Positions 1 to 64,000 of a stretch of 64,000 nt of DNA are shown piece by piece. The stretch is from Ophelia neglecta (lineage: Eukaryota): NCBI GenBank assembly GCA_965285935.1, contig OZ260661.1:24366001-24430000 (forward strand), in the 5' to 3' direction. The translations under genes were made by a program, and so were the position numbers. A model generated the notes under the pieces. That model searched no databases, was not told the origin of the DNA, and worked only from the letters and a program-made list of their open reading frames with translations. Within the stretch, counting starts at the first letter, position 1; every line of letters starts with the position of its first letter.

Positions 1-1637
1 TTAAGACGGGCACATTATTCAAATATCCAGGTTGGTTTCCATTTATCTATTTTCTATTCGGTAGTGTCAACGCATTTGAAACGAAGAAACAGAGATACTC
101 AATTATTGTAAACATTTGGCTTGTGTCCCAAACGGGAAATATAATATCAGGTGATTCGTGGCTGAAAGGTACAGTGAAACCTGTGTTTGTGGTCACCTGT
201 TTAATAAGGTCATCTGCCAGTTATGGTCACAAATACCCCAATCCCCATTTATGCCTATATTAAGTGACCTGCCTATTAAGGCCACCTACACTGTGTGGTC
301 AGTTTTTTCTAACTGACCTGATAAGACAGGTTTCACTGTAAATAAGACACTGCTGCTATGAGTTTCCATGTCTTCTTTAACTTGGTATATTTCGCATATA
401 ACTGATGTGTAAAATCGGTGTCCCGCAAACCTGAGCAGGCTGAAATCGCTACGATGGTCCATAATGCATGTAAAAACATATTCGTTCTAGCTGTCTCAGT
501 TACTACCATTTACTATTGCCGGATAGTCATTGGTATAGCTCCGGCAAGTGGATGGTGCGGGCGATAACAGACTGTCTGAGGATGGAGCTCAGGGCGGAGA
601 AATCACGGATTGAAGTCTCGGTAATATTTGTAGTTTTAGACAAAAAACGTTTAGACAAGCTCATTTACTATTTTAAGATACTTGCAGGCTCCACTATTGT
701 CAAAAACAGCAAAATTATAATATGTGTAAACGACGAAAACGAAAGTTGTAACGAAAGCAGCATCAGTGGAAAAAAAAAATTTTAATCTTATAACCAATCG
801 TTAACCCAAACACTTCTGATTTCTACAGGGAATAAATGGGTCAGGGAAGTGCAAACATTGATCTCATATCGTCCCACGCTAAGAGGCTATGCTGTTTTTA
901 AAATTCCGCCGTTTATGCAAAGCCGAACAATACTGTTTTCGAACGGTTGCACTAAATCCTAGAGGGGCAAAAATAATTACCGGCATACATAAAGAGACGT
1001 TGACTGCACGTGTCCGTGATTTCATTTTTTATCCTCCATGTCGTTCCATCACGTGTTAAGATTAACAAGTGTTCAAACGCAAGTGTACGATGGCCACGAA
1101 AACCAACGTCACTTCAATGTGAGATATCAATATATTTTGCAGGCTATATCCCCTGGAATGGTGAAGACGGAGATTGTTACAAGGGCTTGGGGAGAGGAGG
1201 CGTCTTAGGCACTATACAAAGCCCAGGAGGTAGACCACTCACCCAAATATTGCGGATTAATACTGTGCCCCCTGTCGGCCAAGCTGAGTTAGGTCCCTTG
1301 AATCATAATGTGTTTGGGGCACTTAACAAAGCCCAGTAGGTATAAAAATTAAATATTGCGAACTGATACGATGCCCCCTGTCGGCCAAACTGAGTAAGGT
1401 CCCGTTGAATTATAATGTACACATTTCCAGATTAGTGTCCAACTTATTTATTAACATATGGGGAAATAATGTGCATGCACAAGTACGCTGGTTTCCTTAG
1501 TCTTTATGATTACGGACGGATGTACTGGGCTATTCTAGATTCATGTTTGTGCTTGCTGTGTCAGTTATCCATTCCCGTTTTTGCCCTAAGTCTCTCAGTG
1601 CGGACAACGTGGCAGACGCCGTAGTGACTGTACTCGC
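1..1637 (+). pseudogene. DHRS11-like SDR copy 1 (3' part; begins upstream of window)
   Basis: Exons <1-30, 491-620 (HWYSSGK, YxxxK), 1143-1229, 1591-~1637. In-frame TAA at 2-4 and TAG at 1206-1208 (GAG in paralogs). Exon 6 is truncated and fused to intergenic sequence; exon 7 is absent. Confidence 0.9.
172..338. mobile_element. Tc1/mariner/pogo-type MITE in SDR intron 3
   Basis: TA|CAGTGAAACCTGT...ACAGGTTTCACTG|TA. Same insertion at 16359-16524, 27342-27513 and 42038-42203; copy 5 has the empty site near 49980. Confidence 0.85.
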
Positions 1638-1975
1638 CAATGAATCGGTCCAAAGCTATCACCTACAAATAGCGATCGTATAGCAATAATTAGGGCGTGT
1701 GTATGGCAAATCTATTTGATTGTCGCTTTTGGTCCGTTTGGCATGCCATAGGTGGTCATTTTTTGCTTTCATGTATGCGCTAAAATGTACGTCATATGAC
1801 TGAAGTCTATCGGCGAGATTGAATGAACGCGTTCATCGTGTCTGAGACAGAAGCCTGTACGACGAATTGACTGGGTGGAAGATTCCAAAAACCGGTAAGG
1901 AACCCCATAACCCACAGATTGTCTGTTTAAACATGCCGAAAATGGTAATTTAAGTGAATATGTACTTTTTACCTC

Positions 1976-2769
1976 GCCGGTGTGGCGTACAATTTTGCCG
2001 CTTTTTCCGCTTTTAGGCGTAAAAACTGATGGGCGTAAGAAAAGTTTACGCCTGGCGTAAGAAAAGTTTACGCCTGGCGTAAAAATAAATGCCGCCAGGC
2101 AATGTCTTATACCCGCGGAGAAATAGTTTACGGATTTAAGCGTAGTTTTGGTACATGCCGATTTTATATCATTTTGTCGCCGGGTCAGTGCGGATAATAT
2201 ATCGCATTGTGAAAGGCAGTGATGTTATATCGATGAAATCGATGTAACCTGTTTTCCTGTGTCGAGGCCTGGCGGCCAGATATGCATGTAACTTTTAGGC
2301 TTACGACTAGACATAGCCCACTTCATCCGGAGTCACAGCCCGTAATCAAAGTGAGCGGTACTACCATGCCCGTTGTCTGCTACAAAGCTTATGACATCCG
2401 AAGCGTATTGCCGGTATTTTCACGCCTGAACCATTCGGTGAGTTTTTCGTGTGTTATATAGGCCTACTAGTAACTGGTTTAATAAATAGGCTTCGTATTG
2501 ATTAATCGATCTAGTAAACCTTGTATTTTCGCACATATGCGACCCTAGCGGCAAGGCGTAAAAAACTAGCTATGTCAAAATTGCCGCCGTATAAAAAGAA
2601 CTATGCCAAAGTTGTCGCGCGGTAACTTGGATTCGGCGGGTGTTTTAGCATAGGCCAAACATGCCGGCGGGTGTTTTGTCATAGGCTAAACTTGCCGCCG
2701 GCTTTTTTAGCATGTGCCAAATTGTACGGCGGCAAAAAAAGAAGCGGTCGTATGGTACAGCACACCGGC
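1976..2769. mobile_element. Non-autonomous TIR element, unclassified
   Basis: GCCGGTGTG...CACACCGGC termini, subterminal repeats (GGCGTAAGAAAAGTTTACGCCT twice near 2033-2080; TTGCCGCCG-like motifs). Absent from the paralogous region near 47140. Confidence 0.65.
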
Positions 2770-3306
2770 TTATAAGTTTAATATAATTATAGCCTACCAA
2801 TATAAATATGACATGCGAAATGGACGCACCGCTATTAATCTCTAACAGCTATTCGGTGGCGTTCGCTGTCTGGCTGTTATGTTTGTACTGCAGTAACTAA
2901 AAAACCCGACGTGTCTACCCAGTAGACAAAGTCAAATCATTAGTCAACACTAGACCAGTCAATCAGTTCGAAACCACCAGAAACAACAACGGTTCATGGA
3001 AATTCCTTAGCCGTGTTTTTATCCCAGGGGACATTAAATGGACAGGTTTTAGGGTGAATTGGAAAAAAATAAAATAGCCAGCATGGTGAGTCAGTTTAGA
3101 CTTTTCATGGACGCGTTTACTCTTGAACTGTTGGATAATTTCGTAACTTTGAACATGGAGTTATCGAAACTTATTACGCTGACTAGATTTTGGGGCAGGT
3201 AAAACAAGGTGGCTGCCAAGAGCAATAAATTAATTAAAATTAATATGAGGTTTCAGTCTAAGGCCTAATGGTACGAGGTAGTCATACAAAGTATATAATA
3301 TAAATA

Positions 3307-3793
3307 TGAGACAGCTCGTGTCTCATATTTATATTATGTACGAAGCATATAAGTAGATTCTTACCTGGAGAAACGGACTTAACGAGTTTCAGGCTGGCAA
3401 ATCTTTATTGTCGGATGAGGTCTCCGATGCTCTACAGGACCGTGGTCTCTTATATACCTAGGGGAGCGACTGTGGGTTCGGGACTACGATGTATTATTGG
3501 GAGTAACTTATATAGGTAGGGAAGCGACTGTGGGCTGGGGAGTATGATGTATTTTTGGTTTGGGGCAATCTCGATCTGATTGCTTGGTAACAATAGTACG
3601 AGAAAAGCCTGGTTATCTGAACAGAGCCTAGTCGCTGATGTAATTATACTCCTAAGATATTTTAGATTTGTCGAGAAGCCTTTGGTCCGAGCAGTATTGG
3701 TACATATACGGGGGGTGTTGGAGAATACGGGGGGTCTTGGAGAATACAGGGATGTGCTGTACATCATTTATTTTGAATTTCATCTTTCTTATA
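3307..3793 (-). repeat. 3' LTR of element A
   Basis: Direct repeat of 13814-14303 with substitutions and indels; adjacent PPT; internal ~57-bp tandem repeat (GGGAGCGACTGTGGG...). Confidence 0.9.
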
Positions 3794-3810
3794 ATTCACC
3801 TCCCCTTATA

Positions 3811-3868
<58 letters not shown>
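3811..3868. repeat. (AAT)n microsatellite beside the PPT
   Basis: Perfect AAT run of about 19 units. Confidence 0.95.
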
Positions 3869-3870
<2 letters not shown>

Positions 3871-4142
3871 GCTAACACGTCAGTTCACTGGTCACAAAAT
3901 GTAAATTTTCCTGAATTGGTTGTGGGTGTATTTAAGCCTTCTTTTGTTTTTCAGTATTTTATCAAAGTCGAAAGGAAGCAACAATGTCATTATTTGTTAA
4001 TCGATAAAAATGGTCAAATAAAATAAATGTTTTAGTCCTTAAAATTTTTGGAAGATTAGCTGAATTTTGGAATAATCGTCAAATATTTGGACATTATGAT
4101 TTTTTAATGGTGTAGCTATAGGCACATATATTTTAACGAGGT

Positions 4143-5159
4143 CTAAGTTCCGGGGAATGGTCCGTTCTGAATGAAGCGACGCCACTGATGACTCCTGCAC
4201 CCCTGTCCCCGCGTTCCCAAGGCAATTTCCGCACAAGAGTTCCGAATTCCTCCCGGCATAAGATCTGCACTGGTTTCAGAGGGCGTGTACGCAGCCGGGA
4301 TAAAAGTTCGTCCTGTTGCCGATGTAACAGGCTGTGCATCGGGAGGCGTACAGCCGAAGGGGTCCGGTAGATGTTCTGGTGGTGTGATACTGTTGATGGC
4401 GAAGAATTTGTAGTGCTCTTGCACTAGCTTGCACGCCGCGCATGGTCGTAACACGTGGAAGTGTAGGCGCTCCTGGCATTCACGACACTCAGACACATTC
4501 CGATTTGCGAATTGGTAACGTTTTTGCGGTGCCAGTCTTTGGTGTTGTGGTAATCGGAGTTGACTTGGTAGGGGATGCAACGGCACTGCGTGATCCATCA
4601 GGGTTTTTCTGCACCAGAAAGTTAGAGTTTGCACTGGTGAATTCAGATCCAGGACATTGGCACAATAAGCACCAATTGCCGGGAAGTTCACCGAATGATC
4701 GTCCTCTTGTGCAGATATCCTTCTGTAGGTTGCGTCATGGTGCAGCGCTTTCAGGAGGCATTCCTGGCCCTCGTTTAGTTGTAGCAAACTGTCCCAAAGG
4801 TCTAGATTTAGAAAAACCAGAGGGCCATGGACGTTTGATATTTCTGGGTACAAATCTCTCGCGTACCTCCTGCATTACCCTGCCATGTTGTAGTAGGCGA
4901 TCCAGGAAAGAGGCACCGCAAAGTTAATTATTTTCTTGTATCCGCTGTCGAAAATGAGGTACCTTGTTTAGTTCGGTACGACCATAGATCTGTCATGACA
5001 GATATTGTGCTTTGAGCACCTCCTGGCTGGGCATCCCGAGCGGTCGGCGGGTGTTGAAGTAGATGGTCGCCAAGGGACGGAGGATGGATGTAGTCGAGGG
5101 AGTGCAGGCGTAATGGGTCGTCTTACGGAACGTCTCCCCATAACGTTAACTTGTGCCAT
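4143..5159 (-). pseudogene. Accessory ORF X of element A, ~338 codons, unknown function
   Basis: Track ORFs 4968-5192 and 4143-4853 are in the same frame and are separated only by two TAA codons. The segment is GC-richer than its flanks and lies between env and the PPT. Confidence 0.65.
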
Positions 5160-5916
5160 ATAATTTGTTAATCTTATACAATAAAATAACAAATAATGAG
5201 GTGATAGGTTTAATAATGAATACCCCGAGTAATATTACATTAAGCGTACACAAGATTATAAATGCCAGTGAAATGGAAGCGAGGTTAAGTGTGCTAATTG
5301 ACCTTATCAAATTATAGGCCTATATTCCCTTTATTTTCGCTGGATTCTGCCAAAGATATGTTATTTCGGCATCTTGGCTAGGGTTGAATCTGAAACTAGA
5401 GTAATAACTAGATTTATATAAGTTCGTCGTGTAGTATGACTTATCGTAAGTAGAATAGACACGTTTGACCTGAAGATATTTGGTCGTAAAGTGTAAAATG
5501 TTAAGATAATTTTGGTAAGTGATAAATGATTATATTACAAATAGTCATGGGGTCAAACAACTTAGTTTCTTTGGTAGGGCTTCGTGGTTATTATAATAAC
5601 ATTATGAAGCTGGCATTACATACTGAATGTTGGCTGAAGCCACGAATTAATAGTCGCCGCTTACTGAGTGTTATATATGAGTCTCAGCATTTTTGCGTTC
5701 AAGTAGGATTATGCAATTACACTTACTGAACTCCTGTTTTTATATTCATCATGGTTTACTTAGGGCTCTGTTATATTTCACTATGGTTATTTATGAAACA
5801 TCATATATTGGAAGCTAAGGCCAAAGGAACAAGTCTGGTATCCGTTTTTCTTTTTCCTTTTTTTGAGCCACGCGGTAAGTATGGCAGGCTGGAGGGTTGG
5901 ATGTAGACCGAATGAC

Positions 5917-7871
5917 CTAAATTTCAACAGAGCGTTCTGCTTCTATTGGTGTAGGGTTTGCCTTAGTTACTAGGTTATCTTGAGTAGACGCTGACATCAT
6001 GCCAGGTTTCCTCAAATTTTTGCGTAGTTCAGTGTCCCGGGATAGTATATTTTCGCGCAGTTTTTGGATTTTTTTGAAAAAAACATCAGTTCTGACGAAT
6101 AGAAGAGAAAATATGCAGCAAGCAACACAAGCTGCTATACTTAATGTCAGAGATGTATATATAAGTTTATTTGAGCCGTTGCGATCTGTCCGTTTGGTGA
6201 AAGCATCGTCCGCTCTACGGGTGAGAGCCTCGGATTCTTTCAAAACGGTCAGTAAATTTTCATTAGGGGTCAAATTGTTGTCTAGTTTAGATTTCAATTT
6301 TTTGTTAATGTTCTCTTCAAATGACTCAGGTAATCGAATCACTCTAGGCTTTTTCAGCAAAGTTTTTGGTGATATATCTTCGTGCTCTGACTCGGCAAAT
6401 ACTGTTTGTAAAAGCGCCAAATTGGTTGGATGGAGTAATGAAGTTGGGTTCATCCGAAAACAGTAGGTATGTTTGGCTGGAAAGAATTCTGTGGTCGTTA
6501 TGATCTGGAATCCACATTGAATATCCATTATGCAATATTTGCACGAAACAATCTGGCTTGGGCACTCGATTCTCGTGTTTATAGCATTGATCAAGAGGAC
6601 TTTTGAAAACACTATTTGGGTAATCTGTGGGTAGTCCATGAGATTAGTTATTGTAAAATGGCATAGTGCGTTGATTGAAGACTTGATTCCGAAATAAAGT
6701 GCTATCTTACATGACAGTTTTGACGAGCCCGTGAGAGCTTTTGTCATTTGGCAGTGCAGGGGATTGGTTTGCATACAATTTTGAAATTCGTTGCCGGACA
6801 TAAGGATGTAATATTGTTTGTCATCTGATATGCAAAGATATCCATTCATCAATTGAATTCATTGACAATATGGTGCCGAAATCGTTCGTTTCATTTCCCA
6901 TGCTTATTGGTAGGGTGTGAATTTTAAAGCACTTCATAAGTGAGTTCTTGTGCACTGTAGGGATCTTTAATGTCAAATATACGCTATAGTTGGTTCTTGT
7001 AGCTACAAAATCAGAAAATGTATAATAATGGTTGGTATTTTTATATAAGATCTCATATCCAGGGAGTGACTTTTGGATGGAAAAAGAGATATTATTAAGA
7101 GTGTATACGAGATCACTCATACTTATAATATCCGCTGACAACAAGCCATGACGTATGTCATGAAAGGCAAGTTTAATATTACTCAAGTAGGCATGTTAGC
7201 TGGTAATAATTCTTACTCTTTAGGCCATTAACGGGATAAATTGTGATATATTCTGTTGTATAACGATGTCTTCAAGCGCCAGGAACGGTCGATGCATCCT
7301 AGTAATTTCTGCTGCCACGTCGTGCAAAATATGGTCATTATTTTTCATATAGGAGGTGAAATTAGATAATCCTGCTTGGAACAACTTCTGATTATCAATA
7401 ACTACCCGCCGAATTGTGTCTATGTGACTTTATAAAAGGCCGACATCTTTGGATGTGCTCACGCCGAAAAGAAATTTAGCGAATTTTCCAAGAAAACCAA
7501 AAATAGCTTTTTTGTCTCTGGGTTTTTTGAAATCTCTAGGTGAATCTGGAATCTATTTCGAAAATAGTTTCATAAAGTCTGGTGATTTCTTTGAGTGACA
7601 ATACGTATTGCTCTTACATTTCGCCGTACCATTCGTTATCTTCACACCATTTGGTTCGTTCACGGCAAATTTTATGTGCCACCTTATCATACCCTTTCGG
7701 TGGTAGTTCAAATTTGAATGTGTGGTATCAGTCAAAAGTATTAATTGACAAAGAAGTTGCAGGTTCAAAAATCACACCATAATTATAGATTATTTGCCCT
7801 TCTGGATTTTGCATCGACGTAACCACATTGATAGAGTGGAGGGAGAGAAGCAAGATTAATATTTCAAACAT
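5917..7871 (-). pseudogene. env: F-type envelope glycoprotein of element A (disrupted)
   Basis: Signal peptide MFEILILLLSLHSINVV; basic site RDKK followed by fusion peptide AIFGFLGKFAKFLFGVST (~7460-7520); Cys-rich ectodomain; TM segment LIYTSLTLSIAACVACCIFSLLFV. Confidence 0.85.
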
Positions 7872-8298
7872 TTGGCAAAGTTCGTACCTTGTTTGAAGTA
7901 AGTATGATTCAAAGCGGCTTTACTGCTATAACTGGCACTGGTTAACGACTGTTGACAATCAGCGTGTCCTCGTTTAACGTGTATCTTCTATTGCTGTGAA
8001 AAAAGGATCCGTCATTATCATGCACATGTAATATGGATTTGGTCATTTATCTATTCAACAGTGGGAGGGTAGCGCTTTTTGATGGTAATTGTATTCCATG
8101 GATTTATTTCATTGAGGCTCCCAATGTTGATCAGATGTGTTCTCAAATTTGATTATATGCAATAATGTTTTTTTTTCTATTTGTGCCTTTCTAGTAGAAC
8201 TCTGTCCTGGATCTCTAAACATTCCATTTTTTGTTTGAATGGAATATACTAGCAGAGGTTGATTATATATTTTCAACCCTTTTTTTTCTACTTTTTTT

Positions 8299-11200
8299 CT
8301 ACTTACCTGCTACGTTTCCTTTCCAACAGACTTCATAGTATGTTTTACCTTTTTGACTTTTTATTCCTAATAGTTTATTAGGTTCATACCACTTATTCTC
8401 AGTCCTAACATTCTCAGACCCATCGGACTTATTAGTTTCGTCGACTTTTTTGTCTTTATCCGGAACAATATGGTCAGGTTTAAATCCAAATGTTCTGTCG
8501 ATTGGGTCTCTAAATATCATTAATCTATTCGCGTAAATCATGGACTTTTTTTTTATCTTATTTGATGTGCAACATCTTAGGCGATAAGTATTGTTTGGGC
8601 CAATTAGGCTTATGTAGTACGGGCCCGAGAAAACAAATGATGTTTATTTCTAAATTTTGGTAATTGAAGAATCTTAAGTTTTACCTTATCTCCTAATTGA
8701 ATTTTTCGTGGTTTGTTAAATCTTCTATCATAAAACATTTTATATTCTTTTGACTTTCTGCCACATTTTGTTCGGCTATTATACGTCCTTGTTGTATATT
8801 GTCGGTTATTTTAGTTAAATAATGTTGTATATTTGAAGGTACGTTTTCACTTTTAAACAGGGCGTTATCCAATGGTATTCTCATTTGTCGTTCGAATACC
8901 ATGAAGTATGGCGATAGGCCTGTTGATTTAGTTGCCGGAAAGTGTCTGTAATTCATTAGAATGGCTGGTAGTATGTCTACCCATCTTTTTGGATTTTCAT
9001 TGCAGAAGGCCCTAAATCCTTGAGCCATTGTAGCATTGTACCTCTCTGAGCAGGAATTAGTCTGCGGGTGGAAGGATGAGGTATAGGTTCTTTTTATGCC
9101 CATCAGTTTAGATGAATTAGCTTCTATTTTTGAAAGAAAGTTTTGTCCTCTGTCGGATACCAAAGTATTCATAGCTCCATAGCGGCATATACTTTCTCTG
9201 AATAAAATCTCAGCGATCGTTTCTGCTTTTTGATCTTTTAAAGGGAAAGCATCTGGAAAGCGGCTTAGGCTGTCTACTATTAGCAAAATATGTTTATGGC
9301 CTTTATCAGTTTCTGGAAGGTTAACGAGTATGTCGAAGTGCCATCTTGCAAATGTAGGTTCGATTTGGAGTGGTGTTAGATGACATATCGTTGGGTTTTT
9401 AGCATGTTTCACCAGTTGACATGTTTTACATTTGGTTATATAATCAAACACGTCTGTATACATTTTCTCCCAAAAATATTTTTGCTTAATTGCCGCATAA
9501 GTGTTTTCAGGGCCTACATGTCCTCCTATGGGAATGTCATGGCAGGACGTCAGGAGTTCTTGTTTAAGTTCTTTTGGTAGAACAACTTGAGTTATTATAT
9601 TGTTAAGTTTTGCCCTTTTTGTTTTCCTTGGTTCATGTAAGTGATGTAGGATATTATCTATAATACAATATCGCTCAGACTTCGCAATTATATGTTTAAT
9701 TTCTTTTTCGTCCTCTGGTTAAATTTCTTTATTCAAGCAATCGATGAACGGGATTAATTTCTCGTCTGTTCCTTTTGTTTCTTGGTAAGGTCGTCTTGAT
9801 AGGCAGTCAGCTGTCATTAAAGAACCCTTTTTGTATTTTATATCTATATCATAACTTTGCAGGAATAAGCTGTATCTTGCTAGCCTACCGAGGCAAGGTT
9901 TAAATTTGAGTTTATTCAAATATTGTAATGAGAAGTGGTCTGTGTACACTATTATTTTGTTATTGGCTATATAGGGGTGGTATTCTTTAAAGGCTTGTAT
10001 TAAACTTAGGCATTCCATTTCTGTTATGGGGTATATTTTCTCATAATATGTTAATGATCTTCCTCCATATGCAATAACATTTTCAGTTCCTTGGTCATTG
10101 ATTTGGCTTATTATATATCCTATTGATTCTCCGCTTGCGTCGCATGTAATAATGAAATTTATGTTGGTATTTGGATAGGCTAATATCGGTGGATTTATTA
10201 GGGCGTGTTTTAATATATCAAACGAATTTTGTTGTTCATCTGTCCACTCAAATGGGATATTTTTTCTCAAAAGTTTATTCAGTGGAGTAACTATGTGTGA
10301 GTAGCCTTTTATATAACGTCTTTAAAAATCGAATAACCCTAGTACAGATTTTACTTGTTTTTGATTTTTCGGAATTTGGAAATTTCTCATAGCTTCTGTT
10401 TTCTTAGGGTCGGGACGTAATCCTGTTCCAGAAAGTAAATGTCCTAGGAATTTTGTAGGCTCTGGAATACTAGATCAAGGTGTTTAATATGATTGTCAAT
10501 ATTATCAGAAAATATTAAACAATCATCTATATAATAGATTAAAAATTTGAATGAATATTTTTTCAATACTTAGTTGATTATTGATTGGAAGAAAAAAGGT
10601 GCGTCACGGACGCCAAAAGGGAGGCGGTTGAAACAGAATAAATCACCATATTGAGATGTAAAACCAGTTTTGTCTTTTGAATTTTCACGCATTTCGATTT
10701 GCCAAAAAGCGCTGTTGAGGTCAAGTAATCTGAATAGTTTAGCTTTAGAATTTGAAAGGCAGTTAATGGCGTCATCAACTATTGGCAGCAGCCACTGTAT
10801 GAATTGCGTGACCTTGTTCAGCTTTCTGTAATCGTTAGCTAAACGCATCTCGCCAGTATTCTTTTTTACCATCACGATTGGTGATTGCTAAAGTGAATCT
10901 TTTTCTACAATGATGTCATTCTCAAGCATAAGTTTGATTTGTCTATCTATTTCTTCCTGTACCTTAGGACTACATCTGTACGGGCGTGTATAGGCGGCTG
11001 GGCTGTCCCCTGTTTTAATTTCAAACTTCTGTATATTACATGATCCCAAATTATCAATAGATTTTGTAAAAATATCTGTGTTTTGACCTAAGAATACAAG
11101 TAATTTTTCTTTGTCATTTTTAGATAAATTTGAGTGGTCTATATTCATTCGCATTTCTTGTGCTTTGTTCATATAGTGGACCTTCTCCTGTTCATTGAGA

Positions 11201-11950
11201 AGTTCGTAGGGTACCGTGATTTAGTCTGGTATTTCACTTCGCTGCTTATCTTTATTGTTATGTGACTCCAGGGCTTCGTCTGGCTTATTTTCTAGTTTTG
11301 TCGTAATGACGTCATTGATATTTATAGTGCAAATATTAGCTATTGGTGTTCCCTTCTTTAAGAGTATGGGCTCTTGAGACAAATTAACAAAACTCAAGGT
11401 GGATGTGTTATTTGGTAATATCTCATTTATACATTTGCTGGCAAAAGTGTGTTTGTTTTTATGAATTGGCTCGGAAAATGCACAAGTTGCAAAATTATGA
11501 TTATAGTTATCTATCGACACTGGGGCGTACACTTCATGACCTGGTTAGATGATAACGTTGGTTGTTAATTTTGCCGTTTGTTTTATGTATTTACGTTGTG
11601 AGCATAGACTTTTGGAAATTAAGCGGTCATAGAATAGAACTTGAGAGTTTGCCAAGTCTATATGAGCTGTTAGTTTTAGAAAGTCTAAACCTAGCAAGAT
11701 AGGAGTATTCAATTTCTCAAAGACGTAAAAATCAAATGGCACTATTAAGCCGCCTAAGTTAACAGTTCATATTTCCCTATGGTAGAAATAGGATCTTTCG
11801 CGAATCCTTTGGCAAGTTTAATATCTGATGGATTGAGGGAGATATTATTTCCTACTATCTGAGTTAATTTGTCATATGAAATTTATAGTTATGTGTGATC
11901 CAGTGTCGATCATGATTTTCGTTGGTAGTCCGTTTATTTTAAGGAATATA
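8299..11950 (-). pseudogene. pol: pol of element A (PR, RT, RNase H, integrase, chromodomain-like tail), fragmented
   Basis: MIDTGSH (~11900); DYRKLN and YIDD (~10530); TCDASG and YTDH; WHFD, SDRGQNF and SERYN; C-terminal WYEPNKLLGIKSQKGKTYYEVCWKG. Confidence 0.93.
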
Positions 11951-12089
11951 TAATTGCTAGTTATATCTGCTCGTAGTGTATCTTCATTATGATCAATGGT
12001 ATTAATGCCAGACTTATTTTGTTTAGAAGCACCAGTGTCACGCCTGTCCTAGTTGGTGATATTTGCTTCTGACCTTTTTCTCGACCTTC

Positions 12090-13364
12090 TACACATTGAG
12101 GCGAATGGTTTTTTAGGGAGCAAAGGATGCAGGTCTTCCCAATAGCAGGGCACCTATCTGTCTATTATAACTGTGTATATTATATCTGTCGTTCACTATT
12201 ATGTGTTCTATTTTGCTGGTGGTTATTTTCGTATCTCGGAGCTGGTCTATCTCCGGAGTAATTGCGTTAGTTATAATTTCTATTTGGTGACCTACTCGGG
12301 GCATTTGATGGGTAAGGGCTTGGAGGTCGGTTAAGGCTCAGTATTTGATTTTGAATGGCTGTACTTTTTGATTGATCTTGGAAAGCGACTCTTTTATGGG
12401 GTGATCTAGATCTATCCCTTATATTAAGGCTAGCTACCACTGAACTGAGTTTATTTAATTCTTCTCCAAACTTTTCTATAACTAAAACCATGCCTGAATC
12501 TCCTTTTTCTACGGATTAAGCATTTTCTGCGATTTTTGTAGCTTTTTGAATCTGTTCTAAGGCATCGTGTTCATTTTGAGTAACGTATGAACGGATCTGA
12601 GGGTGTAAACCTTTAAGAATTAAGTTTTTTTATTTCATTGGCTTCAAATAGGTTGGCTCTGAATTTGATTTTATCTATAAAATCTAATGAGGATTGCCCT
12701 GGCTTTTGTTTTATTTGCCATAATTCTGATATATTATGTATTTTGTCAACCTCACTAATTTTGTATCTATCTACTAAGGCAGCTTTAGTATGCTCGTTGG
12801 TATCTTTACTTCCTGCGGGCAATTCGTCAAAAAATCTAGCTGCTCTTAGGTATTCGGGTAATTCGTTTGCATCTTTGCCTGTAAACGGTGCTAGTTTACC
12901 TAAAAGGCCTAAAGAATTTTTATTTTCCATATCGATAAAGTTTAGGTGTAGCACTAGTGAACTTTCTGAACTATGTGAAAGGTCCGAATCCGATTCTACT
13001 TCGGAATTATGAGATGAACTACTAAATTTTCAGCACTGTCTACTTTAAACTCAGCGATTGTTTGAAGCGATTTTGTTGATGATAAAAATTTGTCAATAGG
13101 CGAATCGGGAATTTTAGGGTTGGGTACTAGACCTTCTGGTAAAATTTTATCATCTAGGCCTAATTCTAGAGTGCGCGTGGGAGAAGATACTTTATTCCAA
13201 TCTGATATATCAGAATTATCTTCGCTAATGCTAGCTTGGGTAATTTTCGAAGTCTTTTTCTTTCTGGGTGTATATCTAGATTCTTTGTAGAAGCCTGGTG
13301 TTAGTCGACTAGGTAATGAACGTAGGCTATAGGGGGATTTCTGTTCTTTTTGATCTGACGACAT
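12090..13364 (-). pseudogene. gag: gag of element A, fragmented
   Basis: Starts just after the PBS. LAPFTG and IKQKPGQS capsid-like motifs, RS-rich stretch, decayed knuckle CILCSLKNH near 12110-12140. Confidence 0.75.
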
Positions 13365-13446
13365 TTAATGCAAGTATTATTATAAAATCAAGTGAGAAGT
13401 TGGTACTTACTTGGGATCCATGAAAGATTGCATCTCGCACCATTTA

Positions 13447-13598
13447 TGAGACAGCTCGTGCCTCATATTTATATTATATACGAAGCATATAAGTAGATTC
13501 TTACCTGGAGAAACGGACTTAATGAGTATCGGACTGGCAATCTTTATTGTCGGCTGAGGTCTCCGATGCTCTACAGGACCGTGGTCTCTTATATTCCT
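13447..13598 (-). repeat. Extra partial LTR (U5 end) followed by a second PBS-like site
   Basis: Near copy of 13814-13965, followed on the minus strand by TAAA-TGGTGCGAGATGC. Confidence 0.9.
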
Positions 13599-13602
13599 AA
13601 TA

Positions 13603-13787
13603 TAGATCTAATGCCGGGAGGGATTCAGAACTCTTGTGCGGAAAATGCCTTGGGAACGCGGGGACAGGGGTGCAGGAATCATCAGTGGCGTCGCTTCGTT
13701 CAGAACGGACCATTCCCCGTAACTTAGACCTAGTTATAAAATATGTGCCTATAGCTACACCGTTAAAAAATCATAATGTCCAAACAT
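13603..13787. repeat. Inverted copy of 4084-4266 (3' end of ORF X)
   Basis: Track ORF 13634-13816(+) MCGKCLGNAGTGVQESS matches ORF 4039-4236(-) MCGNCLGNAGTGVQESS. Confidence 0.92.
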
Positions 13788-13790
13788 TGA

Positions 13791-13809
13791 ATACCCCGCA
13801 TCTCCACCA
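13791..13809 (-). other. Primer binding site, tRNA-Ala-like
   Basis: TGGTGGAGATGCGGGGTAT, 4 nt after the LTR end, complementary to an invertebrate tRNA-Ala 3' end ...CCCCGCATCTCCACCA (from recall). Confidence 0.8.
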
Positions 13810-13813
13810 TTTA

Positions 13814-14303
13814 TGAGACAGCTCGTGTCTCATATTTATATTATATACGAAGCATATAAGTAGATTCTTACCTGGAGAAAAGGACTTAACGAGTATCGGA
13901 CTGGCAATCTTTATTGTCGGATGAGGTCTCCGATGCTCTACAGGACCGTGGTCTCTTATATACCTAGGGGAGCGACTGGGTGTTCGGGAGTACGATGTAT
14001 TATTGGGAGTACCTTATATAGGTAGGGAAGCGACTGTGGGCTGGGGAGTACGATGTACTTTTTGGTTTGGGGCAATCTCGATCTGATTGCTTGGTAATAA
14101 TAGTACGAGAAAAGCCTGGTTATCTGAACACAGCCTAGTCGCTGATGTAATTATACTCCTAAGATATTTTAGATTTGTCGAGAAGCCTTTGGTCTGAGCA
14201 GCGGAGCAGTATTGGTACATACAATATATGCGGGGGGTGTTATGACTTGGAGAATACATGGATGTGCTGTACATCATTTATTTTGAATTTCGTCTTTCTT
14301 ATA
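13814..14303 (-). repeat. 5' LTR of element A
   Basis: Direct repeat of 3307-3793, followed by the PBS. Confidence 0.9.
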
Positions 14304-14871
14304 CAGTTAAGAATTTTCATGGACGCGTTTACTCTGGAACTGTTGAAGGGACAATTTCGTAACTTTGAACATGGAGTTATCGAAACATATTACGCTGAAT
14401 AGATTTTGGGGCAGGTAAAACAAGTTGGCTGCCAAGAGTTATAAATTAATTAAAATTAATTTGAGGTTTAAGTCAAACCCCTAATGGTACGAGATAATCA
14501 TACAAAGTGTATTGACAACTCATAAGACATCATATACAGCAAACCTTTCGGTGGCTACAAATTTGACCTTGACCTCTGCTTGAAGGTGAAATCAGGCTAT
14601 CCAAATTGTCAAAGGCTTTGAATTGCTTAATGGTTCAATACAGGCATACCAAAATTATTACAAACTAATAGGATATCATAGTTGCTATTACAAGTCGGAC
14701 TTCAAGACAGGAATAAGCCCCCCCCCCCCCCCCAACCCTACCAACTTTCCACCCTCGACTAACAAGTCCCTTGTCTACCATAAAATATTATAGACTCCCC
14801 CCACCGCCCCCTATAGTAACACACACTTACTGGTTTCCAAAGCGTCCGTATAATTCCAGTGTTTTACCAAT

Positions 14872-17800
14872 ATGGAACGTTGGCAAGGAAGAGTTGCCTT
14901 GGTGACCGGAGCCAGTGCAGGTATCGGAGCCGCCATCGCCAGGAGACTTGTAGAGTGTGGCATGATAGTCGTGGGATGTGCCAGAAATATCGAGAAAATC
15001 AAGGTATGTCTGTCAACGGGCGGGGGGTGGGGGGGATGGGGGGGGGGGTCGGGGGTATTTATATACACCTCACGCTAGAATTACCTTGTTCGGAACTACA
15101 ACTTGTTTCATCACATCCCGAAATATTTTTTACATCAGAAAGATAAATATTTTCCATTTTCATCCTCCTTAGATGTTTGTGGCATTCACTATTTTTTGGT
15201 TAAATGAGTTTGAAAGACACATCTCACCCATTTTTTTGACATCATGTCTTACTAGTTAACATCTTTTCAAATATCGCATAATATTATTAAACCTTTCTGT
15301 CAAAAGCTGGAAACCCGACACAAATTCCTGATTATGATTTTCCTTAGTAACCCTTCTTCCCCGGACTTACTAAAATTACTCACAATTGCCGCCTTTTATG
15401 TGAAAAAACTACTAAGAAATTTCCCCTGTGGCAAAAAATGTCTTGGTTTATGCTAGTCTTTTTATATACTCTGTGTCCCAGGCCATGTCTGAGGAGTTGA
15501 AGGCCACCAGTAAAGGTTCCCTACATGCACTGCGCTGTGACCTGAGGAAGGAGGAGGATATTCTAACAATGTTCTCAGAGATTAAAGCACAACATGGAGG
15601 AGTTGATGTGTGCGTTAATAACGCCGGCTTGAACTTTGGTGACAGCACTATCCTGTACGGGAAGACTGGGAACTGGAGGGAAATATTCGAAGTATGGCAA
15701 TTTAGTTAATATCGAATGAATTCCTTATAAATCTTGTGTTTTATGTATACAAATGATAAAAGGTTTAAAAAATCCTTCTGAAATACGCAACGAACATTCC
15801 AAATGGTAAGTTTATTCACGTAAATCGTACATCTTACCCGCAAATGACGGAACAAAATATATAATCCCCACCTTACCCCACCTCGAGTCGAACAGAGGGG
15901 GCCTGCTTTGGGCCCGCCTTAAGTAGATCAGAAGGAACCCCCCTTCCCCAGCCTCAATCGGAGGGGATGCCACTTCCCCCCCCCCCCCCCCGCCATAAGT
16001 AGATCAGAAAGAACCCCCCCCCTCCTCCCCCCCCCTTGTCAATCAGAAGGAACGTGCCTTTCCCCCACCTCCTGTTGATCAGAGGGAAGGTTCTGAAATG
16101 TATCCATTTGTGAACTCAGGTCAATGTCATGGCTTTAGCAATTTGTACAAGGGAAGCCATCAAAACGATGAGAGAAAGAAAAGTGGACGACGGGCACATT
16201 GTTCAAATATCCAGGTTGGTGTCCACTTTTCTATTTTCTAGACAGCATTGTCAACGCATTCCAAACCAAAGGCAAACGATGACAAAGATACTAAATTATT
16301 GTACACATTTGGCTTGCGGGAAATTTGATAATAGATGATGATTCGTAGCTCAAAGGTACAGTGAAACCTATTTTTGTGGTCACCTGTTTAATTAGGTCAC
16401 CTGCCCACTTTGGTCACTAAATAATACCCCAATCCCCAGTTATGCCTGTATTAACTGACCTGCCTAAATAATGTGGTCAGTTTTTCTTAGTCCCTTAACT
16501 GACCTGATAAGACAGGTATCACTGTAAATAAGACACTGCTGCTATATTCCTTCTCGGCTTTAAGTTGGTATATTTGCAAATAACTGATGTGTCAAGTCGG
16601 TGTCCTGCTAACCTGAGTAGGCTGAAAAGGACACGGTGGTCCAGTATGCATGTAAAATCTATTTGTTTTCAGTTGTGTCAGTTACTACCATTTACCCTGG
16701 GCGGATAGTCATTGGTATAGCTCCAGCAAGTGGATGGTGCGGGCGATAACAGACTGTCTGAGGATGGAGCTCAGGGCGGAGAAATCACGGATTAAAGTCT
16801 CGGTAATATTTGGAGTTCTAGACAAAACACGTTTAGACAAGCTCATTTACTATTTTAAGATACTGGCCGGCTCCAATATTGTGAAAAAACAAAATTGGAA
16901 TATGTGTAAACGACGAAAACGAAAGTGGTAACGAAAGCAGCATCAGTAGAAAAATAATGTAAATTTTAATTGTATGACCGATCGGTAACCCAAACACTTC
17001 TGATATGTACTGGGAATAAATGGGTCAGGGAAGGGCTATCATTGAACTCATGTCGTCCCATGCTGCTTAGAGGCCATGCTGTTTTCAACACAGCCTCAAC
17101 CGTTTACGTAAAGACCAACAATACTGTTTTACAAACGGTAGCACTAAATCCTACAGGGGCAAAAATATTTACCGGCAAGAAGCTACAGACTAATTGTGCA
17201 TACATAAAGTGACTTTAACTGCAAGTGGCTGTGATTTTGTTCTTATTCACCATGTCGTTCCATCACACGTTTCGAGTATACAAGTGTGAAGTGGTTTTCA
17301 GTAAACAAATTGTAAGAAAATATTCCCAAAACTGTTAATCCGAAGACTACCATACTTTTCCGGTTCAAACGCAAGTGTAAGATGGCCACGAAAACCAACG
17401 TCACTTCAATCTGAGATATCAATATATTTTGCAGGCTATATCCCCTGGACTGGTGAAGACGGCATTTGTTACACGGGCTTGGGGAGAGGAGGCGTCTGAG
17501 GCATTATACAAATCCCAGGAGGTATAAAACTAACTTAAATATTGCGAACTGATACGATGGCGCATGTCGGCCAAACTGATATGGACCCTTGAACACACAT
17601 TTCCAGATTAGTGTCCTATTTTATTTTCATTTATTTATATTTACATTCATATTGCGCTAAAATCCATATATGTTCTAAATCATTACAAAAGCATAAAAAA
17701 AAGTAAACAATAGAGTTAAAAGATATAGCATATTTAAAAAAAAAAGTTACAAACGATACGCTGCCCTAAAAAGATGCGTTTTAACCTTACGCATATAATC

Positions 17801-20800
17801 AACCACTGTGTTGCACATTCTAATAATTAGAGGAAGCTGATTCCACAACCTTGGCGCATAAAAAGTAAACATTCTATCTCCATAACTGACAAATCTAGTG
17901 CGTGGCACTGTTAGGATAAGGGGCAGCCCGGCAAGGAGGATATTGCAATAATCAAGCCTCGACAGCACCAAGGAAACCACAGCGCGCTTTGATGCGTACT
18001 TTGTTAGATACTTTCTGATACGGAATGTCCCTGAGATGATTGGCTGGTTTGACACCTGAAATTCAATGCCAGCAACATTCAATCGTGGCATATGCATCCG
18101 GGCTCTAGACCTCTCAGTCCCAATGACGACTACCTCAGTTTTGTCCGAATTTAGCTTTAATTTGTTTTCGGTCATCCAATTGTAAATATATGAGAGACAT
18201 GACTCCAGTCAATGTACATCATCAGCAATAAATCCACGAGGTGATATCCTTAAGTAGATCTGAGTATCGTCCGCATACCCGTGCAGGTCGAGGCCATCCT
18301 TCCTGATAAGAACCCGAAGAGGCAGAATATAGATCAAAAACAGGAGCGGGCCGAGTAGTGAACCTTGTGGGACGCCGTATAATAATTTCTCTGATTCGGA
18401 GAAGCTCCCGCCAACCTTGATTTTCTGGGGACGGCCATTAAGGTAGGAGGCAAACCACTTTAAAGCCACACCTGTAATGCCCAGAACTGAGCGCATTCGT
18501 TCCAGCAACACAGCATGGTCTATCAGGGCGAAAGCGGCACTAAGGTCCAACAAAATCAATATCACAGCCTCCTGCTGGTCGACGTCATTAAGGACGTCAG
18601 TCCTAATTTTGAGAAGAGCTGATTCCGTAGAGTGGCAGGGCTTATAGGCGGATTGATACAGTTCATGAAGGTTGTGCATGTTCATATAACTTTTTAGCTG
18701 TGATGCGACAACCTCTTCTAACACTTTCGATAGGAACGAGAGGTTGCTAACCGGTCTATAGTTTTTCAAGGACTCGGCATGAAGGGTGGGCTTTTCTTAA
18801 CAAAGGACTGACTATAGCACACTTCATGCTGTCTGTGACTTTACCAGCATAAAGGGATTCATTGACAATGGTCAATATAGTTGGCAGCATTTCGTCCAGA
18901 GATCCCTTTAATAACCAGGTAGGCAGCGGGTCCAAGTCACAGCTTTTCGTAGGGGCACTCAGGATAATTTTGCGAAGGTCATCCAAGGATAGAACGGCAA
19001 ATTAGGAGAGTTCACTTGGGGCAGGTGGCATTTCAATGGGTTGTTGGTTCGCCACACCAGGCAGATTTGCACGAATTTTCTCAGTTTTGTCCTTGAAGAA
19101 GGTAGAAAATCTATTTGCCAGATTACACTCGCAAGCCGACTCTGGCAGTTGTGGACAAACCCACGGAGAAGCAATTCATCAATCACATTCTGAACTGCTC
19201 TAGAATCATTCCCGACCTCTGTAATCTTACTGTTATAGAAATCAGCTTTAGCATCTGAAAGCAATTTATTGTAGTCATCCTTAAGGGAATTGTAAACACT
19301 CAAGTTTTCATGTGTGTTTGAGGCACGTAACTTCCTCTCAGCTTTTCGACGGGCTGCCTTCGCCCGAAGGAGCTCATCAGTATACCATGCACGTTGCGGG
19401 CGAATGGTCACCATTTTGGTCCTTGCAGGAGCGTGCCTGTCGACCAGGCTCCTAAGTGTGTCATTGTAAGTGTCCGTAGCCATGTCAATATCATTGCTCA
19501 TCTCAGACAATCGCTGAAAGTTTCTAATGTCCTCTTTGAAATCTGGTAGGACTATCCGGCCATACTTTCTAATAACTAGACACTTCCGTATAGGCGATGG
19601 TCTGGGATACTTGACTCTACCAATTATTAAATTACGATCTGATACTCTGTCAAGGGTGTCAACGGACACATTCGGCCTCTCATCAGCTCCTACAACAAAA
19701 ACGTCCAGCGTATGACCAGAGCGATGTGTTGGTCCTGAGACCAATTGCTTGGCAATGTATTTAATACCTTTTTTCACACTATTTAATACCTCGTGGAACC
19801 TTACTGTATCACGGCAAGTTACATTATGAGGTTAAAAATTGAGATCCAAAACAAAAAATTTGTACCCATCCCCAATCATATAATCCTGGATGAACTCCGG
19901 GAACTCCTCGAAAAAACTGGCAACCATGAGTCCGTTCTTGGCTGCTGGAGGTGTTCAGTAAATCACTGCTATGTCAAGGCAATGGGATGCATTGGCTAGG
20001 CGCAGTATGTCATTTTCCAAATTGACCAGGGTGTGAGTAATTTTATTTATGACCTTGAGTGATGATTTATACACAAAGCCAATGCCGCCATAGCCAGAGG
20101 AGCCTTTTCTAGGCACTCCCCAAAAGTCCCGGGAGCTTAAGGCCGGAAACGAAGAAGCCATCCTTCTCCTCCGACGACAGCAAGGTTTCTGTAATGCCCA
20201 ACACGTCGATGTCGTGCTCAATAATAATGTCATGAATTATGTCTACTTTATTTCCAACAGACTGGGCATTCAATGTTCCTATTTTAAGATCCCCTGGGCG
20301 AGAAAACTATAGTTTGGTTAGCAGTTCTACATGGGCTAGATTAGACAGATTGACACCCAGGCAGTGCTTGTGCACCCTATTATTGTGATGGGTAGAGGTT
20401 ATAAACTCAATGTTTTTGCAGTTACCTCCATTCAGGCCACGCATGGTTGGCTTCACAACATTTGATATTATTGTCTAGGGCAGACGACCATGTGGTCCTG
20501 TCAACCCGTCCGCGGCCAACGAGGCGCCTAACATCCAACAAATCCTGCCGAGAATAACTGAGAGATTTGGACTGGCACGTGACAAGGAAGCCACAACACA
20601 AAAGTCCACACAACACATGCATGGGTCTCTCAGTCACAGCTCAGACGTTTGACCCAAATCAATATGGCCATCGACATAAGAAAATTACAATAAAACACTG
20701 CAAAACAGCTAAAGACGAAAATCCCATCCATATGTATCCTGTGTGATCAGTGAAGGCATTCCGTGCCAACAAGACACACATAAAACCAAAGCACTAATCC

Positions 20801-21628
20801 AAATATATCCAGCTGAAAACAAAGAAAATATCCTCCCTAATCTGCATGCAGTGCAGCACAGCGCGACTGCTTTCTTACATGCTTTCCTATTTACATGCTT
20901 TCCTCTGCTTTCCTATTTATTTATTAACTTATGGGGAAATAATGTGCATGCATAGGTACCCTGGTTTCCTTAGTTAATGTAAATGAAAAGACTGCACCAG
21001 GCAAGACGCATTTAGCTTCATCATGTTTGCGTACTGCTACATGGTCAAAGATCATGATCCTGGACTTACAAATTACTTCCAGGTGCGTGTAAAAGACCTC
21101 GCCCTTGATATAAACTCAAAGTTTGTATATAAAAGTTTCATAGCAAGTTTCGTTACGGCTGGGGAGCCGATTTTGTTGGCCTGCATCTGCCGGCTCCTTA
21201 TGATTACGAACGGATGTACTGGGCTATTCTAGATTCATGTTTGTGCTTGCTGTGTCAGTTATCCATTCTCGTTTTTGCCCCCAGTCTCTCAGTGCGGACA
21301 ACGTGGCAGACGCCGTAGTGACTGTACTGGGGACGACTGAAGAGGTCGAGGTATGTCGCTTATTTCTTATTAATGCGACTTCGGTTGTAATGGCAACTCA
21401 TGACACCCTCTTGTAGAACTTCTCCTCCCATGCTCGTTTGGGAAGGAATGCTTAACCCCGTAAAAAAATAAATGATTAACAGCACATATTACACATTGCA
21501 CTAGATATCGAATCATGTCACTCTCAATGCAGTTCTCCGTGGGCAAGCGATAACTTCTTGTGGTTGGTATTTGACTATTTCAGACAGAGGAGTTAGTAGT
21601 CATGCCAACATCTGGATGGAATGCATGA
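14872..21628 (+). CDS. DHRS11-like: DHRS11-like NADP(H)-type SDR copy 2, intact, 254 aa
   Basis: Exons 14872-15003, 15482-15691, 16120-16214, 16673-16802, 17435-17521, 21285-21350, 21584-21628. All GT-AG, 765 nt. Motifs [27 protein letters not shown]. Confidence 0.92.
15885..16090. repeat. C-rich degenerate minisatellite in SDR intron 2
   Basis: Repeated ATCAGA(A/G)GGAA units followed by C-runs; paralogous at 41540-41780 and shorter at 49175-49240. Confidence 0.7.
17623..20910 (-). mobile_element. L2/CR1-group LINE (endonuclease + RT), disrupted, in intron 5 of copy 2
   Basis: APE motifs LNAQS, GYGGIG and [10 protein letters not shown]; RT motifs [27 protein letters not shown] and SRLDYCN; A-rich tail; probable TSD TCCTATTT. 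Absent from paralogous introns. Confidence 0.92.
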
Positions 21629-24600
21629 ATCGTCCGGCTGTAGTCCAAGAAAAATGAAAAATATAGGCCCAAAGAGAACATTATGATGCAACCAGAAATG
21701 TAAAGACCACTGCGTGTTTGAGGGAAGGTTACTGTTTAAATGTAATATTTTTGTTTTATCCATTGTCTGTTTCACAGTAAGTGCAAATGAAGTTTAACAA
21801 AAACAATATATCATTAACACTGACCTGTTGTTAAACAGGGAAATTAGAAAACAACTCAAACAGCCTTAATCTGGTAATATTTTAGATAAAAAGCTAGAAT
21901 GAAATGTCTATGTATTTGTAATCAACCATCATTTGTCTAACACAGGTATAACTGGAATAATTTAAGGTAAAGGTCATTAACCAACATGATGAGTTTTTTT
22001 GGGTGGAGGGGGGGGGGGGGAGGTAACTGTTAATTTTCATCATTTTTCCTTTTCAATGGAAAATTATGTGTAACAAACTTATTGTGACAATAAATGCATT
22101 TCTGCGTTGTGTGAAAAGTTAAACAATCTATGTTCAGTTAATTATTTTCCATTATTTAATATATTCAGTATTTCTTTAAAATTGCGCATGCATCAATAAA
22201 TTGAGAATATTATACAGTGTTATACTGTGTTCAATTAATATATCTACTTATGTGTGAATATAAATAACTAGGTAAATATATATATATATTTATATACTTG
22301 TATGTAACAACTTTTGAACAACAGTATAAAATTTCGGGTTAATGTTGACCAGTTACCAAAATAGTTGCACGGATAAACAGGTACAACAAATAACGACTAT
22401 CTCGCATAGTGTCTTATTAAATCAGGCGTAAGATTTGGCCAAATCTGGCCTAAATATGATTAGAAATCCAATGCAAATGCCCTTACTAGGGCTAATATTT
22501 TTTAGGCTCGGAACTTAACTAGGGCTAAATTGTCTCAAGTCCATACCAAAATATTATAAATGACGCCCCCCCCCTCTCCAAACCCTCCAGTTTCGACACC
22601 TTATCGTCCCCCATCCCCTTGGTGGGGAGTTAATTTAGGTTCGCCCCTGCTCCAACCATGACCCTCAATTTCAAAATGAGTTAGCCCTGCTTGATGTTAT
22701 TTCTGTATGTTTTCAGGTTTTCGCCCCAGTTTGGAGGATATGCGTGCTATAACATATCACTTATACGATTACAATTCGATATCGGGGGGGGGGGGGGGGG
22801 GGGGGAGGGGGGGCGGTGCGACAAAATCTATGTTTGTTTCTGGTTTTGCATGAAACATTGTTTGTTTCCGACACTGGAAAAATGAAATTGTTTGTTTGGG
22901 ATTGTCTTTTTAAATAATTGGTTGCATCAGCACTGAAAACAATTGTTGTTTGTGAATCATCCGACAGTAGTTCAAAAGGAATGAAAGAAAAAGCCAAAAA
23001 GAACATTTTGATATTGCCAGAAATTTATGAATTGATATTGTTGATATAATAAATGCAATAGAATTCTGGAATTTAGCAGCATTAAACTCCAAATATTTTT
23101 TGGTCTCTACACAATGTACACAATACGGCGCATTTTATGTACATCTTAAAGTCTAAATGTTATATTTTTCTTTATATTCATTGACTGTTCAACATTAAGT
23201 GCAAATTAAATTTTAATATAATTAATTAACATGAGTACAAAATGGCTGTCAAACAGGGAAATTGCAAATATTTGTGTGTGTGTGTGTGTATAAAAAAAAA
23301 CTCTCCAATTGGCCTATCTTTAAAAATAAGGCTATTTTGGTGCCCTGCTACAACACTATATCTGACTAGACACAGTACCGAAAAAAAGTTGATAAAAACA
23401 TTGAACCATCCTTTATATAGCTGTCTCTTAGCAAAGCCTTTCACCAAAGCTTACATGAAATAATTACCCAGTGTATATTTCTATTGGAGATCCATGGACA
23501 TTGAAGTTTTTAATATCATCATAGTGAACTGGATAGGCTTTTACCAACTGACGGAAGCGGACCTGCGAAATTCCCCAAAGTACAGTGTTTAAACGCTGCC
23601 TATCTAGGGTTACTAAAACACTCAACGATTTACACCCGAAAAAGCTAGTCATTGATGGAACAAAACGTCACTACTACTAATTCCAGTCATGTTTACGCGG
23701 ACAATTAATCAGTTGGAAGGTAAAACCCAAATGCAATCTACACTAAACCGTCAACCGAGGACTTGGTTTTAGTTTTATTGCTTTTTGAAAGTAGAAAAAC
23801 AATTTACAATTTAGAGGTAAGCTTACCTGTTGGCACACTAGATCTTCTCAATCTTTTGTCTTCAATGCTAATAAAAAATAATAATGTATTAGTACATGAA
23901 CATGTTTATCTATGTCAAATTACTAAACGACATATTAGTTGCAGCACTTATGATAAATCTTGATTTTTTTGGTGAAATAACTGGCATCACCGTATTGCAC
24001 ATAGCAAAGACATTAATCGGGACTAGACAAATGAATCGGTCCGAAGTCACAGGGCCCACCAGGGAAGACAAGTGTGCGCGTGTATCTTATTAAGTTTCCG
24101 AGCATGCCGCAATGTTTATGTAGTGCAATTTGTTAGTGTTATTTGATTGTGGTATTTGGCCCGTTTGGTATTCCATAGGTGATAATTTCTATGCTAACAC
24201 GTATGCATTGAAATGTAGGTTATATGACATAAGTTTATTATATGGTTTATCAGCACACATGTATCGTATCAGAAAGAGAAGCTTTTTAGAAGAATTAACG
24301 ACGTATAAAATCTACCAAAGTCGGTAAGAAATCCTCTTACTTTTATGTTTTGTTTTTTTACCAATTTATCTAGAAAAACATGTACTAAAGTGGTAAAAAT
24401 AGGTTCATAAGTGTCTTTTGAAGTAACTTAAGGTTGAATGTAACCTTAGTATGCGGCAAACATTCATATACAGTAGTAATTTATGGCTACTCAGCTACTA
24501 ATTCAAAAAATGAAAAGAGATACTTTGCTAAAATCTGAATTTAATGATTGCTTCATTATCGGCCTCTGACCATCTTATCGATTGGAACCACTAGTCACTC

Positions 24601-26352
24601 GGGATAATTGGATGGTGTAACTGCAGTTACCCAATCCAAAGTATCAAAGACCATAGTTGCTAAAATGGACTGTTCCACAATGTATGTACACAAGGTGTAT
24701 ACACATAATGTACATAAATGTTCTAAAAGGAAAACATCTGATATTTTAACAAGGCAACTTATTTTAAGTGACTTAATCACTTGAAAAACACGTATAAAAT
24801 AAATACGTCTCTCTTCATTATCAATATATAGAAGGCTTCCATCAATCAGATCAATCATTTAATTGTTTATTTTTTTTACAAGACCACTTTACCCGTACCC
24901 GGACCAACTCTCCTTCCCCTGCATGATAAGTAGAATGTCAACACTTTATGTATAATAAGTACATAAAGCACTTACCAACATTTATGCCAAGTCTCAAATA
25001 CCCATATAAGTGTATCAGATATTAAGTTACTATTTGTACTTCCAACTTACATAACGAACTCACCTGTACTTGTTCCTAGTTACCCGAACGTGCAAACTAA
25101 ATCTGATATCTATTAGCATAATAATTATAATAACCATGTGGCCCACAATTATAAGCATGTTTAACTAAATTAAAGGTTACCTATATTGTTCCCAAACCGC
25201 CTTCACCTACCTTTTACACCAAATGTCAAATACTATATGTATTCTGAATATATCATGCGACCAAGTCTCCTACTTAAACATATTAGTAAAATGTCGAGTA
25301 GTATATACATTTCAAGTAAAAGAAAACACACTCAGAATCTGCTTAGAGCTTGAATCAATGGTCTTGCACGATGCTAGGACAGCAAATGTTTTTTTTGTTC
25401 GTTTTATCAGAGCGCGAAAATTGAGGATGAAATGTATATGTATTTACTGAAGGAGAATCTAAGTTAAAATAAAATGTACTGGAAGTGCTATGATTTTTTA
25501 TCATGCAATTATCATTATCATGCAATGATTATTTGGCAGTTAATTTGACTGCATTTGTTTGCCATTAAGCCCCAAATCTCCCCTTTGGTGCTGCGCATGC
25601 GTATTACGTCAAAAGTGTCACCTTGCTGACCGCTTTCAGTAGACCTAAGTTTTTTAGGCTCCGCCGATTTTGAAAGTAAACTCTAAAAAATTTGTCTTCC
25701 TCCCTCCATCCCCTCCTTTCTCCACTGAGCTGCCCTCTGCATGATCTTTGTTTGTAAATGAGTACTTCATGTAAGTGTGTGATTCATATGTGTGTTTTTT
25801 TTTATTGTTCTTTGATAGAGTAGGACTGCTGCACTATGTATGTACTGTTGACTTGCATGTTAGCCATAAGGCATACCGTACCTTTGCATATAATTTTTAG
25901 TAAACATTATTCTAAAAAATTATGAGTTATTTTTAATCGGCCTGTAGGTCGATTTCTTATTATTGTTATGTCAATTAATAATAATAAGCTATTTCCAACC
26001 TTTCTTTTCTTTTTTTTTCCTTTTTTCTACTCACCCCTGAGCTCCTTCCCTATATTTAGCTGAAGGTAATAATTGACATATAAATACTATGGTGTGAATT
26101 TCAGTCCTTAACAGTTTAACCAGTGCTACAAAATAATGTTATATGTCGTGAGTTTAATTGGCAGATTGTGAATAGATGGACAGGGTCATTTGCTTTAGAT
26201 GTATACAATACATCGGTTATTTCCATTCTACCTGGCTCCATAGTAGGACTTCGTGTGTAGAAGTGAAAAAAGTAGTGTGCTAGTGTGCATTACTATAATT
26301 CAGGGTGACAATTTTGTTATTACTCCCACTATAGTTCTAGTGTTTTGCCAAT

Positions 26353-29300
26353 ATGGAACGTTGGCAAGGAAGAGTTGCCTTGGTGACCGGAGCCAGTGCA
26401 GGTATCGGAGCCGCCATCGCCAGGAGACTTGTAGAGTCTGGTATGATAGTCCTGGGATGTGCCAGAAATATCGACTACATACAAGTATGTCTGTTAAGAG
26501 TAATCGGCAATTATATACAAATTACGCTAGAATACCTTGGTTTAGAAGACAACTTCCATACCGACCCTGCCAAACTAGTTTTTACATTTTACTCCAAAAT
26601 ATATTGAATATAATGCTTGGCGAAATTTCCCTGCTCCCGAAAATGTTTTGATTAACACAATTCATATTATATACATTGTGTCCCAGGTCATGTCTGAGGA
26701 GTTGAAGGCCACCAGAAAAGGTTCCCTACATGCATTGCGCTGTGACCTGAGGAAGGAGGAGGATATTATATCAATGTTCTCAGAGATAAAGGCACAACAT
26801 GGAGGAGTTGATGTGTGCGTTAATAACGCCGAGTTAGGATCTGATAACAGTAGTATGCTGTACGGGAAGACGTAGCAATGAAGAGAGATACTCGATGTAC
26901 GCGCTTTTAATTGTTAACGATTTTTTAACCTATAGATGTTTTGTATTAGAAATACTAAAAGTAAACGGTATTAAAAAAACCTCTAAAAAATTTGCAACAA
27001 ACTTTCAAACTCCGTCTGTTTATTCAAAATATAATGTACCATGGCCGCCTTCCGAAGTCAATAGGAGGAATTTACATGGATGCATTTGTGAACACAGGTT
27101 TATGTCATGGCTTTAGCGATTTGTACCAGAGAATCCATCAAATCAATGAAGGAAAGAAAAATTGACGACGGGCACATTGTTCAAATATCCAGTTTGGTTT
27201 CCATTTTTCTATTTTCAAGACGGTATTGTCAACGCATTCCAAACCAGAGGCAAACGATCAAACATATACTAAATTATTGTTAACATTTGGCTTGTGTCCC
27301 TGACGGGAAATATAATAGCAGTGATTCGAGGCTGAAAGATACAGTGAAACCTGTGTTTGTGGTCACCTGTTTAAAAAGGGTCACCTGCCCGATATGGTCA
27401 CGGAATAATACCTCAATCCCCATTTATGCTAGTACTAACTGACCTGCCTATTGAGGCCACCTAAATAATGTGGTGAGTTTTTCCTAACTGAACTGATAAG
27501 ACAGGTTTCTCTGTAAATAAGACACCGCTGCTATGATATTCCATGTCTTCTTTAACGTGGTAAATTTTGCATATAACTGATGTGTCAAATCGGTGTCCCG
27601 CAAATCTGAGTAGGCTGAAAACGCTACGATGGTCCATAATGCATGTAAAATGTATTTGTTTCAATTGTCTCAGTTACTACCACTTACCATTGCCTGATAA
27701 TCATTGGTATAGTTCCAGCAAGTGGATGGTGCGGGAGATAACAGACTATCTGAGGATGGAGCTCAGGGCGGAGAAATCACGGATTAAAGTCTCGGTAATA
27801 TTTGTAGTTTCAGACAAAAAACGTTTAGACTAGCTCATTGGCTATTTTAATGATATTTGCCGGCTCCAATATTGTAACGGCAAAAATAGAATATATGTAC
27901 ACAACGAAAACGAAAGCTGTAACAAAAGCAGCATCAGTAGAAAAATAGTGTACATTTTAATCTTATGACCAAACGGTAACCCAAACACTTATGATTTGTA
28001 CTAGGAATAAATGGGCCAGGGAAGGGCAAACATTGAACTCGTATCGTCCCACGCTAAGAGGCCAAGCTGTTTTCAGCACAGACTCCGCCGTTTACGTAAA
28101 GTCCAACAACTGTTTTCCGAAAGATAGCACTAAATCCTAAAGTCGCAAAAATAATTACCGGCAAGAAGCAACAGACTAATAGCGCATACATAAAGTGACT
28201 TTGACTGCACCTGTCCGTGATTTTGTTTTTATCCACCATGTCGTTCCATCACGTGTTAAGATTTTACAAGTTTGAAGTGGTATTCAATAAATGTCAATGC
28301 AAAAACTACATTTCTTTCCCGGTTCATACGCAAGTGTAAGATGGCCACGAAAACCAACGTCACTTCAATCTGAGATATCAATATATTTTGCAGGCTATAT
28401 CCCCTGGACTGGTGAAGACGGAAGCTGCTGCACGGGCCTGGGGAGAGGAGGCGTCCGAGGCACTCTACAAATCCAAGGAGGTATAAAACTAACTTAAATA
28501 TTGCGACCTGATACGATGCCGCCTGTCGGCCAAGCTGGGTTACGACCATTGAATTATAATATAAACATTTCCGGATTAGTGTCCTTTCTATTTATTAACA
28601 TATGGGGAAATAATGTGTATGCATAAGTACGCTGGTTTCCTGAGTTAATGTAAAGGAAAAGACTACATCAGCACCTGGCTTCACCATGTTTGCGAACATG
28701 TACATGCTCAAAGATTATGGTCTTGGACTTACTTGTTAAGTGGTATCATTTAAAAGTTTTTATATATAAGTTTCATAGCAAGTTTCGTTACGGTTGGGGA
28801 GCCGGGAGTTAAATTTGTTTGCCTGCAGCTGCCGGCTCCTTATGATTTCGAACGGATGTACTGGGCTATTCCAGATTTATGTTTGTGGTTGCTGTGCCAG
28901 TTATCCATTCCCATTTTGCCCCAGTCTCTCAGTGCGGACAACGTGGCTGACGCCGTAGTGACTGTACTCGGGACGACTGAAGAGGTCGAGGTACGTGTCT
29001 TATTTCTTATTACCGTGACTATGATTGTTATGGCAACTCATGGCACACTCTTGTCGAAACTGCTTCCTCCTTCCATGCTCGTTTGGGAAAGAAAACTTAA
29101 CCCCTTACAACAATAAATGATAAACTGCACATATTGTTCCGAATAATTAGTTCTCAGTTGCTATGAATGTTGACAGGTTTATATAGTTCATATTAGTTAA
29201 GCTATTTTATACTACTTACCTGGAAATGTTGAAGTCAGTTGTGCGGTCAGGCGCTAGAGTAGGGAGCAAATAATGAACGGTCCCGCGGCACGATTGGCGT

Positions 29301-29739
29301 GGACTACTAGGACTGAGCAGCTGAGTGACAATGTGTTTGTAGCGGTGATACAGAAGTTTAGTTTGTTCACTTTATTGTGGATTCAAGATTGGAAATTGAG
29401 TATTCCTTTATTTCGAGTATTGAGACAGGTATACGAGCAAATTTTAAACACAGAAGGTGACAGCAGATTTGTGTATGTTTATTTGTTACAGAACGACCCG
29501 CACACTTATAGAGTTGTATGTCAGTAGACGAGAAATAAAGTGTTGCCGTTAGAAACAACCCCAAAGCGTCCGTAAAGTCACTACTTAATCAGGCCACATA
29601 TTACACATTGCACAGATAACGATTCATGGCACTCTCAATCTAGTTCTCCGTGTGCAAGCGATAATAACTTTTGGTTTGTATTTGACTATTTCAGACAGAA
29701 GAGTTAGTAGTCATGACAACATCTGGATGGAATTTATGA
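26353..29739 (+). pseudogene. DHRS11-like SDR copy 3
   Basis: All 7 exons present (26353-26484, 26687-26896, 27098-27192, 27665-27794, 28394-28480, 28925-28990, 29695-29739). TAG at 26873 and TGA at 26879, NNAG changed to NNAE, intron 3 donor GT>TT and acceptor AG>AA. Confidence 0.92.
29135..29596. mobile_element. Solo LTR-like insertion, 462 bp, in intron 6 of copy 3
   Basis: TGTTCC...GGCCA flanked by a 5-bp TSD CATAT; copy 2 has the empty site CACATATTACAC; internal AATAAA near 29534. Confidence 0.75.
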
Positions 29740-30566
29740 ATAGTCCGGCTGTAGTCCAAGAGGAATGAGAGAAAAAGGCCCCAGGAGACCATTTTGAAAC
29801 AGCCAGAATTTTAAAGAACAAGATGTGTTTTAGGGAAAGTTACAGTTTAAAAGAAATAGTTTTGTTTTATTCATTGACTGTTCAACAGTAAGTGCAAATA
29901 AAGTTTAGCAAAATTATATATCACTAATACAGACCTGTTGTTTAACAGGGAAATTACAAAACAACTCAAAAATCAATAATCTAGTATAATGTATACAGGT
30001 GAAACATTTAATTAAGAAACTGACTTGACTAATAAACATTATCCATAAAATGCATTTACCCTTTTGCCCAAAATGGAGCGGTCTGAAACTTTTCATCGTC
30101 GCTTGTCACGACCCCCCACCCCCACCCCCATTGCCAAAAGGTGGGCCTGGACCAGGGCCTGTTTCTGGACCCACGCAAGGTGCTTTCAGAGGGTTGGTAA
30201 CGAGGACAATCCAGACAATTGCCTTGTCAGCCTTGGAAAAATCCTTCCTGAATTCCTGGATCCGCCACTGAATAATCAACGATCCTCATCAAACTCAAGG
30301 ACGTCTCAAGGACCATCGCCTTACCCGGCAGACACTCTCATTAATCAAGAACGGTCCAATGAATCGCTCCAAGGCTATCAGCAACTTCTACGTATTGTTT
30401 TCATGCATTCCATAGGTGTTCATTATTCGTATTGTGTTCAACGATCGTATGGCAATGGTTAGGGCGTGTGTAGTGCAAATCTATTTGATTGTGGTTATAG
30501 GTCCGCTTGGCATTCCATAGGTGTTCATATTTTGATAATATGTATGCGCTAAAATTTAGGTCATAT

Positions 30567-31279
30567 TGTGGAGAATGACATGGTGCCTCCCCCTGTGTAG
30601 ATTTTTATATACAATGCTATTAATAATTTAGAATTAATAGATTTTCATATACAATGCTATTTATAATTAAGAATTAATCCATGCCAATATAGACCAATAT
30701 ATAATCTTTGGTGACCGAAAGCTGAGGGGCATCCCGAGGTGACCATTGTGTGCATAGGAAATCGTAATTGTGACTTAGGGCTATAAAGTCCTTTGTGTTC
30801 CTCGGGACGGCCGGGCCGTGTGCGCAGTTAGTTTACCACGCTTTTGAAGGTGGCCATATATATTGTAGTTAGATCTCGGTGTACCGTTCAAACAATAATA
30901 AAGTTAAAGCCGGGCCTGGTACGCTAATGTATAGATGTTTACAGTACGCTGTGTCTTGGGGTGATTGCCGAGACCGCGACTGAGATAGAGGTAATTAGAT
31001 GGGAGTGGCCACGATGCGCTTGGTTATGATTCGGGATCAGAAATACCTATGGTGATTGTAGTGTAGAACTGTATATAAGACACGGAATAAAATGAGCAAG
31101 TATTCTTGTAATCCTAGTTGCTAGAGAGCAGACCGGTGTCCTGTCTTTACTAAGGGCGGTCATACCCCCGCTACCGACATAGCCGGGGTCCGAACTCGCG
31201 CCTAAAACAAAAGGGTAGGCTATGTGTACTTAATATCAATACACTGTGTTGTGTGTGTGACCGACCCTGGTTCACCACA
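30567..31279 (+). repeat. 5' LTR of element B
   Basis: Matches 37497-38209; 40-bp tandem duplication near 30599-30678; TATATAA at ~31072 and AATAAA at ~31086. Confidence 0.95.
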
Positions 31280-31283
31280 ATTT

Positions 31284-31295
31284 TGGCGACCACGA
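31284..31295 (+). other. Primer binding site, tRNA-Arg-like
   Basis: TGGCGACCACGA just after the LTR; resembles the complement of the tRNA-Arg(TCG) 3' end (from recall). Confidence 0.6.
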
Positions 31296-31430
31296 CGAGA
31301 CAGCATGTGTGAAAGTTTCCAGGTTGAAAGATCTAGACAACAGAGGCAACAGGACAGGCGAACGGAAAGCGGAGAAGTCTAAGGAGACTTAGTAAGTGAC
31401 TTTAAGTTAAGTTCGAGGGAAGATAAAACT

Positions 31431-32402
31431 ATGGAAGAACTACAGCAACAGAATATTCAGTTACAAGGAGAACTGGGCCAAGTGCGGCAGCAGCTACAGC
31501 GACTACACCAGCAGGTACAGGACAATGTCGATCCCGGGGAAGCCTTCAGAAATCACCTCCGAGAGGACAGGAGGGACAGACACGTTGAGAGGGAGGCCAA
31601 GCGGATGGAGCTATGCGACGGCGAGGATCCGGCCCAAGTCAAGCGCTATCTCAGGGAGATAGAGTTGACCCCGGAGAATGAGAAATTGGAAGTTTTCCGA
31701 CGATCCGCCAGGGGAGCCTTTAGACGTGAGTTCGAGCGTTACTTCGCCGCCCATCGACAGGCAGATTGGGGTGCCATTAAGGCCCATCTGCTAAGTAGCT
31801 TTGTCTCCGTAGACAATGCGGAAGCCCTTAAGCAGGAGCTACTTAAGATAAGACAGGAGCCCTTTGAGAGCCTGCTGTCTTATAACCGCAGATTTAGGGA
31901 GCTGGCAGCTGAAGCGTATCCCCCTCCCGCCGTTGGACAGAGAAACATAGATCAGGAACGGGCCCTGATAAAGGCCTATGGACGAGGGCTATCTCAAGAT
32001 TCGACCGCCCACAAGCTGACATCCCGTGGATGGCCGGCGAACTTAGAAGCGGCGATGGATAGGACGGCACAATTGGAGACAGCCCAAACTGTGTACGACC
32101 ATTTGGGTAGGATGACGGAGCCGATGGAGATCGGAGCTATTGTCCCTGCTCGAAAGCCGTTGTCAGCGGCACCGCCTCAACCGCCGAAGGACATCCAGCG
32201 ATTGCAGAGCCACATAGCGAAACTCGAGGCTCAGATCCAGCGCCTTCAGGAGCAGAGACGGCCTTCAACTACTTCCGGGCCGCCGGGCTTTAGGAGAGGT
32301 CCTTTAGGGTGTTTTAATTGCGGACGCGAGGGTCATTATGCTCGTGAGTGCCGGAGTCCAAGAAAAGGGATAAAAGCGACAACGACGCCTTCAAAAAACT
32401 AG
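31431..32402 (+). CDS. gag: Gag of element B, 323 aa
   Basis: N-terminal coiled coil, IRQEPFESLLSY, EPMEIG, zinc knuckle CFNCGREGHYAREC. Confidence 0.93.
   Translation: MEELQQQNIQLQGELGQVRQQLQRLHQQVQDNVDPGEAFRNHLREDRRDRHVEREAKRMELCDGEDPAQVKRYLREIELTPENEKLEVFRRSARGAFRREFERYFAAHRQADWGAIKAHLLSSFVSVDNAEALKQELLKIRQEPFESLLSYNRRFRELAAEAYPPPAVGQRNIDQERALIKAYGRGLSQDSTAHKLTSRGWPANLEAAMDRTAQLETAQTVYDHLGRMTEPMEIGAIVPARKPLSAAPPQPPKDIQRLQSHIAKLEAQIQRLQEQRRPSTTSGPPGFRRGPLGCFNCGREGHYARECRSPRKGIKATTTPSKN
32393..32399 (+). promoter_or_regulatory. -1 ribosomal frameshift slippery heptamer A_AAA_AAC
   Basis: Gag reads TCA AAA AAC TAG, the protease ORF is in the -1 frame, and GC-rich sequence able to form a stem follows. 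Confidence 0.8.
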
Positions 32403-35400
32403 CGCGTGACTGGCGCCCGCAGGTAAGCTTGAATGTTTCTGGTGTTTTGATAAGATTTTTAATTGATACAGGTGCCAGTCGTAGTTTAATTCGGTCGGAA
32501 ACGTTTTCGAAATTCAAAAATTGTAGGGCAAAATCTACTAGTGTGAGGTTAGAGACGCTTACGGGCCAAGACATTGAGACCGACGGACAAGCGACTTTGA
32601 CATTAGATAAGATAGGTAGCAATGTTTTCATCATAATTCCAACAATGGAGAATGAGGGCATCCTGGGGTCCGATTTTTTGAAAAAGTATGGTGCAAGTAT
32701 AGATTATGGCCGAGGGGTAATGGAAACTAAGAGCTTGAAAGTACCTTTCCGATCAGTGCAAGCAGGTTATGCGCCAAAGACAGCAAAAGCGACTGAAATC
32801 TTAGATAGGCCTGACTGGCTTTCTGATATAGACGGGCATACTGTCTTTGGGCCGGGAATCGGGCATTGTACGAAAGTTAGCCCTTGCAGGATAGAGACGG
32901 AGGGGCCACCAATCAGACAAAAACCCTACAGGCAGGCCCTAACAAAAAGGCATATTGTAGAACAGGACATCGAGAAAATTTTATATAAGACCGTCTGAGT
33001 CCCCTTGGGCCTCGCCCATCACACTGGTGCCTAAAAAGGACGGCTCCACTCGATTTTGCATAGATTATAGAAGAGTAAATAGTGTCACCCGCAAAGATGC
33101 CTATCCATTACCCAATATTCAGGACATATTTGACACCTTAGGAGGCAGCCGCTTACATACCACGGTTGACCTTCGTCAGGGGTACCATCAACTTGATTTA
33201 AGTGAAGAATCAATCGCCAAAAGTGCTTTTCTTTGTCACAAGGGCTTATACGAGTTTCTACGTCTCCCCATGGGCCTTGCGAATGCAGGCTCGCAATTTC
33301 AGAGGGCCATGAACTCCATATTGCACGAATACATAGGGAAAATCTGTCTGGTGTACCTAGACGATATTGTTATCTTTTCAAAATCAATAGAAGAGCACCA
33401 AAGGCATGTACGATTGGTGTTGGACACTATCGCTGAAGCGGGCCTGACCCTGAAAGCTTCTAAGTGTCATTTTGGCAAAGAAGTAGTGGAATTATTGGGA
33501 TATACAATATCTAGGGACGGCATCGCCCCTCAGGAAGCGAAAACAGAAGCTATAAAAAATATGCCACCCCCGAGAGACGTGAAGGGAGTGAGATCTTTTC
33601 TTGGAATGGCAGGTTATTACCGCCAGTGTATCCCCGACTTTGCAAAAATTGCCGAGCCATTGGTGAGACTAACTAAGAAAGATGAATTGTTTAGGTTTGG
33701 GCCTGAGGAAGGCGAGGCTTTTGACAAATTAAGGGCGGCACTATGCTCGAAGAATGTAATGTCTTACCAAGATCCGCTAAAGCCCTATAAGCTATACACT
33801 GACGCATCAAATTACGCAATCGGCACACAATCGGCGGGATATTAGTGCAGGAAAGGGGAGGTATTGAGAGACCGATACAGTACATTTCTAAACAATTATC
33901 TGAGGGACAAAAGAAATGGTCCGCAATTGAAAGGGAGGCCTATGCAGTGATCTACGCTATTCAAAAGCTAAGGCCCTACCTCTGGGGAGCGGAGTTCACC
34001 GTTTTTACTGATCACAAGCCGCTCTTATCTCTTTTTAGAGCTGAGGTGAAAAATACTCGTGTGCAAAGGTGGGCTATGTTAATTTCGGAATTTGGGTGCT
34101 CAATAGAATATAGAAAAGAAAAAAACAACATTAGAGCTGATATGCTATCCCGTGTCAAAATTGAGACAGTTTCGAGCGTGTGTGAAAGGTCAGGCCCTGA
34201 AGTAGAATTTGCAAGCGAATGGGAAATAGCCCAAGAGGAAGTCGAAGGTAGTGACTATGGGATCATAGAGGGAAAATTGTATTCGTTGATCCCTCCGTAC
34301 GTGGGGGCACATCCGCTCCCGAGACTCATGCCACCAAGGGAGGACAGGCTGGGGATTATACTAGAAGCGCATGAAGCAGTGGGACATCGTTCGTGGCACG
34401 CCACGCTCCGATACGCACAGGGCTCATGTGTATGGCCGGGCATGACCCGTGACGTCAAGCAAGTTTGCCAACAGTGTGTGCATTGTCAGGGGAACAAGCG
34501 CAATGGTCCCCGACAAAGATATGAAATTACAGACACCCCCTGTACCCCATTTGAAAAGGTAGGGCTGGATCTAATAGGTCCATTTCATCCAAGCCCAGAG
34601 GGTAACAAATACGTGCTTACTTGGATCGACCATCTCACAGGATGGGGGGAGGGATACCCGATCCCAGACAAGACAACGGAATCAGTATTTAAGAAGTTCT
34701 ATAGAGAATTTATTTCCCGCTTCCGTACCCCCAAGGTAATTGTCACTGACCAAGGCAAAGAGTTCATGAGTCGTGCGTTTCGTGCGTTAATGCTCAACTT
34801 GCAAATCCTGCATAAGCGAAACACCCCAGGGCATCCCCAGACAAATGGTACTGTAGAACGGTTCAACAAGACTTTGAAAGGCACGTTGAGAAAGATGGTG
34901 AATAATGACGCAAGTACATGGGAAGAACAATTGGGGCCTGCTCTGTTAGCTTATAGGATCTCTGATAATCGTACCCGCAGTTCAAATCCCTATAACTTGC
35001 TATTTGGCGTTGAGCCTAATGTAGACTCTTCCTATCAGACAGAACTGACACGATTAGAACGTATGCAGGCGGCCCGTAGGGAGAGTAGGGAAAGTCAGGT
35101 CCAGGCAAAGTATTACCGACAAGAACAGGGGCCCCGTGGGGATAAGCAGATAGCAGTAGGCGACTATGTGACTTTAGACACTAACTCACCTTAGAGATGG
35201 TGCACTAAAGGTCATCTCGGTTCGTGGCAACGTCGTTGCTGTGATCCCATTGGACCGGCCTCTGAGCGAGCCGAAGCGTTACCACGCTAATCGCCTGCGT
35301 GTGGTACCGCCCACATTGACCTGGGAGGACATAAATCCCAGAGTGCGCAGGTACGCGGGACCAAGCGACGCTCGAACACTCCAGGCAGCGGACCTAGACG

Positions 35401-35573
35401 GAGAATACGAGACATTGCCAGCAGCCAATCCGACATCTGTGAGACTAAGGCGGAAAAGACCCACTTCGCAACTCGCGCCACACTGGAGAAAACAGGCAAA
35501 GAAAGCACGAATAGAAGTACTACGAGAGGTAGGACGATGGTTTCAGCGCCAGGACTTGGTGTGTTGTTCATAG
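32393..35573 (+). pseudogene. pol: Pol of element B with three frame disruptions
   Basis: LIDTGAS, YLDD, YTDAS, HHCC and DDE motifs (GLDL, TDQG, VERFN). Lesions: deletion near 32985, small duplication near 33818-33836, deletion near 35190. Confidence 0.93.
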
Positions 35574-37287
35574 TGTTGATCTCGGCGGTAATTGCCGGGG
35601 CTCTGCAGACAGATCCCGCGCCCTACGGTGTTGTGACACTTCGTGAAGGAATAGGCAGAACTCAGACAGGAACATACGAGTTGGTACTCATAATACATAT
35701 AAGGAAGCGACCGGCTTCTTTACTACAAGGGTACCTTGACCCTCTTCTACGCCAAGCCCAGGAACTTTTAACAACTGCCAATTACACGAGGCAGGTCGTT
35801 AATTTAAATGCTTACGTGACCCGATTTCTACGACTTAGAGGCGCTACTAGAAGCAGACGAGGGCTATTTAACGCGATAGGAGAGTTGTCCAAGACTTTGT
35901 TCGGTGTCGCCACGGAAAAGGATGTTCGAAGGATAAGAGAGACAGTTAATGAACTAGTAGCTGAAGGTAACTCACTCCAAGTAGCAGTAAAAAAGCTTAT
36001 AATCTGTGTCAATCAAACCATTACACAACAGCAGGATATTTCAAAAAAGGTAGGCATATTAGCCACCCATGTAAATCAACTACAGAGAGATGTAAAACGT
36101 TATCTATATTTCTAGATAAAACTGGTATTCGTTTGTTTAATGCTGAGATGTTAATAGTGATTGAAAATGTACTATCGTTGGCAGAAGAAGTGTATAATAT
36201 GGAAAGAGATGCTGTCAGCCATTTCAAGTACAGTAGAGATCTAGCGGTGATTGGGCATGTCACTGAGACCTTATTACCTAGGTCTGTCTTAAAAGAAGTT
36301 AGAAAGCAGGTCAAGCTAGAGGTTTCAGACGAGTTTTTGTATTCTAGTTTAGAAGTCAAGATCATGAAACTGGGAGATGGTCTGGGTTATTGGGTCTCGT
36401 TACCAGTTCTGGGTGGAGAACCCTATACCTTATGGCGAATTCTGACGGTACCTTTCCCTGTTGGGAGTCGACACCGACGGGTGGTGCCTGAAGTCATGTC
36501 GGTAGGTCATGGGTTGGAATCCGGCAACTATATAGAGGCGGACCTGTGCCGTTACAGTAACCCCAGACTTTGCCCCTCCCCCGTAGAGTATGATGTACTA
36601 ACTTGTGTGAATAGCATTATAAGTCAAGACACAAATTTGTTAAAATATTGTAAGTCTGTCGAAATAGATAATCACTTTGTCAGTGCCAGGCGAGTTTCCA
36701 CCACCTCTGTAATAGTTGCCACTGACGGAGAAAAGGTAGAAGAGCGCTGCTACCTGCAAGCCCCGCAGTTTTACGAACTTAAAGCTAATACTTACCTTTT
36801 ATCCTTAAACGCTGGATGTGTGTTGGAAGGAAAAGGTTGGAAGTTTCAGGCGACACGGGTAGCTAAGCGTGAAATTGAATTAAGGGATCCGGTAGTTTTA
36901 CTACCGAGGGGGATAAATGTGACGAGTTACTTTCTAGAAGAAATGCCGAGAGTGCAGGTAGGGTTAAATTATACAGAAATTTCCGCCAGACTAGCTAGAG
37001 ATTATCTGGAGTTACCCTACCTAGATGGGATGAAGAAGGTTAAGCCTGTTTTGGTGTCTGGTGGTGCCATGGCGTACCTGGCCATGGCAGGTATAATTTT
37101 TATAGTAGCTGGAATTTTTGTATATCGTTGTGTTAAGCGAAGGTCATTGCAGAAGCGATGGTTGACCATTGAACCCACGCTCGTGCCCTCGAGTGATGGA
37201 GCCGAGGTTCGACCGACGGGGGTCAGCGCATCGCCCATATTCAGGCAGTTCTGCGGGCGGGAATCCAACGAGATTTTAAGTCCTTAA
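35537..37287 (+). pseudogene. env: F-type envelope glycoprotein of element B, one frameshift near 36110
   Basis: Signal peptide, furin site RSRR followed by GLFNAIGELSKTLFGVAT, heptad region, Cys-rich domain, TM AMAYLAMAGIIFIVAGIFVY, cytoplasmic tail. Confidence 0.9.
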
Positions 37288-37496
37288 TCGTGTAATCCGC
37301 AGGCCATAATAATGTCTGGGATGCACTAGAAACATTGTAATGAGTGTGAGCCTAGCGCCACTCAAATATATATTGTTGTATTATATAAACGCATGGTGTT
37401 GGTGTAATTATCGGTGCAACTTTTATTGTATAGTTTGTATTATTTAATGTAGTTGTTGAATTATGAAAGAGATAATTCATCTTAAGGGGGGAGGAG

Positions 37497-38209
37497 TGTG
37501 GAGAATGACATGGTGCCTCCCCCTGTGTAGATTTTTATATACAATGCTATTAATAATTTAGAATTAATAGATTTTCATATACAATGCTATTTATAATTAA
37601 GAATTAATCCATGCCAATATAGACCAATATATAATCTTTGGTGACCGAAAGCTGAGGGGCATCCCGAGGTGACCATTGTGTGCATAGGAAATCGTAATTG
37701 TGACTTAGGGCTATAAAGTCCTTTGTGTTCCTCGGGACGGCCGGGCCGTGTGCGCAGTTAGTTTACCAAGCTTTTGAAGGTGGCCATATATATTGTAGTT
37801 AGATCTCGGTGTACCGTTCAAACAATAATAAAGTTAAGGCCGGGCCTGGTACGCTAATGTATAGATGTTTACAGTACGCTGTGTCTTGGGGTGATTGCCG
37901 AGACCGCGACTGAGATAGAGGTAATTAGATGGGAGTGGCCACGATGCGCTTGGTCATGATTCGGGATCAGAAATACCTATGGTGATTGTAGTGTAGAACT
38001 GTATATAAGACACGGAATAAAATGAGCAAGGATTCTTGTAATCCTAGTTGCTAGAGAGCAGACCGGTGTCCTGTCTTTACTAAGGGCGGTCATACCCCCG
38101 CTACCGACATAGCCGGGGTCCGAACTCGCGCCTAAAACAAAAGGGTAGGCTATGTGTACTTAATATCAATACACTGTGTTGTGTGTGTGACCGACCCTGG
38201 TTCACCACA
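37497..38209 (+). repeat. 3' LTR of element B
   Basis: Matches 30567-31279 and directly follows the PPT. Confidence 0.95.
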
Positions 38210-38523
38210 ATTTGATTGGAGCGTATCGGTGTGCAAGACATTTTGATTGTGGTCATTGGTTCGTTTAGCAATCCACAGGTGGCCACTTATTGCTATCATG
38301 TATGCGCTTAAATGTAGGTCACATGCCTGAAGTTTATCGGCGAGATTGAGAGAACGCGTTCATCGTACCTGAGACAGAAGCTCGGACGGCGAATTGACGG
38401 GGCATAAGATACCACAAAGTCGGTAAGGAACCCCATAACCCACAGGTTGTCTGTTTTAACAAATCGTCCCGAAAACTGTTTTTTTAGTGATTATATACGA
38501 TACCATGATGCCCCCCCCCCCCC

Positions 38524-39599
38524 CACAGGGGCTTGTGTCAAAGCCCATGTATTTATATATAATAACCAGGGGAGAAACGTCAGAGTCAACCCCATCCCAC
38601 TTAAAATCACGATATTTCACCAAATCCAAAGTGTATAATCATCAGAATAGTAAATTTGGGTAGCCTGATAATAACTTATTACAAATAAATTAGAATGATT
38701 GCAATTTCGGCTAAGTTCATTCCATAATAACTGATTTTAAACAGAAATCTTTCGGTGCAGAACTAGGACGAATTTTCTGTGTCCTGTCGTGTTTGCCCGA
38801 AGCGTCATTACAGCGATAGCAAAGTAACCATATCAGCGCTAAATATATATACCCTGGCCCTCGCATTACTACATGTTCACGGCCATAAAACGTTCTCTCT
38901 ATACACGACGGGCTTTGCGTCGAGATATCCCACGGAAATGCCACAAACCGCAATTTATTGCAATAACCGCGGTCAGCTACGTGGACATTGATTGCTGGAC
39001 ATTGTATGCAGCTCCCAGCAAAGCTTTCGCTGATTGGTCGCTGTGATATTTTAATGTCAACAACAGCCTCCGAAGCGCACATTGGCGTGACGTAGTAAGC
39101 GTATTTCGCAACCGGGTCATTGCGTTTTCCAGTTGATAGTTTCACTGACAGCGAGTCAAGTCGGACGGGATTTAAGTCATTAAGCAAGAGTTTTTCGTCA
39201 TTTTATTGTACAGTGCTACCTATTAATAAAACATGGATATCGTCTACCTAGCCGAGTAACTGGTTTTTACCAATATCGTTCGGTACACCACATTTTCAAC
39301 TTGTTCACATTCTCGCATTCGCTAGTTCTGAAAAATGCGACAGGACAGACAATTTTCGCCCTATTATTGCGTTTTATTGATTGATTTCAATCATTAATTA
39401 CGCCGATTTGTGTTCAGGCAAAGCCCTTGACTAAGAATGATTTGAAATCTCTGGGTATTCTCCTTTCGGAATATGGTCTTGTTTTTTTCTGCCTCTATTA
39501 CTTTGCCAGTTATTGCACTTTAAAAAATGATTGGTATTATGACGTTTCTCCCCTTCCACTACGTTATATAGTATAGGTATGTTGACACAAGCCCCTGTG
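38524..39599. mobile_element. Non-autonomous DNA transposon with CAC termini (CMC-group-like)
   Basis: Perfect 18-bp TIR CACAGGGGCTTGTGTCAA plus subterminal inverted GGGGAGAAACGTCA; inserted in a poly-C tract. Confidence 0.8.
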
Positions 39600-39832
39600 C
39601 CCTCCCCCCCCCCCCCTTCTAGGGTAGATTCAAGTGCGCTTGATGTACATTCACCTACGTATGTAAACAACACGAACAGTAGCTAGAAATATATGGCCAG
39701 TAAAACTACCAAAATAAGGCTCGTGGTAAAGAAATGGATAATTTGCTGAAACTGAATGTTATCTCGGCCTTTATTGCATCTTCGTTCTGTGTACTTTTTA
39801 TTTCCCTGGAGCCACGAGTCACTGGGGGATAA

Positions 39833-40365
39833 GGGGCCGATCATTTGATAATGTAGGGGGAGGGGGGGGGGGTTCAAAACCTTTTTTTTTTGCCTCCTCC
39901 AAAACAATCTTTTTTTCCTCATTATTCCCTTGCAAACATTTTTTTTCTGTAAGGTCATTTATGATATTATGATTGTCATTGGTTGATAATATGATAACAT
40001 AGACCCCTAACAGAACGAAATGATTCAGACTTTGTATTTTTTCGTGACAAGGAAGTGAAAAGGTGTTTGAAGATAGATAATAAAAAAGAAAAAAGGTAAT
40101 ACATGTTACGTTTGTTTTTGATGGCCATAGGCCAGAAACAATTGACAAAATGGACTGTCCAGCGAATGTTGGTATCAAATGTTTTCATCCTTTTTTGCCT
40201 GAAACAAAAAACATTTTTTTCACAATGTGCAAGACAAACATTTTTTTCCTCAAGTAGTGTGACAAAAATTTTTTTTGACCAGAGCTGGCCAACAAACTTT
40301 TTATTTCTGAAGTTTTCTCACCCTCCCCCCCCCCCCCCCCCCAACATTATCAAAGGTTCGGCCCC
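39833..40365. mobile_element. PIF/Harbinger (Tourist-like) MITE
   Basis: TAA TSD; TIR GGGGCCGATCATTTGATAATG / CATTATCAAAGGTTCGGCCCC; empty site GGGATAACTGGATGG near 47875. Confidence 0.85.
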
Positions 40366-40798
40366 TAAGTGGATGGGGAAACTGGGGTAACCATTGCCAA
40401 AATAACATACGACAGCCAATGTCAGAAATTAGTTTCCTATTCTTGTGCCTAGACAAGGAGGCGTTATGTAGTCGCGTTATCTGCCCGTGGTCCTAAGTTT
40501 AATATACTTATAGCCTACCAATATGAATATGGCATGCGACATGGACCCACAGCTATTAATAACTAACAGCTATTCGGTGGGGTTCACTGTCTGGCTCTTA
40601 TGTTTGTACTGCAGTAATTACAAGACATGAATAAGCCCCCACCACCACCCCTACCCCCTATCCACCCTCGACTCACCGGTCCCTTGTCTACCATAACATT
40701 TTATTGACTCCCCACCGCCCACCCCCACCCCCACCCCTTATAGTTACACACCCCTACTGGATTCCAAAGCGTCCATATATTTGCAGTGTTTTACCAAT

Positions 40799-43700
40799 AT
40801 GGAACGTTGGCAAGGAAGAGTTGCCTTGGTGACCGGAGCCAGTGCAGGTATCGGAGCAGCCATCGCCAGGAGACTTGCAGAGTCTGGCATGACAGTCGTT
40901 GGATGTGCCAGGAATATCGACTATATACAAGTATGTCTGTTAACAATAGCCGGTACTTCTACACACATCACGCTAGAATAACCTGGTTTGGAAAGACAAC
41001 TTCCATTCCGACCTACCGAACTAGATTTTTTATTTTACTCCAAAATATATGGAGTAATATGCTTGGCGAAATTACCCTGCTCCCGAAAAAGTTTTGTTTA
41101 ACACAATTCATATTATATACATTGTGTCCCAGGCCATGTCTGAGGAGTTGAAGTCCACCAGTAAAGGTTCCCTACATGCATTGCGCTGTGACCTGAGGAA
41201 GGAGGAGGATATTCTATCAATGTTCTCAGAGATTAAGGCACAACATGGAGGAGTTGATGTGTGCGTTAATAACGCCGGATTGGGCTTAAATGACAGCAGT
41301 ATCCTGTACGGGAAGACTGGGAACTGGAGGGAAATATTCGAAGTATGGCTATTTAGTTAATATCGATTGAACAACTTATAAATCTTGTGTTTTATGTATA
41401 AAAATGTTAATAGGTTAACAAGATCCTTCTGAAATACGAAACAAACATTCCAACTGGTTAGGTCATCCACGTTAATCGTACATCTTACCAGCAAATGACG
41501 AAAGAAAATATATAATGCACACCTTGCCCCGCACCGAGTCAATCAGAGGGAAGGCGGCTTCTCCCCACCTCGAGTCCATCCGAGGGTCCTGCATTGGGCC
41601 CGCCTTAAGTAGATCAGAAGGAATCCCCCTTCCCCCACCTCAATCGGAGGGGACGCAAAGCCCCCCCAGCCCCCCCCCCCCCCCGCCATAAGTAGATCAG
41701 AAAGAACCCCCCCCCCCCTTCCGCCCTCTTGTCAATCAGAAGGAACTTGCCTTCCCCTACTGTTGATCAGAGGGAAGGTGTCTGAAATGTATCCATTTGT
41801 GAATTCAGGTCAATGTCATGGCTTTAGCAATTTGTACAAGGGAAGCCATCAAAACGATGAGAGAAAGACAAGTGGACGACGGGCACATTGTTCAAATGTC
41901 CAGGTTGGTTTCCAGTTCTCTAGACAGCATTGTCAGCGCATTCCAAACCAAAGGCAAACGATCAAACAGATACTAAATTATTGTTAACATTTGGCTTGCG
42001 GGAAATATAATAGCAGGTGATTCGTAGCTGAAAGGTACAGTGAAACCTATTTTTGTGGTCAACTGTTTAATAAGGTCACCTGCCCACTTTGGTCACTAAG
42101 TAATACCCCAATCCCCAGTTATGCCTGTATTAACTGACCTGCCTAAATAATGTGGTCAGTTTTTCCTAGTCCCTTAACTGACCTGATTAGACAGGTTTCA
42201 CTGTAAATAAGACCTGCAAACTTGAGTAGGCTGAAAATGACACGGTGGTCCATAATGTCTGTAAAAATGTATTCGTTCTAGCTGTGTCAGTCACTACCAT
42301 TTACCCAGGCCGGATGGTCATTGGTATAGCTCCAGCAAGTGGATGGTGCGGGCGATAACAGACTGTCTAAGGATGGAGCTAAGGGCGGAGAAATCACGGA
42401 TTAAAGTCTCGGTAATATGTTAAATGTGTGACAAAACACCTATGGATAAGCCCATTGAGGATCCATGTATAACTAAAATGTGATTGGTCACAAGAGAGTG
42501 GGAAGGGAACATCAATATGCTTTAGACCAAACACGTTTAGACTAGCTCATCGGCTATTTTATTGATATTGGCCGGCTCCAATATTGTGAAAAAAAGCAAA
42601 ATTAGAATATGTGTAAACGACGAAAACGAAAGTTGTAACGATAGCAGCATCAGTAGAAAGATAATGTAAATCTTCATCTTATGACCAATCGGTAACCCAA
42701 ACACTTCTGATTTGTACTGGGAATAAATGGGTCAGGGAACATCATTGAACTCATGTCTTCCCACGCTGCTTAGAGGCCAAGCTGTTTTCAACACAGCCTC
42801 CGCCGTTTACGTAAAGCCCAACAATACTGTTTTACGAACGGTAGCACTAAATCCTAGAGGGGCACAAATAATTACCAGCAAGAAGCAACATACTAATAGT
42901 GCAAAATTAGAGTGACTTCAACTGCAAGTGGCCGTGATTTTATATTTTATCCACCATGTCGTTCCATCACGTGTTTCGAGTTTACAAGTGTGAAGTGGTT
43001 TTTAGTAAACAAATTGTAAGAAAATATTCCCAAAACTGTCAATGTACAGACTACCATTCTTTCCCGGTACAAACGCAAGTGTAAGATGGCCACGAAAACC
43101 AACGTCACTTCAATCTGAGATATCAATATATTTTGCAGGCTATATCCCCTGGAATGGTGAAGACGGAAATTGTTAAACGGGCTTCGGGAGAGGAGGTGTC
43201 TGAGGCATTTTACAAATCCCAGGAGGTATAAAACTAACTTAAATATTGCGACCTTATACGATGCCGCCTGTGGGCCAAGCTGAGTTAGGACCCTTGAATT
43301 ATAATATAAACATTTCCAGATTAGTGTCATATTTAGTTATCAACATATGGGGAAATAATGTACATACATAAGTTCGCTGGTTTCCTTATTTAATGTTAAG
43401 GAAAAGACTACATCAGCACCTAGCTTCATCATGTTTGCGAACTTATACATGTCCAAAGAATATGATTTTGGATTTACTTATTAAAAGTGCTATCATTTAA
43501 AGTTGACATATATAAGTTTCATAGGAAGTTTCGTTGCGGTTAGGGCGCCGGGAGGGTGGGGGGGGGGGGGTAATTTTGATGCCCTATAGCTGCCGGCTCC
43601 TTATGATCAGGACGGATGTACCGGGCTATTCTAGAGTAATGTTTATGCTTGCTGTGCCTGTTATACATTCTCGTTTTTCCCCCAGTCTCTCAGTGCGGAC

Positions 43701-44015
43701 AAAGTGGCGGACGCGGTAGTGACTGTCCTCGGGACGACTGAAGAAGTCGAGGTACGTCTCTTATTTCTTATTACTGTGATTAGGGTTATCATGGTATCAT
43801 GTCACCCTCTTGTAGGAAATACTCCTCCCATGCTCGTTTGGGAGAGAAAACTTAAAACAATAAATAATAAACTGTATATATTACACATTGAACAAGAAAT
43901 CAGTTCATGGCACTCTTAATCTAGTTCTCTGTAGGCAAGCGATAACTTCTTGTGGTTTGTACTATTCCAGATAGAGGAGTTGGTTGTCATGCCGACATCA
44001 GGATGGAATCTTTGA
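40799..44015 (+). CDS. DHRS11-like: DHRS11-like SDR copy 4, intact, 254 aa
   Basis: Exons 40799-40930, 41133-41342, 41809-41903, 42282-42411, 43139-43225, 43686-43751, 43971-44015; GT-AG sites and catalytic motifs intact. Confidence 0.92.
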
Positions 44016-44736
44016 ACTGTCCGGCTGTAGTCCAAGAGGATAGAAGAAAAATCCCCGAGGAGACCATTTTGATACAACAAGAAATTTGAACAACAAGACG
44101 TGTTTTAGGGAAAGTTAAGGTTTAAATGTAATAGTTTTGTTTCAACTGTTCAACAGTAAGTGCAAATAAAGGTTAGCAAAATTATGTATCATTAATACAG
44201 ACCTGTTGTTAAACAGGGAAATTACAAAACAACTCAAAAATCAATAATCTGGTAATATTTTAAATAAAAAGCAAGAATCAAATGTCTATGTATTTGTAAT
44301 CAACCATCATATGTCTAAAGCAGGTATAATTGGGATTATTTAAGGTCAATGTTATAAACACGCATGAAGGTTATTTTTTGGGAAAAACTGTTAACTTTCA
44401 TCGGTTTTTCTTGTTAATGGAAAATTATGTAAAACACATATTGTGACAATAAATGCATTTCTGCGTTTTGTGCAAAGTTAAACAAACTATGTTCAGTTAT
44501 TAATTTCGCATGATAAAATATATTTACAAGTTCTTTAAAATTGTGTATGCATCAATCTATTGATAATATTATGCTGTGTTCAATTAATATATCTACTTAT
44601 GTGTAGAATAATAAATAACTAGTAAATAGTATTCATATACTGTATATAGTGTATAATTTTTAACAACAGTATATAAATATAATATCTTTTAAAAAAAACT
44701 GTTTGTTTCTGGTTTTGCATAAAAGTTTGTTTGGGC

Positions 44737-45510
44737 TGTGGTTTGTATTTGACTATTTCAGACAGAGGAGTTAGTTGTCATGCCAACATCAGGGTGGACT
44801 TTATGAATCGTCCGGCTGTAGTCCAATAGGAATGAAAGAAAAAGGCCCAAGGAGACATTTGATACAGCCGGAAATGTAAAGACCACGGCGTTTATTAGGA
44901 AAGGTTACGCTTTAAATGTAATATTTTTGTTTATTCATTGACTGTTCAACAGTAGTGCAAATAAAGTTTAACAAAATTATATATCATTAATATCGACCTG
45001 TTTTTAATCAGGGAAATAACAAAACAACTCAAAAATCAATAATCTAGTAATATTTTGGAAAAAAGAATAGAACGAAATGTCGATGTATTTGTAACCAATC
45101 ATCATTTGTTTAACACAGGTATAATTGGGATGATTTAAGGTCAAAGTTATTAACTAACGTGAAGGGTTTTTTTTTTTGGCGGGGAAGGGGGGGGGGCAAA
45201 CTGTAAATTTCCATTGGTTTTCCTTCTCAACAAAATTATTTATATATAAATAATACACTTTTTGTGACAATCAATGCATTTCTGCGTTTTGTGCAAAGAT
45301 AAACAATCTATGATCGGTTAATAATTACACATAATTAAACATATTCAGTATGTCTTTGAAATAGTGTTTGCAACAATTGCAAATATTATATATTGATAAT
45401 ATTATACTGTGTTCAATTACTATTTCTACTTATGTGTGAATATAAATAACTAGGTAAATATATATATTTATAAACTTGTATATAGTGTATAATTTTGAAC
45501 AACAGTATAT
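44737..45510 (+). repeat. Second copy of the SDR terminal exon and 3' UTR
   Basis: Intact acceptor, exon 44762-44806 ([14 protein letters not shown]), and UTR homologous to 44016-44670. Confidence 0.85.
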
Positions 45511-47159
45511 ATTTATGGTTGCGCTTGGTACGGCGGGGAACACAAATTCATTTTGCATAACGCTGCTTATATAAAGGAATGTATCAGGCTGGCCAGCACT
45601 ACTCTTCAGCAGAGCCCAGAAAGTGGGTCAAAGCCAATGAAAACCCTACCATCATCACCAAACACAGGTGCGTGGCTACAAAGGACCATCTTGAAACTAT
45701 ATTAATTCGGAATCATCTAGATAATAGGCGATGTCCAGCCTGACCCGGTCAACCGGCTTGTCTCATTCTAAAGGTCAATAACATATCACTGATACCATAA
45801 CTATATGTTAATGTAAATATACACAGTCCTGATACTAACAAGAGATAAACCCTACTTAAAGGCATTAGGGACGGACCATTCGATAACTGGAGGAGGGGTG
45901 GGGGTGGGGGTGATGGTAGGCGACAAAATCTTCAAAGAAAAGTTCCTAGTTATGCATAAAATATGTTTGTTTCCGACACTGGAAAAAATGAATTGTTTGT
46001 CTGGGATTTTCTTTAAAACATTTTTTTTGCATAAGCACTGATAAAATGGTACTTCAATGGCTTCTACATTATTTTGGCCTCACGGCCAATTAATGACTTA
46101 ACACATAATGTACACATGTGAATCATTTAATTAAGGAACTGACTTGAATTATATACATTATCCATGAAATGCCTTTACCCTTTTGCCCAAAATGGAGAGG
46201 TCTGAAACTTTTCATCGTCGCATGTCACGTTAGAAGAGTGTTGATACGCGTTGATCCACTGCCCAGGGCGGAGAGAGGTTGTAAGACCATAGTGAAATCA
46301 CCTTGACGAGCGAAGTCTACTGTAGCTAGCCTTAAGCGAATAGAACAAATTTTGAGCAGTCTTCTATTGCCAGCATGAGGAGTATAATATTTTATTAAAC
46401 ATAAAAATTTAAGTAAATAAATAAGCCATCAGTTTTTTTATCAGAAGATAATAAGATATGGTGAAATAAAAAATTGTTTGCTTCCCAGATGGGAAAAAAT
46501 AAATTGTTTATTTGTCCGAAACTAGAGATTTTGCCAAAAGGTGGGCCTGGACCAGGGCCTGTTTCTGGACCCACGCAAGGTACGTTCAGAGGGTTGGTAA
46601 CAGGGACAATCCAAACATTTTCCTAGTCAGCCTTGGAAAAATCTTTCCTGAAATCCTGGATCCGCCACTGAATAATCAACGATCCTCAACAAACCCCTGC
46701 TTGCAGAACATAGTATTTCACCAAAGAACGTCCAAAGGACTATCCCCTTACCTGGCAGACTAATCGTTAATCAAGAACAAGTCCAATGAAACGGTCTAGA
46801 GCCATCAGGAACTACTACGTATTGTGTTCAACGATCGTATGGCAATGGTTTGGGCGTGTGTAGTGCAAATCTATTTGATTGTGGGTTTTGGTCCATTTGG
46901 TTTTCCATAGGTGTTCATATTTTGCCAATATGTATGCGCTAAAATTTAGGACATATGACTGGAGCGTATCGGCGAGATTGAGAGGACTCGTTTATTGTAC
47001 CTGAGACAGAAGCTTGTACGGCGAATTGACGGGGTCATAAGATACCACAAGGTAGGTAAGGAACCACATAACCAACAGGTTGTCTGTTTTGACAAATCGT
47101 CCCGCAAATTGTTTTTTTTAGTGATTATGTATTTTGTACCTCGCCGGCCCAATAAAGAG

Positions 47160-47700
47160 TGTACATCCCGCGCCATGGATTCTATCCTAGACAGGGGGGG
47201 GGGACAACATGGACAGGGGTGGGGGGGGGACAACATGGTAACCATACTGTAAATATGGTGTATATATGTATATAAGAGAGCGTCAATTATGACAGAAACC
47301 GTTTTCTTCCTTCAAAAATAAAACTCTTTCAGAATTATCCCAGCCCCTCATTGGCTGAAATGTTTTAAAATTTCATTACCAAACTTTCAGCCAATGATGA
47401 GCTCGGCTCAAAATAACACCGGCTGCAAATTCACCCTGGATTCCTACAATTGGCCGAGAAGGAGGTTTGTGAAATTTACGCGTTTACTGGGACCAGCGGT
47501 GATAAAAATATTAAATATTTTATGAAAAGAATTATATTAAGATGGGATTATTTGGATTAGAGTTTTATTTTCGGAGGAGAGAAAACACTTTCTGTCATGA
47601 TTGACGCTCTCTTATTTACATATATACAACATATATACAGTATTATGCCATGTTGCGTCCTCCCCTGTCTAGAGTAGGTTCAAGTGCGCTTGGTGTACAT
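47160..47700. mobile_element. Foldback/MITE-like element with long imperfect inverted arms
   Basis: CTAGACAGGGG pairs with CCCCTGTCTAG and TAAGAGAGCGTCAATTATGACAGAAA with TTTCTGTCATGATTGACGCTCTCTTA. Only the right arm survives upstream of copy 4. Confidence 0.75.
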
Positions 47701-48281
47701 TCACCTACACATGTAAACAATACGAACAGTAGCTAGCTAGTAAGATATTGCCAGTATAACTACCAAAATAAGACTCACAGTAAACAAAAAGATAATTTGC
47801 TGAAACTAAATGTTATGCAGGCCACATCATCATTCTGTGTTCTTTTTATCCACTGGAGCCACAAGTAACTGGGGGATAACTGGATGGAAAAGCTTTGCTA
47901 AACTTACATACGACAGCCAATGTCAGAAATTAGTTTGCTAAACTTACATACGACAGCCAATGTCAGAAATTAGTTTCCCATTCGTATGCCTAGACAAGGA
48001 GGCGTTAAGTAGTCGCGTTATCTGCCCGTGCTCCTAAGTATGATATACATATAGCCTAGCAATATGAATATGACATGCGACATGGACCCACTGCTATTAA
48101 TATCTAACAGCTATTCGGTGGCGTTCTATGTCTGGCTGCTTTGTTTGTACTGCAGTAACCGAAAAAGACAGAAAAAGGGACTCCAAGACAGGAGTCAGCC
48201 CCCACCACCACCCCAACCCCTATAGTTACACACACGTACTGGATTTTCAAAGCGTCCATATAGTTGCAGTGTTTTACCAAT

Positions 48282-51200
48282 ATGGAACGTTGGCAAGGAA
48301 GAGTTGCCTTGGTGACCGGAGCCAGTTCAGGTATTGGAGCCGCCGTCGCCAGGAGACTTGTAGAGTATGGTATGATAGTCGTGGGATGTGCCAGAAATTT
48401 CGAAAAAATAAAGGTATGTCTGTCAACGGGCGGGGGGTGGCGGGTTATTATCTTCACAGCATGCTAGAATTACCTTGTTTGGAACAACAACTTGAATAAT
48501 CATGTGCATAATCATTTCTTACAACAGATAGATAAATATTTTCCATTTTCATCCTTAGATTTATGTGGCATACACTATTTTTTTGTTTGAATGAGTTTGA
48601 AAGACCCATCTGACCCATTTTTCTGACATCATGTCTTACTAGTAAACATCTTTTCAAATTTCGCATAATTATATTAAACCTTTCTGTCAAAAACTGAAAA
48701 TCCGACCCAATGAATTTCCAAAGTATTCCTTCTTCCCCGGACTTACTAGAATTACTCACCAATGCCGCCTTTTATGTGGAAAAAGCAGTAAGAAATTTCC
48801 CCTGTGGCAAAAATGTCTTGGTTTATGCTAGTCTTATCATATACTCTGTGTCCCAGGCCATGTCTGAGGAGTTGAAGTCCACCAGTAAAGGTTCCCTACA
48901 TGCATTGCGCTGTGACCTGAGGAAGGAGGAGGATATTCTATCGATGTTCTCAGAGATTAAGGCACAACATGGAGGAGTCGATGTGTGCGTTAATAACGCC
49001 GGATTGAACTTTAGTGACAGCAGTATCCTGTACGGGAAGACTGGGAACTGGAGGGAAATATTCGAAGTATGGCTATTTAGTTAACATCGAATGAATAACT
49101 TATAAATCTTGTGTTTTAGGTATAAAATTGGTAAAAGGTAAAAATATAGCATGCCCGCCTTGCTCCGCATCGAGTTAATCAGAGGGAAGGCGCCTTCCGC
49201 CCCCCCCCCCCCCCCGCCTCCTGTTGACCAGAGGGAAGGCAACTTGACAAAGGTATCCATTCGTGAATTCAGGTCAATGTCATGGCTTTAGCAATTTGTA
49301 CAAGGGAAGCCATCAAAACGATGAGAGAAAGAAAAGTGGACGACGGGCACATTATTCAAATTGGCAGGTTGGTGTCCACATTTTTGTTTTTCTATTCTTG
49401 TTTGTTGGTTTCCATTATTTTAATATGAAAGTGCAAAAGTTTTTTCTAGTAAATTATCTTTTTAAATATCTGTGGTGACAACGGGGTCTTTTTAGTCCCC
49501 ATTGTGTCGAGTGGGTTTTCCTGAATCGTGTACAATTATCCATTTCGGTTATAAAATTTATGAATTGCTTTCCCAATTCAAGTTGTCAAATGTAAATGGT
49601 TACATTTATATGAGTTATTTGAAGTTGAAATGTGTGGGACTTTCGACATTATACCATCTCGGCGTAGATTTCGGTCTTCTGCATCTCGACAATCCAACAG
49701 CCTTACATTTAACCACCATTTCCATACAAATAACAAAATTCTGGCCACCCTGCGGAGGTCGGTACATGGTGTTTGGCCAATGATCAGCGTCGACACTTCG
49801 ACCTGACTTCATGACTTCCTTCAGCCATTAAACAACTAAGTAGTTCATCCTCCTCGCTATTTCCGCGCGACGGGTATTTGTTACGTTGGATGGAAGCCAT
49901 ATTTAATCATTATTACTTTAAGGCGAACTACTATGTCTAAACCGAGAAACGTGCGAGCAGGTGATTCGCAGCTGCCGAGTAAATTAGAGACTGCTGTTAT
50001 GATATTCGATATCTCCTTATTTTCTTCCTTTTTTCAAATATTTCTGTGGCCGTCGCCGTCCATTGTTTTGTTATTTGCACACCATATACTTTGGACATGA
50101 ACTTTTGGTTAAGATGGTGCCCTGGAACGCCTAGAAGAATACAAATGCGCAAAGGTTCAATACGCATAACGTTATGTATTTGTTTCAGTTGTGTCAGTTA
50201 CTACCATTTACCCAGGCCGGATGGTCATTGGTATAGCTCCAGCAAGTGGATGGTGCGGGCGATAACAGACTGTCTAAGGATGGAGCTAAGGGCGGAGAAA
50301 TCACGGATTAAAGTCTCGGTAATATTTTGAATGTGTGGCAAAACACCTTGGATAAGCTTATTGAGGATACATGTATAACTAAAATGTGATTGGTCACAAG
50401 AGAGTGAGAAGGAAACATCAATACGCTATGTGTAAAGGGCGAAAGCAGCATTGGTAGCAAAACAATCAAAAACAGCCCTGAACCGTTATCGTCTTATTGT
50501 GCCACACAAACTGGCAAAACGGAGATGACCTTGGTTCCCGGGTTTAACCTCTAATGTAAGAACCCAAAAGCGAACAGACGTCATTCCGTTTGTGATATTA
50601 ATGTATTTTTTGCAGGGTATACACCCTGGATTAGTGAAGACAGAGATGTCTATAAAGGCTCAGGGACAGGAGGGGGGTGAGGCATTTTACAAATCCAACG
50701 AGGTATACCACCTACTCATATATTGTTCAAATTATACTATGCTCCCTATCGTCCAAGCTGAGTGGCATCTCTTTAATTATAGTGCCCCTAATCCCAGATT
50801 AGAGTCTTATTAATGATTGATATATGGAGAATTGTTTACATATATAATTATCCCGCCTTATTCTGTTAATGAAAAGTAATAAACTACATAACTATGTCAA
50901 GAGGGACTTGGCTTCATCATGTTTGCCTAGTTTCTTGACTAATGAAGAGCCGGGGATAGAATTTTATTTGCCTGTCGCAGACGGTTCCTAATAAACCCGG
51001 ATGGATTTACTGGACAATTGATGAGATTTATGATTTTATGTGCATGCTTTCGTTTCACGTTTTTTCCTTTAGTGTCTCAGTGTGACTAAAGTAACCGACG
51101 CTGTAGTGTCTGTACTCGGGACGACTGGAGAGGTTGAGGCATGTCTTTCTCTTTGTATTACTACATCTTGGGTACACTTCATGCCATGCACTATTTCCCC

Positions 51201-51430
51201 CTCGGATATCCTTCTTAAATAGAATCATTTACCCTTAACGCAGTAAATGGTATATCATTCATATTCCTTACCTACGGAATCAAATCACGTTTCAATCATT
51301 ATATCACATAGGCCTCTTGCCACTTACACTCGAATTCTCCAGGGGTAAGCAATAACTTCCTGCAATTTGTATTTGAATTTTTCAGATAGAGGATTTAGTT
51401 GTCATGCCAACATCTGGGTGGAATCTATAA
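48282..51430 (+). CDS. DHRS11-like: DHRS11-like SDR copy 5, intact, most divergent 3' half
   Basis: Exons 48282-48413, 48857-49066, 49273-49367, 50189-50318, 50616-50702, 51073-51138, 51386-51430. The intron 6 donor is GC. Confidence 0.88.
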
Positions 51431-54195
51431 ATGATCCGGCTGTAGCTCAGGAGAAACGAATGAAGTCCTGAGTGAAACATTCCGATTTAGCTAATAAATT
51501 ATACCAATACTGTTGATATAATAATGTAAAAATGTTTTAACTATTTTCTGCATTGAATTCTTTAATTTCTCTGCCGAAATATAAAAAACCCAGCGTTTTT
51601 TATATCAAGATTTACATTGAAATGTTATATTTCATCAAGGTTTCTTCCATATTAACATATCAAATACATAATCAGAAACGTTGTTTGTTTTTCATTAATT
51701 TACTGTTGAACAGTTAGTGCATAATTATATATCATTAATACAATAATCCTTGGGCTGATCAAAGGGTAATAACGCGACTTGATAACGTTGATTTGATAGA
51801 ATCTATGACCTCCTTGATTTGATTTTACTGTATACTTGAAAGTTCATGAAAGTCCTCGTATTATTATGTATGACTTATTCAGTATGTGTCATGGAGCATC
51901 GTGTTATGAAATTATCTGAATGCTGTTTTCCACTCAGTTTTTCAAAAAAGAGTGAACCTTAAGTTCCTTGTAGATCATTCCCAGGTAACATAACTAAGCC
52001 ATTCTGTTATTGTCAAGTTAGTATATGTAAGTCATGCAAACGTTTTCATGTTCCCCAAAGGCTGCCGTGTGCTTTTTCCGTTCAGATGGAGCTCAGCTGT
52101 CAGAAAATGCATTATGTCAAATTGGTATTTTGATTCATTCAGATAAGTACACGTTTCCTTGTTGACCACCCTTTTGGAAGAGGTGTTATACAGATTCAGA
52201 AAACCAAATATAAATAATTTGTTATCACGTAGAAATGATTTGCGTGCACATATTTCTGTTATCGAACCGCATTTATCCAATGGATGATTCAAGGTCATGG
52301 TCATTAGCTACGGTCAAGGTCATAATGAAAATTTCCCCAATAGTTTAATATTGTTCATTGTTCTTATTGTTCCCAACATAAAGTTGAATAGCAACCTTTA
52401 TGCACTACATAGATACTCTGCTTAACAGAGAAAATTAATTTGCAATATGAGTTATTAAAAGGAGGGTATAAAGACACAATATCCATTTAACTGACTAGTT
52501 ATTTAATGCAAATGAATAAAAACAGTATGCAACATTTTCATTCATTACCATTACGAGTTATTATATACAGGATGGTGCTATTTAACAGACAGCTTTTTAC
52601 ACAGACTGTGATTCAGGATAAGGAACAAAAACAAACACGAAAAAAACACGATTATAAAGTTACACCAATACACTCGTTTGAGCAAAGCAAAAAATACATG
52701 AAAGAAAAATATTACTTCATATTGTCCCCAGATAAATTAAGTTTATTTAATTTCTTAAAGGAGAGCAGCAAAATTGTGCAATGATCTTAAAAACGAGACC
52801 AATATGATAATAGAATTGTATTATGATAATATTGGTCCTTGTTTGAGAAAGGCATCAACGTTGCCTTGGTTATATGGCGTACTTTAGATTAATGTATTTT
52901 TGGAACTTTGTCTATTTAATGACTATCTGGTGCTTCTAGGAAGGCCTAATTCAACAATATTACGTTTTTTGCCAGTCCGAAACATAGGATTGCCATCTCG
53001 TAATAGAAGGTTGCATTATTATAAATAAATAAATATTAAAAGGCAGATCGGGCTATGCTTTTTTTCACAGATCACTTGATTTTATGAATATAAATTAAGC
53101 TATTGTTGTAAATACCCTCTATCACTTACACAATCATATATCTAAAACATTTCCAAAGAAATAACGAGTTTTCGTTACTATACAATACTCTAATGAAATT
53201 GAAGTGAATTGAATATAAAATGGCTGAAGTAGCTTCAGCGGCCTGTTCGCGTTAGATGTCCTATATTCACACATATTGATTAAACATGGATTTCAACAGT
53301 CAATTACACATGTGACAGGCAATTGAAAAATGAGGTTTCACAAATAAAATATTCAGATTGGTTAAAATTTCAACTAGAGTGCTAACTCACATAAATTCCT
53401 GTTACACTATAACCAAGTGATAACTATTCATGGAAGTAAACTAACTAATGCAATGACTGGCTTGTATATCAAGGTCACTATCAGTTTTTGTGTAAAAAGA
53501 CTAATATTCTATCATTATCTGGCTAAAGATTCTCTCTCTGGGGTATACCTGATGCTGGGCAAACGAGAAACTTTCCATCTTATTCCGTCTATCCACCACC
53601 CCTGGGTCATGATAGATGGCGCTGTAACGTATATGTATGTGCAGGCCCATCTCCTCCGTCATATAACTATCTGATCATTTGATATCACACATGACATGTC
53701 ATTTGAACATATATCTCATCTAGAGCCAGTTCGATTTGTCAGTTGACATCTATTAAAATCAAAAGTTAAGCAGGACCGGTCATTTTAAGAACAGAGGCAT
53801 GATCAGTTTTAATGAATACAAATGACTTAAGTTGACCACATACTAATAATATATGCAAAGCTAAGATATTCTCAGAGCAAGTGCCCAAGCTAAACGAATG
53901 CAGCCAATAAGACCCCAATTGAACTGCTACTTAAGATAAGATAATCCAGTTAACAGATTAACCAGCCTCTCCCCCTTTCTAATCAGCTTATCACATATCA
54001 TGCCTGTGGTTAAATCGGTTACTGGACACCTGGAAAAATAACTGTTCTTACCAGAGGTTTGCTGTATCAAAGAAATAAATGCATGTGAGCTCGAGCGCTT
54101 GTTATGCAACACAGTATAACCAAGTTCTCGAGAAGGAGAAAGAGACTCTTGTAGTTAGGAACACTTAACCTGTACACAACGCGACGGTAGTCTCG

Positions 54196-54608
54196 TCCCG
54201 GCCCCCCATTTCGCCATTTTAGGGGGTACCCATGCTTGTTCATCACTTTTGAAAACTGACCCCTATCTCAGGAAAGGCACTGAATATTTCACCCCCTTAT
54301 CTCAGGCTATCGCGGGGTTTTTCAGGTTTTTTACCCCCCCCCCCCCCTAACTCAAGCTTGATCATATATCACACCCCTATACTCAGGCGTCAGGAAGCAC
54401 CTAACCCTCTTTTATAGTAACTTCCCAAACTTTTTCTCTGCACATGCTCGTAGAAATACCCCTTTTTTAATTTCTCGGGAGAAAAAACGAAAATGTACCC
54501 CTTCTTCGGGAATTCTCGGGCCCGAGATCAAAGCCCAAAAAGTACCCCTTTTACCGATAAATCGTGAAGGCGCATGCGGCTCACCAAACCAAGGGAGAGG
54601 GGGGGGAG
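54196..54608. repeat. MITE-like repeat with reiterated CCCCT(A/T)...CTCAGG motifs
   Basis: About 8 ACCCCT-containing units between C-rich and G-rich ends. Confidence 0.45.
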
Positions 54609-55275
54609 TCTCGTTGCGGTCGTGGTTGTTTTTCATAGCCTTGCCTATTAAAAAATGGGATATGTAAAGTAGACTTTTCGTTCATAAATATATATCTCCT
54701 ATAGGCCAAGTTTGCGCAGACCAGCAAGCCCAAATTTTTCTCATCACACACTATCTTCACACTGTCAAAACCTTGATGTTTGGATATTCATTTGAACAAG
54801 GTGCCCTCTTTTTTGAACCAACGGCACCCAGCCGCATGAGAACCAGGAAAAGCTGCTCCGGTCACACGTTACAACCTTCCCTAAACTATACTACTCCCTT
54901 CTCCTGATCAGTTACAACTCCCGTTCATTGCCAGCCGTTCTGCTCGTGTATGTATGAATCATAAACAGCGTTCGTGTATCATAAATACCAATACAATATG
55001 TGTTTTCTATAATTCCATAACTGGGTTTGTTTATCTAATTAACATTGTAAAAATCAATACCTATCAAAGGTTAACAAATGTGAGGAGATCACTGTATGAA
55101 AGTTTTGTGTGCAGTTTATTTCATGCGACTTGCAGTACACGTATAAATGTGTCATAGTCAAAGTACAACGAGTATTAAGTATTAAATCAATCGAATTAAA
55201 TTGCCAATATGTCACTGCCCACGAGCAGATTGGAAACACAGTGGAATCTGAAAAAACGGGCCCGGATGGCCGGGG

Positions 55276-55510
55276 CCCGGGTTCAGAAAGTGGTCTTAAG
55301 TTTTGGATTAAACTAGCTATTTCCGATTAGCTGACAAAGTCGTAATCGGTGTTTCCATTGACCTGGATTAAGTTTAAGGCCAAAATGGCTAGGTTAATGA
55401 CCAAATCCAGCTTCCAGAAACCCCGATTAGTAAGTTAAAACGGATTAAGCACTTTAATCCTGATTTTAATCAGTGTTGAGATTGTTGAGACTGCTTCCAG
55501 AAACCGGGCC
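55276..55510. mobile_element. Short MITE-like element
   Basis: Imperfect TIR GGCCCGGGTTCAGAAAG / CTTCCAGAAACCGGGCC. Confidence 0.55.
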
Positions 55511-56361
55511 AGAAAAAATAAATAAACCATTAATCAGATACTGGCAATTTTAAAAAAAAATGAATCCGAAGTCACCAGGATGCATCAGCTGTAATAATAA
55601 GTGTTAATAAGTTAGGATTAATGAGTTTACATTGTTTGCCGGGTATCCCATCACCTTTTTACGTTTTATGAAGCGTATCAATACCTTCGAATTATTTTCT
55701 GCGGTCTATTTCACCTTTTATTTGAAGAATTTATTTGTTTCCGCCAAGGTTTTAATATAGTATGTACATTTGGCAAAAACGGAGTAAAAATGAGACCATG
55801 TCTTTCCAGCTTGTGTTCTGATAAATTGAACTAGTAATTGGTTACAGCAATTGCACTTTGAACCTATTTGGTCGATTTAAGTTGAGTATACGTCTGCGGC
55901 TGTTCAACATAACAGGCTGATTGGCCGCTATCAATTGTGGTTAACCTGTGTTAATGCCATGCGTGGATTAGTCAATAGTTTTTATGTTTTTGGATTTTTA
56001 AAACTTTGTTTTGATGGTCTTTCATATTACAGTAAAACGCGTGCACAATGGCTACCACTCTGAAATGGCCACGTGCCAAATATCACCAGTTTCTTTAGCG
56101 TCATAGAGAGCACAGAATACTGTAAGCCGTTCATGGTTTCACCAACCTCATCACACTAGTGGCAATAGTGCTTGAACTTTTTTGTTGACTGCACTAGGGC
56201 GTTTATGTAATAATATCTGTCACCAGCTAATTATATGTCACATCACAGTATGGTGGCTCCCTATACGCCTTATTAAGCTGTCCTAAGTAAAGTTCTCCGT
56301 CGATAAATCAATGGTTTTTATTTTCAGCCCACATGAAAAGTGTCAACATTTTATTTAGTGT

Positions 56362-56696
56362 CCAAAGAGCACAGAGTACATTTAGCAAAGGTTTGTTTTG
56401 CCTAGTCCCTGTTGACATTCCAACAGCCTGTCCCTCGTCGTGCTTACCATCTGAAAAAATAAACAGTCGGGCTGTTTTGTTTGCTTGACGTCAATCTTCC
56501 ACGTTTTATAAAGAAAATATATATATATTCCCAAAGAGCATAGAATGCATTTAGCTTTTTTTCTTTTCTTTTTCTTTTTGCCTAGCCCCTGTTGACATTC
56601 AAACACACATGTCCCTCGTCGTATTTACCATCTGAACAAATAAACAGTTTTACGTATGCTTGACGTCAATTTTCGACGTTTTATACAGATAATATG
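56362..56696. promoter_or_regulatory. ~165-bp tandem duplication, each unit with a CRE palindrome, upstream of the AChBP-like gene
   Basis: Units start CCAAAGAGCA at 56362 and ~56531; TGACGTCA at 56486-56493 and 56661-56668. Confidence 0.55.
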
Positions 56697-56937
56697 AATT
56701 AACTTTTCTGGCAGTTTAATGATAAACAATATGAGTCAAAAATGTTGTCCTTTCCAGTAAAAATGTTCGCCAATATGATTTTTAGTATAGGGTGCAACGT
56801 ACATTACGATCAAACTAGATCCCTCTTGAAAACAACTGTCGGAAACACCATTTAAAGGGTCGGCTCAGACCTGTTGAGTAACGCAGCACTAACGGAGTCA
56901 ACAGCAGCCGACCACCATTCATTCGTCAGCCACAGCC

Positions 56938-59900
56938 ATGAAGAGTTCAGTGTGTTTGGTCATTCTCCTGGTCGGCCTCATTCCGGTAAGAACCCACTCT
57001 TTATTTCCTAGCTATGCTTGTATCTCTGTAGTTTGGAACTAAGATGTAAATTTTCCAATACCTGTGTGGAAATCCGAGGGTAGCAGAAAATAAACCCTCA
57101 ACCCCATCCCATCTTCCGCCAACCCCATCCATCCAGTGCGACTTATGGATTGCAGTAAGTTCATCAGATACTTTTTAAAATTACCTTAATAATCAAGCCT
57201 GCCTCTTGTTTGTTATCTTTTTTTCGTATAATATATTACCGGCTCTGGTAGTATTGATATCTGTCACAGGGCTGGTGTGATATATTAAATATAGTTCAAC
57301 GTACTGTTCAAAAAACATTTCATAAAAATGTATGTACCAGGAGGATCAAACTATTTCCATAGCATGTGTCATGAAGCTTGATAAGAATTTCAACTATAAT
57401 CAAAAGGTATGAGGTTGCATGATCCTATAAACTCCATGGGGTTATTACAGAAAGAAGGGATAACTTTACTTTTCCTTTTCCTTACACAGAGAAATGCTGT
57501 GGGAAAGAGAAAACCGTCTTCCATCCAGAGTCTAGAAGTGTCTGACAGTCATAAACTGATGACTTATTTGATGGAGAGGATCGCTCTTGTCAACCCCACC
57601 GGCTTGGTGAGACCAGTGCTCAATTCCAGTGAGACACTCCATGTTTCCTTCGGTTTGGCCCTGCTAGGCATAAATAACATAGACCGCGTGTCAGGGATGG
57701 CGGAGTTCCAAGTCTGGGAAAGATTTGTAAGTTTAAGCACTCAATGATTGTAAATAAGTCCTATCTGACCGAGTCCTGAGTAAAACCTATAATGGAGATG
57801 GTCATATAGAAAATATATACTGTTAGGGTTATGGTGAAGAAATATATATGTATATATTGTATGGTTGCTTTTAAGGCATGGAGAGATAGTTTCATGGGCT
57901 GGAATCCAGAGGATTTCGGTGGAATAAGTAATACCCGCGCACAGATGGGAAGGCCTATCTGGACACCCAATTTGATATTGTATAACAGGTAAAACTGGTT
58001 GACTTTAAGCCTCCCTACCAATAGGGCCAGTCGGATATGTTTCATACTGCTGACCAACAACCACTCTTCTTACCTCCAAAGCTGATTGCAATTAAAAGGC
58101 AGTGGTAAGGCTGAGATAAGTGGGGCTACTTTCAGCTGTTCATATGGGAATTTAACATGGTAATGATATTTAAAAGCCCTTACTTAGTGCTTGTTGAAGT
58201 AATCAAAACAAAACTTTCAGGGATGATTAACATTTTAGAGGGCTTTCCATTCAGGTAAATTTCACATTTGTGTGATAGCTACAGGTTTCGCAATGAACAT
58301 GGAACCGCTGCTAATCTGTAGTCTAGCCCCACATTCAAGTGCAGACTATTGGTATGCAGTGCTGTCACCTCCTTGCTAGCAGGCTGAACTAGAATTATTA
58401 CATCATCCCCGACTGACCCTATTGTTTTTAATGTTTGAATTTTTTGTGCTTTGCCAGAAAACATTTTCTGGGTTTACTTAGCTTTTCCAAAGGGGATCAC
58501 CCATCTCGTGTTTCATCACAAATTAAACGTTAATGACTCATCGAATTTCAGCCTTCGGCCATTAAAAAAAGCTGACATATTGTTCGATTCTTACATTGCC
58601 CAAGACTAAAATGATAAGAGAAAATAATGGAAGATTAATTATATTTTATGGTTACTACATTCAGATGTTTCCTCAACAAGAACTTGAACAAATCCTAATA
58701 TTACTAAGTTTACATTTGGAAAATAAACCCTTTATATACATAACTTTACAGTTACTACAATGATCTTTTAACCAATATGATGCCCAACTCGAGTATAAGT
58801 ATACATAACCATCAAGCATTTACAGTAATTCATTTGAAAGCTTTATTTAAAACAATGCTATAAGTATAGTGAAACATGCCTTGAAGACTACCTCTATATT
58901 CACACAACCGGTCAATTCAGACCTCGAATATGAAGATCATACTCCATATTAAATATAGTAAATATTAATTGTAAACTAACTGTCTTAACAGAACACCCCC
59001 ATATTCAGACCGGTATGTTGCAGTCCCTTTGGTGATGTTAATTTACGGGTTTCACTGTATTTTCCTTTGCTTGAATGAGTTTGCTAGTTTAACTCATATT
59101 AATCAAATTTCATTCGCCTTGTTCAATTGCATGCCATAGGGCGTGGACACGTTTATGGTGCTCGTGTGTGGATTTAAAAAGCCGCCTTTTGTGGCTATTT
59201 GTCCTGTTTACTTTGGCGTTTTGTATGTTTTTATTTAGCTGTCTTTATCCTGATAACAAACGTTCTTGAAAACTACCATTTGAATAGTATCATCATTATT
59301 ATAATTAGATGAATTTGCGTCATAATATTTTTTTTTTGGCTTTTTTTGTCACTTAGGCAGGCTCCATAGCCTTAGCAATCATTAAGGATGGTTTTCTCAG
59401 TTGGATTTCACATATTCCATACTCTCATATCGAGTCACTCGGGTATTGCAGCTATTTTGGAATAACTTTTGAATAGCATGAAGTATTATATTTGGTGGCA
59501 AATCTAGGTCAAATTTGGCTGGCTAGTTGTATAAAAAGGTATATCGAACTTCTAAATTATACTTGGTAGATAAACTAAACCAATAACTCACCTACAAAAA
59601 AGAGGGGTTTTCCGTGCTACTTTAATTAGATTCACAGATGTTTTTATGTTAATAGGGTAAATTTGGTAATTTTTGCTCTAAATATGTCATTTAAAGGCAA
59701 ATTGCACTCAAACTGTTAGATGTATTTAAAAAAAGTAGCTTGGGGACCTGCTTCTTTTTTCTTAGTTATGTGTTCAGTATACATTGAAACCTGTGAATAA
59801 AGACCACCAAAATGACGGGATGATACCGGTCTGATTTCGGAGGAGGTCTGTTTAAAAGCATACAGCATGGTTCTCATATTAGTGGTCTGAATTGGCAGGT

Positions 59901-62515
59901 GGTCAGACTATAGAGGTGGACTTTAAGGCAGGTTTCACTGTACATGTATTTTCTAGCAGTGGAAAATAAACCAAATTGGCTGGGTGCATTGTAACTTTTA
60001 AATTCTGACTTGAGTACTGTACCTGCCACTGAAACATATACCATATATATATTGACCATCAGGTATTTTTTAACTTCAATGTGAATAGCTAATAAATGCA
60101 ATAGATTAGGTACTATCGTTTAGTCCAACGCTGTTGATACGTTTAGAATGATTGGCTGTTATAATTTAAGGTTGTGAAACCTGTCTCTAATCACGTTAAC
60201 ATGCCTTATGAAAAACACTATGTTTCTGTTGTTTTCAGTGCTGAAAGTCCAGAGGCGTGCAGCGAGGACATGGTGGGGGTGCTGTACTCTGATGGCAGTA
60301 TATTTTATATGCATCCTACTGTGCGAAAGGTAAACCTACTAATCATAATTTCTATTATTCAATGATAGTTACATCTCAACAATGCAATATATTTTCTGGC
60401 TACTTTTTACTATCCTCTTCGAGATGAAAAATACATGAAAAGGTGTTGGTTTCTCCTACACCGTTCCCTTGAAAAGCGACCCTCTCGCCATCTTGTCTAT
60501 CATAGCCAGGTGAATATTGCTACTTTCGACATGGGGTGAATGAGCTTTGATTTGTTGAAAAAAAAACAGTTAACATCGATAATTCAAGTATGTAATGTTC
60601 TCCATTTTGAAAACAATTTTTGCACGCCGAATCAAAAATTATTAAGATGGCAATACAAGGGACAATATGGTTGGTACAGAATTAAAGAGTGGGTTGTCGA
60701 TTTAACGTTTCAATGGATCTAAAATACCTATAGGAATAATGTGTCATATGAGCAATATTATTAAAAAATATTTAGTGTATATCAATTCAATATTTTATTG
60801 TGCATTAACCTCACATATTAAGATATACTGTTTTCGAGTTCATGATAGGTTAGTGCACTATGCCTTACTGCACTCTCTTTGAGGCTCTGCACTCTATTTG
60901 AGTAAATAACTGTACGGAAGGTTTAGTAGGTCTGACAGTGTACATGTACACAGGATTACACATATGAATATTTATATAAAGTATCGTTTCGATTCGGTAC
61001 TACTACTTCTGCATCATTTTACCGAGCACTACACTTTCGGCAAATTATGTTCACTACACACTGAGGACACCCCTTGTACCGAGAACCCTATATCCCGACT
61101 CAAATGAACTATTTAAAACTGATGTTGAAATAGATTTGATCGATCCACCACGGCTGCTATTCCGTCTTTGTTATCGCCCACAGGCGGCAGCAGGGGGAAC
61201 AGTGCGAAAAGGTGTAGGATATAATATATCAATTTACGTAGGCAGAAAATCATGGTCCTTATGGATCAAAAGTGTCACGTGCGCGAAAAATATATGACAG
61301 TGTCGCGTGACAGGAAAAGGTGGGAATTCTACCTCAAAACAGGCAATTCAGTTAATTCGGTAACGTGGGCGATATTAAAGAATGCATGACGCAAACACCA
61401 AGGCATATGGCAATGAAAGCCGCCAGATCGAATCCAGACGGGTGTTGAAGGAGTCCCGCAGACAGACATTGACAGACGTCAACTCGATCTCATCTATTTG
61501 CCACAATCCAGGAGGTACAGCCAATTATACAAGCCACATTAATTCTGGAGACTTTCAGAAAAAAAAGTTTAAAATCATACGATGCTAGAAAACAGTGTGC
61601 ACAAGCTACTGCTGACGCAGATATTGTCTATGTGTAATTGGTGTGTTTAAAAAAAGGGTGCCTCTAATTGGTTTGTTATGTATGACGTTTGACCTATTTA
61701 AACCCGAAGGCAAGTGACGCTTTTTGCCAGAGCAATTTGTCCCTGGGTGCCGCTGACTTCTGGTGGTGACGTCAATATCGAACGCAGGCCAAGCGTCATT
61801 CGCTTTCTGGGCCAATCAGCGTTCACCATTTGAGCGCGTCACACATGCATAGATTACATATTTGATGCTTCGAGTAGTTTTTTTTTTCGCACAACTAGTC
61901 TCCAGACTTTATGCCACTGGTATAACTAGGCTGAAGTGGAAGCGGACACTCTTGACTAAACAAAGCATTTATTGTTAATACACTGTATATAGGTAAAATT
62001 AAAACATATACTGTTCTCATTGCATTAATTCAAATACATGTAGCTTATATTTGAAGAAAAAAAATTAGGAAAAGAGCCCTTTATATACTAGAAATATGTA
62101 GTGGAATCCAAAACAGTTAGTGTTTATTTTTCAGGTGAGATGTCGAATTGAGGAAGGAGGTATTTTCGACAAGGATGTCGCTCATTGCTCCTTCAAGTAA
62201 GACATTCTGCTCGTATATCTGTCATACAAGATTCCGTATCGTTTTATAGATTAGATCGACTGTGATAACACACATGACATCATACAAAATGTGCCTTTTA
62301 TTCTCTGATTCAGATATGGCACCCGGGTATGGGACGGGTTTAATGTGGACATTGATTTTTATGATGGTTTGGAATCTACTGATCTCAGTGATTTCCCCTC
62401 CGACAACCGATATGGGATTCTGAACAGTAAAGCCAAAAAGAATGTAAAATTCTATCCTTGTTGCCAGGAGCCATATCCTGATCTTACCTTCAGACTAGAG
62501 ATAAATTTGCATTAA
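56938..62515 (+). CDS. Secreted acetylcholine-binding-protein-like protein (nAChR ligand-binding domain only), 250 aa
   Basis: Exons 56938-56985, 57490-57726, 57876-57988, 60239-60329, 62135-62196, 62314-62515; phases compatible, 753 nt. Signal peptide MKSSVCLVILLVGLIP; motifs VRPV, WRD..WNPEDFGGI, IWTPNLILYNS, Cys-loop, FYPCCQEPYPDL; TAA where TM1 would begin. Confidence 0.9.
58867..59057. mobile_element. Tc1/mariner-type MITE
   Basis: TA|TAGTGAAAC...GTTTCACTG|TA; same terminus family as 172-338. Confidence 0.65.
59782..59940. mobile_element. Tc1/mariner-type MITE
   Basis: TA|CATTGAAACCTG...CAGGTTTCACTG|TA. Confidence 0.7.
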
Positions 62516-62609
62516 GAACAATCTGGCCCAACCAAACCCATGTTTAGTGGTTCAAGGTACAATGTAAGAAAAGCTCAAATGATGATTTGATTCGAAATAC
62601 GGCTGTCAA

Positions 62610-62798
62610 GAAGTGTACTGATATGGAGTGTATGAAAAAAGGACGTATACAAGTGTACTGATATTAAGTGCATGAAATACTTATGTATACAAGTGTACTG
62701 ATATGTAACAGTTAGTCTACATTAACACGGATATTCATCTACAAGTGTATTGCTATGTTGTATATCAAACACGGACATCTACAAGTGTGTGGATATGA
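62610..62798 (+). repeat. ~40-bp repeat x5 in the AChBP-like 3' UTR
   Basis: Core TACAAGTGTACTGATAT; AATAAA near 62803. Confidence 0.75.
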
Positions 62799-62866
62799 CA
62801 TAAATAAATATTAGTATCAGTTTATTTAATATATGCTAAAACTATGCACTGTAACTTTTTTGTTTA

Positions 62867-63077
62867 GGGGGCATTCATTATTTACCGTCAGGGGGGGGGG
62901 GGGGCAGCTAACGGAGAGCAACAAAGACAAATCTCAACGGTCTAATGCTAAAAGCAAATAAAAAAATTGCCACCCACAAAATGAGTATTTCGTGGAAAAA
63001 ATATGGGGAAAAAATATCAAATTTGGGCGAGCCCCCCCCCCCCCCCCCCTAGTATAAGTGAAAAGGTTTTGACCCCC
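62867..63077. mobile_element. Harbinger-like MITE remnant
   Basis: TTA|GGGGGCATTCATT start with poly-G, and poly-C with a CCCCC end; layout similar to 39833-40365. Confidence 0.45.
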
Positions 63078-63209
63078 TTTAAACCCTTAAAAAGAGTTCA
63101 AATAATATAACCCCCACCTTCTGGTCTGCACTCTCCCCTGGCGTTAATAATGTCCATATCCTTATCATAATTATAACTGTAAGTCTTGAATGTTGGGCCT
63201 TCGAAAGAG

Positions 63210-63505
63210 AAGCTGACACACAATATGCATAACTTATATTTTCAATAAACAGAAGACACAACATATCATGTGTTTAACTTATATTTTAATGAATAAGCTG
63301 ACACACAATATGATACCTTTAAATTGTATTTTCAATATAACAGGAACACAATATCATATCTTTAACTTATAAATTGATTAACAAGTAGACACACACTATC
63401 ATATCTTTAACTTATATTGATAAACAAACAGACTCACAATATCATAACTTTAGCCTATATGTTTAAGAAATCAGCACACGCAATATCATACCTTTAAATT
63501 ATCTT
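63210..63505. repeat. ~43-bp degenerate minisatellite x7
   Basis: Recurring ACACAATATCATA.CTTTAACTTATA. Confidence 0.75.
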
Positions 63506-64000
63506 TTCCAACGATACATAATTAAAAGAAATTTAATTACACTGAATGCTCGTAAAAAAAAGTCCCTAAATTATCCCGAGAGTAGAGGTACAGTATTTGG
63601 ATGAAAGCTCACGATACTAAATATTCTGTATTCAGAATATTATAATAAACCTATTCAAAGACGAATGTAAACCGGATGCAGTGACACGCCGAATCTACTA
63701 CTCAATCAAATAACGGTCATAAATGTCATGCAAACTAAGCAAGGCAATTATTATATCCGCATCCCCCCCCCCCCCCCCCCCTCCTCAATTTGTACACATT
63801 CAGGAGACCCTTGTGATCCAAATGCTCCACTTTTACATCCATAACATGATAATTATTATTATTTCCTTTTTTTCCCTAATGTTCAAAATGAGCTTGCAGA
63901 ACAAAAAGAAAGAACAATAAAAAAAATTTGTGATAAGCTTAGTTACATATAATTTAGTTAGTTAATAGGAGTGTAGGTCACATAACGTATTTGAAGAGAT

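What the first reader, a model, noticed from the sequence alone, without database searches (positions are those of the whole stretch)
56938..62515. Hidden secreted AChBP-like gene with a charge-reversed pocket (loop B Trp to Arg)
Seen: the spliced product has a signal peptide, a full nAChR extracellular domain and a stop before TM1. Loop A Tyr (LYNS), loop D Trp (QVWER) and loop C (YPCCQEPY) are kept. Loop B reads KYGTRVWDG instead of KFGSW(T/V)YDG, with codon CGG one base from TGG. Established: this Trp makes the key cation-pi contact with acetylcholine and nicotine. Inference: the protein binds something else (an anionic or zwitterionic ligand, toxin, pigment or mineral, as in molluscan ACCBP), or the Trp two residues later compensates.
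Basis: partly seen in the sequence, partly recalled or inferred. Interest (0 to 1): 0.8.

Follow-up and report, generated by a model that had tools for sequence, protein, structure and literature searches.

The report
Soluble nicotinic-type domain, Trp-to-Arg pocket
An intact six-exon gene in a probable annelid worm encodes a secreted copy of the nicotinic-receptor ligand-binding domain whose central acetylcholine-contacting tryptophan is an arginine, so it probably no longer binds acetylcholine in the classical way; there is no expression or binding data yet.

Summary
Window 56938-62515 (+) carries a six-exon, all GT-AG, 250-codon gene. It encodes a signal peptide and a complete Cys-loop ligand-binding domain, with a stop exactly where TM1 would begin. 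No TM-coding DNA lies in the window or in the next 20 kb.

It is one of five same-structure soluble paralogues on this chromosome, at 56-87% amino-acid identity. All four others read FGSW(T/S)(Y/F/H)DGF in loop B; this one reads YGTRVWDGF, with CGG at 62324-62326.

- Trp at this position occurs in 187/187 database relatives.
- It also occurs in about 93% of 39 further domains of this genome. None of those has a charged residue there.
- Branch dN/dS is about 0.3, the same as the sister lineage, with no stops or frameshifts. The gene has been under constraint.

Most likely it is a real, rebuilt, non-cholinergic pocket. The ligand, or a self-occupied site, is inferred only.

It does hold notes on orphan nAChR-like channels elsewhere in this genome.

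The parts
56938..56985 (+). Exon 1: start codon and signal-peptide core (16 codons, phase 0 donor)
   Evidence: Homologous exon 1, 69% identical, in paralogues L044 and L007.
57490..57726 (+). Exon 2: end of leader, GKRK, N-terminal helix, conserved N-x-S sequon, beta1-beta2. Loop D Trp at 57715-57717; Arg two residues later at 57721-57723.
   Evidence: PF02931 profile 15-52. 76-81% identical to the closest paralogues.
57876..57988 (+). Exon 3: loop A. W-T-P-N, with Asn (57969-57971) in place of the conserved Asp; Tyr A at 57981-57983.
   Evidence: PF02931 31.1 bits, above the cut-off. Alignment to Torpedo alpha 60-94 puts Asn at D89 and Tyr at Y93.
60239..60329 (+). Exon 4: beta5-beta6 and loop E. 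Extra Cys at 60258-60260; gene-specific Phe at 60303-60305 and His at 60312-60314.
   Evidence: Homologues align here. No PDB hit for this exon alone.
62135..62196 (+). Exon 5: Cys-loop (Cys 62141-62143 and 62186-62188, 14 residues between). It is hydrophilic and lacks the FPFD motif of channel subunits.
   Evidence: Channel paralogues keep FPFD before loop B.
62314..62515 (+). Exon 6: loop B with Arg (CGG 62324-62326) and Trp two residues later, loop F, loop C (Tyr 62453-62455, Cys-Cys 62459-62464, Tyr 62474-62476), beta10, TAA stop.
62803..62808 (+). First AATAAA after the stop: possible polyadenylation signal, giving a 3' UTR of roughly 300 nt
   Evidence: Read directly from the sequence. 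Not tested.

Best explanation
This is a real, selectively maintained gene for a secreted, TM-less Cys-loop ligand-binding domain with AChBP-type architecture. It is one of five paralogues that arose in this, probably annelid, lineage. On its own branch the orthosteric pocket was rebuilt. The loop B Trp became Arg, and the loop A Asp that braces loop B became Asn. Loop E gained Phe and His, and the residues beside the loop B position changed too. Tyr A, Tyr C1, Tyr C2, the vicinal Cys pair and Trp D were kept.

Inferred mechanism: the tethered guanidinium lies in or at the mouth of the remaining aromatic cage. With the family's loop D Arg it makes the site electropositive, so quaternary-ammonium and protonated-amine ligands (acetylcholine, nicotine, cyclic imines) are no longer bound with classical affinity. 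The protein would then act as a non-cholinergic binding protein or as a silent, self-occupied subunit.

Shown: the gene structure, the substitutions, their rarity, and the constraint on the gene. Inferred: the position of the Arg side chain, the loss of acetylcholine binding, and any new ligand.
For: - Gene model and domain.
- No TM part.
- Five-gene family with identical intron positions and phases, and a stop at the LBD end in all.
- All four paralogues use TGG at the loop B position; this gene has CGG. Five of the first six exon 6 codons differ, needing 7 nucleotide changes, so this is not a single-base slip.
- Trp at this position in 101/101 alignable representatives and 187/187 relatives overall.
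- In 39 other alignable LBDs of this genome the position is 36 Trp, 2 Leu and 1 Tyr, with no charged residue.
- Loop A Asp>Asn against Torpedo D89. Asp is found in 128 of 133 relatives.
- 14 changes at sites invariant in the other four paralogues. Those in loop A (D>N), loop E (L>F, P>H), loop B (F>Y, S>T, W>R) and beside TyrC1 (Y>F) lie in binding loops.
- Constraint: pairwise dN/dS about 0.3. Branch estimates are 0.26-0.36 for this gene against 0.25-0.34 for its sister. No stop, frameshift or broken splice site.
- The other haplotype or individual shows one synonymous and one Leu>Val difference in exon 3.
- Literature: TrpB makes the cation-pi contact and is absolutely required in alpha7. 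The loop A Asp hydrogen-bonds to the loop B backbone. A loop D Arg is the carboxylate binder of GABA, Gly and Glu receptors (PMC4006026).
- Precedent: GLIC has Arg133 in loop B, which 'partially obstructs' the orthosteric pocket and aids carboxylate access (PMC10859675).
Against: - No RNA evidence at all; no RNA run is on record for this organism.
- No orthologue was found in another species, so conservation of the Arg over time is unknown.
- The clustering of changes in loop B is not significant by shuffling: 5 changes in 6 codons, P = 0.11.
- dN/dS averages over the whole branch and cannot exclude a recent loss of function.
- No structural model of the spliced protein was made, so where the Arg side chain lies is conjecture.
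- Cashin et al., as cited in PMC4006026, found the loop A Asp hydrogen-bond network redundant, so Asp>Asn alone may matter little.
Confidence: 0.55

Rival explanations
1. Neofunctionalised binder. The Arg in loop B together with the loop D Arg forms a site for an anionic or zwitterionic small molecule (carboxylate, sulfonate, phosphate), while the retained Tyr and Trp residues hold the rest of the ligand. This is a sharper version of the best explanation, with a specific gain of function.
For: - Two Arg residues would face the site: loop B 62324-62326, and loop D +2 at 57721-57723, the position of GluCl Arg56 and AChBP Gln55.
- The rest of the cage, the vicinal Cys pair and the gene as a whole are kept under constraint.
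- The GLIC orthosteric region, with Arg77, Arg105 and Arg133, binds carboxylates.
- The annelid orphan receptor Alpo4 binds the zwitterion CHAPS, with a salt bridge from its sulfonate to an Arg (PMC10338036).
Against: - No ligand is known and no model was made.
- The loop D Arg is shared by all five paralogues and by Trp-bearing relatives, so it is not part of a specific change here.
- Loop A lost a negative charge rather than the site gaining a designed anion cradle.
- The clustering of changes is not significant.
Confidence: 0.2
2. It still binds cholinergic ligands. The remaining aromatic residues (Tyr A, Tyr C1/C2, Trp D), perhaps helped by the new Trp two residues after the Arg, keep useful affinity for acetylcholine or nicotinic ligands.
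For: - Four of five box residues and the vicinal Cys pair are intact.
- In alpha7 the cation-pi contact with acetylcholine is made by TyrA, not TrpB (PMC4006026).
- Tyr>Trp at B+2 is a gene-specific change.
Against: - The same review reports an absolute requirement for TrpB in alpha7.
- It also states that the B+2 side chain points well away from bound ligand.
- A fixed cation in the cage should repel cationic ligands.
- Trp is invariant in 187/187 relatives, which argues that it cannot easily be spared.
Confidence: 0.1
3. The gene is silent or recently inactivated, or is a subunit with no function of its own. The pocket changes would be drift after duplication in a redundant five-gene family.
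For: - No expression data.
- The family is redundant, with five copies.
- Other copies also carry pocket changes: loop D Trp>Phe in the 26.32 Mb copy and loop C Pro>His in the 26.20 Mb copy.
- Pocket degeneration is common in lophotrochozoan nAChR expansions; only 13 of 33 oyster alpha subunits keep all principal-site residues (PMC6896357).
Against: - The reading frame, six exons and ten splice sites are intact.
- Branch dN/dS of 0.26-0.36 equals that of the sister lineage over dS of about 0.35-0.5.
- The signal peptide, glycosylation sequon, Cys-loop and vicinal Cys pair are all retained.
- Exon differences in the second DNA sample are synonymous or conservative.
Confidence: 0.12
4. The CGG is an assembly or sequencing error, or a rare allele of an otherwise ordinary Trp-bearing gene.
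For: - TGG and CGG differ by one base.
- The reads table did not print every minor difference.
- All DNA runs come from one sample.
Against: - The neighbouring codons are also changed, 7 nucleotide differences across 5 of 6 codons, and loops A and E changed as well.
- Contigs of three runs cover 62250-62449 at depth 12-31, with no well-supported difference listed in exon 6.
- CGG lies in a CpG, where decay runs towards TGG, not from it (inference).
Confidence: 0.03

Closest known systems
Molluscan acetylcholine-binding proteins (Lymnaea, Aplysia, Bulinus, Biomphalaria AChBP)
   Same: Secreted protein of about 210-250 residues consisting of a Cys-loop LBD only. It has a hydrophilic Cys-loop of non-standard length, a vicinal Cys pair in loop C, and Tyr A, Tyr C1, Tyr C2 and the loop D aromatic residue. 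Exon 6 aligns to Aplysia AChBP at E about 1e-7 to 5e-9.
   Different: Loop B Trp (Ls W143 / Ac W147) is Arg and the loop A Asp is Asn. Orthology is not shown: exon 6 scores better against the human alpha9 LBD (1e-11) than against any AChBP. A true nAChR of this genome is as close in exon 6 (56%) as the soluble paralogues, so the soluble family may have arisen independently.
Capitella teleta AChBP (PDB 4AFG/4AFH/4B5D), the one characterised annelid AChBP
   Same: Annelid, soluble LBD.
   Different: Only a weak match to exon 6 (E = 0.0025). The closest named Capitella protein (P0157, LBD only) is not the crystallised protein. The original paper was not held, so its pocket could not be compared in detail.
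ACCBP of Pinctada and Haliotis (amorphous calcium carbonate-binding protein)
   Same: An AChBP-family protein recruited to a non-neuronal role. It forms di-pentamers (PMC3423370). The window protein has an extra, unpaired Cys (60258-60260) that could in principle link subunits or pentamers.
   Different: The source describes CaCO3 binding as presumably achieved through a glycan-rich part and triggered by acetylcholine binding, so no rebuilt pocket is described for it. Nothing here links the window gene to mineral binding.
GLIC (Gloeobacter pLGIC) orthosteric region with loop B Arg133
   Same: An Arg in loop B that partly obstructs the orthosteric pocket. Several Arg residues around the site bind or admit carboxylates (PMC10859675).
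   Different: GLIC is a bacterial proton-gated channel with TM domain and no aromatic cage of the nAChR type. Exact positional equivalence of Arg133 and TrpB was not checked here.
Alpo4, orphan nAChR-like receptor of the annelid Alvinella pompejana
   Same: An annelid Cys-loop protein with no known ligand. Its apo pocket is 'self-liganded' through a cation-pi pair between a loop E His and loop B Trp, and a zwitterionic sulfonate is bound with an Arg salt bridge (PMC10338036). The window protein has a gene-specific loop E His.
   Different: Alpo4 keeps TrpB, lacks the vicinal Cys pair and is a full channel. Equivalence of the two His residues was not tested.
Expanded, pocket-divergent nAChR genes of lophotrochozoans
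   Same: Large lineage-specific expansions, including LBD-only forms and frequent loss of principal-site residues (PMC6896357). This genome has more than 150 LBD and TM hits.
   Different: Even here TrpB is kept in about 93% of surveyed domains, and the exceptions are Leu or Tyr, never a charged residue.

Membership tests
Cys-loop receptor ligand-binding domain (Pfam PF02931) | Match to the family profile over the whole domain | tested here: met
   Tested exon by exon. Exon 3 scores 31.1 bits (cut-off 26); exons 2 and 6 score 15.9 and 16.6 bits. The matches are colinear at profile 15-52, 57-91 and 154-212 of 216. The joined protein was not scanned.
Cys-loop receptor ligand-binding domain (Pfam PF02931) | Cys-loop disulfide pair | tested here: met
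   Two Cys in exon 5 (62141-62143, 62186-62188), 14 residues apart instead of the usual 13. Variable length is known for AChBPs (PMC4569296).
Cys-loop receptor ligand-binding domain (Pfam PF02931) | [quoted passage not shown] | tested here: met
   W-T-P in exon 3. Loop D Trp at 57715-57717.
AChBP-type soluble binding protein | N-terminal signal peptide | tested here: met
   Met-Lys-Ser-Ser followed by 12 hydrophobic residues, conserved in paralogues. Judged by inspection only; no predictor was run.
AChBP-type soluble binding protein | No TM1-TM4; stop at the end of the LBD | tested here: met
   TAA directly after beta10. The stop is at the same position in four paralogues. No TM similarity in the window or 20 kb downstream. 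No listed PF02932 hit near the locus.
AChBP-type soluble binding protein | Cys-loop without the FPFD coupling motif | tested here: met
   Exon 5 is hydrophilic and lacks FPFD, which the channel paralogues keep.
AChBP-type soluble binding protein | Complete aromatic box (Tyr A, Trp B, Tyr C1, Tyr C2, Trp/Tyr D) with vicinal Cys pair | tested here: not met
   Trp B is Arg. The other four residues and the Cys pair are present.
AChBP-type soluble binding protein | Binds acetylcholine and nicotinic ligands | not testable with these tools
   Needs recombinant protein and binding assays.
AChBP-type soluble binding protein | Homopentamer | not tested
AChBP-type soluble binding protein | Common descent with molluscan AChBPs | tested here: inconclusive
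   The best PDB match of exon 6 is the alpha9 nAChR LBD, then engineered and wild-type Aplysia AChBP; Capitella AChBP is weak. No tree was built.
ACCBP | Glycan-rich part, di-pentamer, CaCO3 binding | not testable with these tools
   Only an extra unpaired Cys (60258-60260) and one conserved N-x-S sequon were seen.
nAChR channel subunit | PF02932 transmembrane domain following the LBD | tested here: not met
   The contrast is the nAChR at C8:80.28 Mb, which continues into TM1 in the same exon.

The most novel reading that the evidence does not exclude
A eukaryotic soluble Cys-loop pentamer that has switched from cation recognition to recognition of an anionic or zwitterionic ligand. It would do this by placing an Arg at the loop B Trp position opposite the loop D Arg, inside an otherwise intact nicotinic aromatic cage. 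That would be a natural example of ligand-class switching on the principal face, made directly testable by a small soluble protein.
Probability: 0.2. Interest if true: 0.75.

Novelty: new variant of a known kind. Interest (0 to 1): 0.45.

Why it matters
AChBPs are the standard soluble surrogates for nicotinic and other Cys-loop receptor binding sites, and their loop B Trp is treated as near-invariant. This is a natural member that keeps the fold, the vicinal Cys pair and four of five cage residues, yet carries a cation at the centre of the cage.

It would be a ready-made system for asking what the Trp is needed for. It would also show how a binding site changes ligand class and what non-cholinergic ligands the expanded lophotrochozoan receptor families recognise.

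The four Trp-bearing paralogues in the same genome are natural controls. If the gene is silent or the site is simply dead, it is one more example of pocket decay in a large gene family.

Tried and rejected
- **RNA evidence.** The look-up of sequencing runs returned no RNA run, only three DNA runs from one sample. Laying them showed even depth over introns and exons, so they are DNA. They gave only weak support for the CGG base, because 160 lesser differences were not printed.
- **Orthologues.** A HMMER scan of 1.84 billion representatives with exon 6 found nothing closer than about 40-60% per exon. A profile and word search seeded with the exons by reference gave the same result. None of the hits matched any of the five family members closely. 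Conservation of the Arg across species therefore could not be tested.
- **Source organism of the closest soluble relatives.** The look-ups returned no names and no DNA.
- **Clustering of changes in loop B.** The shuffle test was not significant (P = 0.11), so I do not claim positive selection.
- **Exon 4 against the PDB.** No match, so loop E equivalences rest on the paralogue alignment and on motif position only.
- **Capitella AChBP paper.** Not held.
- **Alternative exon 6 with Trp, or a downstream TM exon.** None in the window or in 20 kb downstream.
- There was therefore no whole-protein Pfam scan, exact-sequence look-up, structure or pentamer prediction, or signal-peptide predictor. Distances and dN/dS were summed exon by exon.
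- **Rejected readings.**
  - Channel subunit with unseen TM exons.
  - Single-base error.
  - ACCBP-like mineral binder, for which there is no evidence.


Full report
**What is there.** Window 56938-62515 (+) holds six open exon segments with canonical AG/GT borders: 56938-56985, 57490-57726, 57876-57988, 60239-60329, 62135-62196 and 62314-62515. Together they give 753 nt, or 250 codons and a TAA. Scanned exon by exon, Pfam PF02931 (Neur_chan_LBD) matches exons 2, 3 and 6 in order, at profile positions 15-52, 57-91 and 154-212 of 216. Database homologues laid on the DNA by tblastn stop at the same borders. Exon 1 is a Met-Lys-Ser-Ser plus 12-hydrophobic-residue leader.

**No channel part.** The last exon ends in a stop directly after the beta10 strand.
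- A TM-domain query found nothing in the window or in the following 20 kb.
- No listed PF02932 hit of the genome lies near C1:24.4 Mb.
- A genuine nAChR gene of the same genome (C8:80.28 Mb) runs from the same loop C motif straight into TM1 in one exon.

**Rule observed.** The spliced protein was never joined or handed to a tool. Whole-protein scans, exact look-ups and structure or pentamer prediction are therefore missing from this report.

**The pocket.**
- HMMER aligns loop B, YGTRVWDGF, to FGSWVYSGF of Aplysia AChBP. This puts the Arg (CGG, 62324-62326) on the loop B Trp.
- Alignment of exon 3 to Torpedo alpha 60-94 puts Tyr on Y93. It puts an Asn (57969-57971) on the conserved D89 of the W-x-P-D motif.
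- Loop D Trp (57715-57717), Tyr C1, the vicinal Cys pair and Tyr C2 (62453-62476) are kept.
- The review PMC4006026 summarises the roles of these residues:
  - TrpB makes the cation-pi contact with acetylcholine and nicotine and is absolutely required in alpha7.
  - The loop A Asp accepts hydrogen bonds from loop B backbone amides, although that network is partly redundant.
  - The residue two positions after TrpB is 'oriented well away' from bound ligand.

**A family, and how odd this member is.** The genome is 762 Mb and the window is C1:24366001-24430000. It is probably an annelid, because the best named relatives come from Paralvinella, Capitella, Lamellibrachia, Dimorphilus and Helobdella. 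Other notes of this scan say the same.

The genome holds four more genes with the same six exons, intron phases and stop position, all on C1. They lie at 26.20 Mb (+), 26.32 Mb (-), 146.98 Mb (+) and 147.88 Mb (+). Over 212 aligned codons they are 56-63% identical to the window gene and 57-87% to each other. The window gene is sister to the 26 Mb pair.

All four have FGSW(T/S)(Y/F/H)DGF with TGG. The window gene differs in five of the first six exon 6 codons, by 7 nucleotide changes, so the Arg is not a one-base slip.

Counts for the loop B position:

| Set | Result |
|---|---|
| Closest representatives of a 1.84-billion-protein library, alignable | 101 of 101 Trp |
| Those plus relatives from the second search | 187 of 187 Trp |
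| LBD exons most similar to exon 6 in this genome | all Trp |
| 39 further alignable LBDs of this genome | 36 Trp, 2 Leu, 1 Tyr |

The loop A Asp is present in 128 of 133 relatives.

Fourteen residues are changed in the window gene at sites invariant in the other four. The binding-loop changes among them are:
- loop A: D>N;
- loop E: L>F and P>H;
- loop B: F>Y, S>T and W>R;
- beside Tyr C1: Y>F.

A Y>C change also adds an unpaired Cys. The loop D +2 position is Arg in the whole family. That is the position of GluCl Arg56 and AChBP Gln55. In the window protein two Arg residues would therefore face the site.

**Is the gene alive?**
- The frame and all ten splice sites are intact.
- Pairwise dN/dS to the closest paralogues is about 0.3 at dS of about 0.75.
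- Three-taxon branch estimates give 0.26-0.36 for the window branch and 0.25-0.34 for its sister. These are rough, because dS to the outgroups is near saturation.
- Contigs of three DNA runs (one sample, differing from the assembly at many intron sites) cover the gene. In exons they show a synonymous change (57914) and a Leu>Val change (57972). No well-supported difference is listed in exon 6, although 160 minor differences were not printed.

The gene has been under purifying selection for most of its history. Limits remain:
- No RNA run exists for this organism.
- No orthologue or near-identical protein is in the collections.
- The clustering of changes in loop B is not significant by shuffling (P = 0.11).

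**Interpretation.** The best-supported reading is a real, constrained paralogue of a lineage-specific soluble-LBD family whose orthosteric site is no longer a classical cholinergic site. How the Arg sits is inference. It may be a tethered cation inside the remaining cage, a self-occupied site. Or, with the loop D Arg, it may form an electropositive site for an anionic or zwitterionic ligand.

Precedents:
- GLIC has Arg133 in loop B, which partly obstructs its orthosteric pocket and aids carboxylate access (PMC10859675).
- The annelid orphan Alpo4 has a self-liganded apo pocket and binds a zwitterionic sulfonate through an Arg (PMC10338036).

From my own knowledge, not checked here, Arg side chains of snake alpha-neurotoxins insert into this cage in trans.

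Rivals are residual cholinergic binding through Tyr A, a silent or recently dead gene, and an error or rare allele. The ACCBP analogy has no support; per PMC3423370 ACCBP's mineral binding is presumed to go through a glycan-rich part.

**Novelty and score.** Soluble LBDs (AChBPs) are known from molluscs, one annelid and a spider (PMC4569296). Pocket-divergent nAChR-like genes are common in lophotrochozoans (PMC6896357), and this scan has already noted several in this genome. What is new is an AChBP-type protein with a charged residue at the TrpB position, beside four Trp-bearing paralogues that can serve as controls. I class it as a new variant of a known kind, with moderate interest (0.45). 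The substitution is truly rare, but function and even expression are untested.

Noticed in passing
window 31431-37287 (+): Ty3/gypsy-type LTR retroelement. Consecutive ORFs hit gag and zinc knuckle, aspartyl protease, reverse transcriptase, RNase H and integrase. A further ORF gives a weak, below-cut-off match to Baculovirus F protein (env-like). The frames are split into several ORFs. Observed only, not analysed further.
   Followed up: partly
window 8693-9463 (-): ORF with an integrase core domain (rve) exactly at the Pfam cut-off, probably another transposable-element remnant.
   Followed up: no
window 57850-58450, 59650-60050, 61450-62050 (introns 3 and 4 of the gene); weaker at 58850-59050: Summed contig depth in three DNA runs rises from about 20 to between 10,000 and 400,000 here, with many loose ends and joints. 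These are high-copy repeats inside the introns.
   Followed up: no
G000:C1:26.20 Mb (L044), 26.32 Mb (L007), 146.98 Mb (L042), 147.88 Mb (L043/L015): Four soluble-LBD paralogues with the same six-exon structure. The 26.32 Mb copy has loop D Trp>Phe. The 26.20 Mb copy has Pro>His just before the vicinal Cys pair. Pocket changes are therefore not confined to the window gene.
   Followed up: partly
G000:C1:24733053-24733119 (L011:5085-5117), about 305 kb downstream of the gene: An isolated piece 79% identical in DNA to the exon 5 region, with the second Cys-loop Cys replaced by Trp. No other exons were found in the 10 kb fetched. It is probably a decayed fragment of a further copy.
   Followed up: partly
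window 60258-60260: A Tyr>Cys change specific to this gene gives the mature protein five Cys, so one is unpaired. It could make disulfide-linked dimers of subunits or pentamers.
   Followed up: no
window about 62555-62590 versus L007 and L044 just after their stop codons: A motif of about 30 nt (GTACAATGTAAGAAAAG... CAAATGAT) follows the stop directly in the 26 Mb paralogues and lies about 40 nt after the stop in the window gene. It may be a conserved 3' UTR element or a remnant of common ancestry.
   Followed up: no
G000 whole genome: More than 150 scored hits each for the LBD and TM domains of Cys-loop channels, many in tandem clusters on C2, C5, C7, C8 and C12. In a sample of 39 LBDs, three lack the loop B Trp: L061 has Tyr, and L071 and L082 have Leu.
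   Followed up: partly
P0151 (ENA metagenome assembly, 9.2 kb contig): A 254-residue soluble-LBD relative, 56% identical in exon 6, is encoded without introns (765 nt) in an unnamed organism. It could be a retrocopy or come from a lineage with intron loss.
   Followed up: no
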